This document shows positions 1 to 64,000 of a stretch of 64,000 nt of DNA, piece after piece. The position numbers and the translations under genes were made by a program. The DNA comes from Eledone cirrhosa (Eukaryota). Position 1 is the first letter of the stretch. The number at the start of each line of letters is the position of its first letter. The notes beneath the pieces are model-generated. The model did no database searches. It saw only the letters and a program-made list of their open reading frames with translations, and had not been told where the DNA came from. The stretch spans positions 316,696,001 through 316,760,000 of the forward strand of contig OZ024740.1 of assembly GCA_964016885.1 (NCBI GenBank), written 5' to 3'.

Positions 1-161
1 AGGTGTGATGCTAGAGCTGTGAAATCTTGCATGCCTTAATTTCAACTCTTCTTGTTAATAACTGCTTTGTTTCTTTCCAGGGACTATGTTGAAAAAATAA
101 ACCATAGTTGGTCATTCCATGAGAGTATCTTGGTCAACCTATGAACTTTTAAGCCAACCCT
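1..161. mobile_element. Mariner-like MITE, left end outside window
   Basis: Same family as 19902-20087 and 20134-20306; ends ...ctatgaacttttaagccaaccctc. Confidence 0.7.
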
Positions 162-467
162 CCAACTTTAATTAGGGTTAGGATTAACATATTTAATGCA
201 GTTGACATTAAAATACTAATTAAAAATAATTATGCAGTGAGGGAAAATATTATATTAATCATCAGTAAGAACAGAAGATAACCCTGAGTATATTTCAACC
301 TTAAGATTGCCTTAGCATGATATAAAACTCCTTATTTTAAAATGTTTATACTTATAGTTTATTCTTCCATCATAATTTTATTTAAGAAGTTTTTATTAAG
401 TAATGTTCTAAATATTAGCTTATTAATGAAAGAGTTAATTATTTTATTAAATTCCTTCAAATATTTG

Positions 468-1060
468 ATCTTCTTCGCCCACTTATTCCTGAGAGGGTTG
501 TGGAGGCAGAATCCTCAAACAGTCCTTTCAGTGGTACCTGTCAGAAGCAACTATCTCCAACTGATTTGGCTGGACAAGCCGAATTCATGGATGTTATCCA
601 ACCATCTTGCTTGGGGGTCTACCATAGGGTTTCCTGCCGGTTGGTTTTGCCTGTAAAATCTGTCCAACAATTCTTTCCTGAGACATTCTAAACACATGCC
701 TATAGTTTCAAAGAAGTAGTGGCACTACCTGGAGTGACTCTCTGATGTCCAAGCTATGCACTCTATTGAGTAACATTACTCCAAAGACCCTTCAGAGGAA
801 CCCCATTTCGGTTGCTTGTATTCATGATCATAGTATTTCAGTAATTACCCAAGATTCATGACAATAGGTAAGGGTTGGCACGAATACCTAATTGAAGATA
901 GCGTGTTTGGCTTTTACACCTACCTCCCTTCTTCTGATTACTGAATGCTGATGCTGGCACATTACTGCACCAGCTCCTGCAATTCTTGCACTTAATTCAG
1001 CCTCCTGCCTTCCATCACTTGTGAATATTACCCCAAGGTAGTTAACTTCTCCACCTGCTT
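468..1060 (-). pseudogene. Decayed RTE-type LINE 3' fragment
   Basis: Similar to 53340-53575 and 62490-62735; short (GAA) tail on minus strand. Confidence 0.55.
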
Positions 1061-2261
1061 ATTTTCAAAATTAATTGAAACACCTAAGGAATGTATTTCA
1101 GTAGAGATACAGTAACAGAAGGTTTAACTATACTTGAAGTAGTGATGGGAGAATCTCTAAGAAAATATTCAAGATTGTTCATTAATTAGCATAAAAAATT
1201 AGCATATTGTAGAGGATAAATTACTCAAACAAATTACTGGTCTTTCATGTTAGTTGTCCATCTGTACCTCTTTTATATATTCTAACTTTGGTACAAATTC
1301 ATATGGAGAACATTATTTAAATTTTGACCCTGGGGGAATAAAAGGCAAAATCAACTCGAATTTGAATCTAGACTCTGGATGTAAAGAGATGTCTTTAAAT
1401 CCCACAAAACATTTAGTCTGACACTCCAGCAGTTTCTATATAATCTACTATTGACTTAGTAAGGATCCAAGGTCTAGTATTTGTGAAGGAGAAAATAGAG
1501 TTGTGGTGATGTATATATATTAGTACCTGGTGCTTACTTTTTGGTCAATTATATACATTATTCATCATCATCTTCATCACATAACGTCTACTTTCACTGC
1601 TAGCTAGGGCTGTATTGGTCATCACAGACCAAGTTATTACTTAATCAGGGGCCCTAATCTCTCAGCTGGGTAAAGGTCTGTAACTCACATGTTCCTACAA
1701 AGGTTAGACAGGTCATCACAGACCAAGTTATTACTTAATCAGGGGCCTTTTGTCTAGATTCAAAAATCCTGTAACTTCAGGGAAGGAGAAGTGGGAGGCA
1801 GTGATGTTTATGCCTGGCTTAAAGAGATTAACTGCCATCAGCACTGAAATCTTCTCCAAAACTGTGTGTCTCTGGGAACCCATATCTCTTCTACAACACT
1901 CACCACTATATATTCTAACAGAAATACCATGATTTATCAATAAGCCTCATTTTTCAGCCTGTGGCTTTCGAGGTGTTTGGTGAGGGCTGAGTCAGTGACA
2001 ATAAGGTTTTTGTTATTGTTGCTAGCTTGTTTTACTGAAATATCAGGTGATGCTAGTAAGTGTAGCATCATAGCCACATTATAACCTACAGCAATGTTGT
2101 ATCATGGCTTATCTCAGAAATATTTAGAAGGAAACACCAAAATGTCATGTTATAGTGTGTAATTGAAAATGCATATCCTCTTCTATTTTTCTGACAAATT
2201 TTCATTGATTTGATTCTTTTGTAAATTATATTTATTATATAAATTGTGTCAGTATGTACAA

Positions 2262-2445
2262 TAATTGTTTCTACTTTTGGCACAAGGCCAGCAATTATCC
2301 CAGTGCATTACTGGTATTTTATGTTATCGACCCCGTAAAGATGAAAGGCAAAGTTAACCTTGGCAGGATTTGAATTCAGATCATAAAGGCCGTAACTCTA
2401 TGCTGCAAAGCATGACGTCCGACCCTCTACTGATACTGCCAATCT
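2262..2445 (-). mobile_element. SINE, family 2
   Basis: Shared core gcctttcatccttacggggtcgataaaataaagtaccag and tail ttgctggccttgtgccaaaagtagaaac; other copies at ~14031-14205(+), 28899-28990(+), 49975-50095(+), 51728-51815(-), 61030-61185(-). Confidence 0.75.
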
Positions 2446-2913
2446 GTATGTACAATAATGTACATAAAAATTATAGTACACTTTCAATAAAATAACTCAA
2501 GGATCTCATCAAACTTTTTACTAAGTCAAAAATATTGTATGTTAAAGAAAATGGAAAAAAGAATAGCTAGATGTTCTTGTATTTTCCAAGGAAGTAGCAA
2601 TGTAAGTAAAATGGAATGGATTTAACTAGAGCTGGAACTGTTGAGCTCTTGGCATGCCAAAGGCTTCTATTGTCCAGAGCATCAATAATTCAAATTAAAA
2701 TATATATATATTTATATATAGAGAGAGCCATTTTTCGTTTAAGAAACACAATATTTTGTAAATATAAAGCATATAACATTCAGGAAAAAGTATATATTTT
2801 AAAAACACTTCCACCTTAAATTATGTACTTTTTCCTAAATATAATATGCTTTATATATATGTACAAAATACTATGTGATTCTCTCTCTCACTATATATAT
2901 ATATATATATATA

Positions 2914-3506
2914 TGAATGTATGTATAGTATATTTGGCAATATACCGTATGTTTAATTAAAAACATTTTGAAGACCTTGCGCTATCATTTTAAAGTAGTG
3001 ACTATGTCACTTACTTCTTTTTTTGGCAAAGGGAAGAGAAGCTTCTCTCCCTTCCTTTGACAAAAAAAGAAGTGACATAGTCACTACTTTAAAATGATAG
3101 CGCAAGGTCTTCAAAATGTTTTTAATTAAACATACGGTATATTGCCAAATATACTATACATACATCGCTATTTAAGAGCACCAATCCTAATTTTTTATTT
3201 TTGCTGGACAGGCAATCGCTCTGTATAATCAGTTCGTGATTATTACTGGAATTCTATAAGAATCCAGCCTCTATAATTTTTGGCAAATGCAGAGAGTACG
3301 TTGCTCTGAGGAACACCAACAGTGTGAAACAGAATCTGTCAGCTTCTCTCCCTTCCTTTGCCAAAAAAAGAAGTGACATAGTCACTTCTTTAAAATGATA
3401 GTGCAAGGTTTTCAAAATGTTTTTAATTAAATATACGGTATATTGCCAAATATACTATACATACATTCATATATACATCGCTATTTCAGAGCACCAATCC
3501 TAATTT
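2914..3506 (+). mobile_element. Non-coding HHR-containing retroelement (retrozyme / mini-PLE-like)
   Basis: Inverted arm 2914-3043, unit 3040-3340, direct repeat 3341-3506; HHR at 3303-3343; flanked by (TA)n. Confidence 0.8.
3303..3343 (+). ncRNA. Type I hammerhead ribozyme
   Basis: GCT-CTGAGGA-ACAC(caaca)GTGT-GAAA-CAGA(a)TCTG-TC^AGC; canonical core, GUC cleavage after 3340. Confidence 0.9.
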
Positions 3507-3607
3507 ATATATATATATGTATGTATGTATGTAAAAGATAAACAGAAATAACAACAGAATCGGTACAGGAATATATTAGGTTAACGCTTGAAATAGCAGG
3601 CAGTGGG

Positions 3608-3643
3608 TCTTAACGTTTCGGATGCTAGTCCTTCATCAGAAGA
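3608..3643 (-). ncRNA. Minimal type I hammerhead ribozyme
   Basis: TCTT-CTGATGA-aGGA(ctagca)TCC-GAAACGTT^AAGA; palindromic AACGTT replaces stem III. Confidence 0.7.
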
Positions 3644-3731
3644 AAGAATGAGAAATAAGATAGATTGAAAGAACGGAATTGGAAAAAAATGTCTTTAGAT
3701 AAAAATAGCAGGTCCATTCATGTTGGCATCT

Positions 3732-3768
<37 letters not shown>

Positions 3769-3793
3769 TGTAATAAACAACATAAGATAATTA

Positions 3794-3854
3794 TTTCATT
3801 TACCAGTGGTTTCTTGAAAGCAAACAAAATTTGCTTTCAGTCATCAGAATGAAA
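3794..3854 (-). ncRNA. Type I hammerhead ribozyme, family C
   Basis: TTTCATT-CTGATGA-cTGAAAGCAAA..TTTGCTTTCAa-GAAA-CCA(c)TGG-TA^AATGAAA. Confidence 0.85.
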
Positions 3855-3989
3855 ACATCCTGGTGGATTTATTGACAGTGGATTTTAAAAACAAAAATAT
3901 AATCTATATGAAAGGAAGAAGGAAAGGAAAAAGAATAAATATAAAAGTAGATAAACACACCTGCACACACACACACACACATATATACA

Positions 3990-4410
3990 CAGACACACAT
4001 ATATACACACGTACATACACACATATACACGCATACATACGCACACACATATATAGATATATGTACACACACCTACATACGCACACACAATTAATTATAA
4101 GAAAAAATAATAATAATAAATAAAAATAAAAAACAATGGACAACCATATAATGCAATAGGCCGTCACATAAAATAAAAATAAAAATTATTATAAAGTTGA
4201 CAGCGATACAGGAATAATTTTTATTTTCTTAAGTCGTATATTTTTATTTTTATGTGACAGCCTATTACATTATATGGTTGCCCATTGTTTTTTATTTTTA
4301 TTTTTTATTATTATTTTTTCTTATAATTAATTGTGTGTGTGCGTATGTAGGTGTGTGTACATATATCTATATATGTGTGTGCGTATGTATGCGTGTATAT
4401 ACGTGTGTAT
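3990..4410. repeat. Long inverted repeat
   Basis: ~3990-4180 is the reverse complement of ~4240-4410. Confidence 0.8.
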
Positions 4411-4695
4411 GTACGTGTGTATATATGTATGATTATGTGTGTGTGTGTATATATATATATATATAAATGAAAAGTATAGAAAGTATTGTAAGAAGAAGCC
4501 AACAGTATTCCATAATATATAATACAAATTAAATATAACCTCTACATATATATATATATGTGTAGTGGTTATATTTAATTTGTTGGGATACAACAAGCAA
4601 AATATTTTTATAACTGATATAAAGCACTCAACAAATTATTGGAGTAAAATATACAATATATTAACAAATGGAAACTATATTTACAAAACCATATT

Positions 4696-4761
4696 TATTT
4701 CATTATACTTATTTCAAGGGCCACCAAGGTAAACTATGGTGCGCTTTCATCAGATAAAATA
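4696..4761 (-). ncRNA. Type I hammerhead ribozyme, family D (left arm of fold-back)
   Basis: TATTTTAT-CTGATGA-AAG..CACCA..TGGTG..CTT-GAAA-TAAGTA-TA^ATGAAATA. Confidence 0.75.
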
Positions 4762-4859
4762 TAATATAGGTTAGTTTTATACTATCCAGGAGATTCCAAC
4801 CAGAATGGTTGCATTTTTCAGGGTATGTCAATATTTATTTATAAAACTAACCTATATTA

Positions 4860-4925
4860 TATTTTATCTGATGAAAGCGCACCATAGTTTGCCTTGGTGG
4901 CCCTTGAAATATGAATAATGAAATA
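4860..4925 (+). ncRNA. Type I hammerhead ribozyme, family D (right arm)
   Basis: Same motif on + strand; stem III partly degenerate (TATGAA). Confidence 0.7.
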
Positions 4926-4967
4926 AATATGGTTTTATAAATATAGTTTCCATTTGTTAATATATTG

Positions 4968-6510
<1,543 letters not shown>

Positions 6511-6778
6511 TGTATAATAAACAATACAATATAATTACCTCATTACCAGAGGTTTCCCAAATAAGACGAATACGAAAGAAACGTCCTCATTCGTTCGTCT
6601 GACGAGGCAATATAAAACAGTGAAATATTTGGAAAGTCTCCTCAAGAAATGCAAAAAAAAAAATTATATATATATATAAAGACATATAAAATATATAAAA
6701 AATATAAGGAAATATAGTTAGGTGTGTGTATATGTATGTATATACACTCACAAATGTGCATATGTATGTATGTATGTA

Positions 6779-6940
6779 TGTACAAATGCGTGTGTATGGT
6801 GAACATGTGTGCGTAAGTACATATATGAGGGCAAGTATATTTGTGTATATGTAACCACAAATATGTACATATACACAAATATACTTGCCCTCATATATGT
6901 ACTTACGCACACATTTTCACCATACACGCGCATTTGTACA
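6779..6940. repeat. ~75-bp-arm hairpin abutting the RTE 3' end
   Basis: tgtacaaatgcg...tgtgtatatgta / tacatatacaca...cgcatttgtaca. Confidence 0.85.
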
Positions 6941-8925
6941 TCGTTTAACGTCCATGTTCCACGCTTGCATGGGTTTGGACGGGAGCTTTCCCACTTGAGG
7001 CAAGAGTGGTTGTCTTGCTCGCATAGGACTGTCTGGCGGGTCTTCTCTATTACTGAGTACCGCCAAAGGTCTCGGTCCAGTGACATTGTCTTGGAGAGGT
7101 GTAAGCGTGTGAGGTCGGAATTTATCAGCTCGTCCCATGTTTTCCTGGGTCTGCCTATTCCGTGGCTACCATCTATCTTTATTGCCCTGCACTTTGCTAT
7201 ACAGCTGTCGTCTTTCATGCGCATCACCTGACCATACCAACGTAGCCTTCTCTCGAGTAAACAACATCTGATCCCTCTTATTTCTAATTTTTTCCTTAGT
7301 TCGTTTATGCTTTGCCGTTCACGTATATTACTATTACACATCCAGCGGAGCATGCAAGCTTCGTTTCTCTCTAGTCTGCGTATATCCTCTGCACACAATG
7401 CCCAGGTCTCATTGCCATGCAACATTGCTGTTCGTATGCAGGCATCATACAACCTGCCTTTCATTTTTAGGGAGAAACCTTTAGCGGCTAATAGTGGTAT
7501 AAGCTCCCTGAACTTTTTCTATCCAGTTCTGACTCTAGCTACTGTACTTTCAGAGCACCCTCCCCCACTGCTGATTTTGTCACCCAGGTAACGGAAGCTG
7601 TCCACTATTTCTATAGAACCCTCTGCGCAGTTGAAAGAGCTAGTATTTTGTGGGCACTTGCTGCTACTTATTGCACCAGAGCACCGGCCACATGTAAAAT
7701 CTGTGTTCTTAGTTAGCTTACCTGTGATCCCACTACATCTTTTATGCACCCATACTTTGCATTTGGGACATAAAATGGAGTTTCTACCTACGCCTTTCCT
7801 ACACACTGAGCATGGCCATTTCCCGGAAGGGACCGGCGCCTTATTTTCTTTCCTACAAACTAGAACTTTAGTCTTAGCCAGGTTAATTTTAAGGCCTTTT
7901 GATTCTAGGCCGTGCTTCCATGTTTGGAATTTCTTCTCTAGCTCGCCCATTGATTCAGCTATGAGCGTTAGGTCATCTGCGTATAGGAGTTCCCATGGGC
8001 AGCCGGTCTTGAACTCCTCTGTTATAGCCTGAAGAGCAATAATAAATAGTAGGGGGCTAAGAACAGAGCCCTGATGGACACCAACTTTTACGCTAAACTC
8101 TTCACTATATTCGTTGTTAATTATAACCTTGCTCACTATTTCTTTATACATGGCTTGTATAGCTCTCACAAGCCATTCGTCAACACCTAGTTTTCTAAGA
8201 GCCCACCAGATAATGGAACGGGGGACTCTGTCGAAGGTTTTCTCCAAGTCGACAAAGGCTAAGTATAGGGGTTTACTTTTAGCTAGGTACTTCTCCTGTA
8301 GTTGTCGTACAATGAAAAGAGCGTCTGTGGTACTTTTGCCTGACACAAACCCGAACTGCATTTCATCTAGATCGATTCTCTCTCTGATTAGTTGCACTAT
8401 TACTTTTTCCATGACCTTCATGACCTGGTCGATTAATTTAATGCCTCTATAGTTACTCCTATCTAGGGCGTCTCCTTTACCCTTGTAACAGTTAATGATG
8501 ATGCTGCTACTGCTACGCCAGTCCTTCGGAACAAACCCATTCTGTATGACTTGGTTTACTATCCGGGTGACCATGGTGTGTCCCACCGTTCCAGATGCCT
8601 TCAGCATCTCAGTAACTATTTCCGAAGGCCCAGGCGCCTTACCCGTCTTCATATCTTTGATTGCCTTACTTATTATACTACCTTCAACTAACACTGCTGG
8701 TCCCTCTATTGGATCGATCTGGGGGAGACTATCTTTCTCCCATTTATTCTCCTCATTTAGTAGCCTCTCGTAGTGACACTTCCAAGCGACCTTCTTATCA
8801 GCGTCAGTGATGGCGAGTACACCATCATCATTTAGTACACACTTCTCCCCAATAATATCACGGTTTTCCTTGACACATTGCCTAGCAATCCTGAACACCT
8901 CACGTTTTTGGTCCTCGCGTTGTAG
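6939..8925 (-). mobile_element. 5'-truncated RTE-clade LINE: reverse transcriptase with PHD-like Cys finger
   Basis: ORFs 7519-8898 and 6748-7464 are in one frame, split by a single TAG; motifs NYRGIKL, QFGF, FVDLEKTFD, GVHQGSVLSP, LYADD, CSVC..CPKC..WVHKRC..CGRC, RRLRWYG, GRPRKTW. Confidence 0.95.
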
Positions 8926-8973
8926 ATGTGTGTGTATATATATATATATATATTTATTAAAATAACAGATTAA

Positions 8974-9024
8974 AGTTTAAGCAAAGAATCGCTGCTTTCA
9001 CCCTTAACGGGATCTTCTGAAACT
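8974..9024 (-). ncRNA. Hammerhead-like motif, core variant CAGAAGA (left arm of hairpin 8952-9105)
   Basis: AGTTT-CAGAAGA-tCCC(gttaa)GGGt-GAAA-GCA..TGC-TT^AAACT. Confidence 0.55.
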
Positions 9025-9031
9025 AACCTTT

Positions 9032-9082
9032 AGTTTCAGAAGATCCCGTTAAGGGTGAAAGTAGCGATTCTTTGCTTAAACT
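9032..9082 (+). ncRNA. Hammerhead-like motif, core variant CAGAAGA (right arm)
   Basis: Mirror copy of 8974-9024. Confidence 0.55.
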
Positions 9083-9225
9083 TTAATCTGTTATTTTAAT
9101 AAATATTTGCTCTACGGTTCTTATATATTTGATATATATTTATCCTTATCGAGCCCTCTTTGGATTTTAGTCTTCAAATTTATTATTATTACTATATATA
9201 TATATATATATGTGTGTGTATATCA

Positions 9226-9545
9226 TTTTCATCATCATCATTTCATTTTACATCCACTTTTCCCTGCTTGCAAGGGTGGGACGGGAACTGATTCTGGATG
9301 CCCTTCCTAACACCAACCTCATTTACAGTGAGTGGTGGGTGCTTTTTTGCCGTGGCACCTCCACGTCCACTTTACAGTGGAATGATAGGGATCCCAGTCC
9401 CTATCATCTCATTTCTACAGCTGAGTAAACTGGAGCAACGTGAAATAAAGTGTCTTGCTCAAGGAAACAACACATCACACGGTCTGAGAATTGAACTCAC
9501 AACCTTTCGATTGCAAGGTCAATGCTCTAACCACTAAGCCATGTG
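9226..9545 (-). mobile_element. tRNA-derived SINE, family 1
   Basis: A box TGGCTTAGTGG, B box GAGTTCAATT, CORE-like ccttgagcaagacacttt, (ATG)n tail. Confidence 0.85.
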
Positions 9546-9565
9546 TGTATATATATATATATATA

Positions 9566-9868
9566 GGCACATGGCTTAGTGGTTAGAGCATTGGCCTTGC
9601 AACAATCGAAAGGTTGTGAGTTCAAAGTTCAATTCTCAGACCGGGTGATGTGTTGTTTCCTTGAGCAAGACACTTTATTTCATATTGCTCCAGTTTACTC
9701 AAAGTGGTCGTGGAGGTGCCACGGAAAAAAAGCACCCAGCACTCACTGTAAATGAGGTTGGTGTTAGGAAGGGCATCCAGCTGTAGAAATCAAGCCAGCA
9801 TCAGTTCCCGTCCCACTCTTGCAAGCAGGGAAAAGCGGACGTAAAATGAAATGATGATGAATGATGAT
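9566..9868 (+). mobile_element. tRNA-derived SINE, family 1 (head-to-head with previous copy)
   Basis: Same boxes and tail; internal deletion. Confidence 0.85.
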
Positions 9869-10030
9869 ATATATATATATGTATATGTGTGTGTGTGTGT
9901 GTCTGTACATGTGTGTTTATCTACTTTTATATTTATTCTTTTTCCTTTCCTTCTTCCTTTTCCAACCTCACTTTCATATAGATTGTATTTTTGTTTTTAA
10001 AATCCACTGTCAATAAATACACCAGGAATT

Positions 10031-10091
10031 TTTTATTCTGATGACTGAAAGCAAATTTTGTTTGCTTTCAAGAAACCACTGGTAAATGAAA
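10031..10091 (+). ncRNA. Type I hammerhead ribozyme, family C (within element ~9910-10189)
   Basis: Core and stems nearly identical to 3794-3854. Confidence 0.85.
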
Positions 10092-10188
10092 TAATTATCT
10101 TATGTTGTTTATTACATAACTATTAAGCTCTGTAACCTACATAGAGCACTCTTTTTTCCTAGACCTTTCCGACGGAATTACTTCATTT

Positions 10189-10299
<111 letters not shown>

Positions 10300-12254
10300 C
10301 CATTCATTTCCTCTGTGCATCATTATGCCATGCTTGTTACATAATGAAACAAATATTGGTTAATATCAAGGCTTAGAAATTCTTACCCAAACACTAGCTA
10401 CCTACACAAAATTAACAAACGCATTGTTCTGTGTTCACAAATACAGCAGAATACAAGAGTGGGCTGATAAGGTCACAGGCAGACTATGGTGAAATCTTGC
10501 ATGCATTAATCAACTCTTTTTAATAACTGCATTGTTTCTTTCCAGAGACTATGTTAAAAAATAAACTCATTTGGTCATTCTATTTTAATTATTTTTTTAA
10601 ATGTTTATAATAGTAAAAACAATTTAACTAATTAATGAAGAATTTTGAGGGATTTACTAAAATGATTAATGATTTCATTAGTAAGATAATAACAATGTAA
10701 GGTTCTTAAATAAAATTATGTTGGAAGATTTTAAATTAAATTGGAAACCTTTATTTCATAGAACCAGAGCTGGTTTAGGCCAAGCTGGTAACTAAAAAGG
10801 AACGATCGACTTTCTTCAAATCGGACCGAGTAAACAATGTTTCCATTGGTCTTTCCAATTGCTAATACTATCTATTGGTTGCAACTCCAGGTAGAAGGAG
10901 CAACGTGAAATAAAGTATCTTGATCAAGGACATAACACATTGCCCGTTTCGGGAATTGGACTCACAACCTCACAATTGCAAATCCAATTCTCTAACCCTC
11001 AGCCACACACCTTCACTAGTAACTAAAGGGTTAGATTAAAAGTTTTACTTTAGTTTCCTCCAAATTTTCACACTGATCTGTCCACAAGTAAAGATAATAT
11101 AAACATTTGAATTGACAAACCTGTTTTTAGATATTTTCTGCTAAGTCATTACAATATGTGAAGAGTGAATGTAGCAGGCAAATCTCCTGCAACTAACTCC
11201 TACCATCTTTAAAATGGAGATAAAGTTTCAAGACTGGAATGTCTCAGAATGGAAATGGCTAAGATACTGCTTGAATTAGGAAGCAAAACCTAAACTAACA
11301 TGTTAGACAACATTCTTTTATTCTTTTATTTGATTCAGTTAGTCGACTGATGCCATGCTGAGGCACCGTTTTGACTTAGTCGATCATATCAACCCCAATA
11401 TTTATATATATTTTTTAATCTGGTACACTCACAAGGCATTGGTCAATCTGAAGCTATAATAGAAGACCGAGGGCATGTGTGTGTGTGAATGTGCACGTGC
11501 GTTCGTCAGTATGTGTGCGTGTACGTGTGTATATGTATCTGTGTGGGTCAGTTGAAGTACAATGTTATATTTATACCGTATATATAAAAAAAATCAAAAA
11601 AAATCACCAGTAGTAACATCGTTTATGTCCACGATAAACAATACACCCTGCCGTATAGTTCAACTAACAATACTACTAGACTTGATGGGTGCAACTCGAT
11701 TTCGAGTAATGCCATCGCTTGATACTTAAGCATGATCATCACGGACGTGGCTTTTGATCCTGCTAGGGACTTGCCTATGGCTAAGCAAGGCCATGCATCA
11801 CAAAAAAATGTCACATCAAACGATGCCTGTGTTTGAAGCTGTTTTTAAGTGAGGAAAGGCTTTGTATGGGGCCAATCCCACTCGGAACATCAAATCGATT
11901 TACCGAAAAAGTAAAACTGGTCTACATCATTGGATGCAAATGAAGTCGCAGGTTTTACATCAGAGTGACTTTCTCCTAGAGAGATGTCTTTCGCTCCACG
12001 AAAAATAAAACGCAAAAAAAGTATGGCGTGCGTGTCTGTATGTATATCTATATACATACAGACACGCACGCCATACTTTATACACACACACACATACACA
12101 CCATACTTAGAATAAAGTATGGGTTGGCATCAGGAAGGGCATCTATCTAGCCATAAAGAAACCTGCCCTAAAATGTTTTGCTCTGATCTCAAGCAAGCAT
12201 AACACAAACGACTGGAAAAAAATATATATATACTTATATAGTTTGTGTGTGTAT

Positions 12255-12292
<38 letters not shown>

Positions 12293-12442
12293 CAATTGAA
12301 GAAAATTGGTTGATCAAAAATCTGTCGACTTATTCTTAAACAGACGTGACGCACTCCACGATTTTTGTTCCTTAGGATTTTCCCCTTAAGGTAACGTCGG
12401 GAGTTTTAGTATAATAAATAAGAGACGGTTTTACTCATACAT

Positions 12443-12502
<60 letters not shown>

Positions 12503-12791
12503 TTACGGCCGTTTTTCGACACTTGCACGGGTTGGATGGATTACATATATACACACACATATACTTAGATATATATATATATGTGTAAACACAAATAGTG
12601 TGGGTAAGGAGAAAAGGAAGTATTCCATTAATAAATAGAGTTATATTATATTGTATTATATTATATTTATATTAAATTTATATTTATAGGAAACTGAAAA
12701 CTTTACAAATGTTTACTCTAGAATTCTTGTTCCCTGTCATTAGATGATAAACAACAAACAATAGCTATATAATATATAACACTCAGAAATA

Positions 12792-12869
12792 CGGGCTGTC
12801 TCCCCAAAATGCATACACATATTTATTAGAATGCTGTTGAAGTGTATATACATTTTTGGGGACACCCTG
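12792..12869. mobile_element. Tiny Tc1-like MITE
   Basis: Imperfect TIR c(a)gggtgtccccaaaa; TA flanks. Confidence 0.55.
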
Positions 12870-13206
12870 TATATACTATTATCTTTATGTAACATATGTG
12901 TGTGTGTGTGTGTGTGTGCATACATATAAACACACACTCAGCCAGTCAACCACTCAAACTGATACTTCGAAGTCACTGCCAATTTTCTAGAAAATAAATT
13001 TCTATACTTTTCCTACCAATAATTTAATGTTTGTATGTTTTAAATATTACCGTATTTTAAACACACGTTGTAATACATACATAGGAAGAGAGCTGTGTAT
13101 ACAAAAGACATATATATACCTAACTATAGTAAACATTGTGTACATACACACAAGAGAAAATAGAAAAAATAGTTTTGCTGATAACAAATATTTTGTATTA
13201 CTTACT

Positions 13207-13319
13207 ACTAGAAATGACACAGCAAGGATGTGCAGTAAGGTAGGCAGTCCCAGGAAAGCTTTAAACACCTCATTATTATCACTGTGAGTAACTCGATGTC
13301 TTAATTTCTTATCAACCAT
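13207..13319 (-). CDS. Candidate first coding exon of an unidentified host gene (MVDKKLRHRVTHSDNNEVFKAFLGLPTLLHILAVSFLV)
   Basis: ATG with upstream in-frame stop, GTAAGT donor right after the frame, pyrimidine-rich acceptor ctttcag at ~13442-13448; non-repetitive. Confidence 0.35.
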
Positions 13320-13669
13320 TGGAAAACCAAAGTTTTTTTCTCTGTCATTTTAATAAGGAACATTGATATCAAACTCAAAGGTGAGCCTCAAAGAACAATT
13401 AGCACCATGGTGTGGTTGTAAAATGGACTTTCACAAGGGGTCTGAAAGTTCAGAAAACTTCATACAACAAAAACAACCACAAAAGAAAGACTATATTATG
13501 ATTATATAAATACACACACACACACAGAGACATATATACATAGGCTTATATATATAGACAAACATTTATCCCTACATTTTTAAAGGTATAATAATATATT
13601 TGGAACCACTTAGTAGTGGCATTATTGTGACTAGCATAAAAACCACCCTTCGGGTGGTTCTCTGCTAGC

Positions 13670-14027
13670 ATGTGTAGTGTGTATATTGATATTATACACA
13701 AGTATATATGCATGTAGATATGACCAAATAAAATCGTAATTGACAATATACACAGAAATTGAACGAAGACTGTGTTACACTCTCTTATGTAATCAGTAAC
13801 GTAATCCATGATACACTAAAAAAAGACGATATTATATATAAACTGCATTAGGAGAAATATATGAATATTTGGTATATTTGGAATATTTATTTAAACGATC
13901 ACTAACCGGAAGTGTTGACATTTGAAATTTTAACGAAGTGAATCTTTTAATAAGTAATAACATATATTTAATGAACAGCAACGAAATTTAGTGGATAAAT
14001 TATGTAATATTCATTCATTATTTATTC
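13670..14027. mobile_element. Dispersed repeat, probable DNA-transposon remnant
   Basis: Inverted copy at ~58105-58410, partial copy at ~30841-30990. Confidence 0.6.
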
Positions 14028-14427
14028 AAAGGGCGGTGGATTGGCAGTATCGGTAGAGGGTCGGACGCCATGCTTTGACGCATAGAGATACGGCCCTTTC
14101 CATTCTGAGGTTAACTTTGCCTTTCAGCCTTACGGGGTCGATAAAATAAAATACCAGTCATGTACTGAGTAATTGCTGGCCTTGTGCCAAAAGTAGAAAC
14201 AATTATTTATTCAAAGTAATCCAACTTATTTTACTAAGGGGCTAAAAAATTATAAACCGTACGCAGTCCCGCGCTTCTTACTTTATTATAGTTTAGATAT
14301 ATATTAAGTCTTGAGCAATGTTACCTGTCACACAGTGCCACCTTCACCATGTTCTCATCCCCCCCCCCCAACTGCTTCTCTCTACCAGGTTGAGGACACA
14401 ATGGCTGCCATAGGATTTATGCTACAA

Positions 14428-14885
14428 TAAAATACACCCAGTACACTCTGTAAGTGGTAGTACTTGTACTATGGTAAAATGCACCCAGTGCACTCTATAA
14501 AGTAATGATGTTGGTGCCATGATAAAATACACCCAGTACATTCTGTAAGTGGTACTACTGATACTATGGTGAAATACACCCAGTGCACTCTAATGTAATG
14601 GTGCTGGTGCCATGATAAAATGCATCCAGTGCACTCTGTAAAGCAATGGTGCTGGTGCCATGATAAAATGCACCCAGTGTACTCTGTAAAGCGCTGGTGC
14701 TGGTGCCATGATAAAATATACCCAGTACACTCTGTAAGTGTTAGTACTGGTACTATGGTAAAATGCACCCAGTGCACTCTGTAAAGCGATGATGCTTGTG
14801 CCATGATAAAATTCAGCTAGTACATTCTGTAAGTGGTAGTACTGGTATTACAGTAAAATGCACCCAATACCTTCAAAAGTGGTAA
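14428..14885 (+). repeat. ~50-60 bp minisatellite derived from a SINE segment
   Basis: ~9 copies of aaaatgcacccagtgcactctgtaa..tggt. Confidence 0.85.
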
Positions 14886-15243
14886 TGCTAACAACATAGG
14901 GAGGGAGAGAGTGATAGTGTATGTAAAATGAATGTCAGTTGAATGATGAGGTATATACCACACTGGCTGGAGTGACAAACAAGGACTGAGAGTGAGCATA
15001 AACAAATTAAAATGGAAGTGAGTTGAAGAAGATGCTAGCTTTATATTACTTTAACCCTTTAAGTTACTAATCTGGCCAAACTGTCTCTGGTTCTATGAAA
15101 TAAAACCACCTATTTTAAAAGTTTCAAATTTAAATTAAAATCTTCCAACATAATTTTATATAAGAACTTTACATTAAGTTACTATCTTACTACTGAAATA
15201 GTTAACAATTTTAGTAAATCCCTCGAAATTCTTCATTAATTAA

Positions 15244-15510
15244 TTCTTCTTCTTCTTATCGTGTCCACAAGAGTGTCAGTTACAAAGCTTGGCTAGATGT
15301 GGTTCTGCCACAGCTAAACACATTGCTGTCCTTTCTCATTAAACTCTGCCAAATCCAATGCTGTGCAGGGGTGTTCCAGCAGGGGGCATATCAGGAGGTG
15401 CTGCATAGTCTGTGGTTCGATACCGCAGTTACACTCAACGTCCCCATCCTTTAAATATCCCCATTTTGAACATCCAACTCTAGATTTTAGTATGTTGAGG
15501 CATTTCACAC
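15244..15510 (-). pseudogene. Non-LTR retroposon 3' fragment with CCHC knuckle
   Basis: CNCGIEPQTMQHLLICP; (AAG)n tail. Confidence 0.7.
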
Positions 15511-17589
15511 TGCATGGTTTGTATCTGCTCCATGGGGCATTAAACTCTTTCATTAGAAATGTAGTCATACAAGTGTTAAATCATCATGAGAAACATGTAC
15601 AATCTTAGTACAGGCTGAGCCTCACTAATCTGACATTCAAATGTCCAGCAGCTTTAATGGTTTGAGACAGTGATGTCAGTCAGGTGGTGGTCATTAGTTT
15701 GTATGACTGTCTCATGGCCAGCTGTGGCACCAACAAAGACCTTATGTTGTTTACAACTACCACAGCTTATTTATAGTTGTTGATAGTGCTGCTGATCTAC
15801 ATAATAAAAGCACCCAGTACATGCTGTAAAGTGGTTGGTGTTAGGAAGGGCATTCAACCATAGAAAGCTTGCCAAACAAAAGGTTGGGAGGATCCTTTAG
15901 TTGCGTCAAGGACATGACAGCCTCACTAGTGTTGGTGATCTACACAGTAAAAGCACACAGTACATGTTGTAAATTGGTTAGTGTTAGGAAGAGCATCCAG
16001 CCATAGAAAGCTTGCTAAACATGGGGTTGGTAGAACCCTTCAGTTTGTGTCAAAAGACATAACAACTTCACCTCTGCACTCAATATGACTGTACATAAGC
16101 AGAATGCAGACCTCTCAGCTTGCTTGGAAGGTCAGTAGTCCTGCTTCAGTACTGACAGTCTATGTAGACCCATCCAACCATTTCTAGCAAGGAAAGCAAA
16201 CATTAAATGATGATGATGATGGTAGAGGCAGAAATATTTACTTGGATTATTGGTATTTTACCCTTAAATATGCCACCTAAGTAGCCAGCATGTAATACAA
16301 ATGATGGTGGTGATGCAGTAAAACTTAAACATATTACATTACATCTGTTATAAAAATTGTTAATACAGAAAAAAACCTAGAGAATGGTAATCAGTGAGAG
16401 CTATTTGTTCAGGAATATGGTGGTACACAGTAAGTTGGCATCAATAATACAGTACAGTATATGTATCCAACATACGTTTATTCTAAATACATGTGTTTCA
16501 CTCACAAAGTTGGCTTAAAAACCATTGATAATTACATAAATGAAAAAGATAAAAACAAAATTAAATAGTGAGAAAAAGTGGAAGTGGTAAAGAAGGGCAG
16601 ATCTGGCTGTTTGAGAAAGTAGAGGAAAGAACTATAAATGTCATAATTGTGAAGAAAAGGAGGGAAAAAGCAAGGACTATTGGGTCACAGAAGAAAGGGA
16701 GGGGAGAGGGTGATGGGCTCTGGGCCTAAGGTGGGGAAGTGTTTGGGCTGTGCAGCATGGACAAAACTGCAAAGATATTTCACAGACAATAGCCAGCGAC
16801 ACATGCTGCAACAGCCACCCCACCTCGTAGGATTCCCTCCTCAGACAGGCTGCTGACGTTTTTGCCATTTTTTTAATATTAAGTTTCACTTGTTTAGAAG
16901 ATCTGCTACTCCGGTACTTGTCTGGTCACAAGTTTGCTGGATTAGTGAAGTCCAGCCAGTACTACCACCGTACAAGATGAACTGGGCACTTTTTGTTTTG
17001 GCACCAGCACAACCACCTTAGAAGATGTACTGGGCGCTTTTTGTTGTGGCACCAGCACAACTACTTCATATGATGGATTGGGTGTTTTTTGTTGTTGCAC
17101 CAGGAGGGTGGGCAACATGTCATGAAGTAGAAAGTGAGTAACACTTGGCAGTAGATTGTGGAATGTGTCTGGCTTTCCATACCTCCATGGGTTGAACAGA
17201 AAAGGTGTGTTAGGGATGTGGAAAAGGTAGAGAGAGCACATCATCATCATCGTTAAATGTCTATATTCCATGGTTGCTTGAGCCAGTCGAACTATCACAA
17301 AGATGTGGCTGGACAGATGACTACATTTTATAAATATGGTATCAACATTTTAAATTAATTTTTTTATAATTATCTTTAAACCATTTAGTTGTTCAATATA
17401 AGATATTGGTTTTTAAAAAGTGTCTGTATGTTTATATACTCTTGTACCTAATGATTTTCGATGAATTATTGGCAACATTTTATTATTAAACAAAGTACGC
17501 AGTCGCCATGTAAGAAAATACATCATCATATATCCATTTTTCTTTCTGAATAACACTGTCATCATTTTTTATAAGACTGGTACACTAAG

Positions 17590-17730
17590 GTAAAGACCAC
17601 CTTCAGTCACAAATGACCATGGGATTTGCACCTAGAAAGTTTCCCTCCGAAGCACAAGTCCGGGCAATGTTGTTTGTGGAAGTCCAGCAGTCGCCCATGC
17701 ATACCAGTCTCCCCTCTCCACGCTACCGGG
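17590..17730 (-). mobile_element. SINE/LINE 3' tail fragment
   Basis: Matches 61705-61782(+): actttctaggtgcaaatcccatggtcatt. Confidence 0.6.
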
Positions 17731-17884
17731 CACCCTACATATATTGATAAGGCTATCATCATCATTTTGCGCTCATTTTTCTTTATGATTAATAAATCTG
17801 TAGTCATTTTTTATGATACGGGTACATTAAGTATTGATAAAGCTATATGTTGTTACTGAAAAATATATTTTTTAGCGATACTGT

Positions 17885-19480
17885 TCTTCTATTTTGACGA
17901 CGCCTGTTTGGGGGGGACTCCGGATATGGTTCTCACCACTGCCAACAAGATGGTGAAGGAGCTTGGCCGCCAGGGTCTCCAGATCAATAGCTCCAAATGT
18001 GTGCTCTGGATCCTCCACCACCCGGCTTCTCAACACCAACAGCTAATCGACCTGTTTGCAGAGTCCTTCCCTTCCATCGCAGTCCCTCCCCCGTTGGCTT
18101 GGTGCTCCTTAGAGCCCCAATCACAGACCTGGCCTTCGAGTCAACCTTTCAATCGAAAATGGTTGGCCTTGAGCAGCTGCTGAGGAATATCGAAGTTATC
18201 GAACCCCATCAAGGTTTCTTCATACTCAGGAACTATCTGTCTATTCCTAAGCTTCTGTATCTGCTCAGGGTCAGCCCCTCTCACAGATTTTCGTCATGCC
18301 TCCAATGCTTCGACGGCCTAATCTTTGAGAGACTCAAGTGCCTGGTCAATGTTAAACTCTCTCCAGAGTTCCGCAATCAGGCTGCATTGCCCAAGCGATT
18401 TGGAGGTCTCCGTCTTCGTAAGTGTTTGTCCCTCTCTCTCCCCTGCTTCCTTTCCTCCACCCACGCTTGCTCCACCCTGGTGAGCAGCATCCTCTCGTCT
18501 CCAACATGGACTAGTTCCAACAGGGAATTGGGTGAAGCTCTCCAACAATGGAGTGAGTTGGGCTTGTCTCTTCCTGACAAGGTGGAGGACAGTCGAAGTC
18601 AGAGAACTTGGAACAGCATAAGTTCGAAGGCCGCCTTTGACTCCCTCTTCGTCCAGTCAGATCAGTTTGCAAGGTGCCGTTTACTATCTGCCAGCGCCAA
18701 ATACTAAGGCAACTGGGTTGATGCCCTACCCGTGGCCATCGTTGGTGGCCTACTCAGTCTGGACGAACTTCGTGTCTCCATCGCCCTCGGAGTGGGAGCT
18801 GACGTCTGCATGGGTTTGAGGTGCCAATGCGGCAAACTCCTCGACTCCACGGTCTTTCTTACCGCCTGAATGCCGGCCGCTTCGCGCGTCACACGGAGCT
18901 AAACCTCATTCTAAAGAGAGCTTTGGCCCGGGCGAATATCCCCTCAGTCTTGGAACCATCTGGGTTGTCCAGAAGTGACGGCAAAAGACCTAACGATCTT
19001 ACCCTGTGCCCCTGGTCGAGAGTCAGGTGCCTTGTCTGGGACGTCACTGTTAGTGACTCTTTTGCTCTTTCCCACATCCTGGATGTTGCGGTCAGGACGA
19101 GAGCCACAGCTTCTGCAGCCGAGCGAAGTAAGACCCTCAAATACTCTGATCTGTCGGCCTGCTACATTTTTCAGCCTGTGGCTTTCGAGACGTTTGGGGG
19201 AGTCGGGCCGCTAACTGCAAGGTTCCTCTCTTCACTGGCGGCTCGCCTAATAGAGGTAACTGGCGAATCTCGCCAGGGCGCTTGGCTGTTTCAGCGCATC
19301 AGCCTCGCCATCACCCGAGGCAACGCTGCGAGTGTGCTGGCTTGCCTCAAAAATCAGAGGTTGCCCAGTACTCGCGACGTTGCTGTCTTTTGCTCTGGTG
19401 TTGGCTCCGTTGTTCACCCCTTCCTTTACATTTGCTTTAATAGTGTAACATTAAAAGAATATATCTTTTTAAAAAAAATA
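17885..19480 (+). mobile_element. 5'-truncated, frameshifted CRE-like non-LTR retroposon (RT C-terminus, Zn finger, restriction-like endonuclease)
   Basis: FYFDDACLGG, QAALPKRFGGL, HGLS..GRFARH, EPSGLSRSDGKRP.DLT..W...CLVWDVT, F.PVAFETFG, FQRISLAITRGNAASV. Confidence 0.85.
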
Positions 19481-19901
19481 CTAAAACCAATCAAAATTAC
19501 AAAAAAAAACAAGAACATCGCTAACCAAATAATCATTTAGTCTAAGCTTCCAGCTATTTATTCTTTCCAATCATATCAGAAATATCTTTAAGTTGGATTG
19601 TATATAAACAGTTTTCTTTTATAACAAACACAAAAAGATAATACAGGCGACACTATTAAGAGAGCGGGGAGACAGAAACATTCACTAAACAGTAGTGAAA
19701 AATATCTTAAATTTCTCAAACCTCGTCCCAATTACAGCTTATGTTTGTTTACATTGAATTATAGAAAAAACAGAACAGTCAATGTTATAGAAATAGCTTA
19801 ACCAACAGAATAAATTGAAAATGTTTAATATTTCCAACATATAGGTAGACACACAACCCATTTGGTCGTCTGTTACAATATGGAGCTTGGTAGAAACACT
19901 A

Positions 19902-20087
19902 CGAGGGTCGGCTGAAAAGTTCATAGACTGACTGTGAAAGTTTGATGCTAGCGCTAAGAAATCTTGCATACATTCATTTTAATTATTCTTATTAATTGAT
20001 ATTTCCAGGGACTATGTTGAAAAATAAACTTCATTTGGTCATTCCATGAGTGTCTTAGTCGGTCTATGAACTTTTCAACCGACCCTC
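19902..20087. mobile_element. Mariner-like MITE
   Basis: TIR gagggtcggctgaaaagttcatagac / gtctatgaacttttcaaccgaccctc; second copy at 20134-20306. Confidence 0.8.
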
Positions 20088-20883
20088 TTTGTTGTTGTTA
20101 TTTACTTTTCTGATATATATATACACATACACACGAGGGTAGGCTGACTATGAAGGTGTGATGCTAGTGCTGTGAAATCTTGCATGCATTAATTTCACTC
20201 TTAATGAATGCATTGTTTCTTTCCACGGACTATGTTGAAAAATAAACCTCATTTAGTCATTCCATAAGTATCTTGGTCAGTCTATGAATTTTTCAGCCGA
20301 TAATCGTATATATATATTTTTTCATTCATATATATTTTTATTTGTTTGACCCGAATTTTCTTGGTCGTATTTTTTGTGGGTGTGGTGTGGTGTGGTGTGG
20401 TGTGCGGTGGCCGCGGGCGGGGAAGTGCTCGGCCGTGGGGGGCTCTCTGGTGATGCCTGGCGGCGGGGTGAGCGCCAGTTTGGGCAGTGCCTAGCAACGG
20501 GGTGAACGCGAGTTTGGGCAGTACCTAGCAACGGGGTGAACGCCAGTTTGGGCATCTCCCGGTGTTAGGCAGTTGGACGCAGGCGGGCGAGGAGTAACCA
20601 GCAGTGGAGATAGCGGCGCCTATGAAGATCGAAACGATATGGCACTGTTTGTACCAATGTAGAAACTACCAGTCTAGGAGAATGGACATATAAGAACTGG
20701 TCTTTAAACTACCATGAAAAGCGGTGAGTGAGATGGCTTTTTCCAACAGCAAGCTATTTCGGCAACTGGAAACGGATCTGATTGGGAAGGGAAAAAGGAA
20801 GAAAGGGCTGCTGGAGGGACAGAGAGGAGTCTGTTATTTTTTTTGTGTTTTTTTTTATCACGTACCGCAAGACAAGTCGGAGG

Positions 20884-21645
20884 ATGGCGGCGGGGCTGTA
20901 TGCAAGCGAGGCTGTCGGGGCATTTACCGGGGAGGGTGATGTTGTCGCTTGGCTGCGGAAAGTTCGGCTGGTTGCAAGCTTGCAGAAGATAGAGGGTGTG
21001 GCTGGCCTCGTGGCACTGTGCCTCGAGGGGGACACGTTGGTGCTCTTCCTTGGGTTGGGTGAGCACAGCCAGAGAGATGCGCAAAGGATTGAGAGGCGCC
21101 TGATAAATGCATTCGCCGAGGGACCGTTGGCCGCTTTTGCTAAGCTGGCGAGAATCAGGTGGAATGGTGAGCGCGTCGACATTTTCGCAGCGGAAATACG
21201 GCGGTTGGCCATGTTGGCTGGTTATCAGGTGGAATGCGAACGCACGGTGCGGTTGGCGTTCATCAATGGATTTCCAGACGACATGGCGGTGAAACTGCAG
21301 CAAGTCCCGGGTTATAAAGAGATGGAAATGCGTTCACTGGTAGAACAAGCCCGGATCATAGCAGAAGATGCCAAAAAGAGTGTTGCGGCGATGGCAACTA
21401 CGGAGGCTCAGGACACCTGGCAGCGAAATGGTGAAAGGGAGGCAACCTCGGCACGCGGTCGCCCGCGAACGTTTAGAGGTCGCTGTTTTCGGTGCCAGGG
21501 CCCGCACATGACTGGAGACTGTGGAGAGTCGGGGCCGGAGATAATTTGCTACCGGTGTAAGCGACCAGGCCACATCGCTACTAACTGCGACCAGGGAAAC
21601 GATCCAAGGGGAACTACTGCGCCGGTAGTTGCCCCTTACGAGTAG
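20884..21645 (+). CDS. gag: Gag with two CCHC zinc knuckles
   Basis: CFRCQGPHMTGDC and CYRCKRPGHIATNC. Confidence 0.85.
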   Translation: MAAGLYASEAVGAFTGEGDVVAWLRKVRLVASLQKIEGVAGLVALCLEGDTLVLFLGLGEHSQRDAQRIERRLINAFAEGPLAAFAKLARIRWNGERVDIFAAEIRRLAMLAGYQVECERTVRLAFINGFPDDMAVKLQQVPGYKEMEMRSLVEQARIIAEDAKKSVAAMATTEAQDTWQRNGEREATSARGRPRTFRGRCFRCQGPHMTGDCGESGPEIICYRCKRPGHIATNCDQGNDPRGTTAPVVAPYE

Positions 21646-21651
21646 CGGCGC
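21594..21651 (+). promoter_or_regulatory. -1 ribosomal frameshift signal (slippery heptamer plus pseudoknot)
   Basis: G_GGA_AAC in gag frame; stem AAGGGGAACTAC/GTAGTTgCCCCTT; loop GCGCCG pairs with CGGCGC at 21646-21651; pol is in the -1 frame and open from the slip site. Confidence 0.85.
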
Positions 21652-24394
21652 TGCCCGTGGTGGAAGTCTTCGTGAGGGGAAAGCCACAGCGAGCCCTCGT
21701 GGACACGGGCTGTACAACGACAGTGGTGACCGCGGGGGTGGCGCAGAGGTGGAGAGGGAAAAGCAGTGTAAGGGCAGTCGACGGCAAGAAAATTGAATGC
21801 CGAGGTCGCAGCGAGATGGAAATAGAGGTACGGGGAAGGAGAATAAGGCTTTCTGCCATCGTAGTAGACAGCGTGGTGGATGGGATCGGCGTGGTTATAG
21901 GCATGGACGCAATTGGCCGTCTAGGAGGCGTCACGGTGAACAACGTCGGTGTGTCGTTTGGCGCCGCTGCATCGGTATGCGCTGTGAGTGCACGTCATGA
22001 GAACCAGAAGGCCCACGAGGAGAAATACCCCGCTTACACTGTGCAGGACAAAGACTTCAAGGCCGTGTTTGATGGGCAGCGATGGGTTGTTGAGTGGTAC
22101 TGGAAGGGAGAACCACCAACACTGAAGACCAAAGTGGGCTGCTATCAACACACATTGAAGGGAAACGTTAGGAGCGAGTTCGAGCGAAAAGTAGAGAGAT
22201 GGATCGAAGAGGGCATACTGCTTCCCTGGAAGGAGGAGGTGAAATGCGGAGTATTGCCGTTAATGGCGGTGGTGCAACCCACGAAGAGCAAGGTGAGGCC
22301 GGTGCTGGACTATCGGGAGCTGAACGAGCACGTGTCGTGCCACACGGGTGGCGAGGTGACGGATGTCTGTGGGGAAACCCTGCGTGAGTGGAGACGCATG
22401 ACGGGGGGTTCAGCGATCGTAGATCTAAAGTCGGCGTACTTGCAGTTGCATATAGACGAGAAGCTCTGGAGGTATCAGCTGGTCAGGTATAAGGGCCGGA
22501 CATATTGCCTGACCAGGCTCGGTTTCGGGCTGAGCTCCACACCGAAGATCATGGCGGCGGTCCTCAACACCGTTCTGGGGAAGGCCGACAAGATGAAGAG
22601 GGCTACTAACTCCTATATTGACGACATCCTAGTGGACGAGTCTGTGGTGTCGGCGGCGGAGGTCGCGAGCCATTTGCAGGGGTATGGACTGGTTGCGAAG
22701 CCGTCAGAAGCATTGGAAGGAGGAGCCGCGTTGGGACTTAGGCTACGGCGAGACAGGACGGGCGTTTTGGTATTCCAGAGGAGAAACGAAGTTCCGGAAC
22801 TGGCCCCAAGTATGAGTAGGCGGGAGCTTTTCTCGGTGTGTGGAAAGCTGGTGGGTCACTACCCGATCGCTGGGTGGCTCCGGACGGCATGCAGCTATGT
22901 CAAGAGACGAGCGGGAGGAGTGACTTGGAGTGACAGAGTGGGAGAGAGGACGGTGGCCATGATGCAGGAGATCGTGGGGAGGGTGAAGGCAGACGACCCA
23001 GTGTGGGGACGCTGGTATGTTCCCAAATCACAGAGCGGGACCGTATGGTGCGATGCCAGCAGCATAGCGCTGGGTGTCACGTTGGAGATAGGAGGTGTTG
23101 AGGTCGAGGATGCAGCCTGGCTTAGAAAGAAGGACGACTGCAACCACATCAATGTGGCCGAACTGGACGCGGTGTTGAGAAGGGTGAACCTCGCCCTGCG
23201 GTGGGGGCTGCGCACCATCGAGATACGCACCGACTCGGCTACTGTACTCGGATGGGTGAGATCAGTGCTCACCAGTGAGAAGAGAGTGCGAACGAGAGGC
23301 GCGGTGGAGATGCTGATAAAGCGCCGCCTGGGAACTTTAGGAGAGCTGGCCACCGAGTTCGACCTGAGGCTGAGCGTAGTTTTCGTGCCCTCGGAGAAAA
23401 ATAGGGCGGACATCTTAACTAGGGTGAAGAAAGCCTGGATGGAAGCGCCGGAGGAGGTGGAGGATGAGATAGCTGCCGTGTGTCGGCTGACTGAGTCGGA
23501 TCTGAAAGGGTTGCATGACATGCACCACATGGGAGTGGATAGGAGCCTGTTCCTGGCCAGGAGAATCGACTCGGACGTGAACAGACACAGTGTTCAAAGA
23601 GTGGTTAGAGGCTGCGTCCGACGTCAGTCCATTGATCCCGCCCCGGGTGTACACGAAACGGGAAGCCTCCCGGTGGATCGCGACTGGAAGCGATTAGCGG
23701 TGGATGTGACGCACTACCGGCAGGGAACGTACCTCTCGATGGTCGACTGTGGACCAGGACGGATGGCGATATGGAGGGAGATGGAGACTGGAACGGCGAG
23801 GAGATCGTGCGGACGTTGAGAGAGGTGTTCTTGGAGCGGGGCCCTGTGGACGAACTGCTGATGGACAACAGCTCAGCGTTCCGCTCGGAAGCACTGAGGG
23901 AGATGCTCGATGGATGGGAGGTGGACCGTTTCTTCAGAGCGGCGCACAGGCCGAGCGGGAATGGAATCGTGGAGCGACACCACCGGACGATCAAGGCAAT
24001 GGCGGAGCGGGGCCATATCTCACCAATGGAGGCAGTGTTCTGGTGCAGCATGTCCCCTCGGGTAGGACAGGTCGAGGAATCGGTGCCACACAGAGCAGTT
24101 TTCAAATACGAGTGGCGGCACCCTTGCACGCCACCGCGGCGGCCAGTGGGGAGAGAGAGTGCATTCGTGCAGGTGGGCGAGGAGGTCTGGGTTGAGCCTC
24201 CAGATGCACGTTGCGCATCTCGGTGGGGAAGGGGAACGGTGGCGGTCGTAAATTCAAAGAACAATGTGTCCGTGGATGGGGTACCACGTCATGTCCTGGA
24301 TGTGGGAAGAATCGCTGTGTCGACGGGCTCCGAGGGGGGGGGGGGAAGCCCAAGGTTCTGCCCCAATGCTGCAGAGATCGCAGCGAGGTCGTAG
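21600..24394 (+). CDS. pol: Pol (protease, RT, RNase H, integrase), frameshift near 23790
   Basis: LVDTGC, VDLKSAYLQ, YIDD, WCDAS, LAVDVT, LMDN, NGIVER. Confidence 0.9.
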
Positions 24395-24988
24395 ACCACC
24401 AACCTGGACGGCGGACTTTCACATGCAGAGAGACGAGGAGGAAATTGATCCTTGAGATCAGGGGGGGGGGGGCTTGGCCGGGGGGGAGAGAGCGCTCTCT
24501 GGTGGTGCCTGGCGGCGGGGTGAGCGCCAGTTTGGGCAGTGCCTAGCAACGGGGTGAACGCGAGTTTGGGCAGTACCTAGCAACGGGGTAAACGCCAGTT
24601 TGGGCATCTCCCAGTGTTAGGCAGTTGGACGCAGGCGGGCGAGGAGTAACCAGCAGTGGAGATAGCGGCGCCTATGAAGAGCGAAACGATATGGCACTGT
24701 TTGTACCAATTAGAAACTACCAGTCTAGGAGAATGGACATATAAGAACTGGTCTTTAAACTACCATGAGTGGAGATGGCAGCGCCTATGAAAAGCGGTGA
24801 GTGAGATGGCTTTTTCCAACAGCATTTTTGGCTGTGCGAATGATTGTTTAAGCATCGTCTCAGCGTGTTGGTATTAAACGTTAGTTATAGCTCTGGTTTA
24901 TCCGAACCATTGAGCACTTTGCCGCACATTTCGAAGATTGTTTTTTCGTTATTTCGTGAGCCGAAGTTCCGATTCTCGATAATTAATT

Positions 24989-25025
<37 letters not shown>

Positions 25026-25118
25026 GAAGTAATTCCGTCGGAAAAGTCCAGGAAAAAAGAGTGCTCTATGTAGGTAACAGAGCTTAATAGTTATGTAATA
25101 AACAACATAAGGCAATTA

Positions 25119-25179
25119 TTTCATTTACCAGTGGTTTCTTAAAAGCAAAAAAATGTTGCTTTCAATCATCAGAATGAAA
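25119..25179 (-). ncRNA. Type I hammerhead ribozyme, family C (left arm of fold-back ~25089-25335)
   Basis: CTGATGA..GAAA-CCACTGG-TA^AATGAAA. Confidence 0.85.
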
Positions 25180-25243
25180 AAATTCTGGTGTATTTATTGG
25201 CGTTGGTTTTTAAAATCCAATGCCAATAAATACACCAGGATTT

Positions 25244-25304
25244 TTTCATTCTGATGATTGAAAGCAAAAATTTTTTGCTTTTAAGAAACCACTGGTAAAT
25301 GAAA
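25244..25304 (+). ncRNA. Type I hammerhead ribozyme, family C (right arm)
   Basis: TTTCATT-CTGATGA-TTGAAAGCAAAA..TTTTGCTTTTAA-GAAA-CCACTGG-TA^AATGAAA. Confidence 0.85.
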
Positions 25305-25345
25305 TAATTGCCTTATGTTGTTTATTACATAACTATATATATATA

Positions 25346-25720
25346 GGCATATGGAGGCATGTGGCTTAGTGGTTAGAGGCATATGGCTTAGTGGTTAGAG
25401 CATTGGCCTTGCAATCAAAAGATTGTGAGTTCAATTCTCAGACCGGGTGATGTGTTGTTTCCTTGAGCAAGACACTTTATTTCACATTGCTCCAGTTTAC
25501 TCAGCTGTAGAAATAAGATGATAGGGACTGGGGTTCCTATCATTCCACTGCAAAGTGGTCGTGGAGGTGCCACGGCAAAAAAGTACCCAGCACTCACTGT
25601 AAATGAGGTTGGTGTTAGGAAGGGCATCCAGCTGTAGAAATCAAGCCAGAATCAGTTCCCGTCCCACCCTTGCAAGCAGGGAAAAGTGGACGTAAATTGA
25701 AATGATGATGAAATGATGAT
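25346..25720 (+). mobile_element. tRNA-derived SINE, family 1, with duplicated head
   Basis: A/B boxes; tandem repeat of ggc.t.tggcttagtggttaga. Confidence 0.85.
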
Positions 25721-25786
25721 ATAGCTGAAGATCTGCATAAGGTGAAACAATTGTTCTCGGTATGGTGAACTAACTGTCGTGTTACT

Positions 25787-25889
<103 letters not shown>

Positions 25890-25917
25890 ATCAAAAGATG
25901 GTTAAAAGAGTTCCATG

Positions 25918-25986
25918 TATTTTATTATGCGCATTTCAAAAACAAATATCATCATGCAATAATATTTGTTTTCATCAGATAAAATA
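25918..25986 (-). ncRNA. Type I hammerhead ribozyme, family E
   Basis: TATTTTAT-CTGATGA-AAACAAATAT..ATATTTGTTT-tt-GAAA-TGCGCA-TA^ATAAAATA; palindromic stem III. Confidence 0.85.
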
Positions 25987-26392
25987 GGAAGACATGATAT
26001 GAAGGTTAAAAAACACTTGTGAATAGTGCAGTTTTAAATCAACATATGAAAAGTAGTTTTAGATTGATGTGTGATATTGGGAAAAAAAAATTTTGAGGGG
26101 AGGGGGGGGGTTCGAAAGGATGAAAAAGAGGAGATGAGAGTAAAAAGTGGAGGGGGAGGAGTATAATGAGATAGGAGGAGAGATGGGTGATAGAGAGAGA
26201 GAGAGATAGCTTTTATAACTGAGAAAAATATATTGTTTTACATAGAGAGGTTGAAAAACCGTTGGAAGATAATGTATAAATTAAAAGAATTTGAAAATTA
26301 ACGAAGAGAAAAATAATGTAAAGTTAAGGTTTGTATATTGAAGGGTTTAATGATATGTGCTTTATTGTACTACAATAAAACTCACCTCCTAC

Positions 26393-26424
<32 letters not shown>

Positions 26425-26427
<3 letters not shown>

Positions 26428-27060
26428 CCTTTCTGAATTTGTTTAGCAAGATTCTTTATCTGAAATCGTGTGTTGAAACCGATATTGTTATACTTTGGGA
26501 GGGTCATGTTGCCAATAAGAAACACACGCACCAGTTATTTTCACTTCAATTTATTATAATAAATTTATAAATTTATAAGTTTCTGGTTGGTTGGTTGGTT
26601 CCACAACCATATAGTTGTTTATATATAGTCATAGTTCTTTCGTCACACACTCTGTGACCTCTTCAGTGACTGGGGATTCCTTTCTTTGTTTCTGTGCCTC
26701 TCCTTTGTTCTGTCCTACGCCATTTTGTTTCTGTGTGTGTGTTGTGTGCTCAGTCTGCGCATGCGCCACATCCGGGTGTCTGTGTGTGTTTATGTTCATT
26801 TATTTATTTGTTTATTTATTTATTTATTTATTTGTTTAGAATCTACACACAGAAAAGACGCAATGTTTAGACAAATTACAGAGGCAATAAACATAAAAGA
26901 ATTACAACCAAAATTAAATAGAAAATATGAGTGGAACAGCAACATCACAACTTACAATTAAGGACAAAATGAAAACACACACACACATAGAACAAACAAC
27001 CAACCAGTAACATGTAAATAAACAAATAGATAAATGAACATAAACACACACAGACACCCG
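26425..27060. mobile_element. PLE remnant: HHR repeat plus GIY-YIG C-terminal peptide between inverted arms
   Basis: ESTHRKDAMFRQITEAINIKELQPKLNRKYEW at ~26838-26935; ~26773-26830 inverted with ~27005-27060; related copy at 35515-35776. Confidence 0.6.
26628..26670 (-). ncRNA. Type I hammerhead ribozyme, family F
   Basis: GTCA-CTGAAGA-gGTCACA..TGTGAC-GAAA-GAAC-TA^TGAC. Confidence 0.7.
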
Positions 27061-27398
27061 CCAATGGAATATGTTGCACACCCCTGATTGCTGGATATGT
27101 GAACAATCATACAAACTGGGAAATACATTTTGATAAATTAATGGTTTGCATAAAGAGACTATAGCTTATGTTGAAGTGACTAAAGGTAAACAATGATATT
27201 TAAATAATATATTTCTAGGATATAGTTACATAAATATGAGTAACTTTGGAGAAATAACAATTTACAGTAACAAATATAGATGTATGATCTTCGGAAAACG
27301 AACTTCTTATTGTAGCAACATGACTTGCGATAGGAAATGCAGTGTATGTGTGTGTAAATTGTAAAGAATTACAGACACACACATATATATATATATAT

Positions 27399-27440
27399 AT
27401 TTGATGTTTTTTTTTTTATCCTTCTTAGCATTCATAGTTG

Positions 27441-27508
<68 letters not shown>

Positions 27509-27550
27509 CAACTATGAATGCTAAGAAGGATAAAAAAAAAAACATCAAAT
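27399..27550. repeat. Perfect palindrome centred on a (TA)n tract
   Basis: 43-bp unique arms. Confidence 0.85.
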
Positions 27551-27569
27551 CTCTTTACCGTGTGTTATA

Positions 27570-27800
27570 AACAAAATGTTCTACAACAACCTCCCACCCA
27601 TTAGCCATACCATCAGTGTCAAGCGTCTTCATCTTGCAGGTCATGTAATCAGAGGCAACGAACCAGCTACAAAACTTACTATGAGAGACCACTAATGTGA
27701 AACAAACGCGGAGAACCTCTCAAGACGTTGAGTCATTGAGGAAGATGCTGAACTATCGAGTGAAGAACTGAAGCAGTTTGTGTGAGAGAGAAAGGTTTGT
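27570..27800 (+). pseudogene. RTE LINE 3' remnant
   Basis: RLHLAGHVIRGNEPATKL. Confidence 0.55.
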
Positions 27801-29032
27801 ACTGAAATTTAGCTGGTATTTCTAGTAGGTCAAGTAAGCAAGTAGAGGACTCTTCATTCGCTCAAGCTGATTTAGTAAAATAGAATTTTTAGAAAATCTA
27901 AGACTTTTATGATCCGAAACAGAAATTTTTCAGAAAACGTACGTGACAAGATGATTCATTTTGGTGCTTGTACATTCGATAAAAAGTTAATATTTAATGC
28001 AATTTATATTAAGTATTACTGATTAGGGTTTCAGTTTTAGTTATGGTTAATAGACGAGATAGCAACACCTGAAAAGCAGTTATTGCGTTGTAAAGTCTTG
28101 GCGCTCACACCCATACTCTTTTTTAGCGCATGCGCAAAACCAAAAATGAAACAGACTGCCTAATATTTATTTTGATACTCCATTGGCAAATATACATAAA
28201 GAACAGACAATTTGATTGATTGAAATATGTCTGGGTACAGCGAGATCAATATCCGAGCAGCTTAATACACAAATCATAAATATCATATACAGACGAGCCA
28301 ATGGGAAAAACTGTGCACGGTCGTACGACCTTTTAGAAATAGCCGCTAAATTTTCCTCAGATTACACCTTTACATTGGGTAAATGAAATGGTCACGACTG
28401 GAATGAGGTTTCTGATCGTAAATCTACTCGATCAGAGTTAACCTGGGGCTAAATAACATCAACTACAACAACAAACACACGGAAAATATTAGAACAATCA
28501 CACAAAGGAGATTAGAATCAACACGTTAACAAAATATGGAACAGGTTAGGAGAGTTTTAGAACCAATGTTTAGAATCGGTTAGGACATAGTCATATGATC
28601 AATATATTGTGTAGATTAGAATCTGTGACCCTAGAGTCCTTGTCCTTCCCTTCATTTTTCGTTTTTAAATATCTGTAGTGTTGTTATTTAAAATGGATTT
28701 GTTTACGATTAAAATATATATATATAATGAAATAATTGACATAGTTCCACAATCGTCTAAATCCTTAACTAGATCGACTTTTTCTGAGAGAAGTTGACAT
28801 CATATAAACTACTGGACAAAAAAAAGGGATGGGGGTGAAAACACGCTGCAACAAGGGGACGCTGGAGTTGCCCTCTTTCAAAGGAATAGTCTTTCATAAC
28901 TTTGCCTTTCATCCTTACGGGGTCGATAAAATAAAGTACCAGTAATGCACTGGGTAATTGCTGGCCTTGTGCCAAAAGTAGAAACAATTATCTTCCGGTA
29001 GGATGTTGATCATTACTAAGGACAAGTTAGAC

Positions 29033-29480
29033 CAGCGTTTCTCAACTGGTGTTCCTCGGAACCCTACGGTTCCGCAAGAAGTCGCTAAGGGTTCCGCGAG
29101 AATCAGTGATAAATAAGCTAATGTATTTTAAAGTACCGTATTTCCCAGCGCCGCAGACGCTTCGTCCTCGAGGACGTACCCTAATTTTGACAACCAAAAA
29201 TTTGCACACAAACAACCTTCGGCCTACAGGACGCATGGTAGATTTTTTTTAGACTTATTTTAGGAAAAAAGTAGCGGGAAATACGGTAATTTTTATTTAA
29301 TTTTATATTCGTAATTTTACAAAAAAGAGGGTCATTTTTTCCCTTTAAACCAGTTATCCGAAAAAAAATATGAACTACGATAAAATTACAAAACAGATAG
29401 ATATTGATAATAGTATATAATTGTTATGCAGGAGTTCCCTGAAAACATGAACACTATGTGAAGAGTTCCACATAGCAAGT
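29033..29480. mobile_element. hAT-like MITE remnant with nested Tc1-like MITE (29136-29286)
   Basis: Starts CAGCGTTTCTCAAC; nested TIR ccgtatttccc/gggaaatacgg with TA duplication. Confidence 0.6.
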
Positions 29481-31272
29481 GAAGGTACTTAAAGCTCCAT
29501 TTTGGATATTTTTCTCGCCAATTCAGCGATAATCGCATTTTCGGCGGGCAGGAAAAGCGAAGCTGATAGCAAGGTGATGGATTTGTGAGGGTGTTTGCGT
29601 GCGGGCGGAAAAATAATTAAAACCGTAATAGGGTTTTAATCTTTTTCAACTGTCTTTCTCCCACCCACCTCTATCTGTCTGTCTCTCTTTCACCACCCCT
29701 CCTCTCTCTCACCTCTCACTCACACAGTTTCAGATTTGACCTGTGAAACCAAAAGCAAAAAATACCTTGTCGATTTTTATATATCATCCAATCGGATCAA
29801 GGAGACTTCATAGCATAACAAAAAAAATTAACCGTTGTGTGATTCAACCAGTGAAACTGTTTCATAAAATTAACTGTATTAAACGGTAAACAATAGAAGA
29901 AATAAAACAGTTAGTTAAACAATATAAAGTACTTACCACTATCATCATCACTGGAACTAGGCCGTATCTGAAATACTGGACCCATTAGCTCAGATTACAG
30001 ATGAATGTTATTGTTATTGTAAATTCGTTTTAATTAGAATTTGGATAGATTCCAGATAAAGTAGATTATTTTTTTTTAAATTTCCATTTAGCTCCTAGTC
30101 CGAGAAATGCAAATGCGTGTATGATAATAAAAAAAAAGATCGTGAGATAAATAGATAAGTTACGAGGCGGGAATTTCACCTTACAGGTATGAGATGGGGT
30201 GAGATAGGGGATCAATGTTTTAACCCATACTTAACAATGACTTCGTAAGAGCAGTCCTCGGAATGAACGTAAGATAAAGAACGAAATTAGGTTACGTTAG
30301 ATCAAGCCGCCAGACTAAATCGAGTAGTTTATACAAGCTGATTTGAAAACTCAAACCAGCTAACAAGCCAATACTTCAGGTAAACTATAGTAAATGGTTG
30401 TGTATTATTATCACACCCTTTTTTTTTTTTGTTCCAGTTTCTATAGTGATTTAAAACTCTCATCACGTCAGTCAGTTAAGAATATAACGTCCGTAAAGTT
30501 TACTTTGTTGATCACGAAATGACGGGTCAGTTAGCGTGTCTTGCTCGACAACGAAGGTACGCCTTGGAGCACGTCTGTCTGAGAATGTCCTAGATTACTA
30601 TATATTTATACCAGAATCATATAAAGTAAATAGATTGATATCTACTTTTATTTTTCGACCTCCTCTCACACACTTGCTACTTGTTCTAGTTTATTAGAAA
30701 AAATTTCTCCGGAAATTATTGATCGCTCACCATACAGTTGAAACCAAAACGACATCTATGAAAAATTGAAAGGACTTTCCTTCTTCTTGTCCTTATGATT
30801 ATTATTATTATTAAATCAGAAACCATTATTATTATTACGAGCATATGTAGTGTGTATATTGATATACGTAAATATATATGCACATAGATATAATACGTAA
30901 ATTGACAATATGCACATAAACTGAACAAAGACTGTGTTACACTTGCTTCTGTAATCAGTAAAGTAATCCATGATACATTTTTAAAAAAGGCGATAATGGA
31001 GATGGAAAAGCGATGAAACTGTTGACCGAAAATGTTCATGAATCTTCACTTGAGAATGTCGATGGGAAGGTTCAAGCAGTGAATTTGAAAATAGATGCTG
31101 CTGGTATGAATGAATGAATTACATTTACCAATATGAAGAGTTGACCCTTGCTATATTGTTGTTTTACTGTATTCACATATAGACTTCTTAAGTTTTTGTA
31201 GTGTCCCTTTTCTAGCAGTTAAAAAGAAACTGAAATACATTTCAACTAAAAGAGAGTGATAGCTGTTTCGCA

Positions 31273-34200
31273 TCACTGTAGAATTTCTTTGTAGACACAG
31301 TTGTCAACAAACAGACCCCTTTCATTTAATATTTTTATATTTTCTTTTTTTGTAACTCGTGATAATGCAACATACATCTGACCATATGAGAAGAATTGTG
31401 TTGGTAGATATATACCTATCTTTTCAAATGTCTGCCCTTGTGCCTTGTTGCATGTAAGGGCAAAGGCTGGTTTGACAGGAAATTGCTTGCGAGTAAAGGT
31501 GAAAGGGAACTGAAGCTCTTGAGATACATGTGGTATCTCTGGGATTAGCAACCTTGTTCCAGCATTGGGACCCAATGCCACTTCAGCTTCAATTACACGA
31601 TTATGTAAACTGATGGTGATGTAGCATGTACCATTGCAATGTCCGTTTAGAGGATCCAGATTTCTCAGAAGCATGATGCAACTGCCCTTCTTCAGTTTAA
31701 CCCTTTAGCATTTAAACTGGCCAGAATTCTTTCACCTCTTTCTGTTCCAATTGGCTGTAACTGGCCGTTTATACTGTTGTTAAGATATTGTTCTCAAAAT
31801 AAATAATATCCAAATCTCATAGATTTGATATTTTGGGAGATAATTATATGAGATAAAGTCTTTACCATGAAAATGTAATAGTAAATATAAAATAATGTAA
31901 ATGCTAAAGGGTTAAGTATGTGTGTTGGGGAGCCTGATGGCGTAAGTTTGTTGATGAACTCAATTGGATATTGCAGTTCATTATCTACTGTATCAGAGCT
32001 TCTGTAGATTATTTCATGACCAGGGAACTTGTTGACCATGAACTCATTCACCAATCTTGCTGCATCATTTGTTGGAGTGATAATGGCTCTATTTGCAAGC
32101 CATAGTGGTTTTGTGTAATTTCCTGGAAGATTTTTATACACAAAATCACACAGTCCAGACACATTACCATATTCCAGACAAAGTTCATTTGGCAGAAGAA
32201 TTGTGAATGCACCTACAGTTGGAATGTTACCATTTCCCATATCAAGAAAATAGTTTGCAAACTGCCTTTCATCAGAATCCTCTGCATTAATTAACTGTTG
32301 ATTGGTTGTCATCTCCATGGTTTCCACATAGTCCCAAAGGTAGGATCTCTTGATGGTTGCCTCAACTATTTGTGGTCTAACACCATGACATACAACTGGA
32401 AGAATTTGCTTCTAGTCACCAGATAGTAATACTGTTAGACCACCAAATGGCTTTTTGCAATCTCGAACATCTTTGAAGCTCCTGTCAAGGCATTCAAAGA
32501 TATGCTTATGTCCCATACCTATCTCATCAATGATTAGCAGGTCAGCTTGCTGCATAAGTTTACCTGTGTCATCCCTCTTTGTGAAGAAGCAAGTTGATTC
32601 AGCAGTCACATTGAGAGGAATCTTGCACTTGGAATGAAGAGTTCTACCTTTGTAAAGCAAAGTGGCTGCTATTCCAGATATGTGCAAGTGCAATTTTTAT
32701 TTTTAGATCGCAGATAATCCAACAGGATGTTTATGACATAGGTCTTTCCTGTACCTGCATTCAAGCAGAAATTCTGCCTTCATTTTCATTTACAGAGGTG
32801 ATTATTTTGTGAAAAATAACCAGTTGCTCAGGATTCAATGTTGGCAGAAGTTCATTTAATTTTGCTTGCAGTTGGTGTGTATTGAAATCAGTTTCTACCA
32901 TAAGAACCCTGTTGATTTCTGGTATGGCAACAATAGTTGGGTCTGGCTGAGGAAGTCCATAGTTGGCATGAATGTCCAAGCCATCATGTTGAAGTCTTTG
33001 TTGGATCTTCTGTAGAACAATCTGCACGGTTTGCATGGACATGACTTGCTCATGACGTTCATGCATGATATCCTCTGCAAGACAATTCATCCATTTCTCC
33101 CAGAACTGCAGAGGGTCATTCGGCATGCTGTACAATAAAATGGTGCAGACGATCTCTTGCAGCTGAGGACCAAGCGTAATGGATGAGGCCTCTTCCATAG
33201 CTTTATCTTTTTCTCCATCTTCATCTAACAGACCAAGTTTCCTGCATGCTTCTTGGAATGTTGGAAATTCAACTCCTTCAATTGTCCTCAAATCTTTGTA
33301 TGAAGTTGACCTAGCTTTGTGATGTAGGATCATCCTGAGGTAATATAATTCAGATTGATGTCTACTGAGAGATACTGTTGGAATGCATCATAAATTGTTG
33401 ATCACCATCCAGATGTCCCTTTTTTTCTTCTTTACCACTTTTTGTTTGTCCAAGTGAAATATTTAGGAATATCAATACATTATATGTTTTGTACCAGTGG
33501 GTCTCTAATATTCAGTTGAAAATATTCCGTCAACTTAGTCATTGGCTGTTCCCTAGAAACAATGCTTTCTTCTTGCCCTCGCTCATACACGACCATTTGT
33601 TCCCCAGGTAAATGGCAAGGCAACTTTTCAACTGGCGGTTTTTGATGATGTAATGGAAATTTATAGATTCTCCAGAATGCTTCACTGGTTGAGATGTACC
33701 ATGCATTGATATAGGTCTCAATCTCATTTTGGACATGGACACAATTTCCTTGATCATCCTTAATAGTGAAAGTGATCTTGTCTGATCCTTTTGTGATGTA
33801 CTTATATAAGTACTTAACAGCCTTGACACTGTGGACAACCTCACAATTGATGTGGCACTGATATCTCAATGAGAGGAAAGGGTTGTATGGAACAATCCAA
33901 TGATTATCAACAGTAAATTCTTTACCTTTAAGTTGGATTGTATGGGTGTGACCACCATGCTGTCTATCCCTTCTTCTATACTCCGGAAAGGAATTTTCGG
34001 CAACAAATGTGGTTTGTCTGAATGCTTTGAGATAACTTTTTGAGCAATGGTGTTGTTGTCCTAGCACTTCCATACATGAGCACATCATATTAGCTTGTCC
34101 ACATGGGCCATGAATGTTGTAGGATGTGATGATCTTATGCAGAATTGGATTGGTCTCTTTATCAGGAATCTCACAGTACACTACATGATCAATGGCATCA

Positions 34201-34452
34201 GCAGTTTTGGGCTTGCTATCTTCAGCCATTATCAGCAGAATATGAGCATGAGTGAGGCCTCGTTTTCTGCCACTCTATTGTAGCAGAATGAGCCACAACT
34301 TTTCCTAGGACATATTTTTTCAGTATGTCATCCATGAGGCTGTCATACTTGATCTTGAAAACTCTTGCATAAATATCAGGACGGTCTCTAGGTTCTTCAC
34401 CAGGGTGCAAACTATTTTTTATTTCATCCCAGTTACGGTTAGTTGTTACCAT
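31273..34452 (-). mobile_element. Decayed autonomous Helitron (Rep plus Pif1 helicase pseudogene)
   Basis: EWQKRGLTHAH (frameshifted), HGPCG, WIVPYNPFL, KYLYKYITKG, AGTGKT, IIDE, MLLRNL, QFPVKPAFALTCNKAQGQT, YVALSR. Confidence 0.92.
31701..31911. mobile_element. piggyBac-like MITE inserted in the Helitron helicase
   Basis: TTAA TSD; TIR ccctttagcattta/taaatgctaaaggg; removal restores HIL-KLKKGSCIMLLRNL. Confidence 0.9.
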
Positions 34453-35394
34453 GATGAAATAAGATGGCTTTTCCCATGTGTCGAACCACAGTCATCAAAT
34501 TCTGAAAGCACTCACTGTAGAAGCGAGGGGAACCATAGATTGAAGGAGGAAGAACAATTCACCTGCCTGCACTTGTTTCAGCTAGGTTTCTCAAATGGAA
34601 CTGCTTGAAATTAAGGTGAGAGTGTCTGAGTATTCCATAGACACGTATAACAGAGGGTTTCAGGGTGGGACTACATTGGTTCTTCGACTTACTGGCAGAG
34701 TTCACTTTTTTTTACTTCAGTGGAGAGAAGAAAGGTGAAATAAAGTGTCTTGCTCAAGAACACAACGCACTGATGGGATTCAAATTCTCAACATTACAAT
34801 CACGAGACACACACATGGACATAAACGCACACACATATGCACACATACACAGATACAGTAACACACATATGCACACACACACATAAGCAAACAAATACAC
34901 ACACACATATACATATATATACACATAAACACTTATGCACACACACAGATGCACACATATACACACACATAAACACACCACACATACATACATATATATA
35001 CGTGTGTGAGTCTATGTACTTATGCAATGGTAAAAAGAATATACACCTGTGGATTGAATCATTGGTACTGTAGTAAATTATCCTTTCCTTATTTCCACAT
35101 CTTCACATACATACACACAGCCACATATACAGATAACCACACTATCGTCTATCTTTCTATCTACATACCTATATATCTATGTATCGATCTATCGACCTAT
35201 CTATCTATTTGTCTATCTACCTCTCTCTCTCACACACACACACAAATATATCTATTCTAGAGAGTGTGTCCATCAGATGTATAATTACATTTCAAGAATT
35301 ATGGAGAATTTGCAAGTTACTTCATCCGGGGAGGATTAATAATGGCTTCACTAACTTCGGAAGACGAATTGTGTGTCTCGTGTCTCATATACAT

Positions 35395-35426
<32 letters not shown>

Positions 35427-35705
35427 CATCATCATCATCATCATTTCATCATGGCTTTTTGCAATCTCGAATATCTTTGAAGATGATGAAATGATGATTA
35501 TATATCTATATGTCGTTTCTGAATTTGTTTAGCAAGATTCTTTATCTGAAAACGTGTGTTGAAACCGATATTGTTATACTTTGGGAGGGTCATGTTGCCT
35601 ATAAGAAACACACGCACCAGTTGCTTTCACTTCAATTTATTATAATAAATTTATAAATTTCCGGTTGGTTGGATGGTTCCACAACCAGATGTTTGTTTAT
35701 ATATT

Positions 35706-35748
35706 GTCAAAGTTCTTTCGTCACACATTCTGTGACCTCTTCAGTGAC
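35706..35748 (-). ncRNA. Type I hammerhead ribozyme, family F
   Basis: Second copy of 26628-26670. Confidence 0.65.
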
Positions 35749-35776
35749 TGGGGATTCTTTTCTTTGTTTTTGTGCC

Positions 35777-35976
35777 NNNNNNNNNNNNNNNNNNNNNNNN
35801 NNNNNNNNNNNNNNNNNNNNNNNNNNNNNNNNNNNNNNNNNNNNNNNNNNNNNNNNNNNNNNNNNNNNNNNNNNNNNNNNNNNNNNNNNNNNNNNNNNNN
35901 NNNNNNNNNNNNNNNNNNNNNNNNNNNNNNNNNNNNNNNNNNNNNNNNNNNNNNNNNNNNNNNNNNNNNNNNNNNN
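35777..35976. other. Assembly gap
   Basis: 200 N. Confidence 1.
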
Positions 35977-36377
35977 ACCTCAGATTTTTTGTTAAGTAGG
36001 TTACGGTTGGAGAAGATAATATTGTGTGTCTCTAGTATACAGAGGTTACAGAATTTTTAGGTGGTTTGTACGAGGTCGCGCTGCCTATCACTTCCCATTT
36101 GAGTGTGTATGGTTTATTTTTAGATTTTAGATAGTGTATGTAGCTAGAAGTGAGGTGGAGTTGGCTAGGCTGTGCTTTTTGAACGAGTGGATGTGCGAGT
36201 TATATCTGATTTGAAGCAGTTAGAAGTGGAGCCTACATAGGTTTCTGAAGAGTTATTAGTCGTGACTGTGCATGAGTATATGACATCCTTGGTTAGGCAT
36301 TTTTTATCTAAAGGGCAGGTTCTATTAGCTCTACAGTTAGAATTATCTGTGCGTTAGTCCGCTGGTTATAATGCAAT
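35977..36377 (-). mobile_element. Inverted copy of the PLE GIY-YIG fragment
   Basis: Reverse complement of ~37125-37528. Confidence 0.85.
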
Positions 36378-36395
36378 ATATATATATATGTATAT

Positions 36396-36449
<54 letters not shown>

Positions 36450-36492
36450 GTATATATATATGTATATATATGTATATATATATGTATATATG

Positions 36493-36525
<33 letters not shown>

Positions 36526-36578
36526 GTATATATATGTATATATATATATTATGTATGTATATATATATATTATATATG

Positions 36579-36681
<103 letters not shown>

Positions 36682-36685
36682 ATAC

Positions 36686-37004
<319 letters not shown>

Positions 37005-37124
37005 TATACATATATATATACAATATATATACATATATATATACATATATATATACATATATATATAATATATATATAATATATATATATACATATACAT
37101 ATATATATATACATATATATATAT

Positions 37125-39117
37125 ATTGCATTATAACCAGCGGACTAACGCACAGAATAATTGTAACTGTAGAGCTAATAGAACCTGCCCTTTAGATAAA
37201 AAATGCCTAACCAAGGGATGTCATATACTCATGCACAGTCACGACTAATAACTCTTCAGAAACCTATGTAGGCTCCACTTCTAACTGCTTCAAAATCAGA
37301 TATAACTCGCACATCCACTCGTTCAAAAAGCACAGCCTAGCCAACTCCACCTCACTTTCTAGCTACATACACTATCTAAAATCTAAAATAAACCTTACAC
37401 ACTCAAATGGGAAGTGATAGGCAGCGCGACCTCGTACAAACCACCTAATAAATTCTGTAACCTCTGTATACTAGAGACACACAATATTATCTTCTCCAAC
37501 GTAACCTACTTAACAAAAAATCTGAGGTGTTTGCAACTTGCCAGCACCGCCTCAGACATTCCTTCCAAAACTTTAAGCCCTATATATAGCAATGTCGGAC
37601 TGGAACCCAACACCACATCTAGCATCAAACACCAGAGACACACCCTATACTACATACCCAACACTAGCTGATCCATTATAACACAAACAACGACATCCCT
37701 CTGGAACCCTTCGCAGGGAAAATACCCATTTATACCTCTACGGCAGGTGTGACAACATCCACCCACTTGGACGGCACTACACCGCTCTAAGGGTAATTTG
37801 AGCATTGAATTGATCGGTTGGATGGTGTTGGGCAGAGGAAACACCTTCCTTAGACAGATGTAAAATGATTTAATCGAGTAGCGCTGTTGACCAGTAGGAC
37901 CGGGCTGCGGAGCGCAGTGAGTGAATGCCAATGCAACTGCCGTGCGGGTTGTACGTATATGGATGATCTGACGGTCAGAGAGGGGTCGCGATGACTGCGG
38001 ATTGACCTTTGGCCTGCCTGGGGACGATTATCTTTCGACATCCAATGTAGCAAGTATGATGACCCAGATCTTACCAGAGATCATTGGGTCCTGAAGCAAT
38101 CCTGCAATCACCGCGCCTGGCCATATGAGCAGACTACAACCACAGAGATCATTAATTTAGAATCCTCGCTCATCATCTATAATTTCCATTTGTAGCACCT
38201 TATGATGGGTTAATCCACCTTAATAATAATATGATCACCTTCAATATAATTTAGTTAAACTACTCTATAGTTAGTACACTTTATGCTTTAAAAGTCTCTC
38301 TTGGAAGGTGCACCTCACCATAGAATTTAGGGTCTATATTGGGACACATTTTAATGGCTAGATATGGAGAAACCCCAGAGTTACCTCCCGCATGCATTAA
38401 CTCCCCTTAGCCACACACACACTTCCGGTATCAATGGCGTTTCCTCGAAACGTAACAACCTCCTGTATCGAACTAAAGAACACCAGACTACGACCTCTAA
38501 CTGGATTGTCGTGGATTATGTGAAAGGCATATAATCGAAATATACACTCCCTTGACCATGAAAATGCCGAAGTACATGAACTACTTGACATCCCTGCGCT
38601 GTGCATCTCCAATACTTATAACACTTTTAATGCTTGCACTATCTTTAATGCTTATAATATTTCTCCACACACAGACTACATCAATCATATAAAGACTTTG
38701 CCACCAGATCTACCAACCTAACACTCTTATTTACCTACCTAAGTGCCTCTACCACACATATCTCTCTGCCACACTATATAAACAAGACGCACATGCGTGC
38801 CACACATATAACATTTGCACTATATAACCACTTATCTTCATGTTGTACTTTAACCTATATCTTTGATTTTTTGATTGTACCTATTAATATAAATGTAATC
38901 TCGAAGTGTGTACTGCCACTCTAAATTCTGTAATGAATGTTGACCCACAATGTTTGAATATGTATCAATGTTTGAATATGTATTGGGTATGTCTCTCGCT
39001 GAAAAGGAGGTCATATAACTGTCCATGCATTAATAAATTGCTCCGAAGAATCCAAACCTCGGTTTGGAGGAAACAGCTGTAAGCACAATAATGTTTTGAA
39101 CAGTTCTTTGATTCTGT

Positions 39118-39125
<8 letters not shown>
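37125..39125 (+). mobile_element. 5'-truncated Penelope-like element (GIY-YIG, 3' UTR, HHR), tandem copy 1
   Basis: CNCR..CPL..CLTKDVIY..TYVGST..FKIRY..CNLC; nested RTE remnant at ~37850-38130. Confidence 0.85.
39039..39085 (+). ncRNA. Minimal type I hammerhead, core variant CCGAAGA
   Basis: TGCT-CCGAAGA-aTCCAAACC(tc)GGTTTGGAg-GAAAC-AGCT-GTA^AGCA. Confidence 0.75.
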
Positions 39126-39160
<35 letters not shown>

Positions 39161-39352
39161 ATATATATATATAATATAGGATCAAAAGATGGTTAAAGGA
39201 GTTCCATATATTTTATTATGCGCATAAAATATTGGAACTCCTTTAACCATCTTTGTTCTTATATTATGCATACTCCAGTCCACAAACTGTAGAGTGCTTC
39301 TTATCCGATATCTGCATTGCTTTATTGTACTACAATAAAACTCACCTCCTAC

Positions 39353-39394
<42 letters not shown>

Positions 39395-39467
39395 AACCAA
39401 ACAGTGAGTGTGTTCTGTTATTAATTCTGGCAATATTACGCAAATATGACCCTCCCCAAGTATAACA

Positions 39468-39499
<32 letters not shown>

Positions 39500-39715
39500 G
39501 TATATGTATATATGTATATGTATATATGTATATGTATATAATATGTATATATGTATATGTATATATGTATATGTATATATGAATATGTATATGTATATGT
39601 ATATATATATATGTATATATATATATGTATATATATATATGTATATATATATGTATGTGTATATATATGTATATGTATATATATATGTATATATATATAT
39701 ATGTATGTATATATG

Positions 39716-39755
<40 letters not shown>

Positions 39756-39779
39756 GTAGTATATATATATATATATATT

Positions 39780-39811
<32 letters not shown>

Positions 39812-39834
39812 GTATATGTATATATATAGTATAT

Positions 39835-39936
<102 letters not shown>

Positions 39937-39983
39937 GTATATATATATGTATATAATATGTAATATATATATGTATATATATG

Positions 39984-40016
<33 letters not shown>

Positions 40017-40027
40017 GTATATATATG

Positions 40028-40129
<102 letters not shown>

Positions 40130-40177
40130 TGTATATATAATATATATATATATTATATATATATTATATATATATAC

Positions 40178-40379
<202 letters not shown>

Positions 40380-40401
40380 TATATATATTATATATATATA
40401 T

Positions 40402-40502
<101 letters not shown>

Positions 40503-40538
40503 TATACATATTATATCATATATATACATTATATATAC

Positions 40539-40575
<37 letters not shown>

Positions 40576-40612
40576 GATATACATTACATTATATAATACA
40601 TATATATATATA

Positions 40613-42605
40613 TTGCATTATAACCAGCGGACTAACGCACAGAATAATTGTAACTGTAGAGCTAATAGAACCTGCCCTTTAGATAAAAAATGCCTAACCA
40701 AGGATGTCATATACTCATGCACAGTCACGACTAATAACTCTTCAGAAACCTATGTAGGCTCCACTTCTAACTGCTTCAAAATCAGATATAACTCGCACAT
40801 CCACTCGTTCAAAAAGCACAGCCTAGCCAACTCCACCTCACTTTCTAGCTACATACACTATCTAAAATCTAAAAATAAACCATACACACTCAAATGGGAA
40901 GTGATAGGCAGCGCGACCTCGTACAAACCACCTAATAAATTCTGTAACCTCTGTATACTAGAGACACACAATATTATCTTCTCCAACCGTAACCTACTTA
41001 ACAAAAATCTGAGGTGTTTGCAACTTGCCAGCACCGCCTCAGACATTCCTTCCAAAACTTTAAGCCCTATATATAGCAATGTCGGACTGGAACCCAACAC
41101 CACATCTAGCATCAAACACCAGAGACACACCCTATACTACATACCCAACACTAGCTGATCCATTATAACACAAACAACGACATCCCTCTGGAACCCTTCG
41201 CAGGGAAAATACCCATTTATACCTCTACGGCAGGTGTGACAACATCCACCCACTTGGACGGCACTACACCGCTCTAAGGGTAATTTGAGCATGAATTGAT
41301 CGGTTGGATGGTGTTGGGCAGAGGAAACACCTTCCTTAGACAGATGTAAAATGATTTAATCGAGTAGCGCTGTTGACCAGTAGGACCGGGCTGCGGAGCG
41401 CAGTGAGTGAATGCAATGCAACTGCCGTGCGGGTTGTACGTATATGGATGATCTGACGGTCAGAGAGGGGTCGCGATGACTGCGGATTGACCTTTGGCCT
41501 GCCTGGGGACGATTATCTTTCGACATCCAATGTAGCAAGTGATGACCCAGATCTTACCAGAGATCATTGGGTCCTGAAGCAATCCTGCAATCACCGCGCC
41601 TGGCCATATGAGCAGACTACAACCACAGAGATCATTAATTTAGAATCCTCGCTCATCATCTATAATTTCCATTTGTAGCACCTTATGATGGGTTAATCCA
41701 CCTTAATAATAATATGATCACCTTCAATATAATTTAGTTAAACTACTCTATAGTTAGTACACTTTATGCTTTAAAAGTCTCTCTTGGAAGGTGCACCTCA
41801 CCATAGAATTTAGGGTCTATATTGGGACACATTTTAATGGCTAGATATGGAAACCCCAGAGTTACCTCCCCGCATGCATTAACTCCCCTTAGCCACACAC
41901 ACACTTCCGGTATTCAATGGCGTTTCTCGAAACGTAACAACCTCCTGTATCGAACTAAAGAACACCAGACTACGACCTCTAACTGGATTGTCGTGGATTA
42001 TGTGAAAGGCATATAATCGAAATATACACTCCCTTGACCATGAAAATGCCGAAGTACATGAACTACTTGACATCCCTGCGCTGTGCATCTCCAATACGTA
42101 TAACACTTTTAATGCTTGCACTATCTTTAATGCTTATAATATTTCTCCACACACAGACTACATCAATCATATAAAGACTTTGCCACCAGATCTACCAACC
42201 TAACACTCTTATTTACCTACCTAAGTGCCTCTACCACACATATCTCTCTGCCACACTATATAAACAAGACGCACATGCGTGCCACACATATAACATTTGC
42301 ACTATATAACCACTTATCTTCATGTTGTACTTTAACCTATATCTTTGATTTTTGATTGTACCTATTAATATAAATGTAATCTCGAAGTGTGTACTGCCAC
42401 TCTAAATTCTGTAATGAATGTTGACCCACAATGTTTGAATATGTATCAATGTTTGAATATGTATTGGTATGTCTCTCGGCTGAAAAGGAGGTCATATAAC
42501 TGTCCATGCATTAATAAATTGCTCCGAAGAATCCAAACCTCGGTTTGGAGGAAACAGCTGTAAGCACAATAATGTTTTGAACAGTTCTTTGATTCTTATA
42601 TTTCA
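40613..42605 (+). mobile_element. 5'-truncated Penelope-like element, tandem copy 2
   Basis: ORF 40613-41158 is a GIY-YIG endonuclease; near-identical to copy 1, period ~3481. Confidence 0.88.
42520..42566 (+). ncRNA. Minimal type I hammerhead (copy 2)
   Basis: Identical to 39039-39085. Confidence 0.75.
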
Positions 42606-42837
42606 TATATATATATATATACCTATATATATATAATATAATATATATATATATAATATAGGATCAAAAGATGGTTAAAGGAGTTCCATATATTTTATTA
42701 TGCGCATAAAATATATGGAACTCCTTTAACCATCTTTTGATCTTATATTATGCATACTCCAGTCCCACAAACTGTAGAGTGCTTCTTATCCGATATCTGC
42801 ATTGCTTTATTGTACTACAATAAAACTCACCTCCTAC

Positions 42838-42879
<42 letters not shown>

Positions 42880-42951
42880 AACCAAACAGTGAGTGTGTTC
42901 TGTTATTAATTCTGGCAATATTACGCAAATATGACCCTCCCCAAGTATAAC

Positions 42952-43201
42952 AATATATTATATATATATATGTATATATATATGTATATGTATATATGTA
43001 TATGTATATATGTATATGTATATATATATGTATATATGTATATGTATATATGTATATGTATATATGAATATGTATATGTATATGTATATATATATATGTA
43101 TATATATATATGTATATATATATATGTATATATATATGTATGTGGTATATATATGTATATGTATATATATATGTATATATATATATATGTATGTATATAT
43201 G

Positions 43202-43278
<77 letters not shown>

Positions 43279-43287
43279 GTATATTAT

Positions 43288-43349
<62 letters not shown>

Positions 43350-43371
43350 GTATATAATATATATATATATT

Positions 43372-43438
<67 letters not shown>

Positions 43439-43441
43439 ATG

Positions 43442-43483
<42 letters not shown>

Positions 43484-43500
43484 TATGTATATGTATATAT

Positions 43501-43545
<45 letters not shown>

Positions 43546-43604
43546 GTATATATATATGTATATATATATGTATATATATGTATATGTATATATATATGTA
43601 TATA

Positions 43605-43653
<49 letters not shown>

Positions 43654-43760
43654 GTATATATATATATACTATATATATTATATATATATATGTATATGTA
43701 TATATATATGTATATATATATATATGTATATGTATATATATGTATATGTATATATATATG

Positions 43761-43846
<86 letters not shown>

Positions 43847-43847
43847 G

Positions 43848-43899
<52 letters not shown>

Positions 43900-44062
43900 G
43901 TATATATATATGTATATATATATATATATATATATGTATATGTATATATATATGTATATATATATATATATATATATGTATATGTATATATATATGTATA
44001 TATATATATATGTATATGTATATATATATGTATGTATATGTATATATATATATATATGTATG

Positions 44063-44093
<31 letters not shown>

Positions 44094-44130
44094 TTATATA
44101 TATATATATGTATATATGTATATATATATG

Positions 44131-44199
<69 letters not shown>

Positions 44200-44248
44200 G
44201 TATATATGCATATATATATGTGTGTATATATATATATATGTTTATATG

Positions 44249-44283
<35 letters not shown>

Positions 44284-44320
44284 ATATATATATGTATATA
44301 TGTATATATGTATATATATG

Positions 44321-44379
<59 letters not shown>

Positions 44380-44530
44380 GTATATATGTATGTATATATG
44401 TATATATATATGTATATATATATATATGTATATGTATATATATATGTATGTATATATATATATATGTATATGTATATATATATATACATATGTATATATA
44501 TATATACATATGTATATATATATATATATG

Positions 44531-44584
<54 letters not shown>

Positions 44585-44869
44585 TGTATATATCTATCTA
44601 TCTAAGGCGGGTAAAACTCCCGAGATCCATGGACGAGTTCTCTCCAGCGGTCTCTGTCTCTCATTATCGCTGCCATGTCCTGCATCTCCAACAGACCAGT
44701 GTCTGTCCTTAGGGCATCAACATACGTTAACCTTGGTCTTCCCCTTCTAGTGTGTCCATGTAGGGGCTCCCAAAGGAGTACTGAGTGCAATGTCAACTCT
44801 GGATGTCGGTGAGCATGTCCAGCTAACCTCAGTCTCCTCTGTATATATATATATATGTATATATATATG

Positions 44870-44921
<52 letters not shown>

Positions 44922-45165
44922 TCTATGTATATATATATATGTATATATGTATATATATATGTATATATATCTATATATATGTATATATATATATATCTAT
45001 ATATATGTATATATATATATATATGTTTATATATATATATATGTTTACATATATATGTTTATATATATATATATATGTTTATATATGTATATATATGTAT
45101 ATATATATGTATATATATGTATATATATATGTATATATATGTTTACATATGTATATATATGTTTA

Positions 45166-45214
<49 letters not shown>

Positions 45215-45230
45215 ATATATATATATATTA
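42952..45230. repeat. (TA)n/(TATG) arrays containing an RTE 3' fragment (44605-44840, minus)
   Basis: [26 protein letters not shown]. Confidence 0.85.
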
Positions 45231-45324
45231 TAACGAAGGAAATGTGGTAAGGAACCAGATGGACCATAACGCACCAAAGTACTCAATACTTAGGGTAGTA
45301 GAGTGGGTAATAGGAACGAGTAGG

Positions 45325-45420
45325 ACCCCGACGGCTGAGCTCAAGCCGTTTCGATGGCTAATACTGTACTAAATAAAAAATTTTATTGTGGTAAATGAAT
45401 AGCCGAGCTTCTCAGGGGGT
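45325..45420 (-). ncRNA. Hammerhead-like motif in 3' pLTR, core variant CTGAGAA
   Basis: ACCCC-CTGAGAA-G..GGCTA..TAGCC..C-GAAA-CGGCT..AGCCG-TC^GGGGT. Confidence 0.7.
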
Positions 45421-48400
45421 AATATTCCATATATAGTAAAAGTGATTGTCACAAGGATTGGTCAAAAGTTTGTTGTTGAGACACATAATTCTATCATGGC
45501 ATTTTGTGGAAGGAAGGGGTAGCTGAACTTGCCAGTAGAAGAAAGAGGGAGAGGGAGTGGAGAAAACCCAGTCGTGCGTTGAAAGTGACAACTACAGCAG
45601 AATCCTAAGGATAAGAGGTCAAGAGGGGGGGGGGTCGAAACAATAAGTAGATCTATATGGAGTAAATCTATATAGAAAAATAAGAATGTTAAAAATATAA
45701 GAAAACAATTTCTGGTTACTATTCCCCTACCACAATCATCAAATCTCTCACTGGTACTGCTAAACTATAGAAAAGTTTAATAAGTGGGGCGGGATACTAA
45801 ATACGAGATTGTAGTGAAAGAATTTTATGAGTTAGTAGTAATCGGCCTAATCTATCTTACAATGACAGGTCAACAAGTAGGGGGCCAAAATACTAAAAAA
45901 AAACTAATACGAAATAATAATTCAGAGTCCCGAAACTAATACGAAATATTAATTCAGAATCCCGAAAATGAATACTAATACGATATATAAGAGTACCGCA
46001 ACAATACATAAATTCTAATGTAAACTACATAAATGCTCGTACGATATATATGAAAAATTTAATATTCAGAATCTCCCCCCCCCCCCCCCCAATAAAGTAT
46101 AAATACTGATATACGAGAAACTATAGCAGAGATACCACTAAGAAATCTAGAAATCACAGAAATGGGGCAGCAATCAGATAAGAAAGCAAGTATCTGGGGT
46201 CTAGCACATCTGCTATAAAAAGTGGAGTCGGCCAATTCTATCATAGAATAGGGGGTGGGGTGGGGTACTGAGGCTACAGAGGACCGAAGGGCTGCCTCGG
46301 GGTGGGCGAGAAGGTGAAAAGAACGACGACAAAGGAGAACTGGAGTGGAAGGACTAGGAAGGGATGGGGGGAAGAAGGAAATATAGAGGAAACGATAAAA
46401 AATATATAAGAAAATCTCACGTCTACCTTTGTAAGCATGGGTTACCCATTACAAAGTCGGCAAGTGGGGTGTTACAGCCCCTGTCTACCCCCCCCCCCCT
46501 TCCCGGGTCATTATGGGGTTTGAGGGCGAGGTAAGTCCTACGCAATCTGTGTTTGCATGCAGTTACCAGTTCGTCTTTCTTGTTTCGGAGTTGGTCCGTC
46601 GAAAACAACATTTGTAATGTTTCCTCCGAGCATAAGTTACACGGACGGCGTCCTCCCGTGTAAGAGTTGGCTCTGGACAGTAAGCTCCAAGTGAGATTAT
46701 AGATTTTATTGTTATCTTTGAGGTCCCAGATGTGGCCCGAAAGTGTAGTGGTGTGACGCCGGGCCGGGTTTCGGAAAGTATGTCTGTGTTGGTATAGCCG
46801 GGTCTTGAAGTCACAAGCGGTTAATCCTATATAAGCTTTGTTGGAGGTATCTGTCCTCACGTTGCACTGGTAGATCACATTACGATCTCTGCATCTGTTG
46901 TCGAGGGGCAAATGGATCCATCAGGACAGTTGCACCTCCTGGTCGGCTCTCCACTGCTATTTAGGTTATTTCTTCCATAGGTGTTGAGTGTTAGAGGAGA
47001 CGATGTTTGTGCAAAGTTAGGTGTGGTGCTGTAGGAGAGTTTGATGGTATTTTTGTTGATTATGTTGTGGTAGCGGTGTTGTAGTGGGAAGTGTTTTTCG
47101 ATGAGCCTAAAGAAGATTTTCCTGATAGGTGTTGTCACCTCGGCGTTGTGGGGAGGATTGAACCATGTTACGTTGCGTGAGCGGTGGTGTCGCCTGCTGG
47201 TTCCGCTAATGGAAGCTGGACAGTAGGATATTTCCTCCAGGAAGCCACTCCGCCTGAGGGCCTGGTTGTAATAAGGCGCATGTTCCTCGAATATCTGCTC
47301 ATTAGCGGACAAACGAGATATGCGGAGGGAGATGTTTTTAACCAGGTTATTGGTGATGTTTCTAGGATGGTTTGACCGGCGGTGGGTGTAGTGCAGGTTA
47401 TCGTTTGGTTTCCTGTATGGGTAGTACAGATCATTATCGAGGTCAAGGGTAACGTCCAGGAAGTTTACTCGGGTTAGGGACGTTTGTAGGGTTATTTTAA
47501 ATCCCCAGTCGCGAAAGAAGCTGATTAATTGTTTACGGACCCGGTCTGTACTACCGGGGTTGTACCCTTTAAGGGTAAGGAGCCCATCATCACGGTACAA
47601 TCCACCGCCGAATGCAGAAAACATATCGGTGAGTTTAACTAGTAGGAATAATCCTATAAGATCTGTGACCTCAGCCGAATCCGTCGCGCCCATACTGACG
47701 TCGAAGGGGGAGTCGGGAGCTCTCTTTATCCATTTGGAGTTGTTGAAAAGTAGGACTGTCTTCCTGGCGTGGAGGATGATATTTCTTTCCTGGTCGGTGA
47801 TGGGCGCAAGTGTCTCGGCAAAGTCCAAGGCGGCCGTAAGGAACGGTAAGGTAATTGAAGCATAGTAACTTTCTATGTCAAACTGGATGAATTTTGTGTC
47901 TCGTTTGTCCTCCATATTGCTGAACCATGAGATTACTTCCTGGGTGTTGACCCATAGGCTAAGTCTGGCGTTTTGCTTAACTTTTGGTATAACGCGGTCT
48001 AGGATTTTTTTTACTGATTTTCCCTATGTCGGACTTCGTTGGGTTTATAAGCCTGATAGATGGTTTACGGTCGAAATCGGATTTGTGGTCCTTCAGTGTG
48101 AAGTAGGGAGTGCGTGCGTCTAGGGGTTCCGTGCGGTCGGCGACCCCGAGGCTGGAGGTAATTTATTGTCCATCTCGATTTATGTCCTCGATGCATCAGT
48201 GGTTAGCCTTTTTATAGGTGGAGTTTAGGCTGCTCCTGATCAGTGTGTGGTATCTGTCGGGGTTGACGAAGTAGAGGTTACCAGTTTTATCCGAGTGCAC
48301 CATGATGTCATTGGTGTTATCATACTCTGTTAAGTTGCTACGGAGTTTTTGTAGGAATCTGTTGTCTGGGTTTGAATTTAATTCTCTTGACCAGTTGGAA

Positions 48401-48619
48401 AAGGTCATTCTCGAAAGGTGAGAGCATAGGGTTCGGAGGGAGAGATTTGTAGGTATTAAATCCGAATCTCTCCTTTGTATCGAAGTCCTAATTGTCGCAA
48501 TATCTGTCGTAGTTCAGCTACCCCTTCCTTCCACAAAATACCATGATAGAATTATGTGTCTCAACAACAAACTTTTGGCCAATTCTTGTGACAATCACTT
48601 TTACCATATATGGAATATT

Positions 48620-48715
48620 ACCCCCTGAGAAGCTCGCCTATTCATTTACCAGGATAAAAATGTTCATTTAGTCCAAAATTAGCCGTCGAAACGGCTTGAG
48701 CTCAGCCGTCGGAGT
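48620..48715 (+). ncRNA. Hammerhead-like motif in inverted pLTR
   Basis: Diverged copy of 45325-45420. Confidence 0.65.
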
Positions 48716-48722
48716 CATACTT

Positions 48723-48787
<65 letters not shown>

Positions 48788-49122
48788 GGCACACATGGTT
48801 TAGTGGTTAGAGCATTGGCCTTGCAATCGAAAGGTTGTGAGTTCAATTCTCAGACCGGGTGATGTGTTGTTTCCTTGAGCAAGACACTTTATTTCACATT
48901 GCTCCAGTTTACTCAGCTGTAGAAATGAGATGATAGGGACTGGGGTCCCTATCATTCCACTGCAAAGTGGTCGTGGAGGTGCCACGGCAAAAAAGCACCC
49001 AGCACTCACTGTAAATGAGGTTGGTGTTAGGAAGGGCATCCAACTGTAGAAATCAAGCCAGAATCAGTTCTCGTCCCACCCTTGCAAGCAGGGAAAAGCG
49101 GACGTAAAAATGATGATGATGA
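48788..49122 (+). mobile_element. tRNA-derived SINE, family 1
   Basis: Full-length copy with (ATG)n tail. Confidence 0.85.
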
Positions 49123-49131
49123 TATATATTA

Positions 49132-49293
49132 GCGCATGCGCAGTACGGACCGGCCTTCGCACATGCGCAATACGGACAGGCCTTCGTGCATACGGAGTAC
49201 GGACCAGACTTCAGGCATGCGCAATACGGACCAGTATTCGCACATGCGCTGTATGAACCAGACTTAGCGCATGCGCTGTACGGACCAGACTTC
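49132..49293 (+). repeat. 6 x 27-bp tandem repeat with GCGCATGCGC motif
   Basis: Consensus gcgcatgcgc(a/t)gtacggaccagacttc. Confidence 0.9.
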
Positions 49294-52200
49294 GCCTATA
49301 TATATGTCTATTAGAGTTTGGATCTTCCTGACTCTTAATTACTGACTCTCTCTCGACCAAGCCAGTGAGGTTCACGAAGTTTCCATAATAAATACAACTT
49401 TAATACTACTTTTACAAACAAACAAATAACGTCCATAATTGTTGTGTATTTTCTGTATAGCTTCGGCGTAAGCTATTTTCAATAAATTAATAATATAGCA
49501 GTTTGGTGTTATAGTGGTTCATTTATATATATTCATTTGCGTGATCAAGGAACTGTTATATCATCATCATCTTAATGAACACTTACTTACCTGCTCATAT
49601 GCAACCTCTGGTCACACTATCACACAACAGTGACCACACCACACAGCAAGCTACAAGTGAGCACACGCAACAATCGAATCAACACCACAGCATAATCAAC
49701 TACCAACACGACCATCAAAACACATCGCTATAAATATACTGAGCCAAGGAAACCCAGGCGTTGTCGTTCGGCCTGCTAGAAATAGCAGTCAAATCCCTCT
49801 CATATCATACCCTGCCGTCAGAAAAAAAAAGGTATTGTTTAATGTTGTCCGGAGTTAACTATTCCTGAAAAAAATAAAATAAAATAAAACGGTGGTGCAT
49901 TGTTTGAATGCTTTTGGTCATTGGTTTGCTGAATTGGGGCTTATTTGTGGCTAAACACACCATCCCAATGTTTCTGTCTGGGTTCAAATCCCGCCGAAGT
50001 TAACTTTGCCTTTCATCTTTACGGGGTCGATAAAATAAAGCACGAGTAATGCACTGGGATAATTGCTGGCCTTCTGCCAAAAGTAGAAACAATTATATTT
50101 GATAAAGACCTGGAAATCACAAAACTTATTTTCACAATATACCAAGACCCAACACTTATTTTAAATCAAGATGAAGATCAAGAAGACCAGTCATACCTTT
50201 TCCTACAGCATTGTGAGTTCGTGAAAAAAGTATAGGATTTCACAAAATAAGGATTTTTAAATATATAATTTAATAACAATTTTATTCTATATTCTTTTAT
50301 ATATATAAATTCCTTCTCTAAAATAATCTGTTTCATTTCATGTCTTATTAAAATTAAGGTGATAGAAATTGTCAAATATAGGTAAGAGCTCCTTGATTTG
50401 GGGGAAATCGCAGAAGAGTTCTATGACAAAATAAATTATAGAACGACTGTCCTAAAATATTAGTAACACAACGGTCGCTCTCCGAGAGGTTTGCGGTCGT
50501 GCCCTTGGCAGTGGAGACTTCTGGTGTCCTTGGTCCTAGGGCTACCTCCCTACTCACCACCATAGGCGCTGAGCTGGCCAGCCGCAGGTGTGAGCCTCGC
50601 GAGTTGGAATGACTCTTCCAGCGTATCTCCCTTACCATCCTCCGGGGAAACGCCTTCTCTATTCTGTCCGCCGGGGTTGTGGGGAGTCCAGTACGTGGAA
50701 CCCCATTTGCTCACCATACAGAGAGATGGAGGCGATGACAGTGGGAGTTCGGCTCTTCCACGTTCGGACCATATCCTTGTGGTTGTGTTCATTATCTATA
50801 GAGTTCATTCTATTATTCAGTTGTCCTCTCAGTGACACGTCAGGGTCCTAGTTTGGAATCAAAACAATATCCTGGAATTGGCACAGTAAAATCGTATATT
50901 ACCTTCGCAGCGGAAACCATATTTACAAATATCTATTTTATTTTTAACATTAACTACACTGAAATATTTGATAACAATACGAATGCAAAAAAAAAAAAGA
51001 AAAATTTATCGAAGTATGATCCAATGAGTGATCTTGCTAATATCTATACTCTGGCGATCGTGCTAAGAGCAATGAAAAGCAAAGATCAGCGGGCATTGTG
51101 CAGTTCTGTGAGCCGGCTTGGGTTGAGGTTGTCGCAATCATACAATCAAAGTCGCATGGTTGTTTAGGCCCAAAATACATATAATACAGCCAGGGCTGGA
51201 TTAACCATTTAGCAAAATAAGCTCATGCTTAAGGCATCAATGGAAGAATGTCACCATCTTATTCAAGTTAGATATATGTTATCACCCCCCCCCCCTCCTA
51301 CTGTTAAGCATTACTCACCAGTGTTTCCAATTAAAAACAATTATCATAATCGCTCATATATTTTTATTTCGTTAATTGAGAAGAAAGAATAGAATGTAAA
51401 ATAAGAAAATATTTTTAAAAAACGAAAAAGGAAGGGAGAGGCAAGGGCTCTAGTGTCACAGAAGAATGAGGAGGAGGGAGTGTGATTGGGCTCTGGGCCT
51501 AGGGCGCGGTGGTAATGGGGCTGGGCCCCGCGGACAAGTCCAAATCATACTGAAAACGACAGCGTCAGGGGATTCTAAGATCAAGACTATCAGTACAATG
51601 TTAACAGCTTTCTTAAGTAAGTAATACGCCATCAATTCTCCTGGCATGACAAGGTTATAGTTTAAATCTGAACACTTAAAACCGTGAACAGTATTCAACA
51701 GGACAGTGTATATTTTTAAAATGTTAATAATTGTTTCTACTATTGGCACAAGGCCAGCAATTACCCAGTGCATTACTGGTACTTTATTTTATCAACCCCG
51801 TAAGGATGAAAGGCAAATCGAATACATATTAATACAAAACTACTACTGATCCTGTGTTGATGTACAAAGGTGAACATAGTATAAGTTGTGGTGTTTTTCT
51901 GTTTACTCTCTACTGTTCTACAAAACGGTAATGTCTGGTTTGTATAACGAATTTAAACTTATATTTGAACAAGACAACGAAGGAGCTGCTATACTTGCAA
52001 TAACAATCAAATCTCCCTCGAATCATACTATATCATCTTAATGAAAGGAAGGATCCGATAAGAGAGTGTTCAGACGATACACTGGTCCGATGAACGCGAA
52101 TATCTGACCGCTACTACCATCACCACTCAGACCAGAAAGCTCCACTTGGGAGCCATGGATTCAAAGGATAATGCATTCCTAGAGGGATTATGCTTGAATA

Positions 52201-53825
52201 GAAGACGAGATAGTCCAACTGGAATGTTTCTAATCATATATTTGTCCAATCAGAGCCAACCTTTGTCTAAACAGCAAAATACATTTAGACAGGAAGGGAT
52301 GGTTGACGCATTGAAAAGACTATTTTCATATTTGTATGAAACACAAAATACAATCTTTCATTACGAAGAACAAGAAACAAGAAACAATGGTTATTAAGTA
52401 GATTATTATACTCACTGAATTGTGGAAGAAAGAAGGAGATCATGGTTTCGAGTCGTTTAACGTGAAGCTCACACCAGTTCTTTGCAAACCCGAAAATGGC
52501 GGGAAAATTTACTTTTATATAAATTTAGTGGATTTTTGTTGTTGTTTTGTTTTGTTCTTTTTTTATTTGTTTTTTTTTTATGCCGATAATTATGATGGAT
52601 ATTACAGGAAGAGAGATAGTCTATGATGAGGTTTCGATTCTTTATTGAAACCATTTCAAATATTTATAAATGTGGTGTGAATTTAATGACTTTATTAACG
52701 GCTGTAAGTGTCGAAACTTCGTAAGAGATGTGGTTCAACGATAAATTCCCCTTCAATGATCTTTACAACCACTATAAGAAGAATTGTAGATTTTATTTAT
52801 TTTACTAAACATAAAGCCTTTTATTTTAAGGGAGGGCAAGTAAGAAGTTGTGGTGTCCATGCCTTTCACATGGTTTTAACAATGTAATATCAAGGGCACA
52901 AAATTAGTTTGCTAACTCAACTGCCGAAATGTAGCTTCTTACTTTATTTTATGCATGTCACTCTATATAACAGATAAATAGAGCCTGGATTGGTAATATT
53001 ACTAGATTGAGCTGGTACTGGTATCTATCCCCAATATTTAGGTGAACTGGGGAAAAATTGAGTAAAATAACCCGTCTAGAAAACATAACGAAATACCTGC
53101 AATGAATTTGAACTTACGATCATTGAAGATGTAGAGTAATATTATATCCAGTCGACTTTTAACAAGTAAAAATAATTCGGTTGTGGATATTTCTTCTCCC
53201 CCTGTTAAACCCGGTTTATACCAACTCACCTGAAACCGTCTTTAGTTCTACAGAGTCCAAGAAGGACCTTTATTGTCTAAAATGTGTACCAATTATAAAC
53301 ACATAAATAACAAACTTTCCTCCTCCTCCTCCTCCTCTTCTTCTTCTTCTTCTTCTTCTTCTCCGTCCACTTATTCCTGAGAGGGTCATGGGGGTAGAGT
53401 CCTCAAACACTCCTTCCAGCGGGTCCTGTCAGAAGCAACCGTCTCCAACTGAACCAGCTGGATCCCCAAGTGTTATCCAACCACCTTGCTCTGGGTCTCC
53501 TGTCGGCTGGTTTTGCCCGTAAGATCTTGTCCAGCGATTCTTTCTTGAGACATTCTAATCACATGCCCATTTTAGTTCCAGAACTAGCTGTTGAAACGGC
53601 AAGAGCTCAATGCAGTTCAAATGCTCTCGATTATTTTGCACACAGGGTCAGTATATTCTGTATTGGCACGTCGCATCATGTCTTGAGGTATTGACGTATT
53701 TTCCTAACCCATACTATTGGTTTCCTCCGTAAAGTCGGAAAGACGTTGGCCCGCTTGAGGAGAGTTTAGTGTGCTAGTGAGAATATATATATGTGTGTGT
53801 GTATATATATGTGTGTGTGTGTATG

Positions 53826-53858
<33 letters not shown>

Positions 53859-54560
53859 TTATATATATATATGTGTGTGTGTGTTTATATATATATATGT
53901 TTGTGTGTGTGCCTGCGTGCTTGTATATGTGTGTGCGTGTGTATATACTTATACATATATATACACATATATATATATGAGCCTTCCAATTTCATTTTAT
54001 ATTACAAATACTCTCCCGCTCTCTATATCCCACTACATACCTCACTCTCTCTCACAATTCCCCCTCTTTCACTAGACCACCAAGTTCTCTCCACCTCTCT
54101 AAACTCCACTACATACCTCACTCTCTCACCCTCACAATACCCCCTCTCTCACTAGACATATAAACTCTCCCCCTCTCTATAACCCACTAGATACCTCACT
54201 CTCTCTCACAATTCCCCCTCTCTCACTAAACCAACAAATTTCTCCCGCTCTCCATATCCCACTACAATATTTTTTACTTTGAAATAACTAATGTTTTCAT
54301 CTTCTGTAAAGAACGACAAAGTTCTCCATCCCCTCCCCCACCTTTTGAACCCCTGGGGTGTGGGAGAGATCTTTCCTTTTTCTTGTGTGCTTTTGTTGAA
54401 TTATTTGACAGGAGTTTAAAATATGTGGTTGTGGAGGCTGGTGATGGTGTGGTGGTGTTGGTAGTAGTGTGGTGGTGGTGGTGTTGGTGGTAGTGGTGGT
54501 GTAGAGGGTGATGATGGTGTTGTTGGTGGTGTTTGTTTATTTTGAATCTATCTATTTATC

Positions 54561-54936
54561 TATATACTACTAAAACTCTGAAATTGTGTGATTGTCTGTA
54601 ATTTAATACAGCCAAAACGGTGCATGATAGGAAATACTTTGAAAGGATGTTGCCCCTGAAATGGGAATACAAATGGAATAAAATAAGTTTCGCGTCAATC
54701 GGAGCACGGGTTCCTGAGATACGGGGTTTTGCCGAGTACGTTCATAAATAGAGAGAGAAAATGATGTAGAGGGAGAGATAGCGGTTGTGAGAGAATAGAT
54801 TGAAAGAGAGACATAGAGATAGAGAGATAGAAGAAGATAGAGAAGGAAAATGGAAGAGAGAGAGAGAGCTGGTGGTGTTGTTGAATGAAATATATACACA
54901 CACACATGTATACATACATATGTACACACACACACG

Positions 54937-54969
<33 letters not shown>

Positions 54970-55175
54970 CATCATCATCATCATCATCATCATCCGGCGG
55001 CTTCAGCCGAAATGGACTCAACAATTGATCTCCACGTGGGTCTGTCGTTCATTGCCGTTGCCAAGTCCTGGATTTCAACACCAGAATCTCTAGAGATGAC
55101 ATCGGCGTAGTGGTGTTGAATGAAATTATAACAGGTGACTACAAAGAATCGAATACAGAGTTTTAGTAGTATATA
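54561..55175. mobile_element. Element with 20-bp terminal inverted repeats
   Basis: tatatactactaaaactctg / cagagttttagtagtatata. Confidence 0.65.
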
Positions 55176-55233
55176 TATATGTGTGTGTGTGTGTGTGTAT
55201 CATATAAACAGTAGTGGCACCAGTTAACTTGTA

Positions 55234-55950
55234 CGAAGGGGTGCTGAAAAGTTCGTGGCTTTGGATAAAGGTAAATACAGAAGGATCAGTTAACTATGAT
55301 TTTATTCAACACTAGCAGTGGTACCCGGCGTTGCGCGGGATAAGGTATTGTGAAATATATAACCGCCTTAGCTAAGCTTAGTATTGCCACAACCACGTCT
55401 GGCAAAGAAGTAAGGGTCTGGTGGTACGTAAGTAAGCAACACTGTGGCTTAAAACGTGAGGAAGAAGTTGTGTGCACTTACCAACTGTTTGGGGAATGAG
55501 TGTGAGATTTGTCTTGAGCAAAGGTGGCAATATAACCGGAGGCAGCAGACAGACAGATATTATAAGGGCGTGACGTTATATGTATGTATCTATCTAAAAA
55601 GAGAAAGACTAAGAATTATAGAGTGAGATCGCTAAATCGCCTAATGCGGTCCCTAGGGCATTGAAAATTTGAATTTGCTCAGAACATTCCCTGAAACATA
55701 AGTATTACATGTTTAAAGTTTGAAAACAGTCGGTTGGGTGCTTCTCTAGTTTTAGGGATTCAAACTCATACACACACAGACAGACATCCTCAGTTTTATA
55801 TATATAGATATTCCCTCTCAGATTCACACACTTATTACAGCGGTCCTTCAGTTTTTCTAAGATCTGTAAAAAGAACTCGGAAAGTTAGTCCTCCAGCCAG
55901 GCCTCTGTAGCAGCGATTATGCCAGGAACTTTGTAGATCAACCGTTCGAC
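55234..55950. mobile_element. Mariner-like MITE interrupted by a Helitron
   Basis: cgaaggggtgctgaaaagttcgtggc ... gccaggaacttt. Confidence 0.65.
55312..55808 (-). mobile_element. Non-autonomous Helitron (497 bp)
   Basis: 5' TCTATATATATAAAA, 3' hairpin cccgcg(caa)cgccggg plus CTAG; inserted at A^T with no TSD. Confidence 0.85.
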
Positions 55951-56655
55951 CAAGCAGCCAGTACAGTACACCAACTGTTCAATCCGCCAGCCGCCCAACC
56001 GGAAAGAATAACAGCTTTCAATCCATTCCTTATATGCAGTTTAGTGTTGAATATTTTTTTCCTTTCGATCAACCAGAATGGAATTCATCACAAACAGAAA
56101 GATCATACGATCTATCAGGCCATGATATGTCCCCACATATGGAAATGATAGGGTCGGTAAACATTTATTTAATAACGTCCAATGAAGCTCTTATTATGTT
56201 GACGGTCAATGTTTTATTGAAACTGAGTATGTCGTCTGTTAGTGCTAGTGCAAACCGAACACATTGTCATCAGAATCCACTGTTACTGCATGTCCTCACC
56301 CCCTCTTCAAACAAATATGGGCTTAACACAATAAAGTTCGTCACGAATGGACCTCCGTCAGTTTCGACGATGAGTGTTCGGGTTGATTAATCAACAGAAC
56401 AGCCTGCTCTTCTCTTGAAACTAACGTGCAAGATGCTGAGCATTCCACAGACACGTGTACCCTTAACGTAGCTCCCAGGGAGATTAAATGTGACACAGTT
56501 TATGACAAAGTTGACCGTTTGAATTACAGGTTCAGTTCATCCAACGGACTTCCAAACAATTACCGTCAATCCAATTTCACTTAGGTCAACCTGAGGCTAT
56601 GGTAAATGACATTTCTCCAAGATGCAACGCGGTGGGACCGAACCCGAGCCTTAAT

Positions 56656-57302
56656 CAGACCTGCCAACCTCTAAAAGCTCAACCGGGGGAGTACCATGAA
56701 AAAAGGTGCCCCAAAATGGGGAGATTTTACAAAATGAAAGCTATACCCCTTTTCACAAGAGAAGACATCTCTCACTCACCCCAAAGTGGGTGGCAGATCT
56801 CCCCGTCGGAAAGGGAGAGTTGACAGGTCTGCTGTTACATGTTCATAGTAAAGAGAACGCTCATGTAGTTATTACGGATTGCTACAACCAACAACGGAAA
56901 TGTAGTTGTTACGGATTGCTACGACCAACAACGGAAATGTTGTTTATTTACACAAGACGTAGAATGTGCTTCGTCACTCACGAGAAGTATTTTGTAATCT
57001 GTTCATATTGTCAGCATGTTTTCTCTAAACGTTTACCGGCTTGTCCAATCATGCTGATTTTTTTCTTGCACGTTCATAATCTTAAGAGAATAAACATCTA
57101 AATCACTGTGATCTCAAATTCCTTGAACAATACCAGACCTGTCAACTCTCAGTGTCCGACGAGGAGATCTCAAACCCGGTGAGAGATGTCTTATTTTGTG
57201 AAAATGAGTATAGCTTTCATTATGTAAAATCTCCCCATTTTTACCTCATTTCTCCCCGTTTTGGGGCACTTTTTTTCATGGTACTCCCCGTTGGCAAGTG
57301 TG
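56656..57302. mobile_element. Pair of inverted hAT-like MITEs bracketing ~300 bp
   Basis: Units 56656-56831 and 57134-57302, each CAGACCTGYCAAC...GTTGRCARGTSTG. Confidence 0.7.
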
Positions 57303-57499
57303 CCATACTTTGTTGTAGAACGAACGATTCACACGTCTTCCTGGTGATCTCTCCCTTTCAATGTTGAACAGATCAGCAAAAAGTTCATAATACTATCGTA
57401 TTCCGATTAAGTACTTTTCCATGATGGCCCACATTAAAATGCAAAGTAATGATTGAGTAACTGAATCGGTACTTTTAAAAGATGTCATGATCACAAATA

Positions 57500-57835
57500 C
57501 AGTGGAACCTCGGTTCACGAACTTAATTCGTTCCCGACGCCGTTTGTCATCCGAAATGTTCATAAAACGAAACTATTTTCCCGATACGGAATGTTGAGAA
57601 AGAAATACAATGAGAGAGATTGTGTGAAAGACAGATATATATCACCATAGTAACTAACTACACAGCAAGGAACGCTTATCCGCCGATGCTCCCAGCTTGT
57701 CAGCAACTGTTGTTGCCGGCTTGCGTATTCGTTACTCGAGACACCATTCGTCACCCGAGACGTTTTATGTTCGGAAAAAATGTTTGTGAAACGATGTGTT
57801 TGTAATGAGAGGCGTTCGTGAACCGAGGTCCAATT
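57500..57835. mobile_element. pogo/Tigger-like MITE
   Basis: TIR cagtggaacctcggttcacgaac / gttcgtgaaccgaggtcca. Confidence 0.75.
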
Positions 57836-58677
57836 ATTCACGAATTGCGCCTTTCATTGTTTCATAGCTGCTGAAAATCATTATGTGAGCTGCCCTTATC
57901 CCTGTCAGTCAAATTACCACCATTTTAAAAACCACCATCATTAGGAACATCTTTTAAAATACACAGTCCTGTTGAATACTGTTCACTGTTTTAAGTGTTC
58001 ATATTTAATTATAACATTCCATCTAAACTATAATAAAGTAAGGAGTGCGGGATTGCGTCCAGAATATATTTGTTTATCCCGTTTGTAAAATAAGTTGGAT
58101 TACTTTGAATAAATAATAAATGAATATTACATAATTTATCTAGTAAATTTCGTTATTCTTGATTAACTATAAATAATTTTGTTGCTTATTTTAAGATTCA
58201 CTTCTTTAAAATTTTCAAATGTCAACACTTCCGGTTAGCGATCGCTTAAATAAACATTCATATATTTCCGTCACTAATTTTCTCCTAATGCAGTTTATAT
58301 ATAATATCGTATTTTTTTAATGTATCATGGATTACGTTACTGATTACATAAGACAGTATAACGCAGTCTTCGTTCAATTTCTGTGAAGATTGTCAATTAC
58401 GATTTTATTTGATGTGGTTTTTCTACTAGTTCCAATAATGACGCAACTAAAGTGTGTGCCTGGGGGCAGGCAGCCGTTGAGTTTGCCGCCCCCGGGCCCC
58501 CACAAAATATACATATTACTCACTCTTAACTTTATATATAGTAAGAATATTTTCGAAACAGCGAGCGAGTTAGAAATTAGAAATATAAGCTATCGCCGTA
58601 ATTTGACTAAAGAAATTAAAGAAATTATTTAGCCTGATATTGGGGTTAAGAACCCTCGGAGAAATGGAAAAAGATGA

Positions 58678-58743
<66 letters not shown>

Positions 58744-58750
58744 ATGTGTA

Positions 58751-58967
58751 CGGTGGGGGGGGGGGGGCAAAATTCATGACTCACTTGTTAGTTATATTAC
58801 TTAACATGCTTATTGTTATTGTATTGTTTTAATTTATTATTTTATTTCTTAATATGCTTAGCAGGTTTCTTAATTTAAAATAATAAATTAAAACAATAAA
58901 ATAACAATAAAATAAGCATGTTAAGAATTATAACTAACAAGCGAGTCATGAATTCTGGCCCACCCTG
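58751..58967. mobile_element. Palindromic Tc1-like MITE
   Basis: Long TIRs ending ...gtcatgaattctggcccaccctg-TA. Confidence 0.75.
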
Positions 58968-59041
<74 letters not shown>

Positions 59042-59044
<3 letters not shown>

Positions 59045-60960
59045 AATGAATAATAACAGGTAGACAGCATAAAAAGGTAATTTATTCCGTGTGCTTACAA
59101 ATGTTTCCACGGTGGTACTACAACCTAGTTATGCTATGTGCAAATTTACAACTATTTGCAGAACTCAAATATCCAATGCTGTGACCACTGTATCCTCAGA
59201 GCAGAATGGTAAAATGTACAATGTAAATACCCTTAAGTAGGGTTGTTGGGGAAGTTAGAGTAGAAAAGGAAGAGAGAAGTAGGGGAGAGGGAGAGAGAGA
59301 GAAAGATATGCAGGGGTTGGAGAAGTAGGAGAGAGTGGTTTGTAGATATCTTAATCAAAATGTTATGGTAGGGGTTTTATTATACTGGTTACTTTTGGAG
59401 AGATTCGTTGATAGTTAAGGTCGGAATTATTTATTGCCCCAGAGGGCAGGTTCATAGATGTGGAGAGGGAGGTAGGCCAAAGGCGAGAGAGAGAGAGTGT
59501 AATGGATGTAGAGAGAGAGGTAGAGAGGGGACAGACGAAGTTTATGTGGTGAGTGAACTTTGGGTTTGTAGTAGTAATCTGCGAATTGCACTGAGTTACC
59601 ATTTATAGTGATAAGCAGTGTATTGTCTTGTAGTGTGGGGGAAGAGAAGGTGGTTAGCTAGAAAGCGATGTTATAGTTACGGGTTCGAATGTTAAGTTAT
59701 TTTATAGTGAGAGAATTTAGCTTTTAGTTTGTGGTTGCAGTATAATGATCGTTCAATTCTATCGTTAAGTAGTTTGTTTTGGGATTTAAATATGTAAAAG
59801 AGTTCAAGGTTACATAACCTGCAGTACTTCAATCCACTCCGATATGCACTTGCGCTGGAAAGTATATCCCATTTTAAGGTGAACTGTTGGTTGCGTTCAC
59901 GGAGTTGCCAGGTCTTGTTGGCGAGCGTGGTCACAAAACGGTGATTAGGATGTTTGATTGAGAATCGATGACGGTACCAGCGAGATTTAAACGAGGTGGT
60001 GGTAGATCCGATATAATACCATTTCTGGTCGTTCGATTCAACCGTGCATTGGTAAACAATGTTGGACTTTAGGCATTCATTCTTCAATGGACATCTTTCA
60101 GGTAGATGGCAGTTACATTCTTTGTTGTGGGTAGCGTGTATACCATGGATAGGTTGTGATAGCAGTGCAGGTGGATTGTGTAATACCCGTCTCCCATTTA
60201 GTGGTTGGGAGGCAGATATTACGTTCTGCCCGTCTGTTACTAAAATATTTTGTTTTGTAGAGTTGTTTAATTGCCTTAAGTTAAGTTTTTTTTATGTATG
60301 CTTCAAGGTTTGGTGCCGTGGAGTATGATAGTCTAATAGTTTTAGAGTTCAGAATTTTGCTGTATTTATGGGAACTAGGGAAATGTTTGTTGATTAACTT
60401 AAAGAATGAAAGAGATAGTTTTGTACTAATCGAGGCATTAAAAATAGGATTGTACCAGATATACTTTCTACAACGTGATTTATTTGGTGGTGATTTTCTA
60501 TTATTAGTATGTCTGGTAGTACTGTGTGTGTGCGCTTGTATTTTAGTCCTCCGGTTACGTATTCCTTGGTTTCGTGTAGAGCTATGTGTGTTATGGAAAT
60601 TCCTATCAATGTATTCTATTGTATCCCGGTGGTCGGCATTCCTTAATGCATTATTGTAGTATTCAGCGTGTTCACTAAAAATATCTGAGTTAGACGATAG
60701 GCGAGAGATTCTAAGAGAAATACTCCGGGGAACTGATTTGATCATGGAGAGTGGGTGGTTAGAGTTAAAGTTAATATACGTAAGGTTCTCATTTATCTTG
60801 TGGAAGGGTCGTATCTGTCCGGTATTTAGATTAAGAATAACGACCCTTCCACAAATGAGAACCTTACGTATATTAACTTTAACTCAAACCACCCACTCTC
60901 CATGATCAAATCAGTTCCCCGGAGTATTTCTCTTAGAATCTCTCGCCTATCGTCTAACTC
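59042..60960 (-). mobile_element. 5'-truncated Penelope-like element with 5' fold-back
   Basis: RT thumb ISLRISRLSS..IWYNP; GIY-YIG IVYQC..YYIGST..CRLC; hairpin 60688-60960. Confidence 0.9.
59092..59203 (-). ncRNA. Type I hammerhead with extended stem II
   Basis: TGCT-CTGAGGA-TACAGTGGT..ACCACCGTG-GAAAC-ATTT-GTA^AGCA. Confidence 0.8.
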
Positions 60961-62385
60961 ATGGTGTCTGACGTTCTACCGATACTGCCAATCCACCGCC
61001 CTAACAACAATAATGATAATGATTTCTGATTTAGGCACAAGGCCAGCAATTTTGAGTCGACCCCGTAAGGATGAAAGGCAAGGTTAACCTCGACGGGATT
61101 TGAACTCAGAACGTAAAGGGGCGAAACTATATGCCACAAAGTATATTGTCCGACGCTCTACCGATTACTGCAAATCCTCCGCCCTTTTTCTATATATTAA
61201 TAATAGTGTTTTCTTTATTTCCAACAAGGACATGGGCGTGTTATGTTGATATAGTAATTTCCAACGTTATGCGAGTTATTTGTTAAGTCAATAGATCGTT
61301 CTTATGGCGACGTTGTTGGTTGCTTTGCCCGAGAGTTGGTAAGGATAAACACGAAGAAATGAATGGGTATAGGAGGAAGGAAGTGGTGATGGTGGGGAAG
61401 GGTAGTGAGCGAATTGATGATAATATGAGGTGTGTGTTGGAGTGAATAATGGCGGTGCCCCAGCATGGCCTTGGCCTCCCGGCTGGAACACATAATAGAG
61501 TGAGTTATTGAAGTAGGTATCATAGTTAGTGGCTTCTAATATAAATAAATAACTTGTCTCAGAGAACAGCCAGAAATACCCGCTACATCAGCCATTGCAC
61601 CTTTTGCTGATTTAGTAGAGGAAAACAGCAGTCATAGGACCAAGGACACCGGAGGTCGCAATGGCAAGTAGCTCAAAAAAGAAATGTGCTTCAGCCACTC
61701 CACTCTTGTGCCTCAGAGGAGAACTTTCTAGGTGCAAATCCCATGGTCATTAGTGATCGAAGGAGGTCTTTACCCTTTACCCTATATTATATATTAAATA
61801 ACAAAAGTATAAGAAAGCGTACTCAAACATCGCTACCCCCAATGATAGGAACATGGACATTGTGGGAGAACTCTCTATGGCATACAGAAAGAACCCGCCT
61901 CATGGTCGTAGCAGACAGTATGGAGAAAGCCATTTCTCCGGAGTCCCAGAGCCCCGGCGAATAGCGAGGGAGATGCATTGAAATAGCCATAGTCCTAGAA
62001 TTCGAATTAATTCAAAATAGAATGCTGTGGAGAATGAGTTTGGTTTTATGTAGTATAACTCTACACATGTAGGAGTAACTTGGCACATATTTCAGTCTTA
62101 TTAGAGCACATCAACGAAGCTTAGTCTAACTGTTAGAGCAGATTTGAAATGACCAAAGAAGTATAAAAAATTATTGTGAAAGAACAATGGATTGTATAAT
62201 ATTTAAAAGAATAGTGACAGAGAAAATAGCCAAGGACATCTTCTACATAAAAAACTATTACTAACATAATTTAGTGAGTTGTGGGGGGTTGGGTTTAAAT
62301 ATATAATTTAAATCTTTAGAAAACCCATAGCAATGATTTAAGTGCCTAAAAAACGTGTTCGCGATTTTATTTTACTCAAATGTGA

Positions 62386-62796
62386 TTCTTCTTCTTCTTC
62401 TTCTTCTTCTTCTTCTTCTTCTTCTTCTTCTTCTTCTTCTTCTTCTTCTTCTTCTTCTTCTTCTTCTTCTTCTTCTTCTTCTTCTTCTTCTTCCTGAGAT
62501 GGTCGATGGAGTAGAGTCCTCAAACACTCCTTCCAGTGGATCCTATCAGAAGCAACCGTCTCTATTTAATCCGGCTGTCTCAGGAAGGAATCACTGGACA
62601 GATTTTAGGGGCAAAACCAGCCGGCAGGAGACCCTGTGGTAGACCCCAAGCAAGATGGTTGGATAACATCCATGGGCTTGGCTGGTTTAGCTTGGGAATC
62701 AGCCGGATTAGTCCACGTCTCTCTCGGGGATAAGTGAATGAAGAAGAAGAAGAAGAAGAAGAAGAAGAAGAAGAAGAAGAAGAAGAAGAAGAAGAA
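62386..62796. mobile_element. Rearranged RTE 3' fragment between (TTC)n and (GAA)n
   Basis: Homology to 468-700 in both orientations. Confidence 0.6.
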
Positions 62797-64000
62797 GGTT
62801 CAATAACCCAGTCACCGTAATCACAGCTGAACGATTTCTCACAACTGGCGATGGAAACTGCGATGATTAGCATTATTTAAATAGCAACAAAGATTTGACT
62901 GGTACAGTACCACTGGTACAGTACCACTGGTACTTCCTTTTAGAATGCAAAAACCTTTTATTAATAAAAAAAAAATGTTTAATCATAAATAAATCTATTT
63001 CAAATAACAACACCACAGCTATTTAAAAACGGAAGAATGGGTCACAGAAGAATGGGAAGTGGAAGGAGGAGGGTGATGAGCTCTATGCCTAGAGCGAGGT
63101 GGTGTTGGGGCTGCGCCCCGCGGACAATGATCAGCGACACCCGCTACACCAGCCACCCCACCTCGCGGTGCTCCTTCCTTAGACGGTCTGCCGACTACAG
63201 TGTCCAAGTACGCCTGATGTTTCGGTGGCGGACGCTGCAAAGAGGAAGCGGCCGCATAACCCTCAGTATTTGTATAACGGAATACTCCCTATGTTTTACC
63301 GGCGAAGATTCGAAACCGAATCTGAGGTTTCTCGCCTCTGGGGCCACTCATTATTGGAAAGTTCCCACCGTTGTCCTGTCGAGACAGCGATGATAAACGT
63401 ACATTCCACTTGACCTCTGATCCCAGCTTCCTAGGAGACGATATCTACATGGCTGATCATAAACCAACCTCATATACACATCCTTCTAACTATAACACTA
63501 TTATAAATACAAGGAGTTAAGGAATCTAAAGGCCAGAGAGACCGAAGCAAGCAGTCCGTGTGAAGGTTTACGATGTAGCAAACCTTTTACTCTATCTCTC
63601 TCCTGGCCCTTACTGGCTCTCACCTTATCGGCCACAGACACAGCCAGACAGCCAGCCATGCCTGCCTGACAGATTGACCACTACTACTACGAAAATAACG
63701 TATACTAAGAATACACACACACACACATAGTAAGTTTAATTTGTTTATTGTTATGCTTCACCTATTCTTTCGTCTCCCTGTCATATTGTATCTGTAAGAT
63801 ACAACACAACTTTTACTATATCGTTTTCTGTGATACATGCATTTACGCTAGCTCGTAGAAGCTAGAGTCAATGTAGTGATAATTCATGTCATAAATTTTA
63901 TTACTCGATGTTCAAATTGAATATTGTTGTTGTAAAATAAACATTGTTAACAACACAATCCTGGCATTATTCTTTTCATCAAACTACTATACAAAGAATA

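What the first reader, a model, noticed from the sequence alone, without database searches (positions are those of the whole stretch)
2914..3506. Retrozyme-like 301-nt unit delimited exactly by the HHR cleavage site, with a 5' fold-back arm
The canonical HHR at 3303-3343 should cut after GUC3340, releasing AGCTTCTCTCCCTTCC... The same sequence starts at 3040, so 3040-3340 is a precise cleavage-to-cleavage monomer followed by a partial second copy (3341-3506). Upstream, 2914-3043 is the reverse complement of the monomer start, pivoting on the AGCT at 3040-3043. The unit has no ORF and has (TA)n on both sides. This fits reverse transcription of a self-cleaved, possibly circular, RNA for about 1.5 rounds, with an inverted 5' extension as in Penelope insertions (inference).
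Basis: partly seen in the sequence, partly recalled or inferred. Interest (0 to 1): 0.88.

Follow-up and report, generated by a model that had tools for sequence, protein, structure and literature searches.

The report
Penelope-copied hammerhead retrozyme insertion
This is one old copy of a small non-coding repeat with a predicted self-cutting RNA motif, scattered over thousands of places in this animal genome; the copies end at two fixed internal sites in TA repeats, likely because a Penelope-type jumping-gene enzyme copied them, and only rarely end at the predicted cut site as this copy does.

Summary
The anatomy is real: inverted arm 2914-3043, unit 3040-3340 ending in a type I hammerhead, partial second unit to 3504, (TA)n on both sides. 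It belongs to a non-coding family (consensus unit 317 nt; 1,498 exact hits of one 30-mer). Inverted pairs carry one E1 and one E2 end (43 of 48) and share a subfamily (43 of 44). This is the Penelope-like element (PLE) tail-and-inversion footprint, best explained by two target-primed cDNAs. A 310-nt sister family has the same two ends with a different hammerhead. An intact Hydra-type PLE with the same anatomy shares 15 of 16 nt at its long end: a candidate driver only. Cleavage, expression and circles are untested. It is a new member of the animal non-LTR retrozymes. This scan noted the same footprint earlier on other repeat families of this genome.

The parts
2892..2913 (.). (TA)n tract, left half of the target
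2914..3043 (-). Inverted arm: unit positions 1 to about 133, ending at the short fixed end E1
3040..3043 (.). AGCT palindrome shared by both arms; first four bases after the predicted cut site
3040..3340 (+). One full unit (301 nt here, family consensus 317 nt), no ORF
3097..3222 (+). Module about 80% identical to the 310-nt sister family; hairpins around both fixed ends; likely enzyme-binding and start region (inferred)
3277..3366 (+). Type I hammerhead (core 3303-3343, predicted cut after 3340) with extended stem I
3341..3504 (+). Partial second unit ending at the long fixed end E2
3470..3504 (+). 35-nt PLE-type tail between E1 and E2, present at this end only
3507..3518 (.). (TA)n tract, right half of the target, shared with a neighbouring repeat

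Best explanation
This is a copy of a non-coding hammerhead repeat family whose insertions end at two fixed internal sites in (TA)n, likely written into DNA by a Penelope-like (probably Hydra-clade) protein that would prime one cDNA from each side of a cut TA tract on the same RNA. Shown: high copy number, two fixed ends 35 nt apart, (TA)n flanks, one E1 and one E2 end per inverted pair, read-through of the cut site, conserved ribozyme fold. Inferred: transcription; ribozyme cutting; protein binding to the hairpin module; starts at E1 and E2; joining of the two cDNA ends head to head. The template usually has the cut-site junction intact: a ligated circle (about 55%) or an uncut multi-unit transcript (about 45%). 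In this copy both cDNAs stop at unit position 1, most simply because both ran off a ribozyme-made 5' end, an uncommon event. With one ribozyme only, this copy could not release a monomer by itself.
For: Position-ordered sample of 87 loci: 130 of 159 arms end at E1 (70) or E2 (60); (TA)3+ follows 106 of these 130 against 4 of 29 other ends. 44 of 87 loci are inverted. Pairs with both ends classifiable: 26 of 30, and 17 of 18 in the score-selected set, are E1+E2 (pooled p 1.4e-8). Arms share a subfamily in 43 of 44 typed pairs and share rare variants (37 of 325 against 58 of 4,724 between loci). PLE insertions show inverted 5' copies and a 30-40 bp tail at one end (PMC8557442), and the tail lies between two internal RT start sites in vitro, with both strands cut and extended (PMC11167929). 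Hammerhead helices: 95.8% of cells paired, 16 double changes, 0 of 500 shuffles as high. Intact 785-aa frames with Hydra-type RWK and DKT motifs, hammerhead-bearing pLTRs and two fixed TA-joined ends (16 short, 9 long of 25) exist in the same genome.
Against: No RNA, cleavage or protein data. The driver is not identified: BLAST and a covariance model found no family module in the 3' ends of two autonomous PLE families, only neighbouring family copies. The 15-of-16-nt match to L239 was picked after seeing it, and that family's two ends are about 145 nt apart, not 35. 16 of 46 and 13 of 31 junctions could not be classified. Same-locus segments differ by about 7%, so shared variants could also come from gene conversion or from copying of one arm. 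L189 has an inverted duplication of flank DNA, which fits snap-back copying there. The hammerhead alignment was selected for intact cores and is dominated by related copies.
Confidence: 0.8

Rival explanations
1. One reading: a cut-to-cut monomer is copied about 1.5 rounds and the cDNA folds back at the cut site.
For: This copy and L189 pivot exactly on AGCT; L185 and L191 have one arm ending there with a nearby partner. Second-round stops within about 4 nt of the cut site: 4 of 21 including this copy (p 0.007, post hoc; 3 of 20 without it).
Against: 76 of 77 arms pass the first cut site (the one apparent stop, L073, is an internal deletion). Genome-wide, 5-6 of 880 against 3 of 1,498 and about 11 of an estimated 1,550 at controls, p 0.08-0.8. 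73 of 77 junctions are asymmetric. A circle has no end at the cut site.
Confidence: 0.07
2. One cDNA is made from E2; the inverted arm arises by self-priming or template switching (DNA or antisense RNA) and ends at E1 by annealing of a TA-like stretch to the target.
For: Self-priming was proposed for PLE inverted repeats (PMC3846280). E1 lies in a TA-like stretch. 34 of 77 junctions show overlap. L189 duplicates its flank.
Against: E1 also ends many solo arms; the sister family ends at homologous sites; in vitro a PLE starts at both tail ends. Here the left arm has four bases that both right-hand copies lack, which is weak because that indel recurs.
Confidence: 0.1
3. The copies are truncated terminal repeats (pLTRs) of an autonomous PLE, not an independent non-autonomous element.
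For: Most PLE insertions are 5'-truncated and retrozymes resemble pLTRs (preprint 10.64898/2026.07.22.740005).
Against: Arms continue upstream into the same 317-nt unit; no shared non-family sequence upstream of the hammerhead among 143 loci apart from duplicated loci and a nested insert; no ORF.
Confidence: 0.03

Closest known systems
Metazoan non-LTR retrozymes (Cervera and de la Pena 2020, PMC7229834; Li, Clavereau and Pollet 2026, 10.64898/2026.07.22.740005)
   Same: Type I hammerhead in a 150-450 bp low-GC non-coding unit, many copies, partial or full tandems; PLE mobilisation proposed (2020) and supported by pLTR similarity in Xenopus (2026).
   Different: Copies here are mostly dispersed and short (longest arm 607 nt in 87 loci; two hammerheads in one arm at 1 locus). 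The two fixed ends and paired inversions were not in the parts I read. RNA circles and cleavage are untested here.
EN+ Penelope-like elements, Hydra clade (Craig et al. 2021, PMC8557442; Arkhipova et al. 2013, PMC3846280)
   Same: Partial tandems, inverted 5' copy, 30-40 bp tail at one end, (TA)n targets, hammerheads.
   Different: No ORF; the whole unit is about the size of a pLTR; no homologous autonomous pLTR found.
Poseidon PAc of Anolis (Frangieh et al. 2024, PMC11167929)
   Same: Two internal start sites downstream of a hammerhead, AT-rich target, both strands extended.
   Different: PAc is autonomous, and its ribozyme is dispensable in vitro with uncut RNA the main template; here the starts are inferred from genomic ends only.

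Membership tests
Metazoan non-LTR retrozyme | Type I hammerhead motif in the unit | tested here: met
   76 of 113 hammerhead 3' halves have an intact CUGANGA upstream
Metazoan non-LTR retrozyme | Unit of 150-450 bp, low GC, non-coding, no LTR | tested here: met
   317 nt consensus, longest ATG ORF 28 aa
Metazoan non-LTR retrozyme | Many genomic copies | tested here: met
   1,498 exact 30-mer hits; roughly 5,000 segments by scaling
Metazoan non-LTR retrozyme | Tandems with two complete hammerheads | tested here: met
   In the family (L121, L030), rarely: 1 of 87 loci. Not met by the window copy itself.
Metazoan non-LTR retrozyme | Self-cleavage; linear and circular RNA in tissue | not testable with these tools
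   Needs bench work or raw RNA reads
Non-autonomous PLE-mobilised element | Two fixed 3' ends 30-40 nt apart (tail) | tested here: met
   E1 about c133, E2 about c168
Non-autonomous PLE-mobilised element | Variable 5' truncation and inverted 5' copy with the tail at one end | tested here: met
   44 of 87 loci inverted; 43 of 48 classifiable pairs E1+E2
Non-autonomous PLE-mobilised element | Sequence shared with the pLTR of an autonomous partner | tested here: inconclusive
   Two families checked; only a 15-of-16-nt match at the long end and a 12-nt hammerhead-core match with L236/L239
Autonomous PLE | RT and GIY-YIG ORF | tested here: not met

The most novel reading that the evidence does not exclude
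This locus is a DNA record of two reverse transcriptases of one Hydra-clade PLE complex running off the same ribozyme-cut RNA end, and the intact L239 family is the driver of a clade of retrozymes that keep one enzyme-start module while their ribozymes change type; that pairs an animal retrozyme with a named, expressible enzyme and lets circle versus linear template be tested in a tube.
Probability: 0.25. Interest if true: 0.72.

Novelty: new member of a known kind. Interest (0 to 1): 0.5.

Why it matters
Which enzyme moves animal retrozymes, and from which RNA form, is proposed but not shown in the papers read. The two fixed ends and their pairing tie this family to PLE machinery and give exact predicted start sites, a conserved candidate binding module and an intact candidate protein for an in vitro test. 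The counts also show that ribozyme-cut ends seldom bound an insertion, which bears on what hammerheads do in the PLE cycle.

Tried and rejected
Rfam: no hit at gathering score. RNA runs: no RNA holder listed. Contigs laid on 2600-3900: no listed piece bridges the pivot. Folding of the window unit: z = -1.75, weak. First structure string was one column off in the outer helix and was redone. One motif script printed nothing and was redone. Partner search: 29 and 24 loci of two autonomous PLE families; model hits were neighbouring family copies lying tail to tail in TA tracts (L224, L236 read; L238 not read). Pfam gave little on the PLE frames (GIY-YIG 1e-4 for one of five fragments; nothing significant for the two full frames), so the Hydra label rests on motifs quoted. 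Apparent cut-site stops at L073, L083, L126, L186 and L192 were internal deletions. The control at position 216 has an estimated denominator and hand-sorted hits (18 hits, about 11 counted). The idea that ribozyme type sets array length was dropped: the two long sister arrays were chosen for length, and L097 and L140 are short. My note of a 263-bp sister unit was wrong; it is 310-311 nt. No target-site duplication can be read in TA tracts. Look-up of earlier findings by sequence returned nothing.

Full report
Observation. The window holds, between two TA tracts, an inverted arm (2914-3043), a 301-nt unit (3040-3340) and a partial second unit (3341-3504). The unit ends in a type I hammerhead: three-pair stem I, CUGAGGA core, four-pair stem II, GAAA, four-pair stem III with a three-base loop and a predicted cut after GUC3340, with a longer interrupted stem I outside. 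The scan found none in 20 shuffles of the window; Rfam gave nothing at gathering score. In 25 aligned copies (of 27 loci listed; two with deletions left out; all selected for an intact core) 95.8% of pair cells are kept, 16 cells show double changes, and no shuffle of 500 reached these two values; relatedness inflates this. There is no ORF above 28 aa.

Family. The 3.0-Gb genome gave 2,561 candidates for the unit and 1,498 exact hits of a 30-mer; scaling by 46 exact of 153 segments gives roughly 5,000 segments. Twenty full units give a 317-nt consensus, 91-97% identical to its members. Two subfamilies differ in core (CUGAGGA or CUGAUGA), stem III and often the cut triplet. I studied two samples. 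One was position-ordered: 96 of the first 100 listed hits on contig C1, 87 loci after three overlapping loci were dropped and close hits merged; it keeps one duplicated pair (L063, L070) and two loci with sister-family arms. The other was score-selected: 56 loci after four duplicates were dropped, the window copy included.

Ends. In the position-ordered sample 130 of 159 arms end at E1 (70; about position 133, blurred to 125-143 by the TA tract) or E2 (60; 162-173, mostly 168), and 106 of the 130 are followed by TA repeats. The 5' ends are scattered; arms run 27-607 nt. Of the 130, 53 stop before the cut site, 76 pass it and one seems to stop but is an internal deletion. Inversions occur at 44 of 87 loci. 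Where both outer ends can be classed, 26 of 30 pairs, and 17 of 18 in the second sample, have one E1 and one E2; 29 of 77 junctions could not be classed. The arms share a subfamily in 43 of 44 typed pairs, 32 more being untyped on one or both sides. Rare variants are shared within loci (17 of 164 tandem, 37 of 325 inverted) more than between loci (58 of 4,724), but same-locus segments differ by about 7%, so most copies are old. Only 4 of 77 junctions are symmetric.

The cut-site pivot. A genome-wide pattern for arms that begin exactly at position 1 gave 8 hits among 880: five true ends, one ambiguous, two deletions. The pattern catches about a third of random junctions, so about 2% of arms may end there. 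Controls gave 3 of 1,498 and about 11 of an estimated 1,550; neither differs significantly. L189 is a second exact AGCT pivot, with an inverted duplication of its flank, which fits snap-back. Second-round stops near the cut site number 4 of 21 with this copy, 3 of 20 without (post hoc). So cut RNA ends are probably an occasional stopping point. In this copy the left arm ends at E1 in TA, without flank duplication, which fits a second primed cDNA slightly better than fold-back.

Mechanism. PLE insertions show partial tandems, an inverted 5' copy and a 30-40 bp tail at one end (PMC8557442, passages; PMC3846280, passages). In vitro the Anolis PLE cuts and extends both strands of AT-rich DNA and starts at two internal sites that bound the tail; uncut RNA was its main template (PMC11167929, parts 1-2 of 4). 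The family fits this point by point, so I infer two cDNAs primed from the two sides of a cut TA tract, one at E1 and one at E2, joined head to head. Read-through of the cut site needs a ligated circle or an uncut multimer. For a circle: circles are shown for other animal retrozymes (PMC7229834, passages and Discussion), only 1 of 87 loci has two hammerheads in an arm, and sister arrays have 8-14 units per arm. For a linear template: short arms, the rare cut-site ends and the in vitro result.

Sister family and candidate driver. Earlier scan notes pointed to 310-nt arrays. They align end to end with this unit, share positions 70-215 at about 80%, keep the hairpins there (2 of 34 pairs with double changes among 10 sequences, weak) and end at the homologous E1 and E2, but their hammerhead has a short palindromic stem III and a GUA triplet, the type described as needing dimers (PMC4209133, passages). 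Two autonomous PLE families seeded from this window each show two fixed TA-joined ends. One has intact 784-786-aa frames with RWK and DKT motifs, which the paper lists for the Hydra clade, and L239 has a short-end inverted arm at its 5' side and a long end at its 3' side. Its long end matches subfamily B at 15 of 16 nt (4 of 20,000 shuffles; post hoc). The other family shares no such motif, and neither holds the module. The driver remains open.

Comparison and novelty. The element meets the sequence criteria of animal non-LTR retrozymes. PLE mobilisation was proposed in 2020 and argued from pLTR similarity in a 2026 preprint (parts 1-3 of 5 read; its supplements were not seen and could hold insertion-end data). 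Five library searches showed no paper describing paired fixed ends for retrozymes, but most subscription papers are not covered. This scan noted the same footprint on 310-, 422-, 430- and 467-nt families of this genome and a similar verdict on a cut-site inversion elsewhere in this window; those are unchecked notes except where tested above. Verdict: real, a new member of a known kind with good genomic evidence for PLE-driven insertion; the exact cut-site boundary is a rare feature of this copy.

Noticed in passing
window 3801-3847 (-), 4704-4753 (-), 10038-10084 (+), 25126-25172 (-), 25251-25297 (+), 25926-25978 (-): Six more hammerhead motifs of other families; the pair at 25126-25297 is inverted.
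   Followed up: no
window 3520-3730: A different high-copy repeat shares the right TA tract; also beside L047, L079 and L012. By eye it has a minimal hammerhead-like motif on the minus strand near 3612-3643.
   Followed up: partly
window 59041-60883 (-): Truncated copy of the Hydra-type PLE family with intact relatives (L239, L240, L242); hammerhead-like motif with a long insertion in stem II near 59100-59210.
   Followed up: partly
window 46423-48023 (-) and 40577-41158 (+): Further PLE-like reading frames; the first family has frames up to about 810 aa and two fixed TA-joined ends.
   Followed up: partly
L224, L236, L238: Family copies lie within about 1.5 kb of the 3' end in 3 of 24 loci of the L239 family against 0 of 29 for the other PLE family; tail to tail in the two read.
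   Followed up: partly
L080 and L109: The same foreign repeat, Helitron-like by eye, is inserted at unit position 82-85 in two loci.
   Followed up: no
L056:922-1668: Near-identical inverted arms (99-100%) around about 250 bp of unrelated sequence; one of few young-looking copies.
   Followed up: no
window 3973-4448: 207-bp inverted repeat, 78% complementary.
   Followed up: no
window 6748-8976, 20782-24394, 31794-34274: Frames that look by eye like a LINE, a Gypsy-type LTR element and a Helitron (labels recalled, not tested).
   Followed up: no
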